A model generated the notes under the pieces. It did no database searches, was not told where the DNA came from, and saw only the letters and a program-made list of their open reading frames with translations. The position numbers were made by a program, and so were the translations under genes. A stretch of DNA of 64,000 nt from Shigella phage ESh26: sequence record ON528736, one strand, 5' to 3'. This document shows, piece after piece, positions 1 through 64,000 of this stretch. Numbering within the stretch: position 1 is the first letter of the stretch; each line of letters starts with the position of its first letter.

Positions 1-521
1 GTGAGTTCACACTGATAAAAATCTTTATGTGTAAAGAACGGACTGATATAAGCGGTGTTTTCTCCTGGGTCAACAGGTCTAATTTGCTTATTATCCCCTA
101 TTCCAATTATAGTACACCACGGCGGGATAGTTGAAAGCAGAATTTTAAATAGCTTTCTATCATACATTGACACTTCGTCGCAGATTAATACTCTGCATTT
201 AGCTAAATCCGGTACTTCTTTTTGTTCAAAAAGAACGTTTTCTTCATATGTTACCGGGTTAATTTTGAGAATACTGTGAATAGTACTCGCTTCTTTCCCC
301 GATAGTTTTGAAAGAATCTTTTTAGCCGCATGCGTAGGAGCTGCTAAAATAATACCAGTTTCGCCTGTAGATATTAAGGCTTCAATGATGAACTTAGTAA
401 GAGTAGTCTTACCAGTACCAGCAGGTCCATTAATAGTTACATGATGTTTCTTTTCTTTAATAGCCCTCATAACGATGTTAAAGGCATTTTTCTGGCCTTC
501 TGTCAAATCATCAAATGTCAT
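1..521 (-). CDS. dda: DNA helicase Dda, N-terminal part; 3' end lies beyond the window start
   Basis: Minus-strand ATG at 521-519 reads MTFDDLTEGQKNAF...GPAGTGKTTLTKFIIEA (Walker A); frame open to position 1. Confidence 0.8.
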   Translation of the reverse strand, partial: MTFDDLTEGQKNAFNIVMRAIKEKKHHVTINGPAGTGKTTLTKFIIEALISTGETGIILAAPTHAAKKILSKLSGKEASTIHSILKINPVTYEENVLFEQKEVPDLAKCRVLICDEVSMYDRKLFKILLSTIPPWCTIIGIGDNKQIRPVDPGENTAYISPFFTHKDFYQCEL

Positions 522-829
522 CGTAAATTCCCTGCAATTGGTATACTAACAATACGCCCAGTATCTAAAATTCGCCGATATAATCTTTGTGTGTCTACAT
601 CAGGCTTAACATGTTTAACTTCTATTTTATTAAACCAAAACTTGCGTGGAGTCTCGACTAATCTCGGAATTCCCATACCTAAAGCTAGTCGATACTGATC
701 TTTAAGAGTTGTAAATACTTTATCAGCAATCTCCCTTTCAAAAAATACAGCAGGGCGATGTTCATCAAGCGGAACTGGCACTGCAAATCCATCTTTATCT
801 CTATACACTATCGCATATACATAAAACAT
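518..829 (-). CDS. hypothetical protein (dda.1 position)
   Basis: 103-aa ORF, start overlaps dda start by 4 nt. Confidence 0.5.
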   Translation of the reverse strand: MFYVYAIVYRDKDGFAVPVPLDEHRPAVFFEREIADKVFTTLKDQYRLALGMGIPRLVETPRKFWFNKIEVKHVKPDVDTQRLYRRILDTGRIVSIPIAGNLR

Positions 830-830
830 A

Positions 831-1577
831 TTATCCTCGGATAAGTTTAAAAATTGAACAATTTAGCGGGTATCCTCTTTTCAGTTTAAGTTTATCAATA
901 AAAGACAAGTTTTGATACCGCTCTACACCTTGAATAATTTTATCACACATATCATATTGCATTTCTGCTTCTGACAACTTTTTCACAGTTTTCCAATCAG
1001 AGCCTTTAAGAAGAACGTTCAATTTAACAACTTCAGTGCCTTCTGCTATACGAGAACCATCAATACGAGCTTTGAGTGCTACAATCGTTAGCTTAATATC
1101 AGAGGTTTGTTTTGATTTAGAAAGCTGAGAAATGTGTTCAATTCGGTTTTCACGTTTTTTCTGTATAGCTTTAATTTGATTATAAGTCTTTTTGATTTTA
1201 GCCCATTTCTTTTCATCTAAATTTAGTTTATGAACTTTTTTCGCAGATGAACGACCAATTCGCAAAGCAAATAAATCACGCTTTTCAATCAACTCTTCTA
1301 AAGTATAATCAGAACGAAATGTATTATACTTTTTCTTTACTGCAATAACATTCCCTTTAATGTATCCAACGTTATTATCAAAACGTTCTAATGATAATTT
1401 CTCTCCTTCAATACGATTATCAAAAGGTTCTCCAGAGTAAGCGCAAACTTTCTGATCTAAAATGTTCTTAATGTAATTGAAGTCTAAGTTAAAATCTTTA
1501 GAACGTCTTTTAGCAGATGCCTGAGTATGCTCTAGACGACGTGTAATTTTACGAATTTGATTTTTAGACAGTTTCAT
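831..1577 (-). CDS. hypothetical protein at the srd position; contains His-less HNH-like segment
   Basis: 248-aa ORF; segment CAYSGEPF...LSLERFDNNVGYIKGNVIAV; early promoter 1607-1636 upstream. Confidence 0.5.
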   Translation of the reverse strand: MKLSKNQIRKITRRLEHTQASAKRRSKDFNLDFNYIKNILDQKVCAYSGEPFDNRIEGEKLSLERFDNNVGYIKGNVIAVKKKYNTFRSDYTLEELIEKRDLFALRIGRSSAKKVHKLNLDEKKWAKIKKTYNQIKAIQKKRENRIEHISQLSKSKQTSDIKLTIVALKARIDGSRIAEGTEVVKLNVLLKGSDWKTVKKLSEAEMQYDMCDKIIQGVERYQNLSFIDKLKLKRGYPLNCSIFKLIRG

Positions 1578-1606
1578 ATTTTTCTCACGGACGGTTAACT
1601 ACTTAT

Positions 1607-1636
1607 ACTATAACATTTTTACTTCAGCTTGTAAAC
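1607..1636 (-). promoter_or_regulatory. early promoter (GTTTAC-N18-TATAGT)
   Basis: Plus-strand gtaaac 1631-1636 and actata 1607-1612. Confidence 0.55.
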
Positions 1637-1692
1637 AACTTTATGAAAAATGCTTTAAAACTTTCATGGTATAATGAATCTAAGTCCTTCCA

Positions 1693-2295
1693 TTATAGAT
1701 TAAATCCTTCAAAGTCAAGAGTATAGATAGTGTATGTTGAATACTTTTTATACTCGTATCTATCCGCAATTTTAAATACACTTCCAGCTGGTATCATTAC
1801 TTCTTGTTCATCTGAAACTAATTCCATATTACGATAGCGATGGCTATCTGGAAACTTAAAACTCGGGCTGTATTCTTTACAACGTAGAGCTTTTATAGCA
1901 TACTCCTGGAAATTAAACACCATAGGAGCTTTGAATTCAAAAATAACTTGTGTATTGTATTCTAATCCAGAAGCAAAATGTAGAGCTATATTTTTATCAT
2001 ATGAAGCTGATACTACTTTATCAAATGTAATAATATCAATTCCTTGATTTAACACCTGCTTAGTCTCAACTGGAACACCTCTCCAAAGAGGTTTATCGTT
2101 TGGAACCAAACGAGATTTGATTATTTCATTTAACCAAGAATGATCGTCTGGCTTATTAGTAATACAATGAATTAAAAGTTCAATTTCAGATAAATTAAAT
2201 CCTTCGGAAAGTAATTCTTCACGAATAGAAGCACGCACGGATGCATCCATTGATTTGATTTTAAAATCTTTTAATTGCATTGCTGAATATTTCAT
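1693..2295 (-). CDS. modA: ADP-ribosyltransferase ModA
   Basis: 200 aa; R (LWRGV), S-x-S (VVSASYD) and EQE (DEQEVMIP) ART motifs; position after srd. Confidence 0.7.
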   Translation of the reverse strand: MKYSAMQLKDFKIKSMDASVRASIREELLSEGFNLSEIELLIHCITNKPDDHSWLNEIIKSRLVPNDKPLWRGVPVETKQVLNQGIDIITFDKVVSASYDKNIALHFASGLEYNTQVIFEFKAPMVFNFQEYAIKALRCKEYSPSFKFPDSHRYRNMELVSDEQEVMIPAGSVFKIADRYEYKKYSTYTIYTLDFEGFNL

Positions 2296-2915
2296 TCAAC
2301 TACCTCAATATCATACACTTTAAATGTTCCAAATGAATCGTGTAATTTTTCTTTTGAAATAGAAGTTATTTTATACTTTCCAATTGGAATCATCCATTCT
2401 TGTTCACGTACAATCATCATTAAGTTATCAGTACGTTCTGAATCTAATCCATCAGTATCTTCATATGTATACTTAAACTCAGTATTAGGAGAAGAAAGTA
2501 TAATATCGCTGATATGGTCAGAATAATTAAAAGCTTTATCAGTTTTTAAGCGAAATATTATTTCAGTGAAATATTCGGCATAAGAAAAAGAACACGCTGT
2601 ATGCAAACTAGTAGTAAATGAATCTACTCTGTTCGTTGAAAACACTTCTCCAACTTGTAAATCTTTAATGAGTTCTTTTGTCGATTTTGATATACCACGA
2701 TATAGCTGATAAGGCGATTTAGTTAAATGCTTTTTAACGATTTTATTCAACTGCTGATGAAGAGCTTCATTCTTTTTGGCTTCCATACATTGCCAAAGAA
2801 TTGACTGTTCAAAGTCAGTAAATTTTTCACAGACCTTTTTATACATATCATATTGAAAATCGACACTTTCAGCTTTTATAGATAATTGTTCAACATCTGC
2901 AAGATTAATAATCAT
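2292..2915 (-). CDS. modB: ADP-ribosyltransferase ModB
   Basis: 207 aa; YRGIS, FTTSL, EQEWMIP motifs; tandem with modA. Confidence 0.7.
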   Translation of the reverse strand: MIINLADVEQLSIKAESVDFQYDMYKKVCEKFTDFEQSILWQCMEAKKNEALHQQLNKIVKKHLTKSPYQLYRGISKSTKELIKDLQVGEVFSTNRVDSFTTSLHTACSFSYAEYFTEIIFRLKTDKAFNYSDHISDIILSSPNTEFKYTYEDTDGLDSERTDNLMMIVREQEWMIPIGKYKITSISKEKLHDSFGTFKVYDIEVVE

Positions 2916-2982
2916 GATAGCCTCCGTATACTTCAGAAGCTATCATATCATTGTTAGGAAGGAAAGTAAACAACTTTTTGAA

Positions 2983-3165
2983 TTATTTTGCCCAGGGAGC
3001 CCAGGGCGGAGGGTCAAGATGGTATGAAGCTAGTTCTTCTAGAAGAGCATCTGGGGCTTCAATTCCATAATTCTGTAATACTATACGGTACTCTTTCTTA
3101 TAATCACTAGAATCATTCTGGATATTCGTAGAATGATTATCTTCTAACATCTCAAATAAATCCAT
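2983..3165 (-). CDS. hypothetical protein
   Basis: 60-aa ORF in minus-strand gene train. Confidence 0.4.
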   Translation of the reverse strand: MDLFEMLEDNHSTNIQNDSSDYKKEYRIVLQNYGIEAPDALLEELASYHLDPPPWAPWAK

Positions 3166-3173
3166 ATTAATTC

Positions 3174-3644
3174 CTAGCGATAAAAACCAAAATGACGATT
3201 AGCTTCAATAATCTTTCTTTCTTCTTCGGACATTCTCCAGCGTAGTCCAACATCAAAATGAGCCCAGACCATCTTAACAAATGCATTTATATCTTTAATA
3301 TCTTCAATAATGAATGTTTTACTTTTAGAAGGTTGACTAGCTAATTTAACTTTATCGTCTTCAAACAGGTCAAAAAGACCATATTCATTAGCTCTTTTAT
3401 AGCCTTTAATAGTTAAAGCTTCAGAAGAAGAAAACGGTGAATCTGTATTATGTAAAATATCTTCAGTATGCTTTATAATTAGAATAACATTTTCTGGATA
3501 TTTTCTTTCTTTTATATCTTTAATTAAACGATCCGGATTTTCTGCTAAAGGAATAATTAATGAGCAATTTTTATTAAGTGTATTTACTGATTTACCTTCT
3601 TTAGACATAAATTCTATTGAATATCGTTTTGCTACTTCAATCAT
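3174..3644 (-). CDS. hypothetical protein
   Basis: 156-aa ORF. Confidence 0.5.
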
Positions 3645-3797
3645 GTGATTTCCTTTTGCCTACTAATGGACCGTCAGGAATTTTGTTTTCCTGGATATAT
3701 TTCTCATTTTCTTCCATCATTTTACTGCCAATTTTAAGAAGCAAATCCATTGCTTCATTTGCTTTAGCTTTAGCCTCTTCTAATGTCATATCTCTGT

Positions 3798-4001
3798 TCA
3801 CGATTTATCCCCATAGATGTCTCTCATTAATTTAAGCGCTGAGCGTTCTAATTTCTTTTCTTTCTCAGCACTAATCATTGATTTCATCCATTCTTCTGAT
3901 TCGTTCTGCATTTCTTTATTTGCTTGTTCAACCCAACCATCATCAATATACATTGAGTTTGGTCTACTGAACCATTCAAGCATTTTCTTCAGAACTTTCA
4001 T
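3798..4001 (-). CDS. hypothetical protein
   Basis: 67-aa ORF; overlaps next gene end. Confidence 0.4.
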
Positions 4002-4473
4002 TTGTTTTACCTAAAACAACAGTAGGAGCATCATCAAATTCATGAATTTTTAGCAAATTTGGATGTAAACTATTCCACACAGAAGAAATAAAGTATGATA
4101 AAGCATCTTCACTTGCAATTATAAATTTATTTCCTTTATCTATTTTCCAACTATATACTGAATCATACGAATAAAAAGATAAAGGGTTATCATTATATTG
4201 TTCTGCGCTAACATTAATGTATTCTGATTTAGTAAATGCTTCAATTGCTCTAAACGGAATATTTGGTACAGTTTCAATAATACCAATCTTTTTAAGTTTT
4301 ATTTCAGCATCTTCTGGAACTGGCATTGAAACGAAATTTTCTACGAGATACATTGGGTCACAATAACCCTTATCAATCATTACCGCTACGGTAATTGGAA
4401 CATCTTTAGCAAACGACAAACTATTACTGCTAATATACATTTCAAACAAAATCGCTTCCATAATTTTCCTCAA
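3976..4473 (-). CDS. hypothetical protein
   Basis: 165-aa ORF. Confidence 0.45.
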
Positions 4474-4808
4474 TCACAAGATGTAGATGAACAACTAAAA
4501 TCACAAGAACTTCCACATGAATCACCCGTCCACACATGAACAGGAACATTAGTATCATATGAATCAGAACTAGACTGTGTATTCTGCGTATTAGATGATG
4601 TAGGTGTTGACCAACGCCAAGGATTTTTATAATATTCTTGGGCTTCTTCATAAGTCATAGTAACTGCTTCTACTGTTCCATCTCCCATATAAACATATTC
4701 AACTACAGTTAAAGGAAGGTAGTCGTTTGAAATAGGAACTACACCTTCTCCGGGAGTTGTAGAGAAAAAATCCGTAAAGAAACTTTTAAACCAATTAAAG
4801 ATAAACAT
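4470..4808 (-). CDS. hypothetical protein with Cys/Ser-rich C-terminus
   Basis: 112-aa ORF ending [19 protein letters not shown]; ATGA-type overlap with neighbours. Confidence 0.45.
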
Positions 4809-5014
4809 TACAAAAAGCCTCTCTTGAATTCGACTTGCTTTTCGCCATAATCATATCGAATCTCTGCATTAAATTCGACAGAACCATCTGCGTACATCAT
4901 AAATGAATGCACAACAACTTCTGTAGACCATGGCTGCAGTTCATATTTTTTCATTACATGCCGTGAAATGATAATATCTAAATCTTCATTTGGTTTAATC
5001 CAGCGATTTAACAT
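4808..5014 (-). CDS. hypothetical protein
   Basis: 68-aa ORF downstream of promoter 5041-5070. Confidence 0.4.
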   Translation of the reverse strand: MLNRWIKPNEDLDIIISRHVMKKYELQPWSTEVVVHSFMMYADGSVEFNAEIRYDYGEKQVEFKRGFL

Positions 5015-5040
5015 AGTGCTCTCCTCTATAAGATAATTCT

Positions 5041-5070
5041 ATTATACCATACTCATTTTGGAAAGTAAAC
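5041..5070 (-). promoter_or_regulatory. early promoter
   Basis: gtaaac 5065-5070, attata 5041-5046, 18-nt spacer. Confidence 0.55.
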
Positions 5071-5080
5071 CGGTAAAATG

Positions 5081-5104
5081 AAAAAAGGACTCCCGAAGGA
5101 GTCC
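5081..5104 (-). terminator. intrinsic terminator after soc
   Basis: Hairpin ggactcc-cgaa-ggagtcc; U-run on minus strand. Confidence 0.7.
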
Positions 5105-5110
5105 TTGAAT

Positions 5111-5356
5111 TTATTCACCAGTTACTTTCCACAAATCTTCGTTTGCAGTAATCCATTCAGTACGTTGATTTTCTTCATATACTGTAGAATATGCTGCTTT
5201 TTCTGAAGGGAATGTCTGGTAATGAGCGCCAGAAATTTTGTGAACGTCAGAATAAAGAGGGAAAGCTACAGAAATTTCCTTTCCTTCAATTTTCTTATTT
5301 CCATCTAATTTTTGCTCAAATGTTTTAATATTAACATAACCGCGAGTACTAGCCAT
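5111..5356 (-). CDS. soc: small outer capsid protein Soc
   Basis: 81-aa ORF MASTRGYVNIKTFEQKLDGNKK... matches remembered T4 Soc; late promoter upstream, terminator downstream. Confidence 0.9.
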   Translation of the reverse strand: MASTRGYVNIKTFEQKLDGNKKIEGKEISVAFPLYSDVHKISGAHYQTFPSEKAAYSTVYEENQRTEWITANEDLWKVTGE

Positions 5357-5372
5357 GTAATTCTCCTTTTAT

Positions 5373-5582
5373 TTAAATTACATGACTATTTATAATAAAT
5401 TCTTGCGGAACGTTAAAATACCCAATTTTAGTTAATATAACAACATCACCGTTAATAATTACCGGAGAATAATCGGCTGGAGCATTAAACTTCCAATGGG
5501 CTCTAATATTATATCCATCAGAACCAAATGCTCGACTAGCCGGTCTCCCGGCTTTTTGCCATGCATAAAAATCAAATTTCAT
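5373..5582 (-). CDS. hypothetical protein (soc.1 position)
   Basis: 69-aa ORF. Confidence 0.45.
   Translation of the reverse strand: MKFDFYAWQKAGRPASRAFGSDGYNIRAHWKFNAPADYSPVIINGDVVILTKIGYFNVPQEFIINSHVI
5387..5394 (-). promoter_or_regulatory. late promoter TATAAATA for soc
   Basis: Plus-strand tatttata about 30 nt upstream of soc start. Confidence 0.65.
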
Positions 5583-5782
5583 TTTGAATGCTCTACAATT
5601 AATTTTAAGGCTTCTTCATGCACACACTTACCTAATGGTATATGTCCAGTTTTAATTGTGTAAGCTTTGTGGAGCTGATTAGATAAGAGCTCGTATGTGA
5701 GCTCCTTGTCATAATTTTTAAATAGCTGGTCAATACGTTTCTTGTGGGCTTTCTTAAGCTGACGTTTATTTAAACGAGCCAT
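5579..5782 (-). CDS. hypothetical protein (soc.2 position)
   Basis: 67-aa basic ORF. Confidence 0.45.
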   Translation of the reverse strand: MARLNKRQLKKAHKKRIDQLFKNYDKELTYELLSNQLHKAYTIKTGHIPLGKCVHEEALKLIVEHSK

Positions 5783-6300
5783 TAATAACCTCGGTCTTGA
5801 CGAGCGAAGTTTTCAGCATTTTTCAGATAATAAAGTTTAAAGATTTCTTCAGCCGTAAGACCGAGACCTTGGAACATGTTCAGAACGAAATGAAGAATAT
5901 CAATCATTTCGAATTTAATTTCCAACTGGTCTTGTGGAGACAAATCAGTAATTAAAGTTTCACGACGTTCACCATGCTGTGACTTCCAAGGTTTCCATAC
6001 AGCAGATGCATCTTTTTCGCCATTGCTCATACCACCAAGAGAAGTCAGAAGTTCGCGGAATTCATCATCAATATAATCTTTCTGATTACGCAGCCAATCA
6101 ACAACTTCGCCTGCAGTAGCCAAATCATCAGGATGACGGTTATATTCAGGTTTATCTTTAGCTAAACGAACCTGCAGAGATTTCTGCATATCAAGCATAA
6201 CTTGCAGCGGGTCTTTTTCATCACCGAGAATATCCCAGTATTCATTTTGAGCTTTATCAGCGCCTTCAATCAGTTGTGAACATTCGTTAAAGTATGCCAT
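5782..6300 (-). CDS. 56: dCTPase/dUTPase gp56 (MazG-like)
   Basis: Start chosen at internal MAYFNECSQ (172 aa, T4 gp56 size) rather than the 203-aa ORF start. Confidence 0.75.
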   Translation of the reverse strand: MAYFNECSQLIEGADKAQNEYWDILGDEKDPLQVMLDMQKSLQVRLAKDKPEYNRHPDDLATAGEVVDWLRNQKDYIDDEFRELLTSLGGMSNGEKDASAVWKPWKSQHGERRETLITDLSPQDQLEIKFEMIDILHFVLNMFQGLGLTAEEIFKLYYLKNAENFARQDRGY

Positions 6301-6371
6301 TATTTTTCCTTTCAATTCATGGGTTAGTAGATTAATTATACAATAAATATATAAAGCAATAAGGAGGACAT

Positions 6372-6572
6372 ATGGTACAAAAATTAATGGCACTTGTTAA
6401 TGCCATAAAAGGTAATAAAAAACGTATAGCTTTTACTATTTCTGCTATGGTAGGAATTTTACTCTGGAATTTTGTTTTATCACCAATTGCTATTGCTCAT
6501 GGTGTTAATATTCCAGTAATTACTCTTGATACATTCGTAGATTTAGCATTTGCTTTGGTTGGGTTAATTTAA
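6372..6572 (+). CDS. small hydrophobic membrane protein
   Basis: 66-aa plus-strand ORF in the 56-61 gap, AGGAGG 7 nt before ATG, two hydrophobic segments. Confidence 0.5.
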   Translation: MVQKLMALVNAIKGNKKRIAFTISAMVGILLWNFVLSPIAIAHGVNIPVITLDTFVDLAFALVGLI

Positions 6573-7597
6573 ATCTTAGCGTATTTAGATAGCCGCATTT
6601 TAGCCATCAACCCTTGGGCAATATTATTTTTCATATATTCCATAATTTGTTTAGGGGTTGCACCTTCCTTTCTAATCATATCATTAACATCCTTTGATTT
6701 CCAGGGAGATTTATCCCAAAACATAACCCTTTCTCCTGCATCAACTAATTTAGTCATTCGTTTAATAGTGTCAGGGTGACGAGGTTCATTATCTAAAACC
6801 CACACACGTCTATCTTTAAATGGAACAATTTCTAGGTCTAATTGACCACCCGTAATAGCTATACCATTTTCAATAAAAAGTGAATCTATAGGTCCTTCTA
6901 GAACATATACATCACCATCTTTGACTCGTTCAACTCCATAGATTTTTGTTGCCTCAGGATAAGCTTTGATGGTGATATATTTTTGAGGAGCATCTTTCTT
7001 TAATGCACGTCCTTGAAAAGACTCGGCTTTTCCGTTAGCATTATAAATTGGAATAACAAGACGAGGCTCGGGCATTTCCTTTTTATATGTTCCTGGCGCT
7101 ATACTATTAACTAATTTAGGCCATTCGGTTGTAAACCAAAGATATTTCCATTTATCCTTTGGAATACAACGAGCTTTTACATATTTTATAATTGGATGGT
7201 CTTCCGCCAGTTTATCTAGTCTAATGCATGACGGAAGAGATTTAATTATTTTCTTCTCAGGTTGTTTAGAAAGTTCTTTAGGTTTTTCTACTGGACGACT
7301 TTTACCTTTTTCTTTTCTTATTTCAAAGATATACTCACGATATAAATCAGGTTCAAACTCCTTTAAATATATTCCGATTGGTGCATGATAGTTACAGTTA
7401 TAACAATGAATATTTCCTTCATTATTATCGCCATAATACCATCCACGGGCTTTATTTTGATCGGTTTTTGAATCTCCACAAACAGGACATCTAAACCGTA
7501 ATTTAAAAGTTGAACTATTATTTACTTGTGCGAATTTAGGTAAATGAGCTAATGCACGGTATGCAAACTCATTATCAATCCAAGGTATTGATGACAT
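6569..7597 (-). CDS. 61: DNA primase gp61
   Basis: 342 aa; zinc ribbon CPVCGDSK...HCYNCNYH; position before gene 41. Confidence 0.9.
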   Translation of the reverse strand: MSSIPWIDNEFAYRALAHLPKFAQVNNSSTFKLRFRCPVCGDSKTDQNKARGWYYGDNNEGNIHCYNCNYHAPIGIYLKEFEPDLYREYIFEIRKEKGKSRPVEKPKELSKQPEKKIIKSLPSCIRLDKLAEDHPIIKYVKARCIPKDKWKYLWFTTEWPKLVNSIAPGTYKKEMPEPRLVIPIYNANGKAESFQGRALKKDAPQKYITIKAYPEATKIYGVERVKDGDVYVLEGPIDSLFIENGIAITGGQLDLEIVPFKDRRVWVLDNEPRHPDTIKRMTKLVDAGERVMFWDKSPWKSKDVNDMIRKEGATPKQIMEYMKNNIAQGLMAKMRLSKYAKI

Positions 7598-7599
7598 TT

Positions 7600-7764
7600 T
7601 TACTCTTCTTTTTCTTTAGATTCCTCTTTTTTCTTTTTAGGAATCTGTTCAGGACCTTTATTTACTACAGCGCCTGACGTTGTTCCAGTGGAGATATTTT
7701 CAGGATTACCACCTGAATCTCCAGCTACCATATCTTCTTTGATAAATTCTTTATATGTTTTCAT
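7600..7764 (-). CDS. small lysine-rich protein with CTS-like N-terminus
   Basis: 54-aa ORF below table cutoff: MKTYKEFIKEDMVAGDSGGNPENISTGTTSGAVVNKGPEQIPKKKKEESKEKEE. Confidence 0.4.
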   Translation of the reverse strand: MKTYKEFIKEDMVAGDSGGNPENISTGTTSGAVVNKGPEQIPKKKKEESKEKEE

Positions 7765-7765
7765 A

Positions 7766-8392
7766 TTAACCTCTATTCATAAAAGCATTAAAAATTTGGT
7801 CATCAATAGAAACATTTACTTTAGACTGTTTTTCTGATAGTAATTCATATCCACATATTACAATTTTGTGATCAATATCAAAATGCACAGAAGCAATATG
7901 ATTAATGATGTTTTCAGTAAAGTCTAAATCAACATCAATATCTTTTTGACCACAGCCCAAAGGATAAATAATGCGAGTAATTCGATTATCTTTAACAAAG
8001 ATTCCACCGACATACTCTGTGCTGCGTTTAAAGTCTACACGCCGACGAAATGAAAAATATTCAGGCTCTTTATGAGCTCGGCTCATAGGACACAACGAGT
8101 AACTAGAATAAGAGATGTCAAATCCTACGCCTTCAATATGAGCCAAAGTATTACGATTAAACCAATTATAATCGTACGCCAAATCCATTAGATTATAATA
8201 TGTAAAAGGCACCGGATTAACATCATTAGTCACAAGCACGTAATTAGCAATTGCTATAATTTCATTGTTTTTAACGAATACAAACCGTGATTGATGGGAA
8301 TGACCTGGACCCGCGTTTTCACGATTAATGATATAACACTGGGCACCTTTATATTTGTATGTATCTTTGCACTTGTGCATTTGATAGAGCAT
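7766..8392 (-). CDS. hypothetical protein (61.2 position)
   Basis: 208-aa ORF, translationally coupled to sp. Confidence 0.5.
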   Translation of the reverse strand: MLYQMHKCKDTYKYKGAQCYIINRENAGPGHSHQSRFVFVKNNEIIAIANYVLVTNDVNPVPFTYYNLMDLAYDYNWFNRNTLAHIEGVGFDISYSSYSLCPMSRAHKEPEYFSFRRRVDFKRSTEYVGGIFVKDNRITRIIYPLGCGQKDIDVDLDFTENIINHIASVHFDIDHKIVICGYELLSEKQSKVNVSIDDQIFNAFMNRG

Positions 8393-8685
8393 TATTCACC
8401 TACCACTTCAGCGATGATATTTTTATTATTAAAGTTTTTATCGCAATACAGAACATAATTATACTGCATTACACCACCAGACTTAAGCTGTTTTTGCACT
8501 TCAGCTTTCATTTCAGGACGATCACGCTCAACAATATTCATAATATCTGCTTCAATTTGAGTTTCAACTTCAGTCTGATCTGCAGTCATAGACCATTCAC
8601 ACAAATCTTTGTCATAACCCGCCATAGCAGGCTGAGCAGCACAAGAAGATAAAGCAAAAATTATAGCAAAGATAAATTTTTTCAT
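8392..8685 (-). CDS. sp: spackle periplasmic protein
   Basis: 97 aa with signal peptide MKKFIFAIIFALSSCAAQPAMA; T4 Sp size and position. Confidence 0.8.
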   Translation of the reverse strand: MKKFIFAIIFALSSCAAQPAMAGYDKDLCEWSMTADQTEVETQIEADIMNIVERDRPEMKAEVQKQLKSGGVMQYNYVLYCDKNFNNKNIIAEVVGE

Positions 8686-8745
8686 GATAATCTCCTCAGT
8701 AGTTTATGTTTATATAGTATCTCAATTTCCAATAAAAGTAAACAG

Positions 8746-9045
8746 CTATTTTAAAACTTCTGCATAATCACATGTTACAAACTGTTTCTCTAACTTGACG
8801 ATTTTACGAAAGTATCTTTTGCATTGGCGAATCTGTCGCTTCGTAGGGCGCACAGCAAACTTAATAAATTCCACTCGACCAAATGGAGGACTTTCTTCTG
8901 CTGGAATATCTAATACCAATTCCCACGTATCTGCGATAAGTGCTTTGAATTGAGTATTTTTCCTGACGTTATACGGTGTAGGTTTAAATAAAACAATATG
9001 CATATTATCCTCGGCAATCCACTTCGCATACTTTCTTGTCATCAA
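8746..9045 (-). CDS. hypothetical protein (61.4 position)
   Basis: 99-aa basic ORF between sp and dmd. Confidence 0.45.
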   Translation of the reverse strand: MMTRKYAKWIAEDNMHIVLFKPTPYNVRKNTQFKALIADTWELVLDIPAEESPPFGRVEFIKFAVRPTKRQIRQCKRYFRKIVKLEKQFVTCDYAEVLK

Positions 9046-9187
9046 TGAAAGCTTTAACTAGCGCTTTATTAACTTCAGCATATTGAGTAGTAGCCCATTG
9101 AACGTCATCTTTCATCATTGTGATTTCTTTAGTAAACATGCTTTCGTTCTTAAACCACCCCATAAAAACTACCTTTACCAATTCCAT
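9005..9187 (-). CDS. dmd: Dmd, inhibitor of RnlA/LsoA toxins
   Basis: 60-aa ORF directly downstream of gene 41, T4 Dmd size. Confidence 0.8.
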   Translation of the reverse strand: MELVKVVFMGWFKNESMFTKEITMMKDDVQWATTQYAEVNKALVKAFIDDKKVCEVDCRG

Positions 9188-9213
9188 AAAAATCTCCTCA
9201 TTTAACCAACAAG

Positions 9214-9246
9214 ACTACTATACCATAGTCTTGTCGGCTTGTAAAC
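9214..9246 (-). promoter_or_regulatory. early promoter upstream of dmd
   Basis: gtaaac 9241-9246, actata 9216-9221. Confidence 0.5.
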
Positions 9247-10673
9247 TAAAATTTTAATTCATTTGCCAAAGCATCTAACTGAGCTCGAGCGGATTCGTTT
9301 CTTTGATAGCGATTCTGTTCAGCCTGAATCTGCTGTGAACCTGCTACTTCGTTCACTTCGGTTGGAGTAGAATCTTGCTCAATTTCTACCCATTTCTGAT
9401 TTCCTTTTTGAACACCCATCAAAAACTTATTCCATTTATTCTTATCACCGTATCGTGATTTGATTTGCTTAATGAGTTGTTGTTCAGCAGCTGCTAGCTC
9501 CTCGGTTTCAATGACCGCAAGCATAAAATCAGCTGTTGCTGGAAGACCGGCAGATTCTGCAATATCGCTCATGTTAACATCAGAAGAGTCCCAAGCTTGC
9601 TTACCAACCTGTGCTGCAGTCCAAAGAACAGTTTCGGTTTCAACAGCCAGAGCACGCAATTCCTCTGCGATAGCTTTAACAGTCGTGTAACTATTTTCTG
9701 AATAAACTCTGATGCGGCAAGATTTACAAATACCCAGATAGTCAACAATAATGATTGTTGGAACAAAATTCTTCTTGAGCTTTAATTCATTTAAAAGCGA
9801 CCGAAATGTATTAGCGTCTGCTCCACCAGTAGGATATTGCTTAACGATTAAACGACCGAGAGTAGATTTCTCACGCCATTTTTCCATTTTTCCTTTATAC
9901 TCAGCGTAAGAAATATGCCCATCATCAATGTCATCAAGGGAAACATCAAGCATATTAGCATCAATACGTTTAGCACAAACTTCTTCTGCCATTTCCATGG
10001 AAATGTAAAGAACATTGTGTCCGAGCTGCAAATAATCTGCTGCCAATGAACACAATCCTAATGACTTGCCAACGTTAACACCGGCCATTAAAACGTTCAG
10101 TGTTCCAGTTTCAGCTCCGCCTTTAGTAATTTTATTTAGAATTTTGAGTTTAAATGGAACCTTACGAGCTTTATTCATATAAGATAGCCAACGTGCTTCG
10201 TAGTCATCCATCCAATCATGACCAACGTAACTATCAAATGAAATTGATAATGCTTGGCGCATGATGTCAGGAATAGCACCAACATCCGGCATTTTCTTAT
10301 TTCGTTTTTCTGGAGGAAGCTCAGCATTAGTTTGAATTTCAATTATTTTAGACGTAGCATTAAACATCGCCCTTTGCTGAACATATTTTTCTGTTTCTTT
10401 TACTAACCAGCTGTGGTCTTCTGGAGAATCGGCTAGTTTCGAAATAAGTGTTTTTACACCAGAATATTCTGTTTCAGTAAATGAACTATTTTCTAATGCA
10501 ACATTTAACGCATTAATAGATGGAACGCTATGGTATTCATTAACATGAGATTTAATTAATTTGAATGTATTTTTAGCTGGACCACTTTCAAAATATTCTG
10601 AATCCATATATGGCCAAACTTTTGAAAAATAAGCTTGATCAAATATGAGATGAGAAAGAATAATTTCTACCAC
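9246..10673 (-). CDS. 41: replicative DNA helicase gp41
   Basis: 475 aa; Walker A GVNVGKS; matches remembered T4 gp41 along whole length. Confidence 0.95.
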   Translation of the reverse strand: MVEIILSHLIFDQAYFSKVWPYMDSEYFESGPAKNTFKLIKSHVNEYHSVPSINALNVALENSSFTETEYSGVKTLISKLADSPEDHSWLVKETEKYVQQRAMFNATSKIIEIQTNAELPPEKRNKKMPDVGAIPDIMRQALSISFDSYVGHDWMDDYEARWLSYMNKARKVPFKLKILNKITKGGAETGTLNVLMAGVNVGKSLGLCSLAADYLQLGHNVLYISMEMAEEVCAKRIDANMLDVSLDDIDDGHISYAEYKGKMEKWREKSTLGRLIVKQYPTGGADANTFRSLLNELKLKKNFVPTIIIVDYLGICKSCRIRVYSENSYTTVKAIAEELRALAVETETVLWTAAQVGKQAWDSSDVNMSDIAESAGLPATADFMLAVIETEELAAAEQQLIKQIKSRYGDKNKWNKFLMGVQKGNQKWVEIEQDSTPTEVNEVAGSQQIQAEQNRYQRNESARAQLDALANELKF

Positions 10674-10682
10674 ACTTACTCC

Positions 10683-11045
10683 TTAAAAGAATTTAAATTT
10701 TTTCTTTGACCTTTTATTAAATGCATCTTGTAGTTGCATTGTAATACATTTTTCTACATGAGGAGCTAACTCAGCTTTTCTTTCTTGGTCAAGAACAGCA
10801 AAGTCCATTACGACTTTTCCATCAACCCAATCTAATTTTGTCACATACACAATGTGTGTAGAACCGTCTTCTAGTTTAATGACAATCTCCTGGATAACAT
10901 TTTCCATGGCAGATTTAATTATCTTAAGAGATTCATTAAAAAGACGTTCTTTTCTTTCTTCTTCCCCCTCCGAAGAGGGGGATTCATCGATAATTTCTAG
11001 ATCTAAATCTAAATCATCTTTATTCATTAAATTCTTCCATATCAC
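10683..11045 (-). CDS. 40: head assembly factor gp40
   Basis: 120-aa ORF between uvsX and 41. Confidence 0.65.
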   Translation of the reverse strand: MIWKNLMNKDDLDLDLEIIDESPSSEGEEERKERLFNESLKIIKSAMENVIQEIVIKLEDGSTHIVYVTKLDWVDGKVVMDFAVLDQERKAELAPHVEKCITMQLQDAFNKRSKKKFKFF

Positions 11046-12201
11046 TTAACTGATCTAGGTCAGTTTCTAAATCAGCTGCTGATTTACTTTTACTTTCTGG
11101 AGATTTAAATTTTTCAACCTTTGAGTTAATCAATTCATCAACTTCAGCTTCAACAATTTCATTACTATCAATAGCACCTAACTGATAAGCACGTTTAATA
11201 GCATCTCGGAATGGCTGATGCTTAAATAAAGGACCCCAGAATGTAGTGCAGTTGGTATCTTTTGCACGCCAAGATTTTTCTTCGCGAATCATCTCACCGG
11301 TTTCTTCGTCAAGAAATTCACGAGCATACCAGCCATTTTTAGGTTTTACCACAAATCCTAATTCTAGAGCCATATCTAACAATCCAGAATAAGGATCGAT
11401 GCCACCGTCAAATTTAACATCAATAAAGAATTTACTTTTTTCTTTAACGGTACGAGATTTTTCTACATTTAGAACAAATTGATACCCCTGAAGATCAGAA
11501 CCATCTTTAATCTGGCGCTTACCGATAATGAATACGGTATCAGCCGAATACATTACGCCTGTACCACCTGTCATCACGGTTTTACTAAACATTTCAATTG
11601 TTTCAATTGTATGGTTAACCGCAACGCATGGAATGTTTTTAATACTAAAATAAGGAGTAACAATACGGAATAATGACTTCAGTGATTTAGCACGAGTCAT
11701 ATCTGCTACAGATTTTTCATTCAAGGCATCTTCCGTTTCTTTCTTAGAAGCCATATTACCGATTGAGTCGATGAATACAATAACTTTTTCACCGCGCTCA
11801 ATAGCTTCAAGCTGATTCACCATATCAATTTTCAGCTGTTCAACTGACTGAATTGGTGTATGAATTACTCGTTCCGGGTCAACTCCCATGGATCGCAAAT
11901 AAGCTGGAGTAATACCAAATTCGCTATCATAAAATAGACAAACCGCGTCAGGATATTTGTTCAAATACGCCGCAACCATAGTCAAAGACATATTTGATTT
12001 AAAGTGTTTAGAAGGACCTGCAAAAATGGTTAAACCAGACTGCATACCACCATCAATCGCACCAGAAATAGCGATATTAAGCATTGGGATTTTTGTACGG
12101 ATTACATCCTTTTCATTAAAGAATTTAGATGCAGTCAGTTCAGCAGTCATTTTAGAAGTGGAAGCTTTAATCAAACGGGATTTTAAATCTGCAATAGACA
12201 T
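11020..12201 (-). CDS. uvsX: RecA-like recombinase UvsX
   Basis: 393 aa; MSIADLKSRLIKASTSKMTAE..., RecA fold motifs. Confidence 0.95.
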   Translation of the reverse strand: MSIADLKSRLIKASTSKMTAELTASKFFNEKDVIRTKIPMLNIAISGAIDGGMQSGLTIFAGPSKHFKSNMSLTMVAAYLNKYPDAVCLFYDSEFGITPAYLRSMGVDPERVIHTPIQSVEQLKIDMVNQLEAIERGEKVIVFIDSIGNMASKKETEDALNEKSVADMTRAKSLKSLFRIVTPYFSIKNIPCVAVNHTIETIEMFSKTVMTGGTGVMYSADTVFIIGKRQIKDGSDLQGYQFVLNVEKSRTVKEKSKFFIDVKFDGGIDPYSGLLDMALELGFVVKPKNGWYAREFLDEETGEMIREEKSWRAKDTNCTTFWGPLFKHQPFRDAIKRAYQLGAIDSNEIVEAEVDELINSKVEKFKSPESKSKSAADLETDLDQLSDMEEFNE

Positions 12202-12278
12202 TCATTTTTTCCATAGGCATCATTATATTTTCCTCACTGGTTAAAGATAGAGTAATTATAACACAATAAATTTAGGCA

Positions 12279-13127
12279 TTAATCGACTGCTATTGGATGA
12301 ATAGCATTAAACTTATGAAACGCTTCTGATTTTTCTTTGCGTGAAACACACATGCGAAGAACCTTTAATGGCTCGTCTTCTTCACCCAACGATTTTCTCT
12401 TTTCGATATTCGATGTTTTCCAACGAGCTTGCTCTGGAAACTCTCTATTGATTTGCTCAAGAGCTCTATTATGTTTTGAATTACTACGAATTGAACTACA
12501 TCCGCCAGGAGCTTGTGCTTTTCCAGATACAACCAGATATTTGAACAAGGCCAAATGCGGATAACCTTGATTAATTAAATTGAGAAATGCATACATATCT
12601 TCGCATAAATCAATTTTTCCATACCCAATTTGTTCTGTCGTGAGTTTTCCAAGGTCATACCATGTATTCGTGAATCCATATGAATTTTCACGATAATTAC
12701 CCCAAGATGAAGTAATTTTAAAAATTGGTAGACGAGCATGGCCATGATAATACCCACAATCCATGGCATCTTCAACGTATTGAATCAATTCATAGAACTG
12801 TTCACGAGTTAATTGATTAATTTTATCTACACAGCGACGATCATCTTTCTTTCGCATTGAACTCATACGAATAGTAGTATCATCGTCAATCATCCAGATT
12901 CGTTGACCTGCATACATATCAGTAATTGCTTTACGAGTACCAGCAATTCCATTAACATCATCAGGAATAGTTATAATTTTGGCTTTAGACCCGTAAGCGT
13001 CATAATAAGCTTTTTCTTCGTGTTCACGTACTACAATATGAGGTTCATAATCAGTCGGAAACATATCAAGGGCAGAAACTGCCCCTACGCGTTGATAGCT
13101 TGGAATTACGAATTGAATCATTTCCAC
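12279..13127 (-). CDS. glycosyltransferase, GT-A-like; candidate beta-glucosyl-HMC-alpha-glucosyltransferase
   Basis: 282 aa with DxD-type motif RIWMIDDDTT; sits where T4 has 351-aa beta-gt. Confidence 0.55.
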   Translation of the reverse strand: MEMIQFVIPSYQRVGAVSALDMFPTDYEPHIVVREHEEKAYYDAYGSKAKIITIPDDVNGIAGTRKAITDMYAGQRIWMIDDDTTIRMSSMRKKDDRRCVDKINQLTREQFYELIQYVEDAMDCGYYHGHARLPIFKITSSWGNYRENSYGFTNTWYDLGKLTTEQIGYGKIDLCEDMYAFLNLINQGYPHLALFKYLVVSGKAQAPGGCSSIRSNSKHNRALEQINREFPEQARWKTSNIEKRKSLGEEDEPLKVLRMCVSRKEKSEAFHKFNAIHPIAVD

Positions 13128-13858
13128 TCACCATTATAATCTTTTTTCACAATATGAGTTTCGCCAGTATTCCACCAATGATCAACCAAGTAAAAATGAC
13201 GAGAATATACATGAAGACTTCCAACATTCCATATAATAGAACCTGCTTTATACTGACGAGTTGAATCACCTGCATTCAAATCAGATACTAATTTATCTAG
13301 TACGTATTTTTGCCATGCATAATCATTACGGAATCCGAAGACAACGTCATTTGAACGCATGCTCACTACTGCATTGACTTTCTTATCACGAATCAGGTAC
13401 TGTACTGTATTCGTACACATGAAATCTGACATACCATCTTTATTGTAGTCAAACTGCATGGATGGACGAGTATAAATCATGATACCGCGTCGAGAATCAG
13501 GATTTTGACCAAGTTCAGCTAAACACATATCATATTGGGCATAGTTATCTTCTGACCAGATGGCCCAACCATAATTCGAATTAATTTCGCCTTTAGAAGA
13601 TGCTACCTGTTGCCAAATCTTCGGTGTTTCACCTGGAATATCTTTAACAAACAAACTTTTAGATTTATACCATTCAAGTTCACGCTGAATGTATTCATCA
13701 TTAAGAGCGCCAAAAATAAATGGTTCATCTGCTACAAATGATGCGCCAATAATTTCAATAGTTTTAACGCCAGTTTTATCAACTACGAAATCTTTTTCCT
13801 TTAATGCAAGCCCCAAATGAAGACGGATTTCTTCAACTGTCATAGAGTCACTAATCAT
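13118..13858 (-). CDS. 42: dCMP hydroxymethylase gp42
   Basis: 246 aa; thymidylate-synthase-like; T4 gp42 size and sequence. Confidence 0.95.
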   Translation of the reverse strand: MISDSMTVEEIRLHLGLALKEKDFVVDKTGVKTIEIIGASFVADEPFIFGALNDEYIQRELEWYKSKSLFVKDIPGETPKIWQQVASSKGEINSNYGWAIWSEDNYAQYDMCLAELGQNPDSRRGIMIYTRPSMQFDYNKDGMSDFMCTNTVQYLIRDKKVNAVVSMRSNDVVFGFRNDYAWQKYVLDKLVSDLNAGDSTRQYKAGSIIWNVGSLHVYSRHFYLVDHWWNTGETHIVKKDYNGEWK

Positions 13859-13865
13859 TTAAACC

Positions 13866-14015
13866 TCAATTGATACATTCATATTTAACTTGTAACAGTA
13901 ATAAACCCCAACCTATAATAAGTGTCGGAATCATACAAGGAACCGTTACGCTATAGTATATACTTATTATAATCATCAAGATTAAAAGCAATACTGCTAA
14001 AATTTTGCTTTTCAT
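13866..14015 (-). CDS. small membrane protein
   Basis: 49-aa ORF MKSKILAVLLLILMIIISIYYSV... below table cutoff; ATGA overlap with imm stop. Confidence 0.3.
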   Translation of the reverse strand: MKSKILAVLLLILMIIISIYYSVTVPCMIPTLIIGWGLLLLQVKYECIN

Positions 14016-14263
14016 TCCTTCTCTCTGATGATAATTACTTGATTCGGTTGTGCAGATTTTTTAGTTTCACCCGCAATTGACCAAATAAATGTAATAAACC
14101 AACCAATAATTGACCAATTAAACAGTAAAGATGTGAAAAAGATTCCTACTGTCGATTTTGACCCACGCATCAAGGCGATGAACCACGGAAGCATGTATAT
14201 AATGATAGCCAACACGCCTGAAACTAAAACCATAAAAATTGAACCTGCTACTAAAGTTTCCAT
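14012..14263 (-). CDS. imm: immunity (superinfection exclusion) membrane protein
   Basis: 83 aa, two TM segments, position after gene 42. Confidence 0.6.
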   Translation of the reverse strand: METLVAGSIFMVLVSGVLAIIIYMLPWFIALMRGSKSTVGIFFTSLLFNWSIIGWFITFIWSIAGETKKSAQPNQVIIIREKE

Positions 14264-14270
14264 GTTTTCC

Positions 14271-14651
14271 TCACTTAGTCAAATTTTTTACACATGAATT
14301 ATAAGAATTCACTACATACTCCATCGGAGCATTTTTACCGGTACGCCATTGGTAATTATTAGCCCAATTAGCCCAAAGTTCGGCGCAGTAGTTTTCAATT
14401 TTTTCTTCGCGTGTAATTACATCTGAATTACGATATGCTTGAGCAGATTCATCTGGACGAATAGCTTCGTCAAAATTCGCCTGCATTTGTTCTACTGTCT
14501 GTTTTGGAGCTTCTTTATAACACTTGACGTTAGGATTATAAAATTTGCTTGAACAGTTTACAATTTTTCCTACATCAGATTGATTTACTACCGGTCCTTG
14601 AGCTACACAGCCAGTAAGACCCAATGTAATAACCAAAATAGCAATTTTCAT
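14271..14651 (-). CDS. lipoprotein
   Basis: 126 aa; lipobox LTGC in MKIAILVITLGLTGCVAQ. Confidence 0.55.
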   Translation of the reverse strand: MKIAILVITLGLTGCVAQGPVVNQSDVGKIVNCSSKFYNPNVKCYKEAPKQTVEQMQANFDEAIRPDESAQAYRNSDVITREEKIENYCAELWANWANNYQWRTGKNAPMEYVVNSYNSCVKNLTK

Positions 14652-14661
14652 AATAATTTCC

Positions 14662-14919
14662 TCAAATACAAGCAGTAATTACTCCAGTAGTGCTTACACA
14701 GGTATTACCTAATTGAACACCAAGCGTTCCATTAGTATTCATATGAAGATTATCATCAATTTTTGTTGATACTTTACCATTCATGTGAATAACAGTATTA
14801 GATTCAATCACATTCTGAGTGTCATTTTCAATATCAATAAATGGAACAGCTGCTAATGCAACTAGAACAACTGCTAATGCAACTAAACACGCTGCTAAAC
14901 AACCATAAACAATTTTCAT
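14662..14919 (-). CDS. small membrane protein
   Basis: Start moved to MKIVYGCLAACLVALAVVLVALAAV because promoter 14952-14985 and terminator lie inside the longer ORF; GGAG RBS. Confidence 0.5.
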   Translation of the reverse strand: MKIVYGCLAACLVALAVVLVALAAVPFIDIENDTQNVIESNTVIHMNGKVSTKIDDNLHMNTNGTLGVQLGNTCVSTTGVITACI

Positions 14920-14951
14920 TTTATTCTCCAAATCCGTATCAGTTGATAGTT

Positions 14952-14985
14952 GTATAGTACCATGGAAGAACAGAGATGTAAACCG
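14952..14985 (-). promoter_or_regulatory. early promoter, conserved cassette copy
   Basis: gtaaac 14978-14983, atagta 14954-14959; near-identical to copies at 41413-41446 and 56596-56630. Confidence 0.6.
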
Positions 14986-15066
14986 TTTTGTGAAAAAATT
15001 TTTAATGAATTTACAGGACCTAGAATCATCTATTTTTCCTAAGTATAGATTTATATTACTTGTATG

Positions 15067-15087
15067 AAAAAGGGACCCGGAGGTCCC
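15067..15087 (-). terminator. intrinsic terminator after gene 43
   Basis: Hairpin gggacc-cgga-ggtccc with U-run. Confidence 0.65.
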
Positions 15088-15100
15088 TAGATTTATTCTA

Positions 15101-17797
15101 TCAGCCAAACAGGAAGTCTAACGAAGCTTTTTCCTCATAGTCCATACCTGCCGATTCACACATACCCGCAAGCGGTTTAACAAACGATTTTTGGAACAAA
15201 GTTGAGTAGTCAATCCAAGACAGTACGTCAGAACGAATTTCTTTTGGAAGTTCTGTACCCGATGGCCAAGCAATGCACTTATCACCAAATGGATTTCCTT
15301 CACGCAATGGAAGAACCATTACCTTATTTCCATCCAAAATTGGAGCTACACCTAAACCACTAACAGCTCGACGATAAGTTAGCACACCACGAATATGGAA
15401 CGGACATTTAAATCCTGGCCACCCTTTATCATCATATTTCGCTATATCGTTCGCAGTTTTTACTTCAGCAATAACTTTATAGTCAAGTTGACGATATTCT
15501 TTCTCAAAGTTCTTGTAATATTCTTGGACAGACTCTTCACCTTCCTGAAGAATACGACGAATACTTTCTTCGAGAGCTTCTTGTACTGCTTTTGGTGTTG
15601 AACTCTGTTGAGTTTCCATACCCATAATTTTTAGATGCGGTTCGGCAAATCGCTTATCTTCCATATCATAAACGTTCAGAGCATAACGTTTTTTCGCTTT
15701 CCAAAATCCACCAACACCCTTTGAACCAAGTGGAGGGCAAGAAATAGCTTCACGGTCCATATGCATCAGATGCTCGCGGTTATTCATATAATCACATAAC
15801 TCACGATATGCAACATCAATCATAGGTTCCATCTTTTTCTTACCAAACTGATTCATGAATTCAACTAAATCATTTTGTTCTTTAAAGCGATCAAGACCTA
15901 CTTTTTCAATAACTTTATCTACACAGACATATACCGAATCAGTATCACCTGCTGCGATGAAATCTTCACCATTAGTTCCACATACTTTATTCAGATATTC
16001 ATTAATTTTGCGAGCAATCCACTGAATACCGACTTGACCGAAAATTGTGATAGCAGTAGCATTTCGCAAATCATAGTAACGGAAATGAATATTACCAAGA
16101 GCACCATAAAGACTGTTAATAAGAATTTTACGGTTCAGCTGATTTGTGTTAGCAAGTGTAGCTGCTTTTTCACATTCTTCGATCAGACTATTAAGAACAG
16201 ATTCGGTGTAATTCGATAATTCGTTTAAGAAATCATCACTGAACTTAACATATCGTTCAACTTCTGGTTTAGTTGAGCAAGACCCTGCACCTTTCATAAT
16301 AATCTTTTTAATAGCTTCGGCATTCATTTCTTCCGCGAACATTTTCTTTTTCCAATCTTTACGCTGGAAAAATACTTTAGCGATTTCCTTTGGAATGATA
16401 CCTTCTTGGTGCTTATCATACATCCATCCATTCGGAGAGCAAGAATATTCATCACTTGGCTTAGGAGCTGTTCCTGCGATATATTCATGAATTGGATGAA
16501 CTTTAAACTGCCCGCGAATAGTCTCAGGACTAATGTTAACCTGACGAATAATGCTAGGATACAGAGACGTCAAGTCAAAACTCATAATGTATCGACGAGC
16601 AATCGGTTTAGGTTCAAATACAAATGCACCTGGAAAACTCTGTTTAACGTGCGAACCTTGTTGAGGAATAACCTTATGTTCACCTTTCAGTGAGTTAAAA
16701 ATAATAGCATCCCAAGTTTTAATAGGACTCATTACACCAGAAAAAGGCATTTTAGCGTAATAAGACATACTTAAAACTAGATCGATAAACCCACGAATTT
16801 TATCAATTGCTTGAACTGATTCTACGTCAATGATGTTATAACTAATGTATCGTTGATGATTAGTCTCACGAAGTTTATTAATAGGACCATCGTACGGCAA
16901 TTTACCTTTTTTGGTTTCATGTTGAGCAACTGATTCCAAAGAGAACGATGGCAAATTAGTAAATGCGAACTTCTTGTATAAATCTAAATAATCAAGAATA
17001 GATACGCCATCAATAGAATAAATTTCTTTGCTACCGTACATATTTTGAATTAGTTTAGATTTTACTCGACCGATTGGAGAGAAGCGTTTCATACTGCGTT
17101 CACCGAGAACCATTTTAACACGGTTCATGATATACGGAACGTCAAATCCCTCAATATTCCAACCAGTAAAAATAGCAGGTCGTTTCTGTTCCCAGAGATT
17201 AATATATTCCATGAGCATATCACGCTCATTATCGAATGGCATATAAATTACTCGGTCAAGAATTTCTTGAGGAACTTCATCACCACCTTCACAGTCAAGC
17301 TTAGCAGCTAACTTTGCATCCCATTTTGATACTGAACCGTACATTGAATTCAACAAATCAAAGACGTAAAAACGATCGTCAATTGAATCATAATGAGTGA
17401 TAGCATCAATTTCATATTCTGCTTTCATTGGGTCAGGAAATTTATCACCAGTAACCTCAATGTCACAGTTAGCTACACGAACAAATTTTCGGTCATAAAC
17501 AATTTCTGAACCATATGTATCACTGATATAAGCGAGTTTAAAATCGTTCATACCGAGAGCTTCGAGACCGATGTCTTCCATTCGCTTCATCCAGTCTCGT
17601 GCATCTTTCATTGATGGAAATTTTTGAGGAGCACAGTTTTTACCATAAATGTCTTTGTATTTTGACTCTTCCTTACAATGTCTAAACATAGTCGGAAGAT
17701 ATTCTACTTCACGAGTACGTTCCTTTCCGTTTTCATCAATATAACGCTCAACAATATTATTTCCGACTGTTTCGATAGAGATATAAAATTCTTTCAT
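15101..17797 (-). CDS. 43: DNA polymerase gp43
   Basis: 898 aa, family B polymerase with 3'-5' exonuclease; T4 gp43 size. Confidence 0.95.
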   Translation of the reverse strand: MKEFYISIETVGNNIVERYIDENGKERTREVEYLPTMFRHCKEESKYKDIYGKNCAPQKFPSMKDARDWMKRMEDIGLEALGMNDFKLAYISDTYGSEIVYDRKFVRVANCDIEVTGDKFPDPMKAEYEIDAITHYDSIDDRFYVFDLLNSMYGSVSKWDAKLAAKLDCEGGDEVPQEILDRVIYMPFDNERDMLMEYINLWEQKRPAIFTGWNIEGFDVPYIMNRVKMVLGERSMKRFSPIGRVKSKLIQNMYGSKEIYSIDGVSILDYLDLYKKFAFTNLPSFSLESVAQHETKKGKLPYDGPINKLRETNHQRYISYNIIDVESVQAIDKIRGFIDLVLSMSYYAKMPFSGVMSPIKTWDAIIFNSLKGEHKVIPQQGSHVKQSFPGAFVFEPKPIARRYIMSFDLTSLYPSIIRQVNISPETIRGQFKVHPIHEYIAGTAPKPSDEYSCSPNGWMYDKHQEGIIPKEIAKVFFQRKDWKKKMFAEEMNAEAIKKIIMKGAGSCSTKPEVERYVKFSDDFLNELSNYTESVLNSLIEECEKAATLANTNQLNRKILINSLYGALGNIHFRYYDLRNATAITIFGQVGIQWIARKINEYLNKVCGTNGEDFIAAGDTDSVYVCVDKVIEKVGLDRFKEQNDLVEFMNQFGKKKMEPMIDVAYRELCDYMNNREHLMHMDREAISCPPLGSKGVGGFWKAKKRYALNVYDMEDKRFAEPHLKIMGMETQQSSTPKAVQEALEESIRRILQEGEESVQEYYKNFEKEYRQLDYKVIAEVKTANDIAKYDDKGWPGFKCPFHIRGVLTYRRAVSGLGVAPILDGNKVMVLPLREGNPFGDKCIAWPSGTELPKEIRSDVLSWIDYSTLFQKSFVKPLAGMCESAGMDYEEKASLDFLFG

Positions 17798-17855
17798 AGA
17801 TATTCCTTAGTTTATAGCCCGAGTTATTAGGCTCTTAATATATTATACTCCAAAT

Positions 17856-17873
17856 AAGGGGCCGAAGCCCCTT
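17856..17873 (-). terminator. stable UUCG-loop hairpin (terminator or processing site)
   Basis: aaggggccgaagcccctt. Confidence 0.5.
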
Positions 17874-17877
17874 TGCT

Positions 17878-18114
17878 TTAAATTTCTATTGTACGACGCG
17901 ATATAACGGACTTGCCATCTTTATTTGTGGTTTTGATAATCGCATGAAATGCGAGCTGGTGCGGGTAAACTAATCGTTGGAATTCTTTTTGGAATTCTAT
18001 TTGTTTATCTTCCGGGAGGTCAAAAACCAGTTGGGTAGAAGACAGACCATATGTTTGTTTTAGATTTTCGAATATTAGAAAAGCTTCGGTAAACTGAATC
18101 TCTGATTGTGTCAT
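17878..18114 (-). CDS. hypothetical protein
   Basis: ORF between regA and 43; start set at internal MTQSEIQF to avoid overlap. Confidence 0.4.
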   Translation of the reverse strand: MTQSEIQFTEAFLIFENLKQTYGLSSTQLVFDLPEDKQIEFQKEFQRLVYPHQLAFHAIIKTTNKDGKSVISRRTIEI

Positions 18115-18124
18115 ATAATTTGCC

Positions 18125-18493
18125 TTAATTACCAATCGTATATTTAGGAACGAGTTTCCATTCGTGTTTTTGTTTAAAAGAAATAACTCGGAAGTTATTA
18201 GTTAAATCTTTCATAAAAGTTCTTTGACCAGGAACGATTTCAATCAGTCCCCAATCTTCTAACAGCCACGCAATCGAATCACGACGAACTTCATCTTCTT
18301 CTGTCATTTCAACCTGACGGCCATCCATACGAAGCATTTCTTTAAAATGAACGATATAGTATAGTCCTTTTTTCTGAAGAATATGACAGGACTGATACAG
18401 AACTTTATCTTTATTATTAGCAATTCCCATACGAGTCAAGGTTTCTTTTACTTTCAGAAAATCTTCAGGTTTTTTAAGAGTAATTTCAATCAT
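18125..18493 (-). CDS. regA: translational repressor RegA
   Basis: 122 aa, T4 RegA size and position. Confidence 0.85.
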   Translation of the reverse strand: MIEITLKKPEDFLKVKETLTRMGIANNKDKVLYQSCHILQKKGLYYIVHFKEMLRMDGRQVEMTEEDEVRRDSIAWLLEDWGLIEIVPGQRTFMKDLTNNFRVISFKQKHEWKLVPKYTIGN

Positions 18494-18494
18494 T

Positions 18495-19058
18495 TTACCA
18501 TTCCAATGCTAGTTTTTTGAGTTGTTTCTGTTCTTTTACATTCTTAGTCACTTCTTTCAAAAAATCATCCGTGACTAAACCTTTTAGTTCTTTTAATACT
18601 AAAGGAAGTTTTCCATTTTTAGTAAGAATTGATTTATAGTTAATTGCATCATTTGTATTAACTTGATACCGCTTAGCAAGTAACTTAATAATCAATACTT
18701 CGGTAGAATCTTCGACCAGTTTTGCCCATTTACCATATCTTTTACCACGAGGAACAGCAGCCATCAGATAATTAAAATGGGCTTCATCACTTAAACCTGA
18801 TCCAATTAAATTCATCGCATATACAGCTGGCATGCATTCAGGAAATTGTGATAATGCATTCTCAACCATGTATTTTGAATAATCTTTTTGAGCAATAGAG
18901 CATTTAGTTTTATTATTAATAGCTCCAATTATTTCAAAAAATTCATTTTCAGCTTTTTCCTTAAAAGAATCAGCAGCAGATTGGACAGCTGTCCAATCTT
19001 TTGAATACCAAGCAACTTGATGCTCGTTTAATTGAATATCATCTTCAAATAAGCTCAT
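18495..19058 (-). CDS. 62: clamp loader subunit gp62
   Basis: 187 aa, position. Confidence 0.85.
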
Positions 19059-19059
19059 A

Positions 19060-20019
19060 TCACTTCCACTGCATTTCGCATGCTAATTGAATGAAAAGAT
19101 ATGCTAAATGTAATTCCGTATTAGCCGCAATTCCATGATATTGGTTATTTTCACCAACAATTTCATACATACGAATAATACTTTGCGGAGTTACGCGTGT
19201 ATAAATTTCTTCGGCAAGTTTACCTACGAACCACGAATAATCAGCTGCATATTTTGGCGCTAAAGCTCTGAGCTGTTTAACATCTTTATTTTTGAGAGAT
19301 TCAAGAACATCATCAATAGCACCACGATCGTTAGTAACCAGTGATAAAATACCAGCATCCAAAACACCTTTAGATGAATAACTATCGAGCTCACCAATAG
19401 TTTTACGAAAATCAGGAAAATTCTTTTTAACCAAAGCTGCTACAACTTTCATATCAGCTATAGCAATTCCTTCATGCTTGCAGATTTCAGTCAATCGACG
19501 AATCATCTGCTTCATCATTTCAATTTTATCTTCATCGGTCGGCTGACCGAACGTAATAACTCGGCAGCGTGACTGAAGCGGTTTAATAATACCATCAATA
19601 TTGTTAGCAGTAATAATAATACTACAGTTTGAACTATAAGCTTCCATAAAGGAACGAAGATGTCGCTGAGACTCTGCTAACCCTGAACGGTCAAATTCAT
19701 CAATAATGATTACTTTTTGACGACCATCAAATGAAGCTGCACTAGCAAAATTAGTCAAAGGACCACGAACGAAATCAATTTTACAATCTGACCCATTCAC
19801 AAACATCATATCAGCATTTACATCATGACACAATGCTTTTGCTACAGTTGTTTTACCTGTTCCTGGAGAAGGAGAATGAAGAATAATATGTGGAATCTTA
19901 CCTTTACTTGTAATAGATTTAAAGGTTTCTTTATCAAAGGCGGGAAGAATACATTCATCGATAGTAGATGGACGATATTTCTGTTCAAGAATGTGTTCTT
20001 TTTCATTTACAGTAATCAT
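19060..20019 (-). CDS. 44: clamp loader ATPase gp44
   Basis: AAA+ motifs [16 protein letters not shown]; start at ATG of MITVNEK (table start is TTG). Confidence 0.93.
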
Positions 20020-20051
20020 AATTTCCTCATTCAAGTTTTAGTGTAAATTAT

Positions 20052-20069
20052 AAAGGGCCGAAGCCCTTT
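20052..20069 (-). terminator. UUCG-loop hairpin between genes 45 and 44
   Basis: aaagggccgaagcccttt. Confidence 0.55.
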
Positions 20070-20070
20070 A

Positions 20071-20757
20071 TTAAAAATCGTGGGTAGAATCAGCTTCAAG
20101 AGCTACTACATAATTCGCGTGTTCACCTTCAAATTTAGCAGCACCTTGTTTACCTTTTGCCCAGAGCAGAAGTTTATAATTTCCTGGTTGCATTTTCATA
20201 TTTGCCATATTGATAATGAAATTAAATGTATTTTCACCATCATAATCACCAAGAGTCAAAGAATATTTAACGCGAGTCAAAGCAGAATCTTCTACTTTGT
20301 TAAAACCGTTAATTACAATTTTACCTTCTTTTACTGTGATAGCAATTGTATCAATCTGCAGACCACGAGATACACGCAACAGCTGTTGAAGGTCTTCAGC
20401 TTTAATTTCGGTAACAACAGATGCTACCGGGAATGGAATTGGTTTATTAGGAGCAACTACTGTACTCGGATCGGCTGCTGGCCAAAAAATTGTTGAACGA
20501 GCATCAGCAATTTTAATATTTCCATCTTCTGACTGGGAAATTTCTGCATCGTCATTAACTAAAGACAGAATACCGAGAAAACCGTTCAAATCGTAAATTG
20601 CTACATCAAAATCAATAGTGTCAGAAATATTTGCTTCCGCATAAGTTGTACCATTAACTGCGCGAGTCATAATAAATTGACCAGATTTAAGCATAATACC
20701 AGAGTTAATAGTAGCGAAATTTTTGAGCAGAGCAGTAGTATCTTTAGACAGTTTCAT
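20071..20757 (-). CDS. 45: sliding clamp gp45
   Basis: 228 aa, position. Confidence 0.9.
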   Translation of the reverse strand: MKLSKDTTALLKNFATINSGIMLKSGQFIMTRAVNGTTYAEANISDTIDFDVAIYDLNGFLGILSLVNDDAEISQSEDGNIKIADARSTIFWPAADPSTVVAPNKPIPFPVASVVTEIKAEDLQQLLRVSRGLQIDTIAITVKEGKIVINGFNKVEDSALTRVKYSLTLGDYDGENTFNFIINMANMKMQPGNYKLLLWAKGKQGAAKFEGEHANYVVALEADSTHDF

Positions 20758-20788
20758 GTAATTTCCTTCAATTCAAATGAGATTTAAT

Positions 20789-20813
20789 TTTATAACTAAT
20801 TTAATCAAGCAAT
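20789..20813 (-). promoter_or_regulatory. possible MotA-dependent middle promoter for gene 45
   Basis: Minus strand ATTGCTTGA (MotA-box-like) about 12 nt upstream of TATAAA. Confidence 0.35.
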
Positions 20814-21202
20814 TAACGATTAAAATCGGCAGCAATTGTTTCTGCAACAATTTGAGCAGCAACAATTAGACGTTCATCTGCATTACCACAATAATCATCT
20901 TCAAGACGTTCACCACATGAAGTCATAATAAATTTAGCACCAGCATTTAAAGATTCTGTCGTATGTTTGCGCATTAGTTCAATCCATTTATTACTTACTT
21001 CACGATCGATAGCTTCATAATACGCATGACGAGCAGGTGCAGATTTAATTTTGCTCTGAATAACTTCCATCGCGTTATCAGAAAGAGACAAAACCCATGC
21101 TCGACGAATTTTATTTTGGTTTTGTGGATTTGAATCAGAACGCACGTGTTTTGGCTGAATATCTTTTACATCAACAGTATAATTCACAGTAATTTTAGTC
21201 AT
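20813..21202 (-). CDS. rpbA: RNA polymerase binding protein RpbA
   Basis: 129 aa, position after gene 45. Confidence 0.7.
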
Positions 21203-21211
21203 AATACACCT

Positions 21212-21400
21212 TTAGTCATAATAATCAGTAACAGTCCAAGCTTCATTCCTGTTGGACATTATTTTCGTATATTCTGATTTAAATGCATTCTTAAGCATAG
21301 ATTCAGTAACTATATGCTCTTCATTAGAAAAATTATTTCTCAGAATATATCGTTTTATTTCAGGAATAGTTAATAGATGCTGTCCAGTTGAATATTCCAT
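21212..21400 (-). CDS. hypothetical protein (45.2 position)
   Basis: 62-aa ORF. Confidence 0.45.
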   Translation of the reverse strand: MEYSTGQHLLTIPEIKRYILRNNFSNEEHIVTESMLKNAFKSEYTKIMSNRNEAWTVTDYYD

Positions 21401-21455
21401 GTTTTTCCTCCATAGAGATTATACTCTAATAAATTAAAGCATAATCTCTTATAAA

Positions 21456-23138
21456 TTAAACCATTACAGTAAATCGACCAACTTTCTTCATTTGAAGATG
21501 CTGACCATATGCTTGCGGGTCATGGTCTCTATGTGAAATAACAAAAACATTAGTATTTTTTAAACTATCTAAAATAGTTGAAATAGCTTTTACACCTTCA
21601 ACATCGGTTGCTGAATCAAAAACTTCATCAAGAATTAATGTGTTTATTTTAACACCTGAAACTTTTTCAGCAATATCACGCCAAGTAAATAAAAGAGCAA
21701 TATCAATTCGTGCTTTTTCACCTTGACTAAATGAAGCATAACTAAAATCTTCACGACCGCGGGATTTAATTGTCTCATTAAATTCTTCATCTAATGTAAA
21801 CACATAATCCGCTTCCATTATTTTAAGATAATGGTTAATCTGCTTATTAAATAATGGAATGTACTTTTTAATAATAGCACCTTTAATACCAGAATCTTTT
21901 AGCATATCAGTCAAAATTCCTCGGTGGTATTTTTCCATTACTAAATTAGTTTTTGTCTTAACAATTTTATCAAGTTCTTCTTGAAGCAGTGCTATTTCAT
22001 CAGCATGGTCAATAAACTCGGATGATGCTTTTTCTATAGCTGCTTTAACTTTTTTAGCTTTATCTACCGTCGTGATTAGAGATTGCTTTTTATTGCGAAT
22101 ATCATTCGCCAACGTCTGCTGGGTTTTAATATTATCTCGGTATTCATCAACGAGAACTTTTAAATTATCACGATGTGTTGAAAGCTGTTCAAACGAATGT
22201 GTGCATTCAGAAACTTTATCTTTAATTTTAGAAACAACTTTATCACCGGAACTTAATTGTGACAAACAAGTTGGACATAATCCACCTTCGTGATACATAT
22301 TAATGACTTTATTATACGAGTCAATTTTTGATTTAATTAAAAATGCTTCTTGACCGATTTTATTAAATGCATCAGTTGGATCTTCATCCAAAACAATATT
22401 AACTAATCTTTCATTAGCTTCTTCTATTTCCGATTTTAACGTTCTAGCTTCTTTTGCCAAATCATCATACATATTCTGTAGACGAGTAAGGTTATCACCA
22501 GTTAATTTTTTCTGGCGTTCAACGTTATCATTATATATTTTAATTTGTTGGATAATACTATCTTTTTTAACATCAAGCACTTGGTTTTGTGAATTTAATT
22601 CACGTATTAGTGCTTTATTGAGCTTATCCATTTCAGCTAATGTTCCTACCTCGAGTAGGTCTTCGACGAGTTTTCTTCTTGCAGGAGTGGATAGGCCCAT
22701 AAAAGGGGTATATCCAGCCGTGCCGAGTACGACGATCTGTTTGAAACTGGCGTATGACATTCCGATAAGCTGTTCAAATTCTGCTTGGAAATCTTTACTG
22801 CTGGCAGATTCATTAAGACGTGTACCGTTAACGGTGATTTCGAAAACGTTTGGTTTTTGTCCTCTTTTGATATAGTACTTTTTCTCATCATATTCCATCC
22901 ACAGTTCAACTAAAAGTTCTTTCTTATTCGTGCTGTTTATTAATTGACCTTTCTTTACATCACGAAATGGCTTGCCAAAAAGCCCAAATGTAATGGCTTC
23001 TAACATAGTAGACTTACCACCGCCATTTCGCCCAGTAATAAGAGTTTTTTGAACCTTATCTAGTTGAATGTCAATAGGATTTCCACCTACTGACATTATA
23101 TTTTGATACCTAACTCGGTTTAGTTTAAAATTCTTCAC
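21456..23138 (-). CDS. 46: recombination endonuclease subunit gp46 (Rad50/SbcC-like)
   Basis: 560 aa; Walker A GRNGGGKST, coiled coil, CPTC zinc hook, Walker B LILDEVFDS. Confidence 0.95.
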   Translation of the reverse strand: MKNFKLNRVRYQNIMSVGGNPIDIQLDKVQKTLITGRNGGGKSTMLEAITFGLFGKPFRDVKKGQLINSTNKKELLVELWMEYDEKKYYIKRGQKPNVFEITVNGTRLNESASSKDFQAEFEQLIGMSYASFKQIVVLGTAGYTPFMGLSTPARRKLVEDLLEVGTLAEMDKLNKALIRELNSQNQVLDVKKDSIIQQIKIYNDNVERQKKLTGDNLTRLQNMYDDLAKEARTLKSEIEEANERLVNIVLDEDPTDAFNKIGQEAFLIKSKIDSYNKVINMYHEGGLCPTCLSQLSSGDKVVSKIKDKVSECTHSFEQLSTHRDNLKVLVDEYRDNIKTQQTLANDIRNKKQSLITTVDKAKKVKAAIEKASSEFIDHADEIALLQEELDKIVKTKTNLVMEKYHRGILTDMLKDSGIKGAIIKKYIPLFNKQINHYLKIMEADYVFTLDEEFNETIKSRGREDFSYASFSQGEKARIDIALLFTWRDIAEKVSGVKINTLILDEVFDSATDVEGVKAISTILDSLKNTNVFVISHRDHDPQAYGQHLQMKKVGRFTVMV

Positions 23139-23350
23139 AAAAGATTCCTTTTAATGTATCTTTTAGACCATTCTATCATATCATCATAATCTAAAAAGTA
23201 TTCATCAAATTCAGCCATGCAAACAACACCTTGTGCTGCTTTTGATGTGATATAAATTATTCCAACATATCTAGAATCTTCTTCGGTGTAATCAATATTT
23301 GCTACGAATTCATCGTTAATGTCAAATGTCGAAAACTTCACAGTATGCAT
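23135..23350 (-). CDS. hypothetical protein (46.1 position)
   Basis: ORF after gene 46; start set at internal Met to limit overlap. Confidence 0.35.
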   Translation of the reverse strand: MHTVKFSTFDINDEFVANIDYTEEDSRYVGIIYITSKAAQGVVCMAEFDEYFLDYDDMIEWSKRYIKRNLL

Positions 23351-23585
23351 CCTTAATACAAGATACAGCCATATCTTGTAATGATTTAGGTGTGTCATTA
23401 TCTAAAATGTTGAAGTTAAAAGATACAGCCCAGTCAGTGCAGACCGTAACCTTTTTAATACAATTATCTTCAACCTCTAGCGGTTCAAACCAATATTCAA
23501 TAATTTCTTTATGCCCAATATCATCTTTTACTTCGCATTCAAAATGCTGACTCATCATAACATTTTTAAATTCATCAAAAGTCAT
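23322..23585 (-). CDS. hypothetical protein (46.2 position)
   Basis: 87-aa ORF. Confidence 0.4.
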   Translation of the reverse strand: MTFDEFKNVMMSQHFECEVKDDIGHKEIIEYWFEPLEVEDNCIKKVTVCTDWAVSFNFNILDNDTPKSLQDMAVSCIKDAYCEVFDI

Positions 23586-24601
23586 TGTGTTGCCTCTACA
23601 TATAACTGATTTGCATATTGAATAAGTGCTTCGCGGTCAGAATCAGTGATGTCTGGAATTGCATTAATGTATTCTTCCATCAACGTCTGAAGAGATTGAA
23701 CTTCAACTTCTTCACTATCATCTGACTCGACTGAGTTATCAATCTTTGACACAACTCGTAATGAATGCACAACTTTTTCTAGTTCAGATTCGAACTTCGT
23801 TAAATTTTTGTCTACTTCAGTTACTATAACACGCACTGATAGATTTGTAAAATCTTTATAGTCAATTTTTCCCTTAAATGGATATTGAATTCGACGATGC
23901 CAGGTGGTGTTGTTTGGAATAAATTCCATTCGTTCTGTTTCTGTATCAAACATCCAGAACCCACGAGGGTCATTCTCGTCACCTGCAGTTAGTGTCCATG
24001 GTGTCCCAATATATCTGACGTTAGCAGCCTCAGAGATAGTATGGAAGTGACCAGACCACACCTCTTTATAAGTCTTAAGGAAATCAGGTTCAAGACCGTG
24101 AGATTTCATTCCTTTATAAAAATAAAATCCATTCAGTTCCCAGTGACCAACACAAAAAGAAGCAGATGAAGTTTTGATGTGTTCAAGAATTTCACCAGTA
24201 TTTTCTTCGCACATCCAAGGAATTAAATCAATCAAACACCCGTCAAAATCTACTGTAGTAGGCTTATCATATACTTTAACATTAGGATATTTAGCCAAAA
24301 GCTCAGTAGAAGCATTTGGAGTTAAAGTATTTTTAAAGTGCATATCATGGTTTCCTACGACAGTATGTAGGGTAATACCAGCATCATCAAGCATTTGAAC
24401 TATTTCACGAGCGAACTCCATAGTTTTATGTGTGATTGCTTTTCGCACATCAAAAATATCGCCGTATTGAATCCATGTAGTAATTCCGTTTTTCTTAGAA
24501 TATTCTATTGCTTGTTTAATTCCATCCAACTGAATGGATTGAACCCACTCATCATCGGCTTTAACACCTAAATGCCAATCACCTAAATTTAAAATTTTCA
24601 T
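23582..24601 (-). CDS. 47: recombination nuclease subunit gp47 (Mre11/SbcD-like)
   Basis: 339 aa; phosphoesterase motifs GDWH, GNHD. Confidence 0.95.
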   Translation of the reverse strand: MKILNLGDWHLGVKADDEWVQSIQLDGIKQAIEYSKKNGITTWIQYGDIFDVRKAITHKTMEFAREIVQMLDDAGITLHTVVGNHDMHFKNTLTPNASTELLAKYPNVKVYDKPTTVDFDGCLIDLIPWMCEENTGEILEHIKTSSASFCVGHWELNGFYFYKGMKSHGLEPDFLKTYKEVWSGHFHTISEAANVRYIGTPWTLTAGDENDPRGFWMFDTETERMEFIPNNTTWHRRIQYPFKGKIDYKDFTNLSVRVIVTEVDKNLTKFESELEKVVHSLRVVSKIDNSVESDDSEEVEVQSLQTLMEEYINAIPDITDSDREALIQYANQLYVEATQ

Positions 24602-24761
24602 ATATCAAGAACCGTCATTGAAATGCAAAATAAAATTATTGAAATAAATCCATCTGGAGTGCTAAAGAACCCAATCCAACATGCTCTAGTGAATAGATAA
24701 AACGCGAGAAAAAGTATCACATATCCAAGAAATATCATTATATCAAACTCCGTATAAAGCT

Positions 24762-24779
24762 AAAGGGCCGAAGCCCTTT
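24762..24779 (-). terminator. UUCG-loop hairpin after alpha-gt
   Basis: aaagggccgaagcccttt. Confidence 0.55.
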
Positions 24780-25980
24780 ATTTTGTAATAATGTCAAACT
24801 GTTCTTTAAAGCAGAAGCTTGAATCTTGATGCTGATACAAAAATTCATAAGCTTTTTCGCGTTCACGGTCATAAAGAGCTCGGTCAGATGACAGTTCTTT
24901 AATACGCTCAAATGTTGATTCCATGTCATTTTCATCAAACCAAACGATACCGCTATCATGAGAAATTAACGGAGTATTATCAACACGGAATTTTAAATTT
25001 TCGCCAGTAGATTTCCAAAATACCGGAATTGTTCCGCACGCACCAAGCTCGAGATGAGTATATTCTAAAGAACGTTGTAGATATTTTTTGTCCAACTTAC
25101 TCAACTGATAACCAAATCCGGATTTACTCATGCGTTCAAGCATTTCGCTATTTACATAACGGTCGAGAATTTGCGTTGGCAAATTAGGAGCAATTTTAAT
25201 TTGGTCTACTTGATGAAGACGATAATACTCGTATGGAATTCCTTTTTCTTTAATAGGAATGAACGCTGGAGAACGTTCCAGACCTTCCATAATAGTACTT
25301 AGTCCAGCAGGTTTAAGATGTTTTTCGTGAAAATCAAACATCTGATAAAAGCCTTTCCATGTAGTCGTACGACCAATCCAACGGTTGACATTCATGTTAA
25401 TTTCAGAAACATCTTTCCAGTATGTTGATCGAACTTTCGCAATATCCATAGGAGGCTGAAAGTTGTATACGGTCGGTGCTTCTTCAATATCATCAAACAG
25501 AGAAACTGTTTCTGGATACCATTCTTTCATCAGAACTTTATTAAAATCACCATTATCAGAATGACTAAAAATAACATCAGCTCGGCGAACAGTTTCTTCT
25601 AATCCCAAATTTCGACGCAAAGAAAGAGAAGAATGGTCATGTTGATAAACTACAACACGAACCGAAGGTTTAATGTTATCAATAATTTTTTTATAGTTAT
25701 TAATAGTGTCTTCTTCGACTGAAGTAGCAGGAACTGAATTGATAATTAGAATATCACAATCATTTACCAGCTTAAGTGTTTTATCGTATTCTTTTGCCAA
25801 TAAAACCGGAATTGAAAATGATTTATAATCATGCGCGCAATTACGTGTAAATGATTTATCTTTAGCATAAACCAAAGTTACTTCATGACCATTTTTAATA
25901 AACCAATCACGCTGCTCAAGAGAAAATTTAGTTACGCCGCAACCTTCAAGACCTCGAGCCATAAAAATGCATACTTTCAT
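24778..25980 (-). CDS. agt: DNA alpha-glucosyltransferase
   Basis: 400 aa; N-terminus MKVCIFMARGLEGCGVTKFSLEQRDWF as in T4 AGT. Confidence 0.9.
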   Translation of the reverse strand: MKVCIFMARGLEGCGVTKFSLEQRDWFIKNGHEVTLVYAKDKSFTRNCAHDYKSFSIPVLLAKEYDKTLKLVNDCDILIINSVPATSVEEDTINNYKKIIDNIKPSVRVVVYQHDHSSLSLRRNLGLEETVRRADVIFSHSDNGDFNKVLMKEWYPETVSLFDDIEEAPTVYNFQPPMDIAKVRSTYWKDVSEINMNVNRWIGRTTTWKGFYQMFDFHEKHLKPAGLSTIMEGLERSPAFIPIKEKGIPYEYYRLHQVDQIKIAPNLPTQILDRYVNSEMLERMSKSGFGYQLSKLDKKYLQRSLEYTHLELGACGTIPVFWKSTGENLKFRVDNTPLISHDSGIVWFDENDMESTFERIKELSSDRALYDREREKAYEFLYQHQDSSFCFKEQFDIITK

Positions 25981-26030
25981 TTAATATCCTCATTGTTTTG
26001 GTTTATTTTACCAAAAATTTATAAAGCAAT

Positions 26031-26050
26031 ATAGGAGCCGAAGCTCCTAT
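26031..26050 (-). terminator. UUCG-loop hairpin
   Basis: ataggagccgaagctcctat. Confidence 0.45.
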
Positions 26051-26223
26051 CCGCATAATACACCGTACAGAGGCTCATTAGAGCTTCTAAATTTTATACG
26101 CTTATATGTTATAGTTCCTTCTGCTTTAGCTTTATCATGAGACTCTTTAAAGCGTCTCATCATTTCTACTTTAGAGGAACGAATTTTATTATAATCTATT
26201 TCAGAAGTCTGGGTGTTCATCTT

Positions 26224-26430
26224 TCACAGTTGCCACCATTTTTTGACTTGATAGGAATCAACCCACACTTTCATATTAGGGTCTGCTCTTACAATAGGAG
26301 GATTAACTTCTTTAATTGAACTATCATGGTATTCTTTTTCAGAAATTTTCACACAAAGATGACCATTCAAAGATTCAGTAAATCCGGCATTAATTTTAAG
26401 ACGCTTGAATTTTACGTGTGTAAGCATCAA
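26224..26430 (-). CDS. hypothetical protein
   Basis: 68-aa ORF. Confidence 0.35.
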   Translation of the reverse strand: MMLTHVKFKRLKINAGFTESLNGHLCVKISEKEYHDSSIKEVNPPIVRADPNMKVWVDSYQVKKWWQL

Positions 26431-26713
26431 TCATATCCTCAATCTGCGATCTAGTAGTCTTCCAAAGAATACTAATGAGTTCATCGTTATATGGCTGTTT
26501 TAGAATATCCCGACTTTTCTTGATAGCATATTCGTATTGAGCAAAATTATTGTTTTCAGCTGCAAGCTGAGCGTGCTTATAAAGACGGTTCAATTCGCGT
26601 TTGTTTTTAGACAATAACTTATTTGCTTTTCTTTCTGCTTCAAGACGGTTCTTTTCTTCAATAGAAGAAATAAGCTTTTCCACTTCATCATTAATTTCGG
26701 GTTTATCAGTCAT
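26396..26713 (-). CDS. hypothetical protein
   Basis: 105-aa ORF. Confidence 0.45.
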   Translation of the reverse strand: MTDKPEINDEVEKLISSIEEKNRLEAERKANKLLSKNKRELNRLYKHAQLAAENNNFAQYEYAIKKSRDILKQPYNDELISILWKTTRSQIEDMIDAYTRKIQAS

Positions 26714-26714
26714 A

Positions 26715-26933
26715 TTATTTCTCTAATATAAAATAAAAATCATCATCTGTTAAATGATACCGATAGTTTAATTCTACACCATTAGATTTAAAAGCGGTAT
26801 CATACGGATTTTCTGGATCAATATCAATGTCAAGAGCTAAAACTTCCCTGAGATACATTTTAAGTAAATAGGGAATAGCTTCAACTTCAGGTATTTCTTC
26901 CAAGAATCCGGAGAGGTTAATCGTTAGCCTCAT
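26715..26933 (-). CDS. hypothetical protein
   Basis: 72-aa ORF. Confidence 0.45.
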
Positions 26934-27480
26934 ATAAAAAATCCAAACTAGGAGAATCGTCTACAACACTTTTCTTTTCAGCCCCCGGTGTTCTATAGGT
27001 TGATTCTTCGTAATGCGTCATTTTATCGTAGATGTCTTGAATAAAAGTTTCATCTACTAACGCAACCATATCGTCGTCACGACTGTCATAGACATTGTGA
27101 ACGAAGTAACTGTATTTCTTTGCAACTTCCTTACGTTCTTTTTTAATACGTTGGACGAATGCATTAAAACAAGCTTGAGTTATATATGCATGTGGGTTTT
27201 TATATTTCGTTTCATCAAAATTATGAAGCCCCTTAATAGAAGCTTCTATACCATCTGCAATCATTTCTTGTTTCCAGGATTGGGTGTATCCTGAAAAGTT
27301 GAAACGTTTAGATAAGCCTTCTGCGATAAGCATAATGGCTAATCCGATAGTATCATTCTGACGAACTACTTTATTTGGGTCTTTATTATTTGCTAATTCT
27401 GTTTTCCAATCAATAATAGCTTGTAAAAGCTCTTTATTGTTTACGTAATTATATTTAGGCTTAGTTTCTGACATTTTCAC
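26917..27480 (-). CDS. 55: late sigma factor gp55
   Basis: 187 aa; matches remembered T4 gp55. Confidence 0.9.
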
Positions 27481-27552
27481 CTCTTAGCTCAATTCATAGA
27501 TCTATTATATCATAATATTTGAAGATCTATCTTAAAGCATAGAGGATATCAG

Positions 27553-27822
27553 TTATCTAAGTAAGCAGTATGCTTGGAATACTTTCTCCATCATCTTTTT
27601 AAATTCATGAATATCTATATAATGACTAGTTAAATCAGCATGATATAAAAAGTCTAAAAACTTTTCATGTGTGCTAGCATATTCACTTTCATTTAATTCA
27701 GAAACATGGCTTTCCCAATATCCAACACCAGTCTTATTTGGGAAAAATGAAATTTTCATGTATTGGTCAACATAGAAAATTCCATAATTTTCAATAGTAA
27801 TAGAAATATTAATAAATTTCAT
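27553..27822 (-). CDS. hypothetical protein (55.x)
   Basis: 89-aa ORF. Confidence 0.45.
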   Translation of the reverse strand: MKFINISITIENYGIFYVDQYMKISFFPNKTGVGYWESHVSELNESEYASTHEKFLDFLYHADLTSHYIDIHEFKKMMEKVFQAYCLLR

Positions 27823-28040
27823 ACATTCATCAACTTAGCCGCTTCAAGAGCTGCATCTAACGAATCAAACTGGTCAACGTATTCAATCAATTCGCCATAA
27901 TTAGCGTATAACCACCATTGGCTAAATTCATACTCAAGGATGAATCCATTTCCTTCAATTTGAGTTAAACCAATGCCATTTGTATTTACTTCATATCCGG
28001 CAAGACGCAAATCGTTAATAAGAGCTTCGTTCATATTCAT
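27819..28040 (-). CDS. hypothetical protein (55.x)
   Basis: 73-aa ORF. Confidence 0.45.
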   Translation of the reverse strand: MNMNEALINDLRLAGYEVNTNGIGLTQIEGNGFILEYEFSQWWLYANYGELIEYVDQFDSLDAALEAAKLMNV

Positions 28041-28363
28041 ACCTTAGCAATTTTCAGGTCAGCAAATTTTTTCTTGCGTTGATTTTTCATACGACGAATA
28101 GTTTTATCGGAAATTTCATGCTTTTGATAAGCTTTAGATTCTACGCCAAAAGCTTTAACATCAAATTCTGACAAGATATATTGAACCAACAATTCACGGA
28201 CAGTATTGCGCCCAATCTTCTGATCATTCTGTTTCATCGTCTGATGAAGCTCTTTTTCCCATTTATCCAAAATTTGAGGAGTTACAATATCACCTTTTTC
28301 TAGCAAAGAAACTACTTTATCATATGCATAAGAATTGATGGCGTTTTTAATTTGAATAGTCAT
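28037..28363 (-). CDS. hypothetical protein (55.x)
   Basis: 108-aa ORF. Confidence 0.45.
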   Translation of the reverse strand: MTIQIKNAINSYAYDKVVSLLEKGDIVTPQILDKWEKELHQTMKQNDQKIGRNTVRELLVQYILSEFDVKAFGVESKAYQKHEISDKTIRRMKNQRKKKFADLKIAKV

Positions 28364-28400
28364 ACATTATCCTCAATTACATTAAAATTTTATTATCCAA

Positions 28401-28416
28401 AAGGGCCGAAGCCCTT
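28401..28416 (-). terminator. UUCG-loop hairpin
   Basis: aagggccgaagccctt. Confidence 0.45.
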
Positions 28417-28615
28417 AGCTAAATTTTTTGGCACCCTTCCAGCCTTCGTACATCATTGCAGCTGATATTAATATTGCTCCTGCGCATTTTGAATATTTGT
28501 GATTCCAAAACCAGTTTAGAAAAACTTCGTCATCAATACCTTGGGCTATCATATTTTCAAAGAACTGACGACGAGCTTCAGCAATTCGTTGCGATAATTT
28601 AGATTCAGGATTCAT
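28415..28615 (-). CDS. hypothetical protein
   Basis: 66-aa ORF, hairpin at its 3' end. Confidence 0.4.
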   Translation of the reverse strand: MNPESKLSQRIAEARRQFFENMIAQGIDDEVFLNWFWNHKYSKCAGAILISAAMMYEGWKGAKKFS

Positions 28616-28747
28616 TTAAATTTTCCAGTTACCATTTTCATCAATAAATTTAATCCAGTCATTTACTGACCACTTGGTCGTATCGCCTTTTGGAGCAACA
28701 TTTAAAGTGTATAATCCTTGTTTAAAAAGCATGCGTTTGATATTCAT
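28616..28747 (-). CDS. hypothetical small protein
   Basis: Start set at internal MNIKRMLFKQ with GAGGAA RBS. Confidence 0.3.
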   Translation of the reverse strand: MNIKRMLFKQGLYTLNVAPKGDTTKWSVNDWIKFIDENGNWKI

Positions 28748-28754
28748 ATTTTCC

Positions 28755-29048
28755 TCAGCTATAACGATAACACTCGTTTGATTTACGCTTAGCAACTCGT
28801 TGAGAAGTATTGTAATCAAAATCATCGTCAATGTAAACTGATTTTTTCAACTTTCTTACTTCACCACGTAATTGACGATTTAGCTCATCTTTAACTTCTG
28901 AATCAATGCCTTTCATTCTACGCCATTTATCTGAGCGAAAAATGTTTTCAACCATATCTTTATGACTTACACCATCAGGAGCTTTACGCTTTCCGAAATA
29001 GTCATAATCACGAACTTTCAAGTCTTTACGACGATACGTTTTACCCAT
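28755..29048 (-). CDS. hypothetical basic protein
   Basis: Start set at internal MGKTYRRKDLK. Confidence 0.4.
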   Translation of the reverse strand: MGKTYRRKDLKVRDYDYFGKRKAPDGVSHKDMVENIFRSDKWRRMKGIDSEVKDELNRQLRGEVRKLKKSVYIDDDFDYNTSQRVAKRKSNECYRYS

Positions 29049-29223
29049 GGAGTTTAATTTCCTTAGCAACTGAACTAAATACAGCACGATCACAAATCAT
29101 CTGTTTATGTAACTTGAGTATAAGATAATAAACTTCAAAACCGTTTACATAAGTAACACGAACAACATTACCATTAATAAAATAATATTGTCCCTTTTTA
29201 ATTTCTTTATCAACCACAACCAT
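29041..29223 (-). CDS. hypothetical protein
   Basis: 60-aa ORF after promoter 29254-29283. Confidence 0.4.
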   Translation of the reverse strand: MVVVDKEIKKGQYYFINGNVVRVTYVNGFEVYYLILKLHKQMICDRAVFSSVAKEIKLHG

Positions 29224-29253
29224 ATCAAATCCTCAAAGGCAATTCATATGTTA

Positions 29254-29283
29254 ATAATACCATAGTTTGAACTTCTTGTAAAC
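29254..29283 (-). promoter_or_regulatory. early promoter
   Basis: gtaaac 29278-29283 with TATTAT-like -10. Confidence 0.45.
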
Positions 29284-29362
29284 AACTTTGTGAAATTATT
29301 TTAGGGAACGATAAGAAGGGAACGATAGATTAGAATGGTAATATACAGAATGCGAGAAAGAA

Positions 29363-29378
29363 AGGCCCAGAGGGCCCG
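29363..29378 (-). terminator. hairpin after nrdH
   Basis: GC stem ggccc/gggcc with A-run on plus strand. Confidence 0.4.
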
Positions 29379-29380
29379 TC

Positions 29381-29689
29381 TTAGTCTTCTATGATATCTC
29401 TATCATATCCAAGTGAAATGAGAGTTTCTTTGAAGTGTTTAATGTTCTTTTGTCTAGAATCATTGATGAAAATGACTGGATAACGAATGTTAAGAGATGT
29501 GAATCCAGCGCGTTTAGCAAGAGATACAATCAGTGGACGATCATACTCAATCTTACCATTATTTGTAAGAACTTTATAGAAAGTAAAAGGAGCATTGAGC
29601 TCCTTTAGAAGTTTTGTAACTGATTGACATCCAGGACAACGACCTACTTCATCTGGAATTCCATAGACTTCAATCTTATTTTGTTTCAC
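29381..29689 (-). CDS. nrdH: glutaredoxin/thioredoxin-fold protein (nrdH position)
   Basis: 102 aa; CPGC redox motif; adjacent to nrdG. Confidence 0.6.
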   Translation of the reverse strand: MKQNKIEVYGIPDEVGRCPGCQSVTKLLKELNAPFTFYKVLTNNGKIEYDRPLIVSLAKRAGFTSLNIRYPVIFINDSRQKNIKHFKETLISLGYDRDIIED

Positions 29690-29691
29690 AA

Positions 29692-29904
29692 CTATTCCTT
29701 ACTAAGAGCAGCATTCAGCTTATTAGTAATTTTATCCAGACGCTCATTGAACTCGCTAGAAGACAGTCCTTTTTCTGGAGAAATCAAACTAATCACGAAA
29801 AATATAACAATAAAAGGAATAAGGAAAATAGCTCCAACTGCCATAAACAAAAAGAATGTTACGGTTGTAAGAAAATCAGCTAAACCTTTACGAAATTTAT
29901 ACAT
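29692..29904 (-). CDS. small membrane protein
   Basis: 70 aa with one long hydrophobic segment. Confidence 0.45.
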   Translation of the reverse strand: MYKFRKGLADFLTTVTFFLFMAVGAIFLIPFIVIFFVISLISPEKGLSSSEFNERLDKITNKLNAALSKE

Positions 29905-30019
29905 ATTTTACCCTTAATTGATTAACCAAGCATTGATAAGCACTAAACTATATTGCGAATAAAATTCTGGACCAAAATGAAAAATCATATCATTTATAGT
30001 GTCCATAATATAATTCAAT

Positions 30020-30490
30020 TTAATCATGTTTCCACACCCCATCGGTATTTGACCAAAGTCGCTGATTATCTGATCCTCGCCACAGCTTTTTGGTCGGAAG
30101 ATTTTTCTCATACTTCCCATCAATAATAACATCAACATATTTAAGCATTTCTAGTTGTTTAATATCTTCAAACTTATATCCTGTCCACAACCAAATGCTT
30201 TTATTTGGATAAAGATTTTTTACTGTTTGAACCACAGAGTGAATAACATCTCGGTTATCGGGATAGAGAGGGTCTCCTCCAGTTATAGTTAATCCTTCTA
30301 TATAATCATTATTCAAACATTCAATTAATTGTTCTAGTGTTTCACCAGTGAATGGAACGCCATTTCTAGCGTTCCATGTTGATTTATTATAACACCCTTC
30401 GCATTTATGCAAACAACCTGTAACGAAAAGAACGACCCTGCATCCAGGGCCATTCACAAAATCGCAAGGATAAAATCTATCATAATTCAT
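30020..30490 (-). CDS. nrdG: anaerobic ribonucleotide reductase activase NrdG
   Basis: 156 aa; radical-SAM cluster CDFVNGPGCRVVLFVTGCLHKCEGC. Confidence 0.9.
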   Translation of the reverse strand: MNYDRFYPCDFVNGPGCRVVLFVTGCLHKCEGCYNKSTWNARNGVPFTGETLEQLIECLNNDYIEGLTITGGDPLYPDNRDVIHSVVQTVKNLYPNKSIWLWTGYKFEDIKQLEMLKYVDVIIDGKYEKNLPTKKLWRGSDNQRLWSNTDGVWKHD

Positions 30491-32304
30491 TGGTGTTTAA
30501 CCCTATGCATGATTTCTTTATTTTTGCCGAGATTAAATCCGCGTTCGTTCGGATTTCCCAAATAACCACAAGTTCTTCTTATTGTGTTCATCTTTTTAGG
30601 ATCAGTTTCTCCACAAATAGAACAAACAAATCCGTTTTCAGTAGGAGTCATTTCATGGGTACTTCCACATGTAAAACATTTATCTACTGGCATATTAACG
30701 CCAAAATAATCTAAATGTTGTGCAGCATAATCCCATACAGCCTCAAGACCTTTTAGGTTATTTTTCATATCAGGAAGTTCAACATAAGAAATGTGACCGC
30801 CTGTCGCAATGAAATGATATGGTGCTTCGCGAGAAATCTTTTCAAACGGAGTGATATTTTCTTCTACTGAAACATGGAAACTGTTAGTGTACCATCCTTT
30901 ATCAGTAACGTCTTTTACACTTCCATATTTTTCAGTATCAAGTTTACAGAAGCGATAACAAAGGTTTTCAGCAGGTGTAGAATACAAACTAAAAGCAAAA
31001 CCGGTTCTTTCAGTCCACTGTTTAAGACGAGCATTCATTTTAGTCAAAATTTCCTGTCCAATATCACGACCGACAAGAATATTCAATTCGTGAATACCAA
31101 TGTATCCTAGGGACACTGAACTTCTACCGTTTTTAAATAACTCAATTATGTCGTCATCAGGTTTAAGACGAACCCCGAATGCACCTTCTTGGTAAAGAAT
31201 AGGAGCAACAGTCGCTTTAACTCCTTTTAAGGAACTAATTCTACACATCAAAGCTTCAAAACACAAATCCATTCGTTCATTGAACAATTCGGTAAATTTC
31301 TGTTCATTGAACTGTGTTCCAATATAAGAATCTAATGCGATACGAGGAAGATTCAGTGTTACAACACCGAGATTATTACGTCCATCAAGAATTTCATTAC
31401 CAGTCGAATCTTTCCATACACTCAAGAAACTACGGCAACCCATTGGAGAAACAGGAATAGATGAACCGGTGATAGCTTTATTATTCTTAACTGAAATAAT
31501 ATCAGGATACATTCTTTTGCTTGCACACTCTAGAGCAAGCTGCTTAATATCATAGTTCGGATCGTCTTTATAAAGATTAACGCCTTCTTCAACGAACATA
31601 ACAAGTTTAGGGAAAATAGGAGTTATCCCATCGCGACCAAGGCCTTTAATACGATTTTTCAGAATTGCTTTCTGAATCATTCGTTCAGTCCAGTCAGTTC
31701 CCGTACCAAACGTAATTGTCACAAAAGGCGTTTGCCCATTTGAACTAAAGAGAGTATTTACTTCATATTCATAAGCTTGGAATGCATCGTATACGTCTTT
31801 TTCTGTTTTAGATTGAGCGTAATTCAACGCATCAGCGATTTGCCATTTTTCTGCATCCTCAATATGTTTTGCATAGGTGCGTTTAACATAAGGAGAAAGT
31901 ACTTTATCTACATTAGCAAAAGTCGTTCCGCCATATTGATGAGAAGCAACCTGCGCAGTAATTTGTGCCATAATTGCAGTAGCAACGCCGATTGATTTAG
32001 GAGTTTCAATCTGTGCATTACCGAGCTTAAATCCGTTTTCAAGCATTCCTTTTAAATCTACTAAACAGCAATTAGTAAATGGAAGAGCAGGGGAATAATC
32101 AATATCATGGAAATGGATAATTCCGCTTTCATGTGCTTTCATAATAAAAGACGGGACCATATTTTTGGCAATGTGTTTAGACACAATACCAGCCATAAGG
32201 TCCCGTTGAGTTGGAAAAACACGAGAATCTTTATTAGCATTCTCGTTCAAAAGGTCTTTATTAGTTTTATGAATCAATCCTTCAATTTCTTTTTCAATTG
32301 TCAT
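30487..32304 (-). CDS. nrdD: anaerobic ribonucleoside-triphosphate reductase NrdD
   Basis: Uninterrupted 605-aa ORF; C-terminal zinc ribbon and glycyl radical region. Confidence 0.95.
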   Translation of the reverse strand: MTIEKEIEGLIHKTNKDLLNENANKDSRVFPTQRDLMAGIVSKHIAKNMVPSFIMKAHESGIIHFHDIDYSPALPFTNCCLVDLKGMLENGFKLGNAQIETPKSIGVATAIMAQITAQVASHQYGGTTFANVDKVLSPYVKRTYAKHIEDAEKWQIADALNYAQSKTEKDVYDAFQAYEYEVNTLFSSNGQTPFVTITFGTGTDWTERMIQKAILKNRIKGLGRDGITPIFPKLVMFVEEGVNLYKDDPNYDIKQLALECASKRMYPDIISVKNNKAITGSSIPVSPMGCRSFLSVWKDSTGNEILDGRNNLGVVTLNLPRIALDSYIGTQFNEQKFTELFNERMDLCFEALMCRISSLKGVKATVAPILYQEGAFGVRLKPDDDIIELFKNGRSSVSLGYIGIHELNILVGRDIGQEILTKMNARLKQWTERTGFAFSLYSTPAENLCYRFCKLDTEKYGSVKDVTDKGWYTNSFHVSVEENITPFEKISREAPYHFIATGGHISYVELPDMKNNLKGLEAVWDYAAQHLDYFGVNMPVDKCFTCGSTHEMTPTENGFVCSICGETDPKKMNTIRRTCGYLGNPNERGFNLGKNKEIMHRVKHQ

Positions 32305-32774
32305 TTTAAACTCTTTCTAAGCTGCTTCTTAAATGAAGCTATTAATTGTGTTTTAGTGTCAGATTCATTATATTCAAATCCTCTTTGAAGCATCTCAGCC
32401 ATCATTTCCTCTTTTCCTAAACGAGAAAATTCCTTTGATTTATCTCCAACGAAGTTAGGGTGAATATTATTTTGGGTGTAATCGGATTTTAAATAAGTAA
32501 GTAAATTTTCTAACCATTCAAGATAATCAACGCCTTGTCCCTTTAAGCCAGAACGATTAAATTTGTGTTTCATTTGACCTTCCGCTGCATTGCAAAGATT
32601 ACAGAGCAATCCACGCACCTTTCCTGCTTTTGGTCCATTTAATTCATGGTCATGGTCAAGGTGATTAGCTTGAACATCAGGATTTAATTCTCGTTGGCAA
32701 ATTAAGCATTTACCGTTTTGTGCATCATAAAATTTCTGTTTTTCTTCTTTATATAATTTGCCAGTCAATAACAT
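32301..32774 (-). CDS. 49: endonuclease VII (Holliday junction resolvase) gp49
   Basis: 157 aa; CLICQRE...HLDHDH...CNLCN motifs. Confidence 0.9.
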   Translation of the reverse strand: MLLTGKLYKEEKQKFYDAQNGKCLICQRELNPDVQANHLDHDHELNGPKAGKVRGLLCNLCNAAEGQMKHKFNRSGLKGQGVDYLEWLENLLTYLKSDYTQNNIHPNFVGDKSKEFSRLGKEEMMAEMLQRGFEYNESDTKTQLIASFKKQLRKSLK

Positions 32775-32823
32775 AATAAAACCCTTACCTTGAATAGATA
32801 AGGGTATTTATTATTTTCAAGTA

Positions 32824-33288
32824 TTAAAACGCTCGGTCAGAAAAAGAAATTTGAGTTTCAAGCCATTCAATGTATTCTGCCGCAGCTTGCATCAAATTTC
32901 CTTCATAACCATCGTTATTTTCTTGTGCAGCTAATTTAGCTAATGCATATGAAATGCGTTCACCTTGAAAAGCGGCTTTAGGTTTATGAATAACTTGATC
33001 AACTCGTTCTACGACCTCTTCAATTTCGCCATTTTCTGCGGATTCAGTATTCCACAAGCACCAATACGTAATTGGCTTATCGTAGATGTTAATAATCTTT
33101 CCATCAGAAAGTTCAATTTCAATAATTCCAGTATCAGGTTCTATATCATCTTCGCATTCTTTTGCAAGTTCACGAACTTTAAAGACAGTACCTGCACTAA
33201 GTTCCGGCCAGTAATTACACAGCCCTTTATCAGCACGATTAATTCTAAACCACTTATCTACTGCAATCATATCCCATCTCCATATCAA
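32824..33288 (-). CDS. hypothetical protein (pin position)
   Basis: 154-aa ORF after gene 49. Confidence 0.4.
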   Translation of the reverse strand: MIWRWDMIAVDKWFRINRADKGLCNYWPELSAGTVFKVRELAKECEDDIEPDTGIIEIELSDGKIINIYDKPITYWCLWNTESAENGEIEEVVERVDQVIHKPKAAFQGERISYALAKLAAQENNDGYEGNLMQAAAEYIEWLETQISFSDRAF

Positions 33289-33393
33289 TTAAGTCATTTA
33301 TCGTCGGTTCATTATATACTGTTTCTTCATCAGTGTAAACCGGTTCTTCCGGCTCTGGCTCTACAGTTTCCCATCTAGCCGCCCACCAAGGTT

Positions 33394-33714
33394 TTATAGC
33401 GTAATCCATTCTCGTACTGTCTGAGTTACTACACGTTCACGGGGCTCGACTAGTTCAACAGTCGGAACTGCATAATACCAGTCAGAATGATAAGAACCTG
33501 AGCGAGATTCATTTACGGAAACATGTACATTGTGTTTTGGACTAAAATAAACACACTGACGATATTGGCATTTACCATCTTGCACCCAGTCTTCTATTTC
33601 AATAGGTTTAAGATAATCCGAAAAATCGAAATCATAATTTTCTGAAAATGCATCATGGTCTTCGATGATTTCGCTCAGAACTGCATCAACATCTAATTTA
33701 TTTTCAATATTCAT
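33394..33714 (-). CDS. hypothetical protein
   Basis: 106-aa acidic ORF. Confidence 0.45.
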   Translation of the reverse strand: MNIENKLDVDAVLSEIIEDHDAFSENYDFDFSDYLKPIEIEDWVQDGKCQYRQCVYFSPKHNVHVSVNESRSGSYHSDWYYAVPTVELVEPRERVVTQTVREWITL

Positions 33715-33724
33715 TTTTCACCAA

Positions 33725-33934
33725 TTAATTTCGCAATTTATTAAGTTCTTCATAATCAATCCAGGATTCTAGTCCTGATGGCAAATCAGATTCAATTTCC
33801 CAAAGAAGTTCTTCAATTTTCTGAAGACGATCTAATTCTTCAGCAGGAATAGTAACCATTGACGGAGTTCTTGATACGCTAATATCGTAAATCATATTTA
33901 CCCCAGTTTGACCATACAATCGCCATATTTCCAT
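33725..33934 (-). CDS. hypothetical protein
   Basis: 69-aa ORF. Confidence 0.4.
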   Translation of the reverse strand: MEIWRLYGQTGVNMIYDISVSRTPSMVTIPAEELDRLQKIEELLWEIESDLPSGLESWIDYEELNKLRN

Positions 33935-34113
33935 TTAGAAATAGACTTTTCACCATTAGAATAATAAACTTCAAGTTTAGCACGGTTATTTTTAATTTGA
34001 ATAACCTTGGCTGTCATCAAAGTTCCATACCCATAGTAAACTGCAACTTCATCACCTACATATACCGCGCTTCCGCGGTAGTCATGGATATAATCAGTCC
34101 CTTCGAGCATCAT
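33898..34113 (-). CDS. hypothetical protein
   Basis: 71-aa ORF. Confidence 0.4.
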   Translation of the reverse strand: MMLEGTDYIHDYRGSAVYVGDEVAVYYGYGTLMTAKVIQIKNNRAKLEVYYSNGEKSISKWKYGDCMVKLG

Positions 34114-34373
34114 TTAAAGTATTCCCGCAATTGGTCAAATCCACCAATATGACTTCCATCAGGAGCAAATACCTGAGGCATCGTCAAACCAATTTGAGTA
34201 TCACGACCTAGTTTCGTCAGAAGCTCAGCGATTTTCTCATCATCAAAAACACCTTTTTCCGGCATAATGTTGATAAATTCAAATGGCTGTTTCTTTACAG
34301 TCAAAAGACGTTTTGCATTATCGCAATACACGCATTTATGGATGTTGCTATCATAACCATATACTTTAAACAT
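34110..34373 (-). CDS. nrdC: glutaredoxin NrdC
   Basis: 87 aa; CVYC active site; T4 NrdC size. Confidence 0.85.
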   Translation of the reverse strand: MFKVYGYDSNIHKCVYCDNAKRLLTVKKQPFEFINIMPEKGVFDDEKIAELLTKLGRDTQIGLTMPQVFAPDGSHIGGFDQLREYFK

Positions 34374-34374
34374 A

Positions 34375-34617
34375 TTATTCCTTAATTCCTAGTACTTGTT
34401 TAAAAGTCTCATCGTAATCAAGACTTTGGCCCGTTTGTTCTTTATGTTTGTATATAATATCACTTACTTCTGATAGCATATTTTTATATGAACGGGTTAT
34501 AGCAGATTTAAGCACGCTGTATCTATCAGGAAATTTACCATGTTCATTATAATACGCTATTGCTAATTCACGGACTGCTTTTTCAGCAGTCTCCATATAT
34601 TCTTTACGCTTGGTCAT
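34375..34617 (-). CDS. hypothetical protein
   Basis: Start set at internal [13 protein letters not shown] to remove 134-nt overlap. Confidence 0.4.
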
Positions 34618-34618
34618 T

Positions 34619-34987
34619 TTAATCCAAAATATTATTAGGCATTGGTTGAACACTCGCAAGTTCTTTAAAGAACTCAGTAGAGTCAGGTAATTTAACCATT
34701 TCCGGAGCATGCTTGCTAAATTTGTGTTTACAATGACGGCATTTATATTCAAGTTCCGGTTTACGCCAGTTAATCAATTGAACCTGTTCAGTACCGCATT
34801 CAGGACAATTAGGAACGTTTTTAGAAGCCCTTTCGCGACGATCAACCATAGCCATAATAGCATCCCAGGCTGGAGGTTTAAAATCTAAATCGTCAGTAAC
34901 TAACAGTCCTTTATCAAACCCAGCGCATGGAGTCCATTCAGGAAAATCTGAAGCTTCGGCAATATCTTCTAATAGACGCTTTTTCAT
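34619..34987 (-). CDS. zinc-ribbon protein
   Basis: 122 aa; CPECGTEQ...CRHCKHKF. Confidence 0.5.
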
Positions 34988-35913
34988 TTCAATACCTCAA
35001 TAGCATTACGTAAACCATTTGCTTTTGCATTAAGAGCTTTTAACAATTTGGTGTGTTCGGCAATCTGGGCTTCAACTTCAATCAAACGAGCATTGAGATA
35101 TTCACGTTCTTCGCTCAAGTTATCAATCTTTTCTACTTTAGGCTCTTTTACAACTGTCTTATATGTATTAGGGTTCTTCAGTTTAATTAGAATACGTGAA
35201 CTGTATAACATTGAACCATTATCTTCGATTTCGTCATACATTTCTACTACGTCCATGATTTTTAACATCATGCGGAGTTTATAAGACAACGAACGAATAG
35301 TTTTGTTGTGCTTATTAATTTCTTTAGAGTTCATGGTGCCAAGATTACGTGAGTAATAATAAGGAACCTGGATATTAATTAACACTGATGAACCACCTGG
35401 CTTGTGTGTTACTTCATCAGCAATAACCCAATCCTTAACATGAACTGTATTTGTACGGTCATCACCAGCAGTAAATAGTTTGCGAGCATGCTTAAAAAGC
35501 ATATTCACTTGGTCATTGAATTGACAAGCAAATTTATCAGCAAATTTAGTTTCAGGAATGGTAGATAACCAATCAGCCAAGTGGGTCTTTTTAACATCGT
35601 TAACAATAGTAAATTCAACCAAATCGGTTATAGATGTTGCAGATTTAATGAAGCTCGGCTTCATAAAGTTTTTAATGTTATCGCGAGCTACAGTAGAAGA
35701 TAACATACGAGAACGTTTAAACCATTCAAGCAAATTGCCTAACGAATGAGAATAAGCGTTTTGAGTATCTTTACAGATATGATTTTCCTGACCAACATAT
35801 TGAAGGAAATCACGAAGAATATTATTGATTACTGCTCTGTGTCCGATTTGATAATTACGGTGTTTAGTAATAAGACTGTCAAAATAATCAATATAATGTT
35901 TACGAGTTTTCAT
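34984..35913 (-). CDS. coiled-coil paralog 1
   Basis: 309 aa; N-terminus MKTRKHY; C-terminal heptad region [44 protein letters not shown]. Confidence 0.55.
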   Translation of the reverse strand: MKTRKHYIDYFDSLITKHRNYQIGHRAVINNILRDFLQYVGQENHICKDTQNAYSHSLGNLLEWFKRSRMLSSTVARDNIKNFMKPSFIKSATSITDLVEFTIVNDVKKTHLADWLSTIPETKFADKFACQFNDQVNMLFKHARKLFTAGDDRTNTVHVKDWVIADEVTHKPGGSSVLINIQVPYYYSRNLGTMNSKEINKHNKTIRSLSYKLRMMLKIMDVVEMYDEIEDNGSMLYSSRILIKLKNPNTYKTVVKEPKVEKIDNLSEEREYLNARLIEVEAQIAEHTKLLKALNAKANGLRNAIEVLK

Positions 35914-35965
35914 GTTCTTCTCACTTGGTTAATGATTTATACTCCGAGCCATCCTTGGCTTTAAA

Positions 35966-36967
35966 TTACTTAATTAACTGTAAAGCTTGTTCAAGACGAT
36001 CCAGGCGATTAACAGATTCTTCCCAAATCCTTTTAGCCTGCTCATATTCTTTCTGCGCTTTATTAGAAATTTCTAGAGCTTCTTTATAAGCTTTTTCTAG
36101 TGCAATAACTTCTGGACGAATTTCTAGCGGTTCAGGCGAATCGTCAAGATTATCCATTAGTTCCTCAAGGGTAGTTTCTTCTTTAGGAGTATTCACAATT
36201 TCATCACATTTTTGTTGGTAAATTTCTTTATTAGTCGGTGAGTACGCACACTTTACTTCACGGAGACTAACTATAATTTTATATCCTTCCCAACCACACA
36301 TATTTTTGAAAGGATATGTATGAATACTTTTTACAGTTTCCATACAATCCAAAGCCGTTTCTAATTGATGAGTTATAGTGCTAGCAATTGAGAAAAATTT
36401 ATTAATATTCTTTTGGTTAGCTTCTGGTGTAAAAAATTCATAATTCACAAAAATAGCTACTTTATTTTTATCAAGCTCATATTCTTTTACGATAATCATA
36501 TCAGAAGCCAAAGGATGAATTTGACGATAATCACCATAACATAATTTAGAAGCTGATTTTAAAAGTTGCTTCTTGAAAAGTCTGAAATTACTAATCCAAC
36601 GACGAGTAAAAATATTCTTAGGGTCTTCTTTAATATTAAGATGATAAGAATTAACATCACCGAACCAATTGTATCCTATTACACCTTTAGTTCGTTTAAT
36701 TTCTTTCCCAAAATTACCAAGAATATCCCGATTAACCAAATATGAAAGAAGACGAGACCCTTTAAAGGTTATCTTAATATCATCTTTATCTACGCGGCTA
36801 GAAATTTCACGAACTTCATGAATAAATTTACTGGAAGAAACAATACTTGCATCAATACTGCTGAGCCATTGATTGATAATAGAAAGAACAGCATTCTGAC
36901 TAGACATGGGTTTAACTTTATCATCAATAACGCTATTGAATGATTTGATATATTCGTTACGAGTCAT
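35966..36967 (-). CDS. coiled-coil paralog 2
   Basis: Start at MTRNEYIKSF (GAGGAG RBS, promoter 36995-37025); C-terminal coiled coil. Confidence 0.55.
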   Translation of the reverse strand: MTRNEYIKSFNSVIDDKVKPMSSQNAVLSIINQWLSSIDASIVSSSKFIHEVREISSRVDKDDIKITFKGSRLLSYLVNRDILGNFGKEIKRTKGVIGYNWFGDVNSYHLNIKEDPKNIFTRRWISNFRLFKKQLLKSASKLCYGDYRQIHPLASDMIIVKEYELDKNKVAIFVNYEFFTPEANQKNINKFFSIASTITHQLETALDCMETVKSIHTYPFKNMCGWEGYKIIVSLREVKCAYSPTNKEIYQQKCDEIVNTPKEETTLEELMDNLDDSPEPLEIRPEVIALEKAYKEALEISNKAQKEYEQAKRIWEESVNRLDRLEQALQLIK

Positions 36968-36994
36968 AATAATCTCCTCAGTAGAAAGTAAGAA

Positions 36995-37025
36995 CATTAT
37001 ACCACATCCTTGTGGCAAAGTAAAC
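36995..37025 (-). promoter_or_regulatory. early promoter upstream of coiled-coil paralog 2
   Basis: gtaaac 37020-37025, attata 36997-37002. Confidence 0.5.
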
Positions 37026-38050
37026 TAGTTCAGTGCATTTAGTGCATTGTTCAGTTTAGAACGTTGCTTTGTCAGATTTTGAACTCTTGACTGTGCTTGT
37101 TCTAACACCTTTTCAGCTTCTAACATTTCATTAGTTGCTTTAACAAGTTCATCATCTACTGCTTTAAGAGACTTCTCAATCGCATCGGCGTGCCATTTTT
37201 CTACAGGTTTAAAATTTGAATTTTCAGTAGGAAGAAAACTCACTTTATTAAGTTTCCATGCATCTGTACTACTTGAACTGTACATCCAACATTTAGGATC
37301 GTTTGATGAGTAATTGGATAAATTTAAATTTAAGTTATCTTGCACTTCTTGCTTTTTCTCTTGTGTAACTTCGTCCTTTCTCAAAAATTCATATTTAAAT
37401 GAAACGATCATATCAAGTTCATATGTTGTTGTGTCTAATTTAAATCGTTCGAAATGTTGTGAAATCTTAGACTGAACAGCGGCAACAACATCCATATACT
37501 TAAATGCTTCTGTCAACTGCGATTTAAGGCATTCGCAAATTGAAAGAGAATTTTTTGTATTAGGTTTAAAGCTAATTCGTGCAGTTCTGTTATTTTCTTT
37601 TAATGGTCTTACTTCCATCTGAAGAGTATAACCATCAAATTTCAGGTTCTTTAAGTTAATGTCAGAACCTTTTAATCGACTAGCCGTCGACAAAATTTGC
37701 TTTAATTGTTTACGGAATAGAGCAATAAATCTCCATTCAATACGATAATGATTTGGATTGAAAAATCCAGATGATAAATCGACCTTACTCTGACCAACGC
37801 CTTGAACAAATAGAGGATTTTTATAATCAATAGTTTTACAGAAATCAATGAGCTGCTCACGAGCCGTCATTTGTGTAATATACCCCGCTTTACTAAAATG
37901 ACGTAACCATTCACTGCTATTCATATATTTAAAGTGAATATCACGATTAACTTTATCAGGGTCTAAATTATTTTGGCACAAAAATGTCATAACATCACGA
38001 GTATAACTGGCATTACGAACCATATCTTCAATTTGAGAACGAGTTTTCAT
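37025..38050 (-). CDS. coiled-coil paralog 3
   Basis: 341 aa; MKTRSQIEDM...; shared internal FxxFRKQLKxxxSTASRLK segment; C-terminal coiled coil. Confidence 0.55.
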   Translation of the reverse strand: MKTRSQIEDMVRNASYTRDVMTFLCQNNLDPDKVNRDIHFKYMNSSEWLRHFSKAGYITQMTAREQLIDFCKTIDYKNPLFVQGVGQSKVDLSSGFFNPNHYRIEWRFIALFRKQLKQILSTASRLKGSDINLKNLKFDGYTLQMEVRPLKENNRTARISFKPNTKNSLSICECLKSQLTEAFKYMDVVAAVQSKISQHFERFKLDTTTYELDMIVSFKYEFLRKDEVTQEKKQEVQDNLNLNLSNYSSNDPKCWMYSSSSTDAWKLNKVSFLPTENSNFKPVEKWHADAIEKSLKAVDDELVKATNEMLEAEKVLEQAQSRVQNLTKQRSKLNNALNALN

Positions 38051-38058
38051 GGTGTTCC

Positions 38059-38970
38059 TTAAGATTTAAGTAAATCGACAATTTTAATTAACTTTTCACG
38101 CTCAGATTTAGCTTTACTACTCAGTCCAGATAGTCTGAAAATTTCATCATCATATTGTTGAATAGAAATATTCAGCTCTTCAATCTGTTTATTAAAATAA
38201 TCAATTTGTTCAGAATGTTTTTCGTTACTACGAACTGGTACAGGTTTCGTAGGCAATGTAGTTGAACTGGATTCATTCGGGCGATAAATTAAAATACAAC
38301 TTGAACCAATAGGGCATTTTGCACCAGATGAATATTCTAATGTTCCAGCTTCTTTTAAAACTTCAAAAGCTAAACAGAGATGATGCCCCATATTAACATA
38401 ATCTGTAGAGTGAGCTCTGATGTAATAATCATCGCCACGAATACTAAATTTAAAGCATTTAAGGTCTTCTGTATTATTGGTCTTAAAAATCATTTGTTTA
38501 TCTAGACCTTTAGCTAATCGAGCGCCCAATGCTAATAATCGTCGTTGATTTTCCCACAAATCCGCAATCATTTGATCGAATGATAATTTCGGCATTAGTC
38601 GACCGTAAAGGTCATATCCTTTATTATAATTACGAAGGATTTCACTCGCGTTAATACGAGACAACGCTCCAATTTTATTAAGGGCTTTCATAATGCGATT
38701 AGATAAACTCATTCCAGACCCATTTGTTCGCTGCAAATGTTTTTCTAATCCAAATCCAATATCAACTTTAAATTTATCTAAAATTTCGGCATGAACATCT
38801 TTATCAATAACATTCAAATCCAAAGTTGGGTTAAATCTATGAAAAAATTTATCTGGCTCTGCACGGCGAAATACAGTCCATTCATTCATCATTTTTTTAT
38901 TAACTAAAGATTTAATTACTGCATTGACATTATTAATTACTACTGACATATTTTCCTCACTCAATTTCAA
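38059..38970 (-). CDS. coiled-coil paralog 4
   Basis: 303 aa; C-terminal coiled coil; 8 nt from paralog 3. Confidence 0.5.
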   Translation of the reverse strand: MKLSEENMSVVINNVNAVIKSLVNKKMMNEWTVFRRAEPDKFFHRFNPTLDLNVIDKDVHAEILDKFKVDIGFGLEKHLQRTNGSGMSLSNRIMKALNKIGALSRINASEILRNYNKGYDLYGRLMPKLSFDQMIADLWENQRRLLALGARLAKGLDKQMIFKTNNTEDLKCFKFSIRGDDYYIRAHSTDYVNMGHHLCLAFEVLKEAGTLEYSSGAKCPIGSSCILIYRPNESSSTTLPTKPVPVRSNEKHSEQIDYFNKQIEELNISIQQYDDEIFRLSGLSSKAKSEREKLIKIVDLLKS

Positions 38971-39364
38971 TTTTACTAAATATACAGAATAAGATGGAAC
39001 AGACTATATAAGCACCACACACAGATTGAACTAATGCCATTCCAAAGAACCAAACAATATTATCAAACAATGTCTGTTTTACGTCGAAAGGACGTAAACT
39101 TACAGTAATATTATCACCTTTTTCTATTGAAGAATACATCTCTGGGGAAATATATTCACTAAATCTATAACCGTCTTTGAGTTCATATACGGCAATAAAC
39201 GATAAACTAGACCCTTTTCCTTGTGTTCCCGTAATGGTATTAACTACAGTAACATCATAATCTTTATAGTGCATATAATCATTAATTGCGTAATAACCAT
39301 ATGCAACTACTACACATAAACAACATATCAATAAATTCAATCTTTTAATTATCAACTGTTTCAT
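38957..39364 (-). CDS. membrane protein
   Basis: 135 aa; N- and C-terminal TM segments. Confidence 0.5.
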   Translation of the reverse strand: MKQLIIKRLNLLICCLCVVVAYGYYAINDYMHYKDYDVTVVNTITGTQGKGSSLSFIAVYELKDGYRFSEYISPEMYSSIEKGDNITVSLRPFDVKQTLFDNIVWFFGMALVQSVCGAYIVCSILFCIFSKIEIE

Positions 39365-39419
39365 AATAATCTCAATTAAAAGGGCTTAGAACCATTATAC
39401 CATCCTTGGTATAAAGCGG

Positions 39420-39947
39420 TTATGCGAGTACCGTCTTTAACCGTTCTTCAAACTTCCGAAGAGTATTTTGGCGTTCAGCTCTTTGCTTTTTGTAAGTTTC
39501 AATACGCTCTGAAATGAGAGTGTATCGTTCATTTACCGATTCTTTCATAAAATCAGGAATTTCACGAGAAGCTTTAATCTCGTCAAATTTATCAATAACA
39601 GCTTGCTCTTCAGCAATTAAATTATCATACATTAAAATATCTTTCTTGATGAACTCAATATCTTCTTGAGTTACACGAGATAATTTAGATGCTTTATCCT
39701 TTTTGTACTGTTCGTTAGTATCACGAGACCAGTGTAATGCACGATTTTTATTCGTATTTTTGTAAATTTCTACAATACCGATCTCATCAATAATAACGAT
39801 CCAATTCCAACGGGATTTGTAAATTTGTCCTCCATCAACAGTGATTTCACCTCCGATTGAGATGTCATTAAAGAACTTGCTTTGTGCTTCAGATTTAAAT
39901 TTACCATCGTTATAATTTACCAAGTTGAAAATATCTTTAGCGTTCAT
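39420..39947 (-). CDS. hypothetical protein
   Basis: 175-aa ORF after promoter 39974-40007. Confidence 0.5.
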   Translation of the reverse strand: MNAKDIFNLVNYNDGKFKSEAQSKFFNDISIGGEITVDGGQIYKSRWNWIVIIDEIGIVEIYKNTNKNRALHWSRDTNEQYKKDKASKLSRVTQEDIEFIKKDILMYDNLIAEEQAVIDKFDEIKASREIPDFMKESVNERYTLISERIETYKKQRAERQNTLRKFEERLKTVLA

Positions 39948-39973
39948 TTTGTGTTCCTCCGTAGTTGATAGTT

Positions 39974-40007
39974 GTATAGTACCACAGAGGAACAGTCTTG
40001 TAAACCA
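39974..40007 (-). promoter_or_regulatory. early promoter, cassette copy
   Basis: gtaaac 40000-40005, atagta 39976-39981. Confidence 0.55.
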
Positions 40008-40322
40008 CTAAAAGAAACTTCTTTCACAATTTTTTCCACTGAACCAGGCGCTCACTGCTTTCTTAGTCTCAGGAGCAGTGTTATCCATAAACCATTCAAA
40101 GGCAGCCTTTTTATGATTCTGGAGGGCTTCTCGGGCTTTAATCTGCTCACGGTCTATTAACACTAACATATGAGCCTTTCTTGACACCATGGGCTTCTTA
40201 TGATTTTTTGAATACTCCCAGTCATTTGTCCATCGCATTGTCGTTGCGAACTGAAATACTGCTTCTTTAATTTTAGTTTCGTAAATTTCACGAGCCTTTG
40301 AGTATAACATCATTACCTCCAT
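40008..40322 (-). CDS. hypothetical protein
   Basis: 104-aa ORF. Confidence 0.45.
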   Translation of the reverse strand: MEVMMLYSKAREIYETKIKEAVFQFATTMRWTNDWEYSKNHKKPMVSRKAHMLVLIDREQIKAREALQNHKKAAFEWFMDNTAPETKKAVSAWFSGKNCERSFF

Positions 40323-40411
40323 TCACCAGTTTAATTCTAGTCATCTTTTTAATGGCAGTCCATATAATCTATTTCTGAACTGCCTTTTTGTCATAGAAGT
40401 CCTCTTATGAA

Positions 40412-41380
40412 TTATTTCAGAAGAGTAACCTCAGCGATTTCTTCCCAACCGTTTTTGTCGGTCATAATAAAGTCAGCAAGATAAAGAGCAGTACGCAGTG
40501 AAACATTGCGTAAACGGTTAACATTAACTTTCATCCATGATAATGCTTTATAAGTTTCTTCATCAGAAAGACCGCGCTTTTGCATCATGTCAGTTGAAAG
40601 AATAACATCTTCAACCCTGACCATAATTTCTTCATTAGTGTGAACACCCAAATCTAAATAAACCGAGCGGGACACTAATGCTTGTAAATGTGGAGCAAGT
40701 TTAGTACCACGGTCTAATTCGCGGTCAATGTCAACGTTTGTGATAAAAACAATCGTTCCTTTAAATTCAAACTCACGCTCAATGCCTTTTTCTTCTAAGT
40801 AAGAAGACGCAGTGCTCCAGCAGACTTTACGGGTCTCTCCAGTGTCCAGAGCGGCTTTTAGAAGATTAAGAATGTCCATATCAGAGAAAACATCCACATC
40901 GTCAATCAAAAGGACAGAATTCTCTTCACGATTATTCCAAAGCTGCTCATAAAGACCAATACCAGAGATTTTACCATTAATGCTTTTATATTCAATGTAT
41001 CCAATATCATTTGCTTTATTTAAAGCTTTATCTAAAGAATACGTTTTACCAATACCTGCTGCTCCTGAGATAATTAATGAACGAATATTTCCGTTAATAA
41101 TACCATTCGTCATCATTCCCATAACATTAAATCTTTTATTAATGCGGGTTTTCATATCTTCATACGATTCTTTAACTTCTTCAACTTTTACACCATCATA
41201 TGAAATATCTGATTTGTAAACCCAAACACCGCGACGTTTACCGTCAATTTCAACAAAAACTTTACCATCTCCTTGCGCATCTACCGGAGCATTATCTGGG
41301 AACCATTCGCCTAAGAGCTCAAAAGTTCCAGAGATTTCTTTACCGAAGTAGATACCCTTATTGATAGTTACAGTTTTCAT
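40412..41380 (-). CDS. AAA+ family ATPase
   Basis: Walker A GAAGIGKT, Walker B VLLIDDVDV, sensor-1-like FITN; start at MKTVTINKG after conserved promoter-RBS cassette. Confidence 0.6.
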   Translation of the reverse strand: MKTVTINKGIYFGKEISGTFELLGEWFPDNAPVDAQGDGKVFVEIDGKRRGVWVYKSDISYDGVKVEEVKESYEDMKTRINKRFNVMGMMTNGIINGNIRSLIISGAAGIGKTYSLDKALNKANDIGYIEYKSINGKISGIGLYEQLWNNREENSVLLIDDVDVFSDMDILNLLKAALDTGETRKVCWSTASSYLEEKGIEREFEFKGTIVFITNVDIDRELDRGTKLAPHLQALVSRSVYLDLGVHTNEEIMVRVEDVILSTDMMQKRGLSDEETYKALSWMKVNVNRLRNVSLRTALYLADFIMTDKNGWEEIAEVTLLK

Positions 41381-41412
41381 TTTATTCTCCAAATCCGTAT
41401 CAGTTGATAGTT

Positions 41413-41446
41413 GTATAGTACCATAAAGCTTTATGCTTGTAAACTG
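41413..41446 (-). promoter_or_regulatory. early promoter, cassette copy upstream of AAA ATPase
   Basis: gtaaac 41439-41444, atagta 41415-41420. Confidence 0.6.
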
Positions 41447-41474
41447 TTCTGTGAAAAAATTTTGAAATAAAAAA

Positions 41475-41493
41475 GGGAGCCCGAAGGCTCCCT
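41475..41493 (-). terminator. intrinsic terminator after nucleotidyltransferase gene
   Basis: gggagcc-cgaa-ggctccc preceded by a-run on plus strand. Confidence 0.65.
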
Positions 41494-41494
41494 A

Positions 41495-42508
41495 TCATTT
41501 ATAATAACTTCGGTGGTTTTCAAGATAAACCCTCTCAAGGAAGTCATCCCAGAAACCCATATCTACTTTTTGCTGCATACCGTTCTTAGAAGCTTCAATG
41601 GATGCTGCTTCTACTTGATCGACCACATCTTCCAAAAACTCTTGAACAGTTTTAAATGGATGTTTACCCAACTTCACGTCGAGAATAAATGGAGCGTCTT
41701 GAAGTGGATAGACTAAGTCACCAGTTTTGTAAATTTCCAATAGTTGGAGTCCACCACGACAAGCATGACTCAGAGCTTTCCAGTCAATGCCCTCATTCGC
41801 TTCAGCCTTACGAGCACGTTCGCCGTATTCAGCATCAAGTTTATTCAAAGATTGCTTAAGCTCGATAAGAGAAAGCGTTGTCTGATATTTACGACCCAAC
41901 ACAGTGTAGAACGTTTGTGGACCTGTTTTCTCATGATTATGGAATACCCATTCACAGAATTCGTTTTCTGGAAGACGATGCTTAATATCTTCTACCTTAG
42001 TTCGACGTTGCTTAATAGAACCATCTTCTTGATAATCAACCCATTGCTCAGGGATTTGATTAACTACTTTCAATACATCACGTAATGCGGCCAAACGAGA
42101 ACCCTTAACACCGTATTTAGAAGCTTGCTTGCGAACATATCCTAAATAGGATTTCATGTTAGTTGTATAAAAACGAGAACGATTGTCTTGAATAAACTTC
42201 CATACATCAGGCAAATCAGATTTAACTACCAGTTCAGGTGGAGTATGGAGCATATCCAATGCTACAGTTTCACCATCTGCTGCTAATTTAAAGAAATATT
42301 TAAGACTGTATAGTTCATGGTCAATATCATCTTTAGTGTTTTTAGATGATGTGTTGTTAGTGTTTTTACTCATATGCTCTTTAACATTTCCGATAAGAAT
42401 ATCACGAGCAGGAGGAACAAAGATTTCTTTAAAATCTACATCAGATTCTGGAGTAGAAGTTCCATAAAGATGACTACCAAAATAGCTTTTCATTACTGTT
42501 TTCATCAT
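41495..42508 (-). CDS. Pol-beta-superfamily nucleotidyltransferase
   Basis: 337 aa; N-terminal GSHLYGTSTPESDVDF motif (hG[GS]...DhD); terminator hairpin immediately downstream. Confidence 0.55.
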   Translation of the reverse strand: MMKTVMKSYFGSHLYGTSTPESDVDFKEIFVPPARDILIGNVKEHMSKNTNNTSSKNTKDDIDHELYSLKYFFKLAADGETVALDMLHTPPELVVKSDLPDVWKFIQDNRSRFYTTNMKSYLGYVRKQASKYGVKGSRLAALRDVLKVVNQIPEQWVDYQEDGSIKQRRTKVEDIKHRLPENEFCEWVFHNHEKTGPQTFYTVLGRKYQTTLSLIELKQSLNKLDAEYGERARKAEANEGIDWKALSHACRGGLQLLEIYKTGDLVYPLQDAPFILDVKLGKHPFKTVQEFLEDVVDQVEAASIEASKNGMQQKVDMGFWDDFLERVYLENHRSYYK

Positions 42509-42978
42509 TCAGCCTTATATTCAATAACAGGACATACTTTAGCTTTACGTGCTTTTAAAAATTCGACGATAATAGATTTCTTGGGTTGAATAGGAGGTAA
42601 ACCTTTATACGCTCTATCAATATTTTCTACATGTAAAGCATAATCCTTTTTCCATTTATAATCTTTATATTTTTCATGCAGTTGTGCAGGAATAACAAAT
42701 GAACCAATAATAAGTAAAACAAGCAAAATGGCAAGTATAAATGCTGATGGAATAAGAGTCCATAAACTACCAAAAATAAGCCATTTCTGTATGATTTCTG
42801 CGCAGATAATAGTTAGACCTGCGAGCATAGTACATCCGAATAAAGAAACGAAAAATGTAGGGATAACAATAGACCAAAAATACGCGCACAGTGTCTTAGG
42901 TCGTTTCCATTCGTCGTTAAACATTTTGAATAATTTATAATGCCAAGAGTTTTCATTAATAACCATAATTATAATCAT
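42505..42978 (-). CDS. membrane protein
   Basis: 157 aa, three hydrophobic segments. Confidence 0.5.
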   Translation of the reverse strand: MIIIMVINENSWHYKLFKMFNDEWKRPKTLCAYFWSIVIPTFFVSLFGCTMLAGLTIICAEIIQKWLIFGSLWTLIPSAFILAILLVLLIIGSFVIPAQLHEKYKDYKWKKDYALHVENIDRAYKGLPPIQPKKSIIVEFLKARKAKVCPVIEYKAE

Positions 42979-43496
42979 CCTTTCATTGAAGGTGTAACAG
43001 TTGTTAAATACTTAATCATAGCTTCAGCTTCTGATTTTGATAATGAAATTTCTCCATTGTTTTGACGAATAGAAATAAAATCCGGATGACGGTCACCACC
43101 AGCTTTTAAAATACACATATAAGTATCAGTTTCATCTTCAATATCTGAAATAATTGAAGCAGTTCCACATGAATGTGGTTTTTGATAAATCAATGCAGCT
43201 TTTCTTCCACCGTTTGACTGTTCATAAACTTTTAACACATCAAACAAATCGCTTCTTTTATCAATAGCTAAGATGTTGTTTTCATCTTCAATGTTAAATC
43301 CTTCGGATACTTCATAAAGTGTCACCCATAAATCACCAATATCAATAACAGCGTTCACCTTTCCATGATTTTCAAGCGTATGACAAATTTTCTTAATTTC
43401 ATCATAACTCATTTTAATAATATCATCTCCTTGAATAAGAAAGATGTCATTTTTAAATTCAACACGAATTAAACCACTTCCACTTGAAATAAACAT
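42975..43496 (-). CDS. hypothetical protein, tandem paralog A
   Basis: 173 aa; C-terminus SKSEAEAMIKYLTTVTPSMKG resembles next gene. Confidence 0.5.
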   Translation of the reverse strand: MFISSGSGLIRVEFKNDIFLIQGDDIIKMSYDEIKKICHTLENHGKVNAVIDIGDLWVTLYEVSEGFNIEDENNILAIDKRSDLFDVLKVYEQSNGGRKAALIYQKPHSCGTASIISDIEDETDTYMCILKAGGDRHPDFISIRQNNGEISLSKSEAEAMIKYLTTVTPSMKG

Positions 43497-43502
43497 ATTT
43501 CC

Positions 43503-44069
43503 TCACTTTGAAATCATAGTTGGAATGACAGAATCAAGATAAGTCTTTAGCGCAATAGCTTCGTCTTTAGTAAATGTAACAATATGCGATCGAAAATCGT
43601 CAATTTGACGAATAGTTAAGACATCTCCATCTTCATAGCATTTTGACACATTTAAAACAGTTTCATCATTTTGATCGCACTGATCGCAAGCGTTAGTAAT
43701 AATAGCATTGCAATTTTTGAGCCATTTTAAACTATGTTTTCTTTCATTAGAATAATAAAAATATTTAATGTAAGTTATAAAATTATCCCAATTATTAATT
43801 GATAAACACATTGACTCACTTTTAATATTAAATCCTGGGCATGAAGAATAAAAATGAATTTTGTGCTCATCATTGATGCTTACTATTTTATCAGTATAAG
43901 GATATTCAATTTGGGTTAAATGAATGATTTCACTAGGCATAAAATACAGCATATCGTCTTCTTGTGTCAAACGATACATGTTATTTACTTTTTCTATAGC
44001 CAATTCGCCAAAAAGCGGACTAACTTCTAATACTAATCGTTTCATATTGATTCTCTTCGACTCACTCAC
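43503..44069 (-). CDS. hypothetical protein, tandem paralog B (Cys-rich)
   Basis: 188 aa; C-terminus TKDEAIALKTYLDSVIPTMISK; promoter 44205-44234. Confidence 0.5.
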   Translation of the reverse strand: MSESKRINMKRLVLEVSPLFGELAIEKVNNMYRLTQEDDMLYFMPSEIIHLTQIEYPYTDKIVSINDEHKIHFYSSCPGFNIKSESMCLSINNWDNFITYIKYFYYSNERKHSLKWLKNCNAIITNACDQCDQNDETVLNVSKCYEDGDVLTIRQIDDFRSHIVTFTKDEAIALKTYLDSVIPTMISK

Positions 44070-44204
44070 AATTACATACTCCTTTGAATAATATCAATAA
44101 TGTTGTTCACCAAATTATACGTAAACATTGGGTAATTATATTGAATCATCACATACACAACAAACAAAACTTTCATTCTCTTCTCCTTGGCAGTTGACAA
44201 GATT

Positions 44205-44234
44205 ACTATACCATAACCTTGCCAACTTGTAAAC
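44205..44234 (-). promoter_or_regulatory. early promoter
   Basis: gtaaac 44229-44234, actata 44205-44210. Confidence 0.5.
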
Positions 44235-44399
44235 CATTAAATGACGTTTTCAATAAAATTCTGAAGCTTTGTGTGAGCATCAACCATGATTTTCATTTCT
44301 TCCTTTGCGAAAGCTGTACCTCTTTCCCGAGCAGAATACTCATAGTCAGAAACTGCGTTAGCATATTCTTCAATTAGCTTCATTAAAAACATCTGCTTT

Positions 44400-44594
44400 T
44401 CAGTTTTCATTATTCCACCTAATCATTTCAAGATATTGAACTAACTTAGCTTTGGATTTATCCAAATCCTTTTTAGCTGCTTCTATACCATCGTATGAGT
44501 ATCCTTCACAATGCTCAACTGCCAATTGGTATGAATCTATTTCAATATCACGTGCTAATTTAATGATTTTTTCAAACTGTTCACGTGTTAGCAT
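44400..44594 (-). CDS. hypothetical protein
   Basis: 64-aa ORF. Confidence 0.4.
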   Translation of the reverse strand: MLTREQFEKIIKLARDIEIDSYQLAVEHCEGYSYDGIEAAKKDLDKSKAKLVQYLEMIRWNNEN

Positions 44595-44596
44595 AC

Positions 44597-44836
44597 TTAA
44601 ACTCTCGTATTATGATCGATAATTTCATCAAGAAACATATCTAAAGCTTCTACAGCATTATCAACTTTAGCTTCAAGTTCTTCAGCACCTTTATTTGCAA
44701 TGCCTGCCGAAAACCAAGCAAAGTCACTAAGTTCCTCATCTGCTTTGCGAATTAAAGCTACCAATTCTTTAATTTTATCTGCTTGTTCAATGCTAATCAT
44801 TATTCCACCACATATGAAAGAGAGAATATTGCACAC
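44597..44836 (-). CDS. hypothetical protein
   Basis: 79-aa ORF. Confidence 0.4.
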
Positions 44837-44988
44837 GCCATATGAGTTGCAGCTTCATCACACATACTATAGCGTTTCTTAAGAAATTCTACAAGTTCTT
44901 CACTAGTAACTTCATCCATGTCGACGAAAAAATCACCATTAATGATGACGTAGATATTTCCTTCTTGATTAAGTGCTTCAATTTTCAT
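44800..44988 (-). CDS. hypothetical protein
   Basis: Start at MKIEALNQ (GAGGAG RBS); longer ORF contains promoter. Confidence 0.4.
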
Positions 44989-45013
44989 GATGTTCTCCTC
45001 TTTATCCGATAGT

Positions 45014-45048
45014 TGTATAGTATCACAGCTCAAATGGAAAGTAAACCG
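45014..45048 (-). promoter_or_regulatory. early promoter, cassette copy
   Basis: gtaaac 45041-45046, atagta 45016-45021. Confidence 0.55.
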
Positions 45049-45061
45049 GTAAAATGAAAAA

Positions 45062-45079
45062 AGTCTCCCGAAGGAGACT
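45062..45079 (-). terminator. intrinsic terminator after rI.1-position gene
   Basis: agtctcc-cgaa-ggagact with a-run. Confidence 0.65.
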
Positions 45080-45083
45080 AATG

Positions 45084-45470
45084 TTATTCGAGGGAAAGAA
45101 GATATTTGCTCTGGTAAAACATCCCAGTAATATCATCTATCGTGCTTTGAATGGCTGGAGGCATTTCTTTATAAATGCTGTTCGATTGGTCTAGTATGCG
45201 ATCAATCATTTTAATTGTGTCGGTAGGAAGTTTACTGGCATCTGGAATAGAAGGCGTGTATTTTCTACCAGAATACCCCAAATATTGCTCACCAAATTTA
45301 TCAATCAAATCTGGCAACTCAGAGAAAATAAAATCGTATGCTTTGTGTCTAGCATAACTTTTAGTTTCAAAATGTGCAGAATGAAAATAAGCTTGTGCAG
45401 CCATTAATAAACCTAAGTATTCATCTGCCTTTGAAGGTTTTCCACTTTGTGAAAAGTCGCTGAATTTCAT
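45084..45470 (-). CDS. hypothetical protein (rI.1 position)
   Basis: 128-aa ORF followed by terminator hairpin. Confidence 0.5.
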
Positions 45471-45760
45471 TCAGTCTCCAATTTAATGTTCATAATTCTA
45501 GCGTATGATTGTGCCATCTCCGCGCCTCGCTCTATACATTCAAAATCGGAAGAGCACGGGTCATTTTTATAAGTCGTTCGCATAAAACTATAGAACTGTT
45601 CAGATGATTCTACGCTTTTATTTTCAAAAAGCATATAAACGTGTCTAATACCAGATTCCATAAATTTATCAAAATGAGGATCGACATTCGCTTCAATCGG
45701 TGGAGACAAAGCAAATGCTAATCCTAGCATGGCAAATAGTGCCGTTGCTTTTAAGGCCAT
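45467..45760 (-). CDS. rI: antiholin RI (lysis inhibition)
   Basis: 97 aa; MALKATALFAMLGLAFALSPPIEANVDPHFDKFMESG... matches remembered T4 RI. Confidence 0.85.
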   Translation of the reverse strand: MALKATALFAMLGLAFALSPPIEANVDPHFDKFMESGIRHVYMLFENKSVESSEQFYSFMRTTYKNDPCSSDFECIERGAEMAQSYARIMNIKLETE

Positions 45761-45772
45761 AAAGGCCTCCTA

Positions 45773-45985
45773 TCATTTTTGTCCTGTATTTACTTTATGC
45801 CGATGCACGGCCTTAACTTTATCAAGGTATTTTTCAAAATTTCGCAATCTAGTATAGTCTGCCGGAGATTGGTTGAGTGATACTTCTCGACGCAAAGCTG
45901 AAATGATATTTCCAACTTCCCTACGAATTTCATCTAATTGAAGAACAGTAAGATTGCGAAGTTGCTTTTCAGTTAATTGTAGCAT
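45773..45985 (-). CDS. hypothetical protein (rI.-1 position)
   Basis: 70-aa ORF. Confidence 0.45.
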
Positions 45986-46027
45986 ATATACCCCTTTAGT
46001 TAGATAAACCTATTTATAACTTTTGCA

Positions 46028-46609
46028 CTAACCGAGCTTTTTAGTTAATTCATTCCAATGTTTTCTACACAAAGAAACATAAATTTCATCACCAATACAG
46101 ATTTGATTGCCTTCTTTAACTGGTGTTCCATCTTCCATTAATCGAGCTGTCATAATAGCTTTTTTACCACAATGACAAACTGCTTTTAGTTCAATAAGTT
46201 TATCTGCAATCGCCAAAAGTTCTTTAGAACCTTCAAATAATTTTCCAGCGAAATCAGTCCTTAGCCCATAAGCCATAACAGGAACATTATATGTATCAAC
46301 AATTCGGCTTAATTGATGCACCTGTTCAGTTTTTAAAAACTGGGCTTCATCTACAAATACACAATGAATATCTTTTTGTGCTTCAGCCCATTTATAGAAC
46401 TCAAAAATATCCATATCATCCGTAATAATATTCGCTTCCTGTTTAATTCCAATGCGAGAAACGACTTCACAGACAGAATCGCGAGTATCAATAGCAGGCT
46501 TAAGAACTAATACACCCATTCCGCGTTCTTTATAATTATGCGCAGCAGTCAAAAGAGAAGCAGATTTTCCAGCATTCATTGCTGCATAAGTAAAAATTAA
46601 ACTCGCCAT
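46028..46609 (-). CDS. tk: thymidine kinase
   Basis: 193 aa; P-loop AAMNAGKS; zinc ribbon CHCGKKA...C. Confidence 0.9.
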   Translation of the reverse strand: MASLIFTYAAMNAGKSASLLTAAHNYKERGMGVLVLKPAIDTRDSVCEVVSRIGIKQEANIITDDMDIFEFYKWAEAQKDIHCVFVDEAQFLKTEQVHQLSRIVDTYNVPVMAYGLRTDFAGKLFEGSKELLAIADKLIELKAVCHCGKKAIMTARLMEDGTPVKEGNQICIGDEIYVSLCRKHWNELTKKLG

Positions 46610-46618
46610 ATCACCTTC

Positions 46619-46804
46619 TTAAAGCGTATTCACATAAGCTATTAATTCGTTTTCTTTCTTATCAAACCGATCAGCAAATTCTTCCTGTTGTTCGGGAGAT
46701 AGCGGGCCGTATTCATCATAAAAGGTGTTTGCTTCTGTATGCTCATCTAGAAGTTCATGGATAAGCTCAAACAATTTATCTTTTTGTTCTTTGCTTAGGC
46801 TCAC
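46619..46804 (-). CDS. hypothetical protein (tk.1 position)
   Basis: 61-aa acidic ORF. Confidence 0.4.
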   Translation of the reverse strand: MSLSKEQKDKLFELIHELLDEHTEANTFYDEYGPLSPEQQEEFADRFDKKENELIAYVNTL

Positions 46805-46973
46805 AGTATGTCAATCCCCAAAAGTTTTAAAATGACTCGTTTCTGATTCATAACCGCTACGATTGAATGACCGTTGGGGTCTTTTTGACCCGATCCAATT
46901 ATAAATCCTTTTTGTGCAGAAAGTTCAATCAAAACATCGAGTTCACGTAATAGTTGATATTTTAAATCATCAT

Positions 46974-47186
46974 TCATTTTGGTTTACCTTCTTTAACGAA
47001 ATCAGGATAAGGATAAAATCCTGAATAAAATCCTTCACCTTTATGATTGATGCATCCTTTATTAGAACAATAGCACCAATAATCGAAATCACAAGCCATT
47101 TCATCATTACATAAAGCAAAAACAACCGGCCATTCACACTTTTCGCAGTGGGCATTTTTAAGAATACTAGTTTGGCTCATAACCAT
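46974..47186 (-). CDS. Cys-rich small protein, putative zinc binding
   Basis: HCEKCEW...CNDEMACDFDYWCYCSNKGCINH; start set at internal Met. Confidence 0.45.
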   Translation of the reverse strand: MVMSQTSILKNAHCEKCEWPVVFALCNDEMACDFDYWCYCSNKGCINHKGEGFYSGFYPYPDFVKEGKPK

Positions 47187-47389
47187 GTAACCTTTAAGCA
47201 ATATTCTTCTACGTGCTGTTTACGACCTTTCTTATCAATAAAGGTATATTCAACGAATGTTCCAATATAGTCTTTATCTACATCATGTGGACTATTAATT
47301 GGACATTTAGTACGGCAAATGCGTTCCCATTGACGAATAATTTCCACTTTGTTTTTAGGATCAAACGGATGCGGGTAATGTACTTTCAT
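47177..47389 (-). CDS. hypothetical protein
   Basis: 70-aa ORF. Confidence 0.4.
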   Translation of the reverse strand: MKVHYPHPFDPKNKVEIIRQWERICRTKCPINSPHDVDKDYIGTFVEYTFIDKKGRKQHVEEYCLKVTWL

Positions 47390-47840
47390 AATCCACCACT
47401 ATTAAATCAATATCAGGAGTAAACATGTCGATTAATTTAGAAACCTTATCCCAATCGCCGCCAGCAATACCGCAACCTATGCGTGGAATGTAAATTACTG
47501 GTTTAAACAAAAGGGTTTCTGCCTGTAGATTTAATTCTATCATGCAGTTTACTAAAGCACCATAATCAAGATTAGGACCCGGTTCGTATTGCGTATACAA
47601 ATTATAGCACATACTAAATCCTGTAGGATTATGTTTAAAAACAATAGACATATCGCCTAATTTATCACGAGAACCGTACTCGGTAGTGGTTTTATCTATT
47701 TCTAAAATTTTGGGATAGGCTCTTGCTAATTGACCTGCTACGCCAGAGCCCATTGTGTGAAAGCAATTGCACCCGTGCGCAATAATATTACCTTGAAGAA
47801 ATAGGGCGACAATATCGCCCTTGATATATTTTACAATCAT
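47361..47840 (-). CDS. macro-domain-like protein (ADP-ribose binding/processing)
   Basis: 159 aa; IKGDIVA...IIAHGCNCFHTMGSGVAGQL and IYIPRIGCGIAGGDWD resemble macro motifs. Confidence 0.5.
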   Translation of the reverse strand: MIVKYIKGDIVALFLQGNIIAHGCNCFHTMGSGVAGQLARAYPKILEIDKTTTEYGSRDKLGDMSIVFKHNPTGFSMCYNLYTQYEPGPNLDYGALVNCMIELNLQAETLLFKPVIYIPRIGCGIAGGDWDKVSKLIDMFTPDIDLIVVDYESTLPASV

Positions 47841-48178
47841 CTAGTACTCAATCCTCGATTATAAGAATCTACTAAACGGTCAACCATTGAATGACAAGCG
47901 GCTTTATCTTTCTCCTCCGCAACTGAACATTCTAAGGTATTCCACTTTTTAGCATATCGTTTTAACAATGTATCATTTTTGTATCTGCTTGATTTATCTC
48001 TTTCTCCGTCTTTATATGCATATATTAATTTCTGTGCAAATTCAGCTTGGCATGCTTTATTTTTCCCACAATAATCCGCGGCGGTACGGTTTACATACTC
48101 TCTAATTTCAGTATATGATGTATCTGCTAACGCAGAAAATGAAATTAATCCTATACATAAAACCAAAATTTTAGTCAT
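47837..48178 (-). CDS. secreted/periplasmic protein
   Basis: 113 aa; signal peptide MTKILVLCIGLISFSALADT; paired cysteines. Confidence 0.5.
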   Translation of the reverse strand: MTKILVLCIGLISFSALADTSYTEIREYVNRTAADYCGKNKACQAEFAQKLIYAYKDGERDKSSRYKNDTLLKRYAKKWNTLECSVAEEKDKAACHSMVDRLVDSYNRGLSTR

Positions 48179-48716
48179 TTACTATTTCCAAAAGTTTATT
48201 ATTTTTAAGGTAATTAGCCTTTTCTAGGACTTCAGAAGCATATTTAGAACCTGCTTTAACATTCCATCCCGAATTATAAGAGGATATTGCTTTTCTTATA
48301 TCACCCTTATGTATATTTAACCAATAAGAAAGTTCAATGTACGCCCAGGAAGCTGAATTGGACCGTTTATTCAACATTCTTTTTATTTCAGCATCGGTCA
48401 TATTATAACCAAGTTCCTTGACTCTCGCTCGCATAGTAGGCAAATAATTTTGGAACATTCCATAGGCATGATGCTTTGGTTTAGATTTTAAATTAACTCC
48501 GGCAGAGCTTTCTTGCCATAAAATAGCAGCCATTATATGACCCAATCCGCTCTTGTGGATATTTTTGTGTGTTTTATATTTTCCATCCTTAGAAAATTGT
48601 TCCCCGAATTGATATGCGTAGCGCATGTTATCGAGTTGGACATTACTGAAAGTATGCTCGGAGCTATGTGCCATCATTGAAATGGCCAATAGACCAGCGA
48701 GTAGTGCTTTTCTCAT
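48171..48716 (-). CDS. secreted lytic-transglycosylase-like protein
   Basis: 181 aa; signal peptide; SLT-like WQESS, YGMFQN, SSYNSGW. Confidence 0.55.
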   Translation of the reverse strand: MRKALLAGLLAISMMAHSSEHTFSNVQLDNMRYAYQFGEQFSKDGKYKTHKNIHKSGLGHIMAAILWQESSAGVNLKSKPKHHAYGMFQNYLPTMRARVKELGYNMTDAEIKRMLNKRSNSASWAYIELSYWLNIHKGDIRKAISSYNSGWNVKAGSKYASEVLEKANYLKNNKLLEIVND

Positions 48717-48723
48717 GCTTACC

Positions 48724-49185
48724 TCATTGAGTTTTAATTACTGCTTTAGAAGCCTTTCCTGGTAAACGACGACTGTTGATAATTGCCATCCTACATTGAA
48801 GCGACGGGTCTTTGAACTTCGCATTAGGTTTACAAACTGTAAATCCAAGCCAAAGATTTCCATCTGTGATTTCTAAACGTCCAGGGCGATATTCAACCCC
48901 ATCAATAAAATCCTCGTCAATGTCAGGACGCGGAGGCATACTCAGGAATTCATTAACTTCTAAAACATGGTCTTTTATTTTGTGGAATAATTCAAAAACA
49001 TATGTCTCATCAATCTCCCGTTGAATTGCACGATCAAGAAGATGCTGAGAATATTTTAGATGAAACGATGAGACCCCTGCTGCTTTTGATGCCTCACGAA
49101 TCTCATTGTTAATTTGACGAAACTCCGACTCAAAGTGACGACGAAGCTTATTTCGACGGATAAAAACTTCTGTGTTGATAGTCAT
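48724..49185 (-). CDS. regB: endoribonuclease RegB
   Basis: 153 aa, T4 RegB size and position; early promoter 49213-49242. Confidence 0.7.
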   Translation of the reverse strand: MTINTEVFIRRNKLRRHFESEFRQINNEIREASKAAGVSSFHLKYSQHLLDRAIQREIDETYVFELFHKIKDHVLEVNEFLSMPPRPDIDEDFIDGVEYRPGRLEITDGNLWLGFTVCKPNAKFKDPSLQCRMAIINSRRLPGKASKAVIKTQ

Positions 49186-49212
49186 GTTATTCTCCTCTTA
49201 ACTGATAGAAAA

Positions 49213-49242
49213 ATTATACCACAGTCAAGAGGAAAAGTAAAC
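49213..49242 (-). promoter_or_regulatory. early promoter upstream of regB
   Basis: gtaaac 49237-49242, attata 49213-49218. Confidence 0.55.
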
Positions 49243-49244
49243 AG

Positions 49245-49565
49245 TTATTCTTTAAATCTAATCAATTTATTCATAGACTTTGAAACTTCTGCACGGACCT
49301 CATGTAGGTTTTTAAGCTGTTCAAGACGCTGCTCATAGTAAGCAATTTCATCTTCTTCGAGACAGTCCTGTGAATCTTCTTTAAGATAACGTGCATAATC
49401 CTGGAAAGCTTTACGGACTACTTCTTGGAAGTCATCAAGACTTTGAATTTTCTTAGGAGCAACAGATACACGACGAGGGGCAGTATAATACTCATAACCA
49501 AACCCTGCGCTTAATTGAGCCATTAATATTTTTCCTCTGGTTGGAACACAGCACGACAAGCCCAC
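49245..49565 (-). CDS. hypothetical protein (vs.x)
   Basis: 106-aa ORF. Confidence 0.45.
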
Positions 49566-49825
49566 ATACTGGCTTCTTTGAGTTTCGTTTTAGCAATAGT
49601 TAACTGATCGAGGCTTTCAGCATAATTCTTCGCGAATTCACAGTCTTCACAATTATCTAGTGCTTCCCAAAATTCATCGTATAAAGCGTCAAAGATAAGT
49701 CCTAAACGAACTTCAGCGTCTTTGATAGCATTCACTTTACCGATTTTCTCTTCAGTGTGCGGCTTATAACCTTTAATGTCTTCAATCATATTTGACTTCC
49801 TCACCAGTACATAAATCATATTCAA
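49523..49825 (-). CDS. hypothetical protein (vs.x)
   Basis: 100-aa ORF. Confidence 0.45.
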
Positions 49826-50003
49826 CTAAACGAATAGGTTCATGAATGCCATATCCTTGAACAGAAATTTCTGTCGTAGGATAAATTCCATCAATATCAC
49901 CCATGGTCCACGCTTCATTAAATTGCTGTTCGCCTGAATTACTAAACCACTCGGCGAAAGCATTTAACACATCTTTAGAACCTTCAATAATTATCTTTGC
50001 CAT
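49782..50003 (-). CDS. hypothetical protein (vs.x)
   Basis: 73-aa ORF. Confidence 0.4.
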   Translation of the reverse strand: MAKIIIEGSKDVLNAFAEWFSNSGEQQFNEAWTMGDIDGIYPTTEISVQGYGIHEPIRLVEYDLCTGEEVKYD

Positions 50004-50365
50004 TACAAGCTCTCAGTAAAGGTACGAGCGATAACGTCGCGCTGCTGTTCCGGAGTCAGAGAGTTAAAGCGAACTGCATAACCGGATACACGGATGGTCA
50101 GCTGCGGATATTTTTCCGGATGCTTAACTGCATCTTCAAGAGTTTCACGACGCAGAACGTTAACGTTCAGGTGTTGACCACCTTCAATTTTAACTGTAGG
50201 CTGTGATTCAATTTCAATTTCACGGGTGTGCAAACCGTAGAAAATTTCTGGGTCTACAAAAGAGTCCTCTTTAAAGGTTTTAGAAACAATAATTCGTGCT
50301 TGAATACCATCTTCAAAATAAATAGTACCTTTATGTGTGCCTTCAAGAATTTGATATGCTTTCAT
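50003..50365 (-). CDS. autonomous glycyl radical cofactor (GrcA/YfiD-like)
   Basis: 120 aa; C-terminal half [42 protein letters not shown] matches the GrcA glycyl radical domain. Confidence 0.85.
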
Positions 50366-50371
50366 ATAACC

Positions 50372-50701
50372 TCAATTAGAAAATAAATTTATCCAAGACT
50401 GTTCTTTAATTAAAAATGGCTCAGAATCATATGCCATTAAACTTTGGGTGATTAGTCCTTTAAAAGGTCCATCAATAAATTCCATGGTAAAATATGGAAT
50501 TTTATTCATTAATCTTGCATTAGGAGCAGTACACAAAACTCTGCATCCTTTGAATACACCTTTTTGTAATTTGTATTGCTTAGGATAAAATTCGCTCAAG
50601 ACGTTGTTATTTGCCAAAATTTCAAAATGATTCACCAATTTATTTTTAATAGTTTTTGGCGAAAAATAAAGATATTCGAAAAGCTGTGTGTCTGTCATCA
50701 T
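50372..50701 (-). CDS. hypothetical protein
   Basis: Start set at MMTDTQLFEY to remove overlap with upstream gene. Confidence 0.4.
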   Translation of the reverse strand: MMTDTQLFEYLYFSPKTIKNKLVNHFEILANNNVLSEFYPKQYKLQKGVFKGCRVLCTAPNARLMNKIPYFTMEFIDGPFKGLITQSLMAYDSEPFLIKEQSWINLFSN

Positions 50702-51237
50702 TGCATTCCGATTACGAAAAACTGCGGACGAGTAATACCACCAATGCAACATTTAATATTACAGCAGTAGTGTACAGTGTCAATATGGACACTATAAATC
50801 TTATCCATATCAGGAGATTTAACAGGCTCATCAATTATATACAAAATTCGAGAAAGCGATAAACCTCTGAACTTGCTTCCTTTATTACCGATAAAACTAC
50901 GGACAGAATCAGTAAATAAGCGGAATCGAATATCATCACTAGAATAACGAGAAAATTCTTTTTTAATGTGGCCTGCAGAAATTTTAGCGTAAGCTGAAGT
51001 ATTAGAAAGAACAATAACTGTTCCACCGTCATACAGCCAATTAGCAGCAAAGTTAGTCACAGCAGTTGATTTACCAGATTGACGTCCACCATCTAGTCGA
51101 AGTGTGCAATACTGTTTGAGTAAGTCTTCAAATGGTGGGATATAATCGTTTTTACAAATTTCTTCTACTCTAGCATCAGAATGGTGTGTAAAAGCATTCA
51201 TCAGGGATAGATAAGGGCCAGTTAAAAATGTTCTCAT
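50698..51237 (-). CDS. small P-loop NTPase
   Basis: Walker A GGRQSGKST, Walker B ILYIIDEP; start at MRTFLTGPY after promoter-RBS cassette. Confidence 0.5.
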   Translation of the reverse strand: MRTFLTGPYLSLMNAFTHHSDARVEEICKNDYIPPFEDLLKQYCTLRLDGGRQSGKSTAVTNFAANWLYDGGTVIVLSNTSAYAKISAGHIKKEFSRYSSDDIRFRLFTDSVRSFIGNKGSKFRGLSLSRILYIIDEPVKSPDMDKIYSVHIDTVHYCCNIKCCIGGITRPQFFVIGMQ

Positions 51238-51390
51238 TTTATTCTCTCTAAATTTGGGCCATTCCATGGCACATGAATTGTCCATTTCTGTATTTACCCA
51301 TTACCGCACTCAGGCTCGACCTTATTACAGGTTGGCGGGAATCCCTCATAGAATCATGAGGTCCAGCTTGTTCCCATATTTCTTATTTGC

Positions 51391-51789
51391 TTATTTGAAT
51401 GATTTGACGTACTGAATAGAACCTTTACTATTCACGAAAGCGATTTTACCATTTTTGTTATACATGGTAGCAGTACGCTGATAGCCATAAGTTTGCTTAC
51501 CAGATTGATAACCAACTAATGCAAAATTATCTTCACCCATTTTATTCTGCTTCGCGCGGATACGTTCATGACCGTGCGCCATAAGAACCTTAGCATCGCC
51601 AGTTGAAATTGATCTACGAGTTTTTTCATCTTCAACTGTACTAACAAAGTCGTCAAATGAATCAAATTTAGCATGAGATTTATTATACAGTTTTCCATCT
51701 ACTGCATAATTATATCCCTGTACATCCATCTCAACTTCTGTACCATCATCCAATACAGCAGTGATTTTTTGACCTTTTTTAAATTTCAA
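51391..51789 (-). CDS. hypothetical protein
   Basis: 132-aa ORF. Confidence 0.5.
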   Translation of the reverse strand: MKFKKGQKITAVLDDGTEVEMDVQGYNYAVDGKLYNKSHAKFDSFDDFVSTVEDEKTRRSISTGDAKVLMAHGHERIRAKQNKMGEDNFALVGYQSGKQTYGYQRTATMYNKNGKIAFVNSKGSIQYVKSFK

Positions 51790-51877
51790 AAGATCAGTAA
51801 AAGATTCAGCAATAATTTGAGAATTAATAGCTGGCTGCTTCAGTGATAAATTCTTGATATGTTTTCATGTGTTTCCT

Positions 51878-52294
51878 TTAAATGTAAATATTTTTACCGT
51901 AGTATTTATACCAGTGTGGCTTCATTAAAATTTTTTCATCGAGTCGTTGTTGACTCAATTTAATAGCAGATTTGCATGGATTATAATCATTTTTCCATTC
52001 TGCTGGAATATCGCTGATGTCAGGAACTTCAGTATCTTTTATACTAAACCCACGTTTTAAGCATTCCGTTATAATGTCTGATTGACGCTTTCGCAAAAAT
52101 TCTAACTTATCGTAAAAGAACGTAACATGACCAGAACCTAAAATAAACTCAGAAGATATTTTAAAATCTTTAACCCGCTTACCATTTGCCACGTGTTTAC
52201 GAACTATACCAAAAACACGTGGCAATTCACGGTATTCTGCGATTAAATGTTGATCAGCAAGTTCAGATACTAAAGTCAAATTAATACGAGTCAT
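51878..52294 (-). CDS. denV: endonuclease V (pyrimidine dimer glycosylase) DenV
   Basis: Start at [17 protein letters not shown] (138 aa, GGAGG RBS); promoter 52321-52350. Confidence 0.9.
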
Positions 52295-52320
52295 TTTATC
52301 CCTCCAAGTAACTGTGAATA

Positions 52321-52350
52321 ATACTATCACAATTCTAGGAGAAAGTAAAC
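52321..52350 (-). promoter_or_regulatory. early promoter upstream of denV
   Basis: gtaaac 52345-52350, atacta 52321-52326. Confidence 0.55.
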
Positions 52351-52354
52351 AACT

Positions 52355-52885
<531 letters not shown>

Positions 52886-53341
52886 TTAAAAGAGGCTGTT
52901 CATTATTCGGTAAAGTGAAGGGCCCATCACATATTGCCACTGAGTACGAGGAATAAGAGCAAAAGCATCCATCTCTGGAATCATAACGCCATCTTTATTT
53001 TCAAAATAAGACTCGCAATGGCAATTTCTGAACATCTCATGCTCTACTGGAATCGTATAATAAAATAACTGTAAGTCTTTATTACTAGAATATTTAAATA
53101 CACCTAGGTCTTCTAGAAGGTCTGGATTATAATTGTTAAAACCAGTCTCTTCTGAGCATTCTCTTCGTGCTGCATCTAATGCGCTTAAATCAGAATTTTC
53201 TACACGCCCCTTTGGAATATCCCAGCGATGTGCCATCATTCCAGGCTTACGAGAACCAGTAACTCGTCCCATAAATAAATCTTTATCTTCTGTCATAAAG
53301 ATAATACCAGCTGATAATGTTTTCATTTTAATTTCCTGCAT
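52886..53341 (-). CDS. nudE: Nudix hydrolase NudE
   Basis: 151 aa; Nudix box GRVENSDLSALDAARRECSEETGF. Confidence 0.8.
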   Translation of the reverse strand: MQEIKMKTLSAGIIFMTEDKDLFMGRVTGSRKPGMMAHRWDIPKGRVENSDLSALDAARRECSEETGFNNYNPDLLEDLGVFKYSSNKDLQLFYYTIPVEHEMFRNCHCESYFENKDGVMIPEMDAFALIPRTQWQYVMGPSLYRIMNSLF

Positions 53342-53811
53342 TCAGTGATAAAGTTATTTAAATTTTGGGTATATTTCTTTTCATCAAAAATCTTTTGCTG
53401 CCTACGTAACCGCCATGGCATTTCAATGAACACGCACCATATTCCTGATAGTACTGCTGCTGTAAAAATATTAACAAGTATAATTAAAAGAATCCAATCT
53501 TCCGTTCTGCCTACTGGACTTTCTCCAAAGAAGCAAAATACAAATGATGTCACAGGAAAACTAATAATATACCACAGAATAACCTTCTTATCTGTGAACC
53601 AATCAGCGTTCGTTAACTTAGCACGACCATTTTGAATACACACGAATTTATCATCTGTTACAGTAGATGGCTTAACTGCTTGATATCCCATTCTAAACTC
53701 CCTAATTAATCGTTTCTTTGTATCTTCAGAACAGCCGCTCCAGTCAACTCTATCAACTGAAATGCCATCGTCCCCATCATCTAAATCATACCAGCGAGTT
53801 TTTAAAATCAT
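53323..53811 (-). CDS. membrane protein, CRK-tail family member 1
   Basis: 162 aa; two TM segments; C-terminus NFITECRKLK. Confidence 0.5.
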   Translation of the reverse strand: MILKTRWYDLDDGDDGISVDRVDWSGCSEDTKKRLIREFRMGYQAVKPSTVTDDKFVCIQNGRAKLTNADWFTDKKVILWYIISFPVTSFVFCFFGESPVGRTEDWILLIILVNIFTAAVLSGIWCVFIEMPWRLRRQQKIFDEKKYTQNLNNFITECRKLK

Positions 53812-54170
53812 TTAATTTTCCTACAATCACTCACAAACTCTTCCATTGATTCTTTTTCAATATAAGACATGTAGTTATTATATTCCTTTAATTGTATTTT
53901 GTAATCCTTTTTTCTTTGCCAATTTATTTTAAAATTATCATAATGAAAATATATCATGGTACCAAAGAATGAAAATAATGAAATCGCTATAGTATAATGA
54001 AGTTCACTCCAAACTTCTATTATATTTACTGTGCCGTCGATATTTAAAATAAGACAGTCAATTAACAATCCAATAAGACTACCCGCAAGAGCTGCAGCCA
54101 ACGCCACAGCAAAAATTAAAAATGACTCAGGAAGCGAATATTTGACTTTATTTAGTTTTGGCTTTTGCAT
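53808..54170 (-). CDS. membrane protein, CRK-tail family member 2
   Basis: 120 aa; TM segments; C-terminus EEFVSDCRKIK. Confidence 0.5.
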   Translation of the reverse strand: MQKPKLNKVKYSLPESFLIFAVALAAALAGSLIGLLIDCLILNIDGTVNIIEVWSELHYTIAISLFSFFGTMIYFHYDNFKINWQRKKDYKIQLKEYNNYMSYIEKESMEEFVSDCRKIK

Positions 54171-54565
54171 CGTGATTCCTTAACAAATTTCATAATTTCA
54201 TCAAATTCATACGCAGCAAGTTTAAGCTGGTGTTCCTTTTTAATCTTTTTACACTGTGCTTTCCAATCACGTACGCGTTTACGATAATGTCTTCCTTGAT
54301 ACCAGTATCCTACCCAATTTACGGGTACTAATAAAAGTGGAACTATTAATGGAAGAATTAGCATTAACACAAGTATTTCGCCAGAATCAATATCAGTCAT
54401 AACATCTAAAACACCTCCAATAATCAGTAGAATTACAAATGATATAAGTATTACAGGACCTATTAATACATCAGTAGAAATTATCTGGCGCTTTAATTCA
54501 TACTTTAAAGGTTTACTTGGAAGATACATTGATGGCTTTGACATATTCTCTACATTCCTTAACAA
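54152..54565 (-). CDS. membrane protein, CRK-tail family member 3
   Basis: 137 aa; TM segments; C-terminus IMKFVKESRCKSQN. Confidence 0.5.
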   Translation of the reverse strand: MLRNVENMSKPSMYLPSKPLKYELKRQIISTDVLIGPVILISFVILLIIGGVLDVMTDIDSGEILVLMLILPLIVPLLLVPVNWVGYWYQGRHYRKRVRDWKAQCKKIKKEHQLKLAAYEFDEIMKFVKESRCKSQN

Positions 54566-55127
54566 ATTTTTCTAATAATAAATCGCTTTCAAAATTAGGA
54601 TTTTCCACGAATTTATCAAAAAGATCATCAACAATAGTTAAGATATTCTTTTTACTAAGAATACGTTTATTTTCATATTTTGTTTCAGAATCAACTATAA
54701 GAGTAAAGAAATATTTCTTTCCCTGAAATTTTACCGTAGTATCAATATAGAACAAATTTGACTTTTGTAAATTACGTTTAAACCATGCGTCACTTAAACT
54801 ATAAACGCCAAGATAATCATAATCGTCATTTAAATAACAAACTGTCCATTCAGGAGAAATGAAATCAGTAAATTCAACATCAAAATCACATGTCAATGAA
54901 TGAATTGATTCAATACTTTTAATGAGTATTCCAGGACGTATTAAAGACTTTTTACCTCTAGAAAATCTTCCAGAAAGACTTTCATCAGTTTCATATGAAG
55001 ACCCCCAATAGTAATTACGTCCTTCTGCCATGCGTTTAAGAGCATTTAGTAATTGGTCTGGAACATCAACCTGTCTTTGGAACTCTTCAAACATTGAATT
55101 GAAATCACTTTGCATTTTCATTTTCAT
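54513..55127 (-). CDS. hypothetical protein with related C-terminal motif
   Basis: 204 aa; C-terminus EKFVKECREYVKAINVSSK. Confidence 0.5.
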   Translation of the reverse strand: MKMKMQSDFNSMFEEFQRQVDVPDQLLNALKRMAEGRNYYWGSSYETDESLSGRFSRGKKSLIRPGILIKSIESIHSLTCDFDVEFTDFISPEWTVCYLNDDYDYLGVYSLSDAWFKRNLQKSNLFYIDTTVKFQGKKYFFTLIVDSETKYENKRILSKKNILTIVDDLFDKFVENPNFESDLLLEKFVKECREYVKAINVSSK

Positions 55128-55147
55128 TCCTATTTACTCCAAGTAAT

Positions 55148-55163
55148 AGGGGCCGAAGCCCCT
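55148..55163 (-). terminator. UUCG-loop hairpin after PspA-like gene
   Basis: aggggccgaagcccct. Confidence 0.55.
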
Positions 55164-55168
55164 TATCA

Positions 55169-55762
55169 TTATTTCAGGGAATTAATGTATTCCTGAACAT
55201 CGGCAGAGGTAGTTTCAACCCCAGAAATATTACCGTTAAAGGTTTCAACTCGAGCAAGGGTATCTTCAATATCAACCTTAGTCAGTGCTGCAATTTCAAC
55301 TACATCATCGGCAGTACTAATTCCAAGGGCATTTGCTGCACGAGTTTCACGGATATATTCCAATTTAACTGCAAGTTCTTGGCGAGCATCATCTAATTCA
55401 ACTACTTTCTTGGCGATTTCAATTCGCATTTCAGCATAACCGTCAGCCTTAGTAGTCAACTGCTCAGCTGTTCGACGATATAGTAAACCGAGTTTAGCAT
55501 GCATTGTTACATCTTGACCTTCGGAAAGAAGTTTACGAATTTCACGCTCTTTTGATTCAGCCTGTCGATTCTTTTCGACAATAAGTTCACGAATACGTTT
55601 TTCTTCATTAATAGATTTAACAGAAGCAGTTTTTAGATCTTTAATTTTATCAAGTAGTTTTGCTGCTGCAGCAGTATACTGTTCTTCAACAGATAGATTT
55701 TTAGCCATAGCAGAACCAAGTTTAGTGCGAATAAACTCAACAATTTTCTTCAGTGTGTTCAT
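55169..55762 (-). CDS. coiled-coil protein, PspA/IM30-like
   Basis: 197 aa; heptad-rich; [11 protein letters not shown] resembles PspA DDTLARM; terminator downstream. Confidence 0.45.
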
Positions 55763-55836
55763 AGTATTTCCTTAGGTTGATTAAGATTTAAAATCCGTGT
55801 AGAATTATATCCTGTTATTTGAGAAATGTAAACATG

Positions 55837-56235
55837 TTATTTCATTTTTGCGAGACAGATTTCATTGGCTTCCCATTGAGCTTGCTTAATAATAGCTTTG
55901 GATACAGGAACCTTTTGACCATAAGTTTTTGACGTTGAGAGAACAATATATTTGTTTGCCTCATTATGCCAACCCCATGATTCTTCGCCATGAGTACCTT
56001 TAACTACAGCTGACACCTCAACAGAGCAGCCATCAGAACTAATCTTGGTGTCTACAATCCATTCATTTCTCTCGACAGCTTCATTTTCAGACCTCATTTT
56101 TTCTTCATACACGGCGGCCCAATCAGTTTTTGTCAAGCTTAAACTAAGAGCTTTCTCTAATTCTTTGGCAGCTTTTTGTTGTTCGGGTGTTAATGAATTA
56201 TATAACTCTCGCATTTCTTTATCTTCAATATTCAT
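55837..56235 (-). CDS. hypothetical protein
   Basis: 132-aa ORF. Confidence 0.45.
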   Translation of the reverse strand: MNIEDKEMRELYNSLTPEQQKAAKELEKALSLSLTKTDWAAVYEEKMRSENEAVERNEWIVDTKISSDGCSVEVSAVVKGTHGEESWGWHNEANKYIVLSTSKTYGQKVPVSKAIIKQAQWEANEICLAKMK

Positions 56236-56290
56236 TATGTTCTCCTCAAGTTACAGGCTCATAATATCTAAATCATGAGCCTATGTAAAC

Positions 56291-56554
56291 TTATTTCATA
56301 TTATTGAAATATTCTTCTGCGATTTCGTCGTTATCATGGTAAACTTTAGAAGACAGTTTAACATAACCTTCAGCTGTGAACATATTAATCACAACTTTTA
56401 CAGTATACCACTGACCATCTTCATTACCCATTACTGCGTAAGTTTCAAACATCGGATGGTCAGGACCGATAACTTTAATATCATTCACTGTACGACCGAA
56501 ATCTTCTGAAACGCATTTCATAAAGAAGTTGAACAGTTCGCCGTAATTATCCAT
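56291..56554 (-). CDS. hypothetical protein
   Basis: Start at MDNYGELFNFF after promoter-RBS cassette 56596-56630. Confidence 0.45.
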   Translation of the reverse strand: MDNYGELFNFFMKCVSEDFGRTVNDIKVIGPDHPMFETYAVMGNEDGQWYTVKVVINMFTAEGYVKLSSKVYHDNDEIAEEYFNNMK

Positions 56555-56595
56555 TTCATTCTCCAAGTTGTTTTTCTGTATCAGTAGTTGATAGT

Positions 56596-56630
56596 TGTAT
56601 AGTACCATGGAAGAACAGGGATGTAAATAG
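56596..56630 (-). promoter_or_regulatory. early promoter, cassette copy
   Basis: gtaaat 56623-56628, atagta 56598-56603. Confidence 0.55.
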
Positions 56631-56751
56631 TTTTGTGAAAAAATTTTTAGGGAATTATGGGGCAGGGAGGGGCAATTAAAAGGTAGGATAATATATTATA
56701 AAGGGTATAAACTAAATGATGCCTAGAGATGCCCAGAAAGGCCTAGATACC

Positions 56752-56777
56752 AAAAAGCCCTATCATTTAGATAGGGA
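56752..56777 (-). terminator. intrinsic terminator after IPIII-like gene
   Basis: a-run then gccctatc-attta-gataggg. Confidence 0.55.
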
Positions 56778-56784
56778 TTTAAAA

Positions 56785-57348
56785 TTATTTATCTAGTTTA
56801 GTTATTATAGCTTCTGCAGCAGCTTTTAGCTTAGATGCGGTGTTAATACGATTTTTAATTTCAGTATACGCATCGCCAAGAACATCAAGGCTATCAGAAT
56901 AAACACTTACACTATTGCGTTCGCTATTTGAAATAGAACCTTTAGTTTTGCGGTCAAAATCGGTGTACACGTCTTGAAGATCGCGGGCTGCCTTCTTTGC
57001 ATCATCCAATGCATCAAGAGCTTTATTCAAAGCATTAACGTATTTTTTAGTGTCGAACATATTCTTAGAAATTTTAACAGGTGCGCGTTCAGGAGTAGCT
57101 AACACAGATTTAGGAACCTGAGCGCCAGATGCCAATTTCTTAGAAATTTTGAAAAATGCTTTATTGAATTTATTTTCTTGACTCATTGTAAAAGAACTAT
57201 TATCGATGTTGTACATTTCAATAGCTTTAGCTTTCCACTTAAGAAAATCGCCGCGGTCTTTTGGGTCCAATTGGAAGAATACTTTAGTAAGATCTGCTTC
57301 AGATGGTAATTTTGCTGCTTCGGTTAAAAATTCGGCATAGGTTTTCAT
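56785..57348 (-). CDS. internal head protein (IPIII-like)
   Basis: 187 aa; N-terminal MKTYAEFLTEA capsid-targeting-sequence-like; terminator downstream. Confidence 0.65.
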   Translation of the reverse strand: MKTYAEFLTEAAKLPSEADLTKVFFQLDPKDRGDFLKWKAKAIEMYNIDNSSFTMSQENKFNKAFFKISKKLASGAQVPKSVLATPERAPVKISKNMFDTKKYVNALNKALDALDDAKKAARDLQDVYTDFDRKTKGSISNSERNSVSVYSDSLDVLGDAYTEIKNRINTASKLKAAAEAIITKLDK

Positions 57349-57438
57349 TTAAAATCCTTGAAATAATTTATCGGTTGGTTATTAATTATTTATTACTTTG
57401 TTACTATCCGTAGCAGCATTCTCTATGTGATTCAAACC

Positions 57439-57466
57439 AAAAAGCCCCAACCTTTCGGCTGGGGTT
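57439..57466 (-). terminator. intrinsic terminator after IPII-like gene
   Basis: aaaaa then gccccaacc-tttc-ggctgggg (GNRA-type loop on transcript). Confidence 0.6.
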
Positions 57467-57473
57467 AAGAATG

Positions 57474-57947
57474 TTATTTGATTTGTTTAGCAGACCAAAT
57501 GCGGTCTTTAATAATTTTTTGGATGTCTTCAACATACTCAAGAGAGTGAACATGCGGATTATCTTTGAAACTATAAGCACGGGCTAACTTTTGGCCTTCG
57601 GTTTTGATTACTAAAAGCTCTTTAAGGATAGCTTCATATTTAGCGATAATTCCTTTAACGATATTTTTTTCTTGTGCAGCTTTAGGATCTGCTTTAGGAG
57701 CAGGTTTACCCGAAGCCTTTGCAAAAGCAGCGCCAGTAGCAACTAAACTTTTCCAGGCCATACTAACTGCATTTCCCGTAAATCCTTCTGCTTTCATGTC
57801 GCGAGCAAATTGGAATCGTGATTCGTCAGAAGCATCTTTATAGGAATATTTACCCGCTGCAATGGCTGCTTTTGCGACAGCTTGAATTTCGGTGCTAGAT
57901 GCTTCATTTAACACCGCTTCATTTAAAAATTGAGCATATGATTTCAT
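57474..57947 (-). CDS. internal head protein (IPII-like)
   Basis: 157 aa; MKSYAQFLNEA; late promoter TATAAATA at 57988-57995. Confidence 0.65.
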   Translation of the reverse strand: MKSYAQFLNEAVLNEASSTEIQAVAKAAIAAGKYSYKDASDESRFQFARDMKAEGFTGNAVSMAWKSLVATGAAFAKASGKPAPKADPKAAQEKNIVKGIIAKYEAILKELLVIKTEGQKLARAYSFKDNPHVHSLEYVEDIQKIIKDRIWSAKQIK

Positions 57948-57987
57948 CTTATTTCCTGTTTTAATTCGTGGATTTAATATACTACTA

Positions 57988-57995
57988 TATTTATA
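57988..57995 (-). promoter_or_regulatory. late promoter TATAAATA for IPII-like gene
   Basis: Plus-strand tatttata 41 nt upstream of start 57947. Confidence 0.6.
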
Positions 57996-57996
57996 C

Positions 57997-58025
57997 TAAA
58001 AAGCCCCAACCTTTCGGTCGGGGCT
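57997..58025 (-). terminator. intrinsic terminator ending the tRNA-operon transcript
   Basis: aaaaa then agccccaacc-tttc-ggtcggggct. Confidence 0.6.
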
Positions 58026-58336
58026 AAGCCTTGCGGCAACCTTGTCGGGGTTCCACCTGCTAAGGCAAGTGTTTGTACGAAACGCCGGGATTCGAACCCG
58101 GTTATTAAGCAGTTGACGCTACTCAATATTTTTAAAAGGCCATATCTCGACCATATCCGAACGTTCCGTCAAAAACGCTACTCGGCTTACGGCAAAGATA
58201 TTTCCTCGAATCGATAATTCTGTGCGCCGTTTCTGCTGTGATGTAAGGGGACATTAACAGATCGTAAAGATTTGTTAATGCCAGTCCTTACCCAGGGAAC
58301 ATCAGTCCGACGACTTACCGGTAGCGACCCGGTTTC
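58026..58336 (-). ncRNA. structured GC-rich untranslated region after the tRNA operon; possible stable small RNA(s)
   Basis: No ORF; composite hairpin 58243-58291; tRNA T-arm-like CCGGG-TTCGAAT-CCCGG (minus strand) near 58086-58102; ends at terminator 57997-58025. Confidence 0.35.
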
Positions 58337-58687
58337 TTAATATTCTTTTAAAGCATCAATCTGTTCACGGCGTTTACGCCATAAATCAATTGCTTCATAC
58401 GCAGATTCAGCATTTCGAATTAGTCGGCATTTGTGTAAAGACTTGTGATTTTGATATTGCGTAGATAACGAAATTTTATCTAAAAGGTCTTTACGTTCAA
58501 AGTATTCGTAACCATCTAAGCCAAATGAACGATTTTTGAGAAATTGCCAATGACCATATTCGTTTTCGACATAAACATAATCCGCATGTTGATAAAGCAA
58601 ATTAATTACACGTTCAGAAATAACAGTGTCATTGTGATTAAAATAAAATGTTAAATCATGAACTACTAAATAAACATTACCTTTCAT
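58337..58687 (-). CDS. hypothetical protein
   Basis: 116-aa ORF immediately downstream of tRNA-Arg; GAGG RBS. Confidence 0.45.
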   Translation of the reverse strand: MKGNVYLVVHDLTFYFNHNDTVISERVINLLYQHADYVYVENEYGHWQFLKNRSFGLDGYEYFERKDLLDKISLSTQYQNHKSLHKCRLIRNAESAYEAIDLWRKRREQIDALKEY

Positions 58688-58703
58688 ATTTTCCTCACTT
58701 AAT

Positions 58704-58779
58704 TGGTCGAGGCAGTAGGGATCGAACCTACGACCTAGGACTTAGAAGGTCCTTGCTCTTCCTTCTGAGCTATGCCCCG
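58704..58779 (-). tRNA. tRNA-Arg (anticodon TCT)
   Basis: Manual cloverleaf: acceptor CGGGGCA/TGCCTCG, loop CTTCTAA, T-loop TTCGATC, encoded CCA. Confidence 0.85.
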
Positions 58780-58783
58780 TAAT

Positions 58784-58859
58784 TGGGGTGACCGATGGGG
58801 GTCGAACCCATGACTACGAGAATCACAATCTCGAGTTCTACCAACTGAACTACGGCCAC
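58784..58859 (-). tRNA. tRNA-His (anticodon GTG)
   Basis: Manual cloverleaf: acceptor GTGGCCG/CGGTCAC, loop TTGTGAT, discriminator C, encoded CCA; no G at -1. Confidence 0.75.
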
Positions 58860-58972
58860 ATTAATACCTACTCCAACAATCAAGATGTCTTCACACGAAA
58901 TTAAGAGAAGAGTGATCAGTTCAACCCTATAATCGCGTCAAGTAGATATTAATGTGACAGTTGTCACAAATT

Positions 58973-59047
58973 TGGCGGACGTGATAGGATTCGAACCTAT
59001 AACCAATCGCTTAACAGGCGATCGCTCTGCCATTGAGCTACACATCC
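58973..59047 (-). tRNA. tRNA-Asn (anticodon GTT)
   Basis: Manual cloverleaf: acceptor GGATGTG/CACGTCC, loop CTGTTAA, T-loop TTCGAAT, encoded CCA. Confidence 0.8.
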
Positions 59048-59051
59048 AAAT

Positions 59052-59138
59052 TGGTGGGGAGTGATGGAGTCGAACCACCCGAGTCGCAATGACAATGGAT
59101 TTACAGTCCACACCGCTACCTCTACGGGATAACTCCCC
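59052..59138 (-). tRNA. tRNA-Tyr (anticodon GTA), long variable arm
   Basis: 87 nt; acceptor GGGGAGT/ACTCCCC, loop CTGTAAA, T-loop TTCGACT, encoded CCA. Confidence 0.75.
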
Positions 59139-59151
59139 TTAATTCTTAATT

Positions 59152-59226
59152 TGGTGGCCCTGGGTGGAATTGAACCACCATCTGGCGATTATGAGTCGCT
59201 TGCTTGAACCTTCCAGCTACAGGGCC
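59152..59226 (-). tRNA. tRNA with anticodon CAT (Ile-lysidine type as in T4, or Met)
   Basis: Acceptor GGCCCTG/CAGGGCC, loop CTCATAA, T-loop TTCAATT, encoded CCA; position after tRNA-Thr. Confidence 0.75.
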
Positions 59227-59227
59227 T

Positions 59228-59303
59228 TGGTGCTGATTGACGGAATCGAACCGCCGACCTTCTCATTACAAGTGAGTTGCTCTACCTACTGAGCTAAATC
59301 AGC
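59228..59303 (-). tRNA. tRNA-Thr (anticodon TGT)
   Basis: GCTGATTTAGCTCAGTAGGTAGAGC...CTTGTAA...GGTTCGATTCC...CAATCAGCACCA. Confidence 0.9.
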
Positions 59304-59308
59304 AAAAC

Positions 59309-59398
59309 TGGCGGAGGCGATAGGATTTGAACCTATGAGTCGCCGGAGCGACTGCCGGTTTTCAAGACCGGTGCATTAAACCACTCTGCCACGCCTCC
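59309..59398 (-). tRNA. tRNA-Ser (anticodon TGA), long variable arm
   Basis: 90 nt; GGAGGCGTGGCAGAGTGG...CTTGAAA...GGTTCAAATCC...CGCCTCCGCCA. Confidence 0.9.
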
Positions 59399-59400
59399 AG

Positions 59401-59474
59401 TCTCCATACAAGGATTTGAACCTTGGACCTCCTGATCCCAAATCAGGCGCTCTACCAAACTGAGCTACACGGAG
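59401..59474 (-). tRNA. tRNA-Pro (anticodon TGG), CCA not encoded
   Basis: CTCCGTGTAGCTCAGTTTGGTAGAGC...TTTGGGA...GGTTCAAATCC; 2 nt from tRNA-Ser (dimeric precursor as in T4). Confidence 0.88.
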
Positions 59475-59484
59475 TAAATTAAAT

Positions 59485-59558
<74 letters not shown>

Positions 59559-59563
59559 AAATT

Positions 59564-59650
59564 TGGTGCGAGAAGTGGGACTCGAACCCACAAGGAAATC
59601 ATTCCGCAGCATTTTAAGTGCTGTGCCTTTACCAATTTGGCCATTCTCGC
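59564..59650 (-). tRNA. tRNA-Leu (anticodon TAA), long variable arm
   Basis: 87 nt; GCGAGAATGGCCAAATTGGTAAAGGC...CTTAAAA...GGGTTCGAGTCCC...CGCACCA. Confidence 0.9.
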
Positions 59651-59651
59651 G

Positions 59652-59724
59652 CTGGGAATAAAGGACTCGAACCTTTGCATCCTGGAATCAAAATCCAGTG
59701 CCTTACCAACTTGGCTAATTCCCA
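59652..59724 (-). tRNA. tRNA-Gln (anticodon TTG), CCA not fully encoded
   Basis: TGGGAATTAGCCAAGTTGG...TTTTGAT...GGTTCGAGTCC...ATTCCCAG; abuts tRNA-Leu. Confidence 0.88.
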
Positions 59725-59821
59725 ATTATTAACAAAGGCTCTTAAGCAAGAACCCTTGATGATAGAGGGTATTAATCAGTGCGATATGAGTTAATAATAA
59801 CAAATAATTCTTAAAGCATAT

Positions 59822-60109
59822 TTACCATTTATGATAATACATATTTACGATGCATTCAAGACCCAAAGGATTCTTGAAAATATCATATTCAAGAGGACCT
59901 TTTTCTGTTTCAATAAAGAAATCAAAATTTACTGTATTAAATTTACGGTCTTCCTTTACTAATTTAACTTGAGAAGATGAACGGTCAATGTAAACCTTTT
60001 CAACTTCAAAACATGTTAAAATGCCATAATCATCAATCAAGGCTTTAGCTGCTTCTTGATCATATTTATATCCATTTTCAATGGATGATACTTTCGCATA
60101 AAGAATCAT
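59822..60109 (-). CDS. hypothetical protein
   Basis: 95-aa ORF upstream of tRNA cluster. Confidence 0.45.
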   Translation of the reverse strand: MILYAKVSSIENGYKYDQEAAKALIDDYGILTCFEVEKVYIDRSSSQVKLVKEDRKFNTVNFDFFIETEKGPLEYDIFKNPLGLECIVNMYYHKW

Positions 60110-60111
60110 TA

Positions 60112-60555
60112 TTAACCTTTATCAACAATAGTATGTGTATTGGCATTTACGATTTGCCACCAATCGAAACTATCGCCAAATCGTTTTGATTTATTGTCTT
60201 CAATAATTTGGCGTAATTCATCTTCTGTTTCAGCATACGCAATCAAATCATCATATCCACCACAAGGATAGTAATTATCGCCTGCGAACAAAAGAAAATT
60301 TACTTTAGATGGGTCTACATAATAATGCTCTTTAGGATATTTAGTTCCTCTCCAATCAGTTACTTCAACATAACGATAAGAAAATCCATTTTTACTTTCA
60401 ATCCAACTCCACGCTTCAAAAGGAGTATTAAAAACTTTATCAGGTATTAAATTACCTTCAAAATGAGAAGGATTTGCATAATCCCCAGCATAAACATAGT
60501 ATTCGTTAATACTCACACTCATTCTATTCACCTTTAGAAATTTTATCCATAACAA
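60112..60555 (-). CDS. hypothetical protein
   Basis: 147-aa ORF. Confidence 0.5.
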   Translation of the reverse strand: MLWIKFLKVNRMSVSINEYYVYAGDYANPSHFEGNLIPDKVFNTPFEAWSWIESKNGFSYRYVEVTDWRGTKYPKEHYYVDPSKVNFLLFAGDNYYPCGGYDDLIAYAETEDELRQIIEDNKSKRFGDSFDWWQIVNANTHTIVDKG

Positions 60556-60709
60556 TAGCTATTAAACCAATTAAAAATGCTACTACAAGTGAAAAAACAT
60601 TTTCTGCTGTAGTCAATAATCCGCATATAAATCCAACAAACATTGAAAAACTAAAAGCGGAAGCAGAAATTGCAATAGCAACATTTCGAATTAATTCACA
60701 ACGTTTCAT
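60524..60709 (-). CDS. small membrane protein
   Basis: Start at MKRCELIRN after promoter 60736-60769. Confidence 0.4.
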   Translation of the reverse strand: MKRCELIRNVAIAISASAFSFSMFVGFICGLLTTAENVFSLVVAFLIGLIAIVMDKISKGE

Positions 60710-60735
60710 TTTATTCTCCTCAGTAGTTGATGAGA

Positions 60736-60769
60736 TAATAGTATCACTACCCCATCTAAAAGTAAACTT
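60736..60769 (-). promoter_or_regulatory. early promoter
   Basis: gtaaac 60762-60767, atagta 60738-60743. Confidence 0.5.
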
Positions 60770-61001
60770 ATTTTTTACGAAAAATTGATTTATTTTCTGC
60801 TGCCCATTTTTCAATAACTGCAGCAGGACCAGTAACAACAATTTTATCACCGTAATCTTCTGCGGCGAGTTGACCGAAATTATCTAATGCATCACGAAGA
60901 ACTCCATAAGGCATTTCACCCATTTTATCTTTCTTGCCAGTGTAAATAAACTCAACTTTTACATCAGAAGATTCAGCGATAAACTCTTTGAAAGTTTTCA
61001 T
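60768..61001 (-). CDS. internal-protein-like small protein
   Basis: Start at MKTFKEFIAESSD (CTS-like); promoter 61034-61067. Confidence 0.55.
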   Translation of the reverse strand: MKTFKEFIAESSDVKVEFIYTGKKDKMGEMPYGVLRDALDNFGQLAAEDYGDKIVVTGPAAVIEKWAAENKSIFRKK

Positions 61002-61033
61002 TTTGATTTCCATTTGATTTTGTTTTGATAGGG

Positions 61034-61067
61034 TAATAGTATCACTACTAAAACCCTGTGTAAACAA
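61034..61067 (-). promoter_or_regulatory. early promoter upstream of IP-like gene
   Basis: gtaaac 61060-61065, atagta 61036-61041. Confidence 0.5.
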
Positions 61068-61077
61068 CTTTGTGAAA

Positions 61078-61335
61078 TTATTTTAAATCTTCTAATCGTT
61101 TCTTCATCTTAGAACCATTTTTAGCAATTTCTCCTGCATCGGAGCATAACGCTAAAAGTGCTTTAACTTTAGTTTGGTCTCCTTTAAAAGATGAAGGATC
61201 GACTGCAGCAGCAAGTTCTTTAATACGAGAGAAAAGACGCTCAGCTTCAGCTAAAGCCATTCCAAGCTTTACTTCCATACCGTGAGAAGATTCAGTGATA
61301 GTAGTTTTTGTAGCAAACTCTTTGAAAGTTTTCAT
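61078..61335 (-). CDS. internal-protein-like small protein (ipI position)
   Basis: 85 aa; MKTFKEFATKTT; promoter 61364-61397; adjacent to 57B. Confidence 0.55.
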   Translation of the reverse strand: MKTFKEFATKTTITESSHGMEVKLGMALAEAERLFSRIKELAAAVDPSSFKGDQTKVKALLALCSDAGEIAKNGSKMKKRLEDLK

Positions 61336-61363
61336 TTTATTTTCCTAATTAATTTTGATGAGA

Positions 61364-61397
61364 TAATAGTATCACTACCTCATCAGCATGTAAACAA
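61364..61397 (-). promoter_or_regulatory. early promoter upstream of IP-like gene
   Basis: gtaaac 61390-61395, atagta 61366-61371. Confidence 0.5.
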
Positions 61398-61407
61398 CTT
61401 TGTGAAA

Positions 61408-62104
<697 letters not shown>

Positions 62105-62105
<1 letters not shown>

Positions 62106-62818
62106 TATAGTACCTTTAGTGTATTTTTAATTTTAGAAAAAAGTTCTTCAAGAGAACCATCGTTTGTAATTACTAAATCGCCATCACGAATTGGCAATCC
62201 AGCTTCTGTAATATGTGTATCATTGGATTTTTGACCAGGACGAACTACATGAATTACTGTAGCACCCATCGCCCTAGCCGCATCCATTTCATGATCTTGA
62301 CGAGTATCAGGAACGATATAATAATCATAACCTGAGTTAAATTTATCAAGATAATCTAAAGCAAATAATTTTACCCAATACATGCGGTCGAAGTTATTAA
62401 CAATCAAATCCGTACCTAGGGCTTGCATCAGACGACGGACTGACCATTGATCTTCAATATTATTTATAACGTCAGCAATCTTGTTAAATGCTACGAAATT
62501 AACTGCGTCATCAAAAACAAACACACCTTTAATTGGGCTTTTACTATTAAGATAGCAAAATGCTTGTTCCATAATCGTAATTACTTCTAATTTAGTCAGA
62601 TTTAAATTAGTTTCACGATCATAGTCAATTCCTTCAAACTCTTTACGAGTTAAGCAAGGATAATCAGTGTTTGCTGCAAATACGCCCCATGCATAAGCCA
62701 ATGCATCCTTAATAGGACCAGCAAGTTGATATTTAACTGCAGAATAATTTTTCATGATAAAATCTGCAGTAGTATCTTTTCCACTACGCTTTACACCACT
62801 TAAAAAGATTAGTTTCAT
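62105..62818 (-). CDS. 1: deoxynucleoside monophosphate kinase gp1
   Basis: 237 aa; P-loop GVKRSGKDT. Confidence 0.9.
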
Positions 62819-62867
62819 ATGTTTCTCCTCAAATTTAGTTAAGATTATAACACATGAAACTGAAGCA

Positions 62868-63398
62868 TTAAACTTCTGCTATAATTTTGCCATCTTTTTC
62901 TACTTGAAAATACATATAAGGAATCGTTGCTGTGCATACTAAGGCTGGGTCTGAATCTTCCGTGTAGCTAAATTCTACTTCAGAGAGGTCAGAAACCCAA
63001 GGCTTATAAAAATTTATTGACATCACGATTTCAGTTTTACTATTATCTAAAATGTAAAGCGTAATGTATTCAGGACCTGTTTTTTGGGCAGTATTTTCGC
63101 CTGTAAGATAGTTACTAGTTCCTAGCATCCATTCATACATTCCTATCCACGACTTAAGCTCTTCATCAACTATAAATCTCACGATGAGTGGATCATACTC
63201 AAATGTAACTCCTGGACGCTGTGCTCGGCCTAGTCCAAACGGCCCAGTCACGGTATCAGTAACAGGTATCCTAATTCCTGGAATAGGAACTGACTGAGCA
63301 TTTAAAGTAAAAGCAGATGTAGTATTACTATGCGGTATTGATACTACAAAGTTAGTTGTATTTGCTTGGTTAAAAATTTGTTGTAGTGCTTGCGACAT
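62868..63398 (-). CDS. 3: tail completion / sheath stabiliser gp3
   Basis: Start at MSQALQQIFNQANTTNF (176 aa, GAGGAA RBS) rather than the 203-aa ORF start. Confidence 0.8.
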   Translation of the reverse strand: MSQALQQIFNQANTTNFVVSIPHSNTTSAFTLNAQSVPIPGIRIPVTDTVTGPFGLGRAQRPGVTFEYDPLIVRFIVDEELKSWIGMYEWMLGTSNYLTGENTAQKTGPEYITLYILDNSKTEIVMSINFYKPWVSDLSEVEFSYTEDSDPALVCTATIPYMYFQVEKDGKIIAEV

Positions 63399-63504
63399 AT
63401 ATTCCTCATAATGCTTCATAAATGTTGGTGGTATAATGGGTCTAAGTCCCTTCCATTCAATTCCAATTAGAACAAACAATAGAAAAGAATGGAAGATAAT
63501 AGAA

Positions 63505-64000
63505 TTAATTTATTAGACTTCTTAAACGAGCAGAAGTCATAAATGGAAATTTTTCTAAAGTTGGCTTTCGCCAATATCTTGGATGACAAGTTGATTTAAA
63601 ATCAAGAACAATTTTCTTTGCTTCATCAATAGTGTTAACTCCAAAGTTATCTAACATTATTTTCTTTTCTTTTTCCCACCGTTTATTAGCTAAAGCAGAT
63701 TGAAGCTTTTTGTTTTTAAATGTGTCATTTTTTCTAGAATGAGTTGTGCCTTGTGTCGGACTCCATCCTCTTCCTAAAATAAATCCCTCAGGAATTATAT
63801 CTCCATCATGTAATTTTATACATCTTTTACCATTATTATAATATTTTCGTCCAGTTTGTGTATTTGAAATATTATTTGCATGTTTTCTTTTTAACCAACC
63901 ATAAACTTTATTATTTCTCCTAACATATTTAGTTGAAACCGTCATTTTTATGGCTGCATAAGATAATTTTAAAGAATTTGGGTGTATTTTTACTAATAGC
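63505..64000 (-). CDS. homing-endonuclease-like protein, C-terminal DNA-binding part; frame open to window end
   Basis: Basic ORF with YYNNGKRCIKLHDGDIIPEGFILGRGW; no in-frame stop between ATG 63945 and position 64000. Confidence 0.4.
   Translation of the reverse strand, partial: LLVKIHPNSLKLSYAAIKMTVSTKYVRRNNKVYGWLKRKHANNISNTQTGRKYYNNGKRCIKLHDGDIIPEGFILGRGWSPTQGTTHSRKNDTFKNKKLQSALANKRWEKEKKIMLDNFGVNTIDEAKKIVLDFKSTCHPRYWRKPTLEKFPFMTSARLRSLIN

Follow-up and report, generated by a model that had tools for sequence, protein, structure and literature searches.

The rnaD-rnaC pair of T-even phages is not a new element; these are already known, textbook genes, and their production from the terminal part of the T4 tRNA operon is long established. 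In the T4 reference genome (NC_000866), the order is tRNA-Arg, rnaD, a 6-nt gap, and rnaC, with rnaD at 71053 to 71171 (119 nt; T4s002, "small, stable RNA; species 2 RNA") and rnaC at 70908 to 71046 (139 nt; T4s001, "species 1 RNA"). A dual-omics study places the species 1 and 2 RNAs among the late RNAs "of yet unknown functions," and its northern validation with an RNAC probe shows T4 rnaC to be a discrete stable RNA of about 140 nt in infected cells (PMC9697503). In three T4-like phage lines adapting to Escherichia coli ECOR34, the only mutation common to all was a SNP in rnaD, at 164264 in a reverse-strand region spanning 164080 to 164336 (PMC12685909). From these coordinates, we infer that the substitution lies in the apical hairpin, some 73 nt into rnaD as counted from the 5' end.

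We analyzed the corresponding locus in a 64,000-nt stretch of Shigella phage ESh26 (ON528736; hereafter, the window), where positions 58026 to 58336 had previously been flagged as a structured, GC-rich untranslated region at the end of a tRNA operon. That label is acceptable as a description, but the region would consist of genes for discrete RNAs and not of a UTR: we read it, with a probability of about 0.9 based on alignment and predicted structure, as two minus-strand RNA genes orthologous to T4 rnaD and rnaC, followed by a conserved trailer and the operon terminator. To the known pair, the analysis adds exact coordinates, folds supported by covariation, and a distribution among phages, a comparative picture that makes the long-standing question of function experimentally approachable.

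Composition of the region and colinearity with T4

The GC content of 58026 to 58336 is 0.479, compared with 0.347 for the whole window and 0.308 for the upstream 116-aa ORF; that of the tRNA block is 0.477. On the minus strand, these 311 nt fold with an MFE of -110.3 kcal/mol (z score of -4.44; 0/100 shuffles as good), the plus strand folds more weakly (z score of -2.06), and separate z scores are -4.55 for rnaC, -3.68 for rnaD, and -4.17 for the trailer. The original prediction is upheld in its description of the locus: GC content is above that of the surroundings, the fold surpasses that of shuffled sequences, no conserved ORF is present (the only overlaps are mechanical ORFs of 34 to 50 aa), and the region lies between the last gene after tRNA-Arg (the 116-aa ORF) and a minus-strand terminator made up of a stem (58025 to 58002) and a subsequent U tract. 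The structural elements it named are also present, and each finds a place in one of the two RNAs: the two-part hairpin at 58243 to 58291 is the apical hairpin of rnaD, the ccgg-tagcgac-ccgg hairpin at 58318 to 58332 is helix P1 of rnaD, and the T-arm-like CCGGG-TTCGAAT-CCCGG (58101 to 58085, minus strand) belongs to rnaC. Given the GC contrast, the fold beyond that of shuffles, and the presence of the hairpins, the feature is therefore real and more than chance.

A BLAST search of 50,697 phage records with a 356-nt query (58345 to 57990) matched 805 records, nearly all of T-even type, and 679 of them cover at least 80% of the query. The best matches, at 100% identity (e.g., IME339), are Tequatrovirus, and T4 itself is 94.5% identical over the query. 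The window is colinear with T4 through rnaD, the linker, rnaC, the 3' trailer, and the terminator (alignment A1; Table 1), which makes the putative stable RNAs orthologues of the very T4 RNAs to which the prediction had compared them as analogues. Within the tRNA operon, rnaC occupies the 3' end, preceded by rnaD and succeeded by the conserved trailer and terminator. Over 139 nt it departs from its T4 counterpart by two substitutions only (98.6% identity), with the same length, order, and fold and no difference of substance. It is 100% identical to the annotated rnaC of Kha5h, a phage that is 97.5% identical across the region and in which both rnaC and the terminator are annotated at the matching place.

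Table 1. Features of the stable-RNA locus, listed in the order of the minus strand
Feature	Position	Strand	Basis or remarks
tRNA cluster, 11 genes (Gln ... Arg), upstream of the stable RNAs	58704..59724	-	tRNA gene calls
Putative rnaD orthologue (T4 species 2 RNA), ~120 nt	58221..58340	-	Ends by homology to T4 annotation
rnaD helix P1, ACCGG-GUCGCUA-CCGGU, 5 bp, 7-nt loop	58317..58333	-	Consensus fold
rnaD helix P2, 5' strand GUCGUCG	58308..58314	-	Pairs with 58222-58229; RNAalifold and MFE agree
rnaD conserved core GUUCCCUG, CCC bulge between short helices	58293..58300	-	Alignments A5 and A6
rnaD apical hairpin P4	58243..58291	-	Predicted fold, alignments
rnaD helix P2, 3' strand CGGCG(C)AC	58222..58229	-	Homology-placed mature 3' end 1 nt beyond
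Linker between rnaD and rnaC, AU-rich GAAUUA	58215..58220	-	Matches the 6-nt gap in T4 annotation
Putative rnaC orthologue (T4 species 1 RNA), 139 nt, expanded cloverleaf	58076..58214	-	Homology, covariance model, MFE
rnaC acceptor-like stem, 5' strand CGAUUCG	58207..58213	-	7 bp with CGUUUCG 58078-58084; two internal U.U mismatches
rnaC long arm, 70 nt, D-arm position	58137..58206	-	Base AGG/CCU, apical loop UUUGACGG
rnaC 10-bp arm, anticodon-arm position	58103..58128	-	Conserved loop CGUCAA
rnaC T arm CCGGG-UUCGAAU-CCCGG	58085..58101	-	One nt beyond the 10-bp arm
rnaC acceptor 3' strand CGUUUCG plus 2-nt overhang UA	58076..58084	-	T4 annotation, alignment
Conserved 3' trailer	58026..58075	-	Alignment with T4, MFE
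Trailer hairpin CACUUGC-CUUA-GCAGGUG	58071-58054	-	Predicted fold
Intrinsic terminator of the tRNA/stable-RNA operon	57996..58025	-	10-bp stem (7 G-C), stem 58025-58002, then T run

The match to T4 is looser for rnaD (88% identity over 117 nt). The core motifs and closing helix are as in T4, rnaD directly precedes rnaC in both phages, and the two apical hairpins are several compensated substitutions apart. The upstream side differs: T4 rnaD starts 2 nt after the CCA of tRNA-Arg, whereas in the window, as in RB69, an ORF (here, of 116 aa) separates tRNA-Arg from rnaD, and the first homology-placed nucleotides of rnaD overlap the stop codon of that ORF. In other relatives rnaD follows other tRNAs, and a start immediately 3' of tRNA-Arg is a trait of T4's arrangement, not of the RNA. 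Because an ORF and not tRNA-Arg lies upstream here, the rnaD 5' end must, to judge from the gene order, be formed by a route different from that in T4, and its coordinate in Table 1 is only a guess from homology.

Among the matches listed, only T4, Kha5h, RB3, and RB10 annotate rnaC or rnaD; most have "hypothetical protein" coding sequences (CDSs) or nothing across the two RNA genes. The coordinates and covariance-supported folds given here could be used to correct records that have spurious CDSs or that lack annotation.

Conserved folds of rnaC and rnaD

The two RNAs fold into distinct structures that recur among their relatives, as follows.

(i) rnaC was compared with homologues from Mosigvirus, Karamvirus, Moonvirus, Gelderlandvirus, Kanagawavirus, Mosugukvirus, and Klebsiella phages. 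RNAalifold applied to 12 rnaC sequences yields a four-way junction, the same fold as the single-sequence MFE structure. The earlier statement that the T arm "does not complete a cloverleaf" is thus wrong, since a cloverleaf-like junction is returned by both methods. The consensus contains 43 pairs, with 96.3% of cells paired and compensatory changes in 24 of the 43; 0/500 shuffles are as good, and slid controls reach only 41 to 50% paired.

Each helix of rnaC contributes to this pattern. In the acceptor-like stem, six relatives have G-C in place of A-U; the stem of Pectobacterium phage PM2 begins with an A-U pair and has U-A where the others have U.U mismatches. Compensatory changes affect 15 of 23 pairs in the long arm (helices 2 to 5) and 6 of 10 in the 10-bp arm, the two being separated by single-stranded AAAAAU; the middle pair of the T arm is G-C in six sequences, U-A in five, and U-G in one. 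Kanagawavirus-type phages (L026, L034, and L038) have the T loop changed from UUCGAAU to UGCAUGC while retaining its stem and the rest of the fold, and the identity of the T loop is therefore dispensable in that lineage. The 3' end following the acceptor strand varies, reading UACA in the window and in T4-type phages and UCCA in the Klebsiella-phage group and PM2 (the U-CCA homologues being L024 and L031 to L033, of Klebsiella type, and L025 and L035, from PM2). In PM2, the acceptor stem is fully paired and includes G3.U70, the alanine identity pair.

(ii) rnaD was analyzed in two alignments, A5, consisting of 22 distinct sequences, and A6, a model-based alignment that adds far more divergent copies but, being fitted to the model, somewhat favors the structure. 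The fold comprises a single-stranded 5' tail, the P1 hairpin, and a bulged rod closed by the long-range helix P2, and it is reproduced by the single-sequence MFE. There are 23 pairs, 96.5 to 97% paired (slid controls, 31 to 50%), with compensatory pairs numbering 10 in A5 and 14 in A6. In P1, such changes occur in three of five pairs in A5 and in all five in A6, and for the P2 pair closest to the core, 14 sequences have G-C and 4 have C-G (A6).

Between P2 and the apical hairpin, rnaD has an internal loop, the short helix 3, the CCC bulge, and a UG/CA helix. Three of the four helix 3 pairs show compensatory changes (one is U-A in 11 sequences, A-U in 3, and G-C in 3 in A6), and the UCCCUG of the core (58298 to 58293) is almost invariant across genera. 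The apical hairpin is the variable part: unrelated hairpins of other lengths replace P4 in different phages.

Two other structures were considered for rnaD and rejected. A hand-drawn model with an AGUC-GUCG-GACU hairpin and a UGAUGU/ACAUCA helix keeps its variable pair in 15 of 22 sequences versus 20 of 22 for the RNAalifold structure, and the compensatory changes in A6 favor the long-range helix and helix 3 instead. The hammerhead-like motif CUGAUG ... GAAAC fails on several counts: the core varies (CUGAUGU, CUGAAGU, CUGAGAU) and is lost in Moon-type copies, helix I is missing, the would-be N7 is base-paired and covarying, and there is no Rfam match to a hammerhead ribozyme.

Relationship of rnaC to tRNAs and other RNA classes

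The resemblance of rnaC to a canonical tRNA includes a 7-bp acceptor-like stem stacked on a 5-bp T stem, a 7-nt T loop, a four-way junction, a site among tRNA genes, and, in some relatives, a U-CCA tail. Unlike a canonical tRNA, it has a 70-nt arm in place of the D arm and a 10-bp stem with a 6-nt loop at the anticodon position, has no variable loop, and falls below the threshold of every tRNA model. Nor does it have an N-CCA 3' end, the genome reading U-ACA and the T4 annotation ending at UA. We conclude that rnaC is tRNA-shaped and probably tRNA-derived, yet not a tRNA proper.

Standard searches agree with this placement. ARAGORN called no tRNA or tmRNA in the region, neither RNA has a model in Rfam, and Rfam searches of 58026 to 58340 at gathering thresholds and at E values up to 10 returned chance-level matches only (isrK and adapt33_2, both on the plus strand, and tRNA-Sec, whose 16.6 bits fall short of its gathering score, 47), with no match to RF00005 in the region even at E values up to 10. 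The region has neither the tag frame nor the RF00023 match of a tmRNA, the only RF00023 match falling on tRNA-Asn, outside the region. tRNA finders miss rnaC because its four-way junction is too expanded. The covariance-model check that had been proposed in the original prediction therefore divides: tRNA and tmRNA models stay below threshold, but models built from relatives recognize rnaC at 169 bits and rnaD (22 relatives) at 150 bits, each as the sole match in the window, with no extra copy of either RNA detected there by either model. After its true homologues, the next-best matches of the rnaC model, at other loci, are real tRNAs aligned weakly, from end to end (E values of 0.03 to 0.6).

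Other noncoding RNAs, namely, the tRNA-like modules of YrlA, a bacterial Y RNA, and the tRNA-like domain of tmRNA, borrow the acceptor/T-arm stack and are handled by tRNA enzymes. Unlike these, rnaC has no Ro-binding stem, mRNA-like part, or pseudoknots, and the likeness is one of resemblance only and not of membership.

Distribution among phages

In other phage genera, rnaD and rnaC occur independently of one another and nearly always adjoin tRNA genes; they are separate modules, independently mobile and tRNA associated. The interval that separates tRNA-Trp from tRNA-Gly in Karamvirus ZX13 is taken up exactly by rnaC. Divergent rnaD copies, recognized by the rnaD model, are present at other sites within the tRNA clusters of Moon, PM2, and Kanagawavirus-type phages. 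Searches for host or plasmid homologues recovered none from 5,426 E. coli genomes or 72,556 plasmids.

Two further arrangements were encountered. In Dhakavirus dhabil (L006, approximately 1196 to 1400) and JS98 (L028, approximately 596 to 800), rnaD is fused to the conserved trailer and terminator, and what is missing is precisely the rnaC module, including its AAUUA leader and CAAA tail. A5-4, an Escherichia phage of the Vequintavirinae (L007), contains two rnaD-like copies (305 to 413 and 1199 to 1326), each beginning right after a tRNA (Met and Tyr, respectively); the longer is nearest to Dhakavirus rnaD (86% identity to JS98), which suggests horizontal transfer together with tRNA cassettes.

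The rnaD core (AAGTCGTCGGACTGATTTTCCCTG) had one match only in 185,579 bacterial and archaeal genomes, on a Coriobacteriales MAG contig (JAUMWN010000008.1; L039, 7035 to 7058, minus strand), where the calculated chance expectation is ~0.07. The surrounding sequence is a nested inverted repeat of low GC content, with an outer 15-bp helix that closes at the would-be P2 site; it matches no Rfam family and lies downstream of a 74-aa ORF that we take to resemble a Nif11-type leader peptide.

Proposed processing from the tRNA transcript

The best reading of the locus is that rnaD and rnaC are stable, structured RNAs that would be excised from the tRNA transcript by host RNases. Both would form the last part of the operon transcript, being presumably cotranscribed with the 11-gene cluster, and would be freed from it by the host nucleases that process tRNAs. 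The linker between them is AAAUUA in T4 and GAAUUA here, and AAUUA also precedes rnaC in several phages that have an upstream tRNA; we infer that GAAUUA serves as an endonucleolytic processing site, with the cut made either by an RNase E-like enzyme or by RNase P at the acceptor-like stem of rnaC.

The linker has the look of an RNase E-type site, and RNase E is presumably the enzyme that would cut it; in T4, RNase E classically cleaves the "p2Sp1" precursor, and the trailer is cut by RNase III. The acceptor/T-arm stack is the minimal shape recognized by RNase P, and the annotated 5' end of rnaC is within 1 nt of the expected RNase P cut. Following endonucleolytic cleavage, 3' exonucleases would trim each RNA to 1 to 2 nt past its closing helix, which is where the annotated 3' ends of rnaD and rnaC fall; overhangs of 1 to 2 nt are what is expected of a 3' exonuclease stopped by a stable helix, and such a stop would explain the persistence of the RNAs. 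These putative enzyme assignments combine the anatomy of the locus with work on T4 from the 1980s.

The MFE structure of the full 311 nt also pairs GAAACG, from the 3' end of rnaD, with CGUUUC, from the 3' end of rnaC, in a precursor helix. We rejected this helix as a conserved feature because each RNA keeps its sequence in phages that lack the other.

Function and alternative readings

For the activity of the two RNAs, we tentatively advance the possibility that rnaC mimics a tRNA toward a tRNA-binding host or phage factor and that the conserved, unpaired core of rnaD acts on a host-specific partner. This proposal is made because the tRNA shape is kept, unpaired motifs are conserved, the modules move independently, and an adaptive SNP has arisen in rnaD. 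Against mimicry, rnaC has no CCA end in T4-like phages, and its CGUCAA loop is unlike known nuclease targets. T4 remains viable on laboratory hosts when its tRNA region is deleted.

A more specific version, which we regard as doubtful, is that rnaC is no relic but a functioning tRNA mimic whose ancestor could be aminoacylated and that rnaC, rnaD, or both may serve as decoys or modulators of a tRNA-directed host enzyme or antiphage system. Such an ancestor is suggested because the relatives in Klebsiella phages and PM2 still encode U-CCA, and that in PM2 has G3.U70 as well. If true, the decoy function would answer the roughly 50-year-old question of the purpose of the T4 species 1 and 2 RNAs and would explain the repeated gain in growth from a single rnaD SNP on one E. 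coli strain (PMC12685909).

The main alternative, in our view unlikely, would have the RNAs be stable by-products with only a cis role, i.e., structured spacers that guide or punctuate processing or that shield the tRNAs from 3' exonucleases. The nearly constant embedding of both RNAs in, or attachment to, tRNA clusters fits such a role, as do the simple absence of rnaC from Dhakavirus and the fact that a function goes unreported in two studies (PMC3014915, PMC9697503). A spacer, however, has no need of the unpaired motifs that are kept across genera (UCCCUG and AAGUCGUC in rnaD; CGUCAA and AAAAAU in rnaC), and by-products sit poorly both with modules that move independently, one of which has reached the unrelated subfamily Vequintavirinae, and with the convergent adaptive SNP in rnaD (PMC12685909).

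The original prediction also entertained a decayed tRNA. One or more former tRNA genes, now drifting without function, might account for a canonical T arm (58101 to 58085) beside an acceptor-like stem with mismatches, for the lack of any call by ARAGORN or the Rfam tRNA model, and for UACA here where some relatives have CCA, but the comparative evidence contradicts this reading. Compensatory changes maintain 24 of 43 rnaC pairs in eight or more genera (96% of cells paired), and helices preserved in this manner are the opposite of decay; moreover, rnaC is 98.6% identical to T4 compared with 88% for the adjacent rnaD, and in T4 the RNA builds up as a discrete species (PMC9697503). The rnaC fold is, by these alignments, under selection and not decaying, and a drifting pseudogene is highly improbable. 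That the region instead encodes small proteins, as the "hypothetical protein" CDSs placed there in most of the GenBank matches listed would have it, deserves almost no credence: the minus-strand ORFs of 40 and 50 aa that overlap the region are mechanical, the 40-aa ORF is 35 aa in T4 and absent from RB69 and from L011, L012, and L018, substitutions compensate RNA helices and follow no codon pattern, and the T4 reference has RNAs at this site, not CDSs.

Neighboring features

The genes around the two RNAs differ from those of T4 in several respects. The cluster of 11 tRNAs (58704 to 59724; Gln, Leu, Gly, Pro, Ser, Thr, Met[CAU], Tyr, Asn, His, and Arg) compares with 8 tRNAs in T4, whose segB homing endonuclease gene is absent here. 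The 116-aa ORF between tRNA-Arg and rnaD (58337 to 58687, minus strand) belongs to phrog_3355 and has no Pfam match; T4 has nothing at this site, and the RB69 equivalent is ORF150c. Searches of the neighboring ORFs against Pfam and PHROGs returned only families of unknown function.

Within the cluster, a 113-nt gap between tRNA-His and tRNA-Asn (58860 to 58972, minus strand) contains the perfect palindrome GTGACAACTGTCAC and has an MFE z score of -2.95; a processing spacer, an internal promoter region, and another small RNA are candidate identities for this gap. Downstream of the locus are two paralogous minus-strand ORFs of 157 aa (57474 to 57947) and 187 aa (56785 to 57348), both assigned to phrog_2280. 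The hairpin that follows the 157-aa ORF (57464 to 57445) nearly duplicates the operon terminator (58025 to 58002), which explains the BLAST matches in two pieces some 900 bp apart. Directly after the operon terminator and before the 157-aa ORF, the minus strand has a box resembling a T4 late promoter (TATAAATA, 57988 to 57995).

What the first reader, a model, noticed from the sequence alone, without database searches (positions are those of the whole stretch)
60768..61335. Two small CTS-bearing proteins with their own early promoters beside 57B
Genes starting MKTFKEFIAESSD and MKTFKEFATKTT occupy the position where T4 has ipI, each preceded by a GTTTAC-N18-TATAGT promoter. They are short (77 and 85 aa) and differ from each other after the leader, consistent with duplicated, diverging injected anti-restriction proteins.
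Basis: partly seen in the sequence, partly recalled or inferred. Interest (0 to 1): 0.45.

Follow-up and report, generated by a model that had tools for sequence, protein, structure and literature searches.

The report
Known injected phage proteins Ip5, Ip6
These are two already named T-even phage "internal protein" genes, ip5 and ip6, whose products are thought to be packed into the phage head and injected with the DNA.

Summary
The two ORFs are real. They lie on the minus strand at 61078-61335 (85 aa) and 60768-61001 (77 aa), between 57B (now Acb1) and tRNA.4, where T4 has ipI.

- **Identity.** The 85-aa protein is 100% identical to Ip5 of RB15, T6 and Bas37. The 77-aa protein is T6-type Ip6 (92-94% identical). 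GenBank and PHROGs already call both internal head or virion proteins.
- **Promoter.** Each gene has its own T4-early-type promoter, but the -10 box is TACTAT with an upstream TG, not TATAGT. A hairpin spans each -10 box.
- **Leader.** Both leaders fit the capsid targeting sequence. Predicted protease cuts are IAE|S for Ip6 and ITE|S for Ip5; the Ip5 leader resembles that of T4 IPI.
- **Not paralogues.** Only the promoter, ribosome site and leader module is shared. The mature parts have no detectable similarity and different predicted folds.
- **Function.** A 2025 preprint shows that deleting the Bas37 Ip6 orthologue makes that phage sensitive to McrBC. This phage has T6-type glucosylation, which leaves about 25% bare 5hmC, a McrBC substrate. 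Ip5 has no known target, and ip4-10 showed no reproducible GmrSD inhibition in published tests.

Verdict: correct reading of a known locus, low novelty.

The parts
61408..61863 (-). Gene 57B, now called Acb1 (anti-CBASS phosphodiesterase). It is the upstream neighbour. Its last codons (DLK-stop) are part of the repeated cassette.
   Evidence: Pfam PF23474 Acb1, E 2.6e-60. Synteny with T4 57B.
61366..61395 (-). ip5 early-type promoter: GTTTAC (61390-61395), N18, TACTAT (61366-61371), with TG two bases upstream of the -10 box.
   Evidence: Apart from two substitutions, it matches the region upstream of T4 ipI.
61356..61385 (-). 13-bp hairpin spanning the -10 box of the ip5 promoter (a PeSL-like stem-loop).
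   Evidence: RNA fold -14.8 kcal/mol, z = -5.2, 0 of 200 shuffles fold as well.
61078..61335 (-). ip5 coding sequence, 85 aa. Predicted propeptide is residues 1-15 (MKTFKEFATKTTITE, 61291-61335). Predicted mature Ip5* is 70 aa, 7.5 kDa, pI 9.2 (61081-61290).
61353..61423 (-). Copy 1 of a 71-nt direct repeat: the last four codons and stop of the upstream gene, an AT-rich stretch, the -35 box, the hairpin and the -10 box.
   Evidence: the repeat finder family D3, 83% identity, 330-nt spacing. Alignment A3.
61023..61093 (-). Copy 2 of the 71-nt direct repeat, covering the end of ip5 and the ip6 promoter.
61036..61065 (-). ip6 early-type promoter GTTTAC-N18-TACTAT. A hairpin at 61030-61057 keeps pairing through different outer-stem sequences (AGGGT/ACCCT here versus GATGAGG/TCTCATC at ip5).
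   Evidence: Fold -12.9 kcal/mol, z = -3.7.
60768..61001 (-). ip6 coding sequence, 77 aa. Predicted propeptide is residues 1-10 (MKTFKEFIAE, 60972-61001). Predicted mature Ip6* is 67 aa, 7.4 kDa, pI 6.2 (60771-60971).
   Evidence: 94% identical to bas37_0260 and 92% to T6 Ip6. PHROG 8111, E 6e-51. Predicted ferredoxin-like beta-alpha-beta-beta-alpha-beta fold, pLDDT 81.7. It matches the BFVD model of VR7 'Ip6' at TM 0.86. Size and pI.
60738..60767 (-). Third copy of the promoter with its hairpin, driving the tRNA.4-like gene.
   Evidence: Hairpin z = -2.4.
60524..60709 (-). tRNA.4-like 61-aa membrane ORF, the downstream boundary of the variable slot.
   Evidence: PHROG 1692, E 6e-35. Annotated tRNA.4 in PST and T4.

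Best explanation
The region holds ip5 and ip6, two independent cassettes in the hypervariable internal-protein slot between 57B/Acb1 and tRNA.4 of a T6-type Tequatrovirus.

**Cassette structure (shown).** Each cassette has an early-type promoter (GTTTAC-N18-TACTAT with an extended TG). A hairpin spans each -10 box. A ribosome site and a capsid-targeting leader follow, then an unrelated small protein body.

**Life cycle (inferred from T4 IPI-III).** The precursor binds the prohead scaffolding core through its N-terminal leader. The gp21 protease cuts after I-x-E: Ip6 at IAE10|S, Ip5 at ITE15|S. The roughly 7.5-kDa mature proteins stay in the head with the DNA and are injected at infection, so they act before any phage gene is expressed.

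**Ip6 (shown by others on a 94% identical orthologue).** Ip6 protects the incoming genome from McrBC. This phage encodes alpha-gt and beta-alpha-gt but no beta-gt. That is T2/T6-type glucosylation, which leaves about 25% of 5hmC bare, and bare 5hmC is a McrBC substrate.

**Ip5 (inferred, target unknown).** Ip5 is a basic two-helix hairpin. It is most likely another injected first-response inhibitor.

**Evolution (inferred).** The shared promoter/leader module provides the homology through which cassettes are swapped between phages.
For: **Identity and synteny**
- The region is 99.4-99.6% identical in DNA to KFS-EC3 and PST, and 98.4% to T6.
- PST annotates the two genes as ipV and ipVI.
- Ip5 is 100% identical to RB15 Ip5.
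- RB18 annotates its copy as 'similar to T6 Ip6'.
- PHROGs place the two proteins in internal virion and internal head protein families, E about 1e-50.

**Leader**
- Aromatic at position 4, Phe at 7, Ile at 8 and Glu at 10 match the residues mapped for targeting and processing in IPIII (PMC9026906).
- The Ip5 leader parallels the 19-residue IPI leader MKTFKEFTSTTTPVSTITE. Cutting there gives the reported 76-residue IPI*.
- An Ip5 variant has a plain 10-residue leader, MQTYQTFITE|SSHG.

**Promoter and hairpin**
- The promoter motif occurs 8 times against 0.01 expected.
- Hairpin z-scores are -5.2, -3.7 and -2.4.
- The upstream region is nearly identical to that of T4 ipI.
- Repoila 1994 noted such elements at the IP loci, as summarised in PMC2839356.

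**Modularity**
- The slot holds ipI in T4 and ip6 alone in RB18.
- It holds ip5-ip6 in T6, PST, Bas37 and this window.
- It holds ip5-ip7 in T2 and ip5-ip9-ip7-ip8 in RB15.
- It holds four ORFs in VR25 and UPEC07.
- Six clustered substitutions in this ip6 leader all move it toward the ip5 leader sequence (P about 0.002).

**Function**
- The bas37_0260 knockout becomes McrBC-sensitive. Bas37 is KarlGJung, MZ501089.
- Identity to the window Ip6 is 72/77 with 100% positives.
- The window encodes alpha-gt and beta-alpha-gt.
- T2 and T6 have about 25% bare 5hmC, and McrBC cuts 5hmC DNA (PMC13160076).
Against: - Packaging, cleavage and injection of Ip5 and Ip6 were not shown here. I found no virion proteomics for them in the literature I could search.
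- The McrBC result is from a preprint and a different allele. That allele has 3 conservative differences in the mature part and 2 in the leader.
- Mature Ip6 is near-neutral (pI 6.2), unlike the basic T4 IPs.
- Only one of five AlphaFold models of Ip6 was confident.
- No late promoter (TATAAATA) lies directly upstream of either gene. Supply at the time of head assembly is inferred from the identical arrangement at T4 ipI.
- T2 lacks ip6 yet has the same bare 5hmC. Ip6 therefore cannot be the only route past McrBC.
- Ip5 has no phenotype on record. It is 100% identical to the window copy in most of the 177 records in the >=99% identity band, which is unusual for an arms-race protein.
Confidence: 0.8

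Rival explanations
1. One reading: the two genes are tandem duplicates of one ancestral injected anti-restriction gene that have diverged after the leader.
For: - The genes are adjacent and of similar size.
- The first 7 residues are identical.
- A 31-nt ribosome-site and leader repeat is 94% identical, and a 71-nt promoter repeat is 83% identical.
Against: - BLASTP and hhalign align only the leader: 12 columns, probability 31%.
- The predicted folds differ, alpha/beta versus helical hairpin.
- Each family has separate orthologues. Ip6 occurs without Ip5 in RB18, and Ip5 occurs without Ip6 in T2 and RB15.
- A 48%-identical Ip5 relative sits at the other IP locus, beside gene e.
Confidence: 0.04
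2. Ip5 is not an anti-defence factor. It is a structural or DNA-associated internal protein, for example helping charge neutralisation or core assembly as proposed for part of IPIII's role.
For: - It is basic (pI 9.2) and a simple two-helix hairpin.
- It is 100% identical to the window copy in most of the 177 records in the >=99% identity band.
- ip4-10 showed no reproducible GmrSD inhibition.
- The HIDEN-SEQ preprint text mentions no phenotype for bas37_0261.
- IPIII mutants show reduced head assembly (PMC9026906).
Against: - T4 and RB18 lack Ip5 altogether, so it is dispensable for head building.
- All four IPs with assigned functions (Ip1, Ip2, Ip3 and Bas37_0260) are type IV restriction inhibitors.
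- The family exists only in T-even relatives: 2 clusters among 1.84 billion representatives. This is typical of accessory arms-race genes.
Confidence: 0.25
3. The proteins act only as ordinary early cytoplasmic proteins made from their early promoters. The leader is a relic and they are not packaged.
For: - Only early-type promoters lie directly upstream.
- IPIII without its CTS still rescues infection when expressed in the host.
Against: - The leader keeps every residue mapped as needed for targeting and processing.
- The leader is conserved across dozens of otherwise unrelated IP bodies.
- T4 ipI, a packaged protein by classical evidence, has the same upstream region.
- An inhibitor of a nuclease that cuts incoming DNA gains most from being present at time zero.
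Confidence: 0.07

Closest known systems
[not shown]
   Same: 100% amino-acid identity over 85 residues. It holds the same position directly after 57B.
   Different: Nothing detectable. Its function is still unassigned.
Ip6 of T6, and Bas37_0260 of phage KarlGJung, reported as a McrBC inhibitor (bioRxiv 10.1101/2025.11.20.689424)
   Same: 92-94% identity, same length, same position just before tRNA.4, and the same promoter cassette.
   Different: The leader here reads MKTFKEFIAE|SS rather than MKTYQEFIAE|TA. This comes from six clustered nucleotide changes that match the neighbouring ip5 leader. One further mature-part change is H32Y.
T4 IPI* (GmrSD-CT596 inhibitor), and T4 Ip2 and Ip3 (inhibitors of other GmrSD variants)
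   Same: Same locus (IPI), the same promoter, hairpin and ribosome-site region, the same kind of leader, and a similar size. The logic is the same: an injected inhibitor specific for one type IV restriction enzyme.
   Different: There is no sequence similarity in the mature parts. The reported target of Ip6 is McrBC, which recognises bare 5hmC or 5mC, not GmrSD, which recognises glucosyl-5hmC. Mature Ip6 is near-neutral rather than basic.
T4 Arn, a DNA-mimic inhibitor of McrBC
   Same: The same reported target enzyme (PMC12707154).
   Different: Arn is described as a DNA mimic. I know of no evidence that it is packaged. Ip6 carries a CTS, has zero net charge (11 acidic and 11 basic residues), and matched no PDB chain by sequence.
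PeSL promoter-stem-loop shuffling cassettes of RB49 and phi1 (Arbiol et al. 2010, PMC2839356)
   Same: An early promoter plus a stem-loop in each intergenic space. These are repeated flanks around small accessory ORFs and plausible recombination sites.
   Different: According to that paper, the T-even IP elements are analogues, not homologues. They are built on T4-type early promoters and have weaker, AT-richer stems.

Membership tests
T4-type internal proteins (CTS-bearing, gp21-processed) | N-terminal capsid targeting sequence MKT(F/Y)xEF, with an aromatic residue at position 4 and Phe at position 7. | tested here: met
   Both proteins start MKTFKEF. The residue roles come from PMC9026906. 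The motif occurs 5 times in the window against 0 in shuffles.
T4-type internal proteins (CTS-bearing, gp21-processed) | An (L/I)-x-E cleavage motif closing a propeptide of 10-19 residues. | tested here: met
   Ip6 has IAE at residues 8-10. Ip5 has ITE at residues 13-15, like ITE at 17-19 of T4 IPI. An Ip5 variant has a 10-residue leader ending in ITE.
T4-type internal proteins (CTS-bearing, gp21-processed) | Encoded in one of the two IP loci (57B-tRNA.4, or e-denV). | tested here: met
   Synteny with T4, PST, T6 and Bas37.
T4-type internal proteins (CTS-bearing, gp21-processed) | Physically present in the virion in processed form, and injected with the DNA. | not testable with these tools
   This needs virion mass spectrometry or N-terminal sequencing. 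I found no such data for Ip5 or Ip6.
Ip5 family | Full-length sequence identity to the published Ip5. | tested here: met
   85/85 identical to RB15 CAA84462, T6 and Bas37_0261.
Ip6 / Bas37_0260 family (reported McrBC inhibitor) | Orthology: high identity over the full length at the same genomic position. | tested here: met
   72/77 identical with 100% positives. bas37_0260 lies between ip5 and tRNA.4. The model matches the BFVD Ip6 model at TM 0.86.
Ip6 / Bas37_0260 family (reported McrBC inhibitor) | Loss of the gene makes the phage sensitive to McrBC. | not testable with these tools
   Reported for Bas37 only.
IPI*/Ip2/Ip3 GmrSD inhibitors | Sequence or fold relationship of the mature protein to IPI*, Ip2 or Ip3. 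| tested here: not met
   [not shown]
IPI*/Ip2/Ip3 GmrSD inhibitors | Inhibition of a GmrSD enzyme. | not testable with these tools
   The literature is negative so far. ip4-10 gave no reproducible inhibition. T2 and T6 are blocked by GmrSD-ECOR17 and by leaky GmrSD-ECOR21.
Arn-type DNA mimics | A strongly acidic surface that mimics DNA. | tested here: not met
   Mature Ip6 has 11 D+E against 11 K+R, pI 6.2. Ip5 has pI 9.2.
Promoter-stem-loop shuffling cassettes (PeSL-like) | A repeated intergenic module containing an early promoter plus a stable stem-loop, flanking accessory ORFs. | tested here: met
   Three modules are present. The repeat is 71 nt at 83% identity. Hairpin z-scores are -5.2, -3.7 and -2.4. 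The outer stems differ in sequence but keep pairing.

The most novel reading that the evidence does not exclude
Ip5 is an injected inhibitor of a first-response host defence that has not yet been identified.

- ip4-10 showed no reproducible inhibition of the GmrSD variants tested (PMC12373910), and no McrBC phenotype has been reported for Ip5.
- It is a T-even-only orphan, a basic two-helix hairpin that is 100% identical to the window copy in most of the 177 records in the >=99% identity band.
- It sits directly after Acb1.

A smaller point concerns the ip6 leader here. It is a chimera carrying ip5-type leader sequence. This catches cassette exchange through the leader in the act.
Probability: 0.35. 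Interest if true: 0.45.

Novelty: already known. Interest (0 to 1): 0.15.

Why it matters
Internal proteins are a phage's time-zero counter-defence. They are in the cell before any phage gene is read.

- The slot beside Acb1 behaves as a swap-in rack for such inhibitors.
- This window shows the T6-type load-out, Ip5 plus Ip6.
- The reported McrBC target of Ip6 fits the incomplete glucosylation encoded elsewhere in the same window.

For this scan the value is confirmation and annotation, not discovery. The only open question of note is what Ip5 targets. That question is directly testable with existing knockout and host-panel methods.

Tried and rejected
- **Pfam, NCBIfam and PADLOC scans of both proteins.** Nothing significant.
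- **PDB sequence search.** No hits for Ip6, and only E>0.7 noise for Ip5.
- **Foldseek search of the Ip5 model against PDB.** Only designed helical hairpins and the LSD1 tower, E>0.4.
- **Exhaustive HMMER search with mature Ip5 against 1.84 billion representatives.** Only its own cluster and the e-locus relative, so there is no bacterial homologue to hint at a target.
- **Word-indexed homologue searches.** Only shallow, T-even-only families: 11 hits for Ip6 and 5 for Ip5.
- **Profile-profile comparison of Ip5 and Ip6.** Leader only, so the paralogue idea was rejected.
- **Repoila et al. 1994.** The paper is not in the held library. Its content is cited only through later papers and the GenBank record.
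- **Virion proteomics for Ip5 or Ip6.** None found; the fPS-90 paper has none.
- **Late promoter.** No TATAAATA lies directly upstream of either gene.

Full report
**1. Observation**

All genes here read on the minus strand. The ORF MKTFKEFATKTT... is 61078-61335 (85 aa). The ORF MKTFKEFIAESSD... is 60768-61001 (77 aa from the ATG).

Upstream lie gene 1 (62105-62818), 57A (61863-62105) and 57B (61408-61863). Downstream lie a 61-aa membrane ORF (60524-60709), then tRNA.3- and tRNA.2-like ORFs and the tRNA cluster. T4 has the same order with ipI in this slot.

The promoter detail needs correcting. Each gene is preceded by GTTTAC-N18-TACTAT. The -10 region reads GTGATACTAT, an extended TG-n-TACTAT box. 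The generic sigma-70 scan reads the same site as TTTACA-N17-TACTAT with a TG. TATAGT is not present at these sites.

A third copy of the promoter precedes the tRNA.4-like ORF. The motif occurs 8 times in the window, always on the minus strand, against 0.01 expected. The leader motif MKT[FY]xEF occurs 5 times in the six-frame translation, against none in 200 shuffles.

**2. Identity**

- The 1.4-kb region is 99.6% identical to Escherichia virus KFS-EC3, 99.4% to Yersinia phage PST and 98.4% to T6. In all, 229 phage records carry most of it.
- PST annotates the two genes as ipV and ipVI (internal head and virion proteins). The T6 RefSeq record calls them internal head and internal virion protein.
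- The 77-aa protein is 92% identical to the T6 copy. RB18 annotates its own as 'similar to T6 Ip6', and VR20/VR25 call theirs ip6.
- PHROGs place the proteins in families 8111 ('internal virion protein') and 3499 ('internal head protein'), at E about 1e-50.
- 57B matches Pfam Acb1, the anti-CBASS protein.

**3. Anatomy of the cassettes**

Three consecutive intergenic spaces carry the same module (alignment A3). The elements come in this order:
- the last codons of the upstream gene;
- a stop codon;
- an AT-rich stretch;
- GTTTAC;
- a hairpin that spans the -10 box;
- a ribosome site;
- ATG.

The copies after 57B and after ip5 form a 71-nt repeat at 83% identity. It even includes the shared C-terminal codons D-L-K-stop. 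The ribosome-site and leader stretch forms a second repeat of 31 nt at 94% identity.

The hairpins are more stable than shuffled sequence, with z = -5.2, -3.7 and -2.4. Their outer stems differ in sequence but keep pairing: GATGAGG/TCTCATC at ip5 versus AGGGT/ACCCT at ip6. This points to selection on the structure.

T4 carries a nearly identical 57B-ipI spacer. Its ipI-tRNA.4 spacer is a hybrid of the window's 'ip6-type' promoter and the tRNA.4 ribosome site. The promoter module is therefore the junction at which cassettes are joined.

This matches the account in Arbiol et al. 2010. They state that Repoila et al. 1994 saw PeSL-like promoter and stem-loop elements at the two variable IP loci, and that these may drive IP shuffling (PMC2839356).

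Contents of the slot in different phages:

| Phage | Genes between 57B and tRNA.4 |
|---|---|
| T4 | ipI |
| RB18 | ip6 |
| T6, PST, Bas37, this window | ip5-ip6 |
| T2 | ip5 and an Ip7-like gene |
| RB15 | ip5-ip9-ip7-ip8 |
| VR25, UPEC07 (Gaprivervirus) | four ORFs |

A small sign of ongoing exchange is visible here. Across 742 aligned columns, the window differs from T6 at 19 positions. Six of these fall within 24 columns of the ip6 leader (simulated P about 0.002). All six change the T6-type leader (MKTYQEFIAE|TA) to the sequence of the neighbouring ip5 leader (MKTFKEF...E|SS). PST shares this chimeric leader.

**4. Leader and processing**

A published review gives the rules. IP propeptides are 10-19 residues long, and gp21 cuts after L/I-x-E. 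In IPIII, residues 4 and 7 matter for targeting and residues 8 and 10 for processing (PMC9026906).

- **Ip6.** MKTFKEFIAE|S satisfies all four positions.
- **Ip5.** It lacks Glu at position 10 but has ITE at 13-15. This parallels T4 IPI, whose leader MKTFKEFTSTTTPVSTITE ends at residue 19. Cutting there gives the reported 76-residue IPI*.
- **Ip5 variant.** One homologue has a simple 10-residue leader, MQTYQTFITE|SSHG, which supports ITE|S as the cleavage site.

The predicted mature products are Ip6* (67 aa, 7.4 kDa, pI 6.2) and Ip5* (70 aa, 7.5 kDa, pI 9.2). Cleavage and packaging are inferred, not shown.

**5. Not diverged duplicates**

- BLASTP aligns only residues 1-12.
- hhalign of the two family alignments aligns 12 leader columns at probability 31%.
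- AlphaFold predicts a beta-alpha-beta-beta-alpha-beta fold for Ip6. The best model has pLDDT 81.7, but the other four are poor. It agrees with an independent BFVD model of VR7 Ip6 at TM 0.86.
- AlphaFold predicts a two-helix hairpin for Ip5, pLDDT 71.
- Each gene occurs without the other in some phages.
- A 48%-identical relative of Ip5 lies at the other IP locus, beside lysozyme gene e.

What is duplicated is the regulatory and leader module, not the protein.

**6. Function**

*Earlier work on T4*
- T4 Ip1, Ip2 and Ip3 each block one GmrSD-type enzyme, with no cross-protection (PMC12373910).
- In the same study ip4-10 were tested against GmrSD variants, and no interaction was reproducible.
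- T2 and T6 plaqued on the GmrSD-ECOR17 strain only when T4 Ip3 was supplied. Leaky GmrSD-ECOR21 inhibited T2 and T6.

*The McrBC result*
- The HIDEN-SEQ preprint (bioRxiv 10.1101/2025.11.20.689424) studied bas37_0260, one of two genes at the ipI locus of Bas37. The gene is needed on K-12 BW25113 but not on a strain lacking McrA, McrBC and Mrr.
- Its deletion makes the phage specifically McrBC-sensitive.
- The protein shares only the N-terminal signal with IPI-III.
- Bas37 is phage KarlGJung, MZ501089.
- In that record bas37_0260 is the 77-aa gene between ip5 (bas37_0261) and tRNA.4.
- It is 72/77 identical to the window protein, with every difference conservative.

*Why McrBC makes sense for this phage*
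- The window encodes alpha-glucosyltransferase (24778-25980) and beta-alpha-glucosyltransferase (12279-13127).
- This is the T2/T6 system, which leaves about 25% of 5hmC unglucosylated.
- McrBC cuts 5hmC DNA (PMC13160076).

*Ip5*
Ip5 has no assigned function. It has no relatives outside T-even phages, with only two 50%-identity clusters in 1.84 billion representatives.

**7. Comparison and novelty**

Ip5 and Ip6 were named in 1994. They are annotated in public records, and Ip6 now has a reported target. Their workings are those of T4 IPI, with a different body and target.

Ip6 shares its reported target with T4 Arn (PMC12707154). It is neither acidic nor similar to any PDB chain.

The finding is a correct reading of a known locus, so interest is low.

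**8. Limits**

- I could not read Repoila 1994.
- The McrBC evidence is a preprint on an orthologue.
- No proteomic proof of packaging was found.

Noticed in passing
window 51391-51868 (-): The ip4 gene looks broken. It is called Ip4 in RB51 and wV7 and matches PHROG 3155 and Pfam DUF7412. It carries a 4-nt CAGC duplication immediately after its leader, which gives a 14-aa product (MKTYQEFITEAASY*) followed by an out-of-frame 132-codon body. No record among 50,697 phage records shows the insertion at full coverage. It is either a recent pseudogene or a sequencing error.
   Followed up: partly
window 56785-57348 (-) and 57474-57947 (-): Two more ORFs have CTS-like leaders: MKTYAEFLTE|A (187 aa) and MKSYAQFLNE|A (157 aa). 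They lie just past the tRNA cluster, outside the two classical IP loci. Both match PHROG 2280 ('unknown function'), and the 187-aa ORF is 'hypothetical protein' in every record I inspected among 164 hits. Each is bounded by GC-hairpin and T-run terminators. Each is preceded by a late-promoter-like box, TATAAATA at 57988-57995 and AATAAATA before the second. They may be unrecognised late-expressed internal proteins. In Bas37 they are bas37_0243 and bas37_0244.
   Followed up: partly
window 7600-7764 (-): A 54-aa ORF next to the primase gene, at about the T4 61.1 position, begins MKTYKEFIKE. This is a CTS-like leader with an I-x-E site. The rest of the protein is low-complexity and acidic/lysine-rich. 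It matches PHROG 1823 (unknown function).
   Followed up: partly
window 12279-13127 (-) and 24778-25980 (-): The window encodes beta-alpha-glucosyltransferase and alpha-glucosyltransferase. This indicates T2/T6-type DNA modification rather than T4-type.
   Followed up: yes
window 60972-61001 (-); alignment A4 columns 451-474: The ip6 leader here, and in PST, is a chimera. Six clustered substitutions relative to T6 and Bas37 all match the adjacent ip5 leader. This suggests a short recombination or gene-conversion tract between neighbouring cassettes.
   Followed up: partly
L006 (phage slur03) 2001-2282; L007 (phage UPEC07) 1502-1744: Ip5-family members occur at the other IP locus in many Tequatroviruses, between lysozyme gene e and denV, at 48% identity. 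In a Gaprivervirus a member with a plain 10-residue leader sits next to an Ip6-like gene. The same protein bodies therefore move between both IP loci and between genera.
   Followed up: partly

Follow-up and report, generated by a model that had tools for sequence, protein, structure and literature searches.

The gene 3 region and the reading frame at the window edge

We analyzed a stretch of 64,000 nucleotides from Shigella phage ESh26 (sequence record ON528736), referred to below as the window. It is a segment of a T4-like (Tequatrovirus) genome, and its end falls within a free-standing, Mob-type HNH homing endonuclease gene. The features next to that end are as follows:

62105..62818, minus strand: gene 1, dNMP kinase (Pfam PF21448, E = 5e-104)
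62868..63398, minus strand: gene 3, tail completion/tail tube terminator protein, 176 aa (Pfam PF06841, E = 7e-12; RB32 and T4 annotation)
63399..63504, minus strand: spacer 5' of gene 3, 106 nt (alignment of T4, RB32, and KFS-EC3)
63505..64000, minus strand: 3' part of the endonuclease gene, 496 nt (codons 56–219 of 219, plus the stop)

The minus-strand frame at 63505–63999 is open for 164 codons, with its stop at 63505–63507 and none from there up to the window edge. Stops are abundant in the other two minus-strand frames of 63505–64000, and the chance of 164 open codons at the base composition of this segment is about 2e-6. The translated fragment has a pI of 10.4, with 35 Lys and Arg residues against 11 Asp and Glu residues. 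It contains the peptide YYNNGKRCIKLHDGDIIPEGFILGRGW, encoded at 63763–63843 on the minus strand and corresponding to residues 108–134 of the full-length protein. The first-pass annotation, made from the letters alone, had described a basic ORF with this motif and a frame without a stop from the ATG at 63945 to the window end. Both observations hold, the frame staying open through 63999. The listed ATG at 63945 is not the start of the gene. It is the internal Met74 of a 219-aa protein that is complete in near-identical phages, and the 146-aa ORF beginning there was listed because the frame runs off the window. For annotation, the 146-aa edge ORF that a gene caller would give is a truncation artefact. 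Placed from orthologues, the 5' 165 nt of the gene, including the HNH catalytic motif, lie beyond position 64000. The G+C content of the endonuclease segment (63505–64000) is 28.4%, vs 34.7% for the whole window, which, by comparison with the window average, is consistent with a foreign or selfish insert.

Elsewhere in the window, eleven tRNA genes lie at 58704–59724 on the minus strand (Arg, His, Asn, Tyr, Met(CAU), Thr, Ser, Pro, Gly, Leu, and Gln); T4 has eight. The CAU tRNA presumably corresponds in position to tRNA-Ile of T4. The His, Asn, and Tyr genes sit between the Arg and CAU tRNA genes, the interval at which T4 segB is placed (PMC2988022, Table 1). At 60768–61335, there are two small ORFs with an MKTFKEF… start, at the first residue in one and at an internal Met in the other; the two are 85 aa and, from a TTG start, 99 aa long. 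They occupy the place of the RB32 internal head proteins Ip5, Ip9, and Ip7 and of T4 ipI. This internal head protein region is hypervariable.

A Mob-family protein and its modules

All 164 residues encoded in the window are identical (100%) to residues 56–219 of RB32 ORF146c (YP_803088.1), which the RB32 annotation calls a "homing endonuclease," similar to mobB and not conserved from the T4 position. The RB32 and KFS-EC3 copies are complete at 660 nt and 219 aa. RB32 ORF146c and the copies in RB33, HY03, vB_EcoM_112, fPS-2, KFS-EC3, and other phages are the same gene at the same gene 2/3 position, and compared with them, the window shows the 3' three quarters only. At the DNA level, the 496 nt are 99.2–99.8% identical to 36 phage records. 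One base, at 63748, is private to the window; it is synonymous or near-synonymous and is absent in the five relatives compared, and a 36-nt pattern containing it had no match in viral_contigs or metagenome_contigs. The gp3 and gp1 proteins of the window have no exact-protein match on record, and the nearest phage record to the window is 97.7% identical over 8 kb. The gene itself is already known: its annotation as a mobB-like homing endonuclease dates back to 2006 for RB32, and dozens of later T4-like genomes have followed; some database entries call it a "hypothetical protein."

We then placed the protein by family searches. PHROG 655, "homing endonuclease," was matched by the window fragment (E = 1.4e-18) and by the full-length protein (E = 1e-58), and together with the complete identity to RB32 ORF146c over 164 aa, this bears out the earlier reading of the frame as homing-endonuclease-like. 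Pfam gave no family for the window fragment, and its HNH matches to the full-length orthologue were below the curated cut-offs (16.5 vs 21.4 bits and 17.8 vs 27.5). The protein search returned 2939 homologues, and an alignment of 46 of them is the source of all conservation figures given here. Pfam HNH was matched at E ≤ 0.01 in 30 of these 46. The HNH signature ERHHIIPKCLGGSNDASNLVDLTPEEHYVAH lies at residues 24–54 in RB32 and KFS-EC3, within the 55 N-terminal residues that fall outside the window, and residues H26, H27, N41, H50, and H54 are invariant in the 46 homologues. A catalytic domain had been suggested as possible beyond position 64000, and phages with 99–100% identical DNA do have this HNH motif there.

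With the full-length orthologue as the query, BLASTP aligned T4 MobB (45% identity over 126 aa, E = 9e-30), MobE (62% over 63 aa, E = 1e-26), MobD (53% over 75 aa, E = 1e-22), MobC (34% over 134 aa, E = 1e-17), and the MobA remnant (E = 3e-6), and the T4 Mob alignments begin at residue 1. The window fragment by itself matched MobB, with its residues 1–59 corresponding to MobB 61–125 (35% over 68 columns, E = 3e-6). Judged by these alignments, the protein is homologous to MobA–E, which is one of the criteria for the Mob family. In a fold search, HNH domains were the top matches but weak ones, and the full-length protein had only a chance match among PDB sequences (E = 0.28). In our view, the gene is very likely a member of the T4 Mob family (HNH, His-Me finger), orthologous to RB32 ORF146c and located between gene 2 and gene 3 of a Tequatrovirus. 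For the ESh26 copy, we infer enzymatic activity, a target site, mobility, and an intact 5' part.

The motif YYNNGKRCIKLHDGDIIPEGFILGRGW had been likened in the first-pass annotation to the DNA-binding region of both GIY-YIG and HNH enzymes, with the suggestion to look for either domain beyond 64000. Made in orthologues, that check found HNH and no GIY-YIG. The gene could still be read as a GIY-YIG (Seg-type) endonuclease, or as a stand-alone DNA-binding protein with a module common to such enzymes; a likeness of the motif to Seg and Mob C-terminal regions had been suggested, and NUMOD3, which is also found in GIY-YIG enzymes, occurs in two of the aligned homologues. However, the orthologues start with the HNH motif and align to MobA–E from residue 1. 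Pfam and PHROGs give no GIY-YIG family for the protein, and Pfam has no model for the motif. A tblastn search with the 52-aa motif segment returned only HNH orthologues in T4-like phages and no Seg gene, and the likeness to GIY-YIG enzymes was not reproduced. For the orthologues, we reject the GIY-YIG (Seg) family because the orthologue N-terminus is HNH and no GIY-YIG match was found in either database, and we give this reading next to no chance.

To describe the architecture of the protein, we used an AlphaFold model made on the full-length orthologue (pLDDT 89). It predicts the following parts:

Residues 1–103: HNH beta-beta-alpha core plus helices, of which the window holds 56–103 only
63856..63999, minus strand: post-HNH helical part, residues 56–103, the last stretch in common with the T4 Mob proteins
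63763..63843, minus strand: the YYNNGKRCIKLHDGDIIPEGFILGRGW part of a beta-hairpin module, residues about 106–131
63718..63762, minus strand: flexible basic linker, residues 135–149 (pLDDT <50)
63508..63711, minus strand: four-helix C-terminal domain, lineage-specific, residues 152–219

The model helices at 47–60, 65–73, and 89–103 have pLDDT values over 90, and the hairpin strands are at 106–110 and 115–119. G105, P125, G127, and G131 are nearly invariant among the 46 homologues. The hairpin motif is conserved far outside the orthologue group and is duplicated in some homologues (P0028 and P0034), as would fit a modular "bead." Phage homing endonucleases have a "beads on a string" organization (PMC2988022), and the hairpin and modular layout fit it. 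The beta-hairpin module presumably contacts DNA, and the four-helix C-terminal domain is presumed to be a sequence-specific DNA-binding domain. Mob proteins have a common nuclease module and a C-terminal region of their own (PMC2988022), as our BLASTP alignments also indicate. Since only the nuclease module is common to them, most of what the window holds would be the presumed specificity part.

The gene 2/gene 3 junction: insertion, recoding, and decay

A Megablast search with 62800–64000 matched 504 T-even-type phage records, 36 of which cover at least 80% of the query. Genes 2 and 3 are adjacent in T4, T2, and RB3, and the first-pass annotation had this right for T4, where the two are separated by a 106-nt spacer. 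The window's 106-nt spacer is that same spacer, and the insertion reaches downstream as far as the point where the spacer starts. Alignment of T4, RB32, and KFS-EC3 places a cassette of ~660 bp exactly between the gene 2 stop and the intact spacer, and the gene is an insertion not just relative to T4, as had been proposed, but also relative to T2, RB3, and most Tequatrovirus genomes. The order of transcription is gene 2 (DNA end protector), endonuclease gene, gene 3. The earlier description placed the gene "after gene 3"; by transcription, it is upstream of gene 3 and downstream of gene 2. Within the spacer, the coding strand of the window reads TTTATGAAGC (C on the plus strand at 63417, 21 nt upstream of the gene 3 ATG), where KFS-EC3, RB32, and T4 read TTATAAAGC.

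In carriers, the gene 2 stop and the endonuclease ATG share bases (ATGA) in the junction sequence GGAGCAATGTACGATGA. Gene 2 ends in GTT TGG AGC AAT GTA CGA TGA in carriers vs GTC TGG TCA AAT ATC TAA in T4. The change of the Ser codon from TCA to AGC yields GGAG, 9 nt upstream of the endonuclease ATG, which may act as the Shine-Dalgarno sequence of the endonuclease gene. Because of this overlap and the GGAG created by recoding, the gene appears to be expressed within the gene 2 message. The canonical T4 late promoter TATAAATA is absent from 62800–64000, and only matches with one mismatch were seen, inside coding sequence.

Beyond the window, a 7-bp stem-loop is predicted at endonuclease codons 13–19 in RB32, VR7, and X20. 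Its position is homologous to that of the internal terminator hairpin in T4 mobE (PMC2790892), but in RB32 no poly-U follows the stem-loop. Another RB32 hairpin begins with the start-codon G and might restrict translation.

The gene is found in ~37 of ~500 Tequatrovirus records with the gene 3–gene 2 region (~7%), and the 496 nt in the window are present at at least 99% identity in 36 phage records. A search of viral_contigs with gp3 returned three T4-like contigs, all with empty sites. The endonuclease gene is thus an intergenic insertion that is sporadic in close relatives, one of the criteria for a homing gene. Cassette identity is 99% or more in almost all carriers. Among six carriers, 12 of 660 nt segregate in the cassette, vs 47 of 1254 and 92 of 1412 in the flanks.

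Next, we compared 7 carriers with 9 empty-site genomes. In these 16 genomes, all fixed differences form two patches (A and B) within the final 64 nt of gene 2, with no fixed difference in the other 1190 nt upstream, bar one alignment-edge artefact, or in 1400 nt downstream. Patch B comprises the final 19 nt of gene 2; all carriers fetched have it recoded, whereas none of the fetched empty-site genomes does, and end-to-end database matches to the carrier-form 89-nt stretch are all carriers or the remnant in phage CT01. Patch A lies 52–64 nt upstream of the gene 2 stop and reads CTCCAAAGCTTCTACTCC in carriers vs CTTCAGCAGTTCGTTTCA. The gp2 C-terminus is ...QSFYSKG...SNVR* in carriers vs ...QQFVSKG...SNI* in the empty type. 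In these comparisons, there is a linked flanking polymorphism of the kind associated with carrier-site immunity or co-conversion, which is another criterion for a homing gene.

Patch A did not hold up as a fixed carrier difference. A database-wide search found it in 37 of 37 carriers but also in ~15 of ~467 empty sites, which means that it does not mark carriers strictly. These ~15 patch-A-only records, including FL12, vB_SsoM_113, and T4_ev151, form a third allele class with a T4-type gene 2 end, an empty junction, and a gp2 that reads …QSFYSKG…. They could be resistant empty sites, products of loss via recombination in a 29-nt identical stretch, or an older polymorphism.

Some copies of the gene are degenerate. 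Shigella phage CT01 has an in-frame internal deletion that leaves a 57-aa remnant, and in FL23 and FL44, the gene is split by a 1-nt deletion causing a frameshift. The downstream ORF of FL23 and FL44 starts at the ATG matching 63945. Such decayed copies are the products expected of a selfish endonuclease gene. In annotation, the CT01 and FL23 copies are a small trap, as degenerate copies are labeled "hypothetical protein" or are entered as a pair of "homing endonuclease" genes.

The ESh26 copy might itself be a decaying pseudogene, with a frameshift or deletion in its 5' part, so that only a DNA-binding remnant (e.g., 146 aa from Met74) or nothing would be made. The decay in FL23, FL44, and CT01, all close relatives, points that way, and the 5' 165 nt of the ESh26 copy fall outside the window. 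However, the FL23/FL44 deletion maps inside the range covered by the window, which does not have it, and the frame is open through 63999. The 164 visible codons encode residues identical to those of the intact RB32 protein, the cassettes of KFS-EC3, RB32, HY03, a51, and UKE3-1 are all intact at 660 nt, and most of the ~37 carriers are gap-free against the part in the window. We consider a pseudogene unlikely and favor an intact Mob-type gene in ESh26.

The gene is also found outside Tequatrovirus. VR7ORF161c (Gaprivervirus) and the homologue in Serratia phage X20 (Winklervirus) are full-length orthologues with ~59–63% amino acid identity, located at this gene 2/gene 3 junction too, and the start codon of each overlaps the gene 2 stop. 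Their sequences are diverged, and the spacers 5' of gene 3 are shorter than and unrelated to the window's. The VR7 and X20 gp2 C-termini (…AFYSKG…) resemble the carrier type at patch A.

Three genera have orthologues ~60% identical at this junction, each with its start overlapping gene 2 in the same way, which could reflect long vertical retention, and the carrier allele alters the gp2 C-terminus. Both points would suit a domesticated function, in which a site-specific nuclease or DNA-binding protein is kept by selection for phage competition or regulation and not by homing. Against this, the gene is in only ~7% of Tequatrovirus records and is absent from T4, T2, and RB3; where present it is near-invariant, and frameshifted or deleted copies occur in otherwise normal, complete phage genomes. 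Sporadic presence, near-invariance, and decayed copies make up the pattern of a dispensable, horizontally spreading element. Furthermore, marker exclusion is a normal outcome of homing anyway (PMC2988022). Domestication is, in our estimate, less probable still than decay of the ESh26 copy, and a homing gene that spreads horizontally remains our preferred reading.

Proposed homing and comparison with known endonucleases

By homology with MobE, intronless homing is the most likely mechanism. MobE, the experimental model, nicks T2 nrdB strand-specifically, and both this nick and the preferential, high-frequency inheritance of MobE are HNH-dependent (PMC2790892); MobA behaves like MobE (PMC2988022). 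For the gene described here, the setting would be a mixed infection with a phage lacking the endonuclease gene. The C-terminal modules would bind the empty allele at, or close to, the 3' end of gene 2 or its junction with gene 3, and the HNH domain would nick or cut the bound DNA. In the recombinational repair that follows, with the carrier genome as the template, the ~660-bp cassette would be copied along with the recoded last 19 nt of gene 2. Carriers would escape attack on their own site through the insertion and the recoded end of gene 2, and possibly through patch A. Our literature search on this gene, its locus tags, and the junction found no biochemical, genetic, or other specific study.

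T4 MobE, located between nrdA and nrdB, has an N-terminal nuclease module that is 62% identical over 63 aa. Both genes are free-standing and rely on upstream transcription or overlap the upstream gene, and MobE and the orthologues have a stem-loop at the homologous early coding position (PMC2790892). MobE differs in its length of 141 aa, its short and different C-terminus, its nrdB target, and its place in the nrd region. Of the T4 Mob proteins, MobB, whose gene lies between alpha-gt and alpha-gt.2, aligns over the longest stretch (45% identity over residues 1–114), and GenBank annotators call the window's gene "mobB-like," but the C-terminal half of MobB is unrelated, and its gene is at another genomic site. 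The activity and target of MobB are listed as not determined (PMC2988022, Table 1). Because of the unrelated C-terminal halves and the different site, the window's gene is a paralogue of MobB and not mobB itself. Outside this family, we also considered I-HmuI (PDB 1U3E), the intron-encoded HNH nicking endonuclease of Bacillus phage SPO1. I-HmuI has a "beads on a string" plan like that of the window's protein, with HNH, small DNA-binding modules, and a helical C-terminal domain. It differs in being intron-encoded and in having other modules (NUMOD), and it was not recovered by sequence or fold searches with the window's protein family.

T-even phages are the classic home of such elements, and in that sense the finding is an ordinary one. 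MobE and MobA are the only Mob enzymes known to have a mapped target, and the recoded gene 2 3' end together with the three allele classes opens the way to mapping a third. It is possible, though we hold the idea only tentatively and think it more doubtful than not, that this Mob lineage is a gene 2/3 junction specialist that has moved between Tevenvirinae genera with the last 20–65 nt of gene 2. If so, its target would be predicted to lie in the last 65 nt of gene 2, and the C-terminus of the DNA-end protector gp2 would be rewritten by transfer. The ~15 patch-A-only empty-site genomes would be naturally resistant or post-loss alleles. Taken this way, the junction would show, resolved at the sequence level, the full cycle of a free-standing HNH endonuclease from invasion and fixation to decay and loss.
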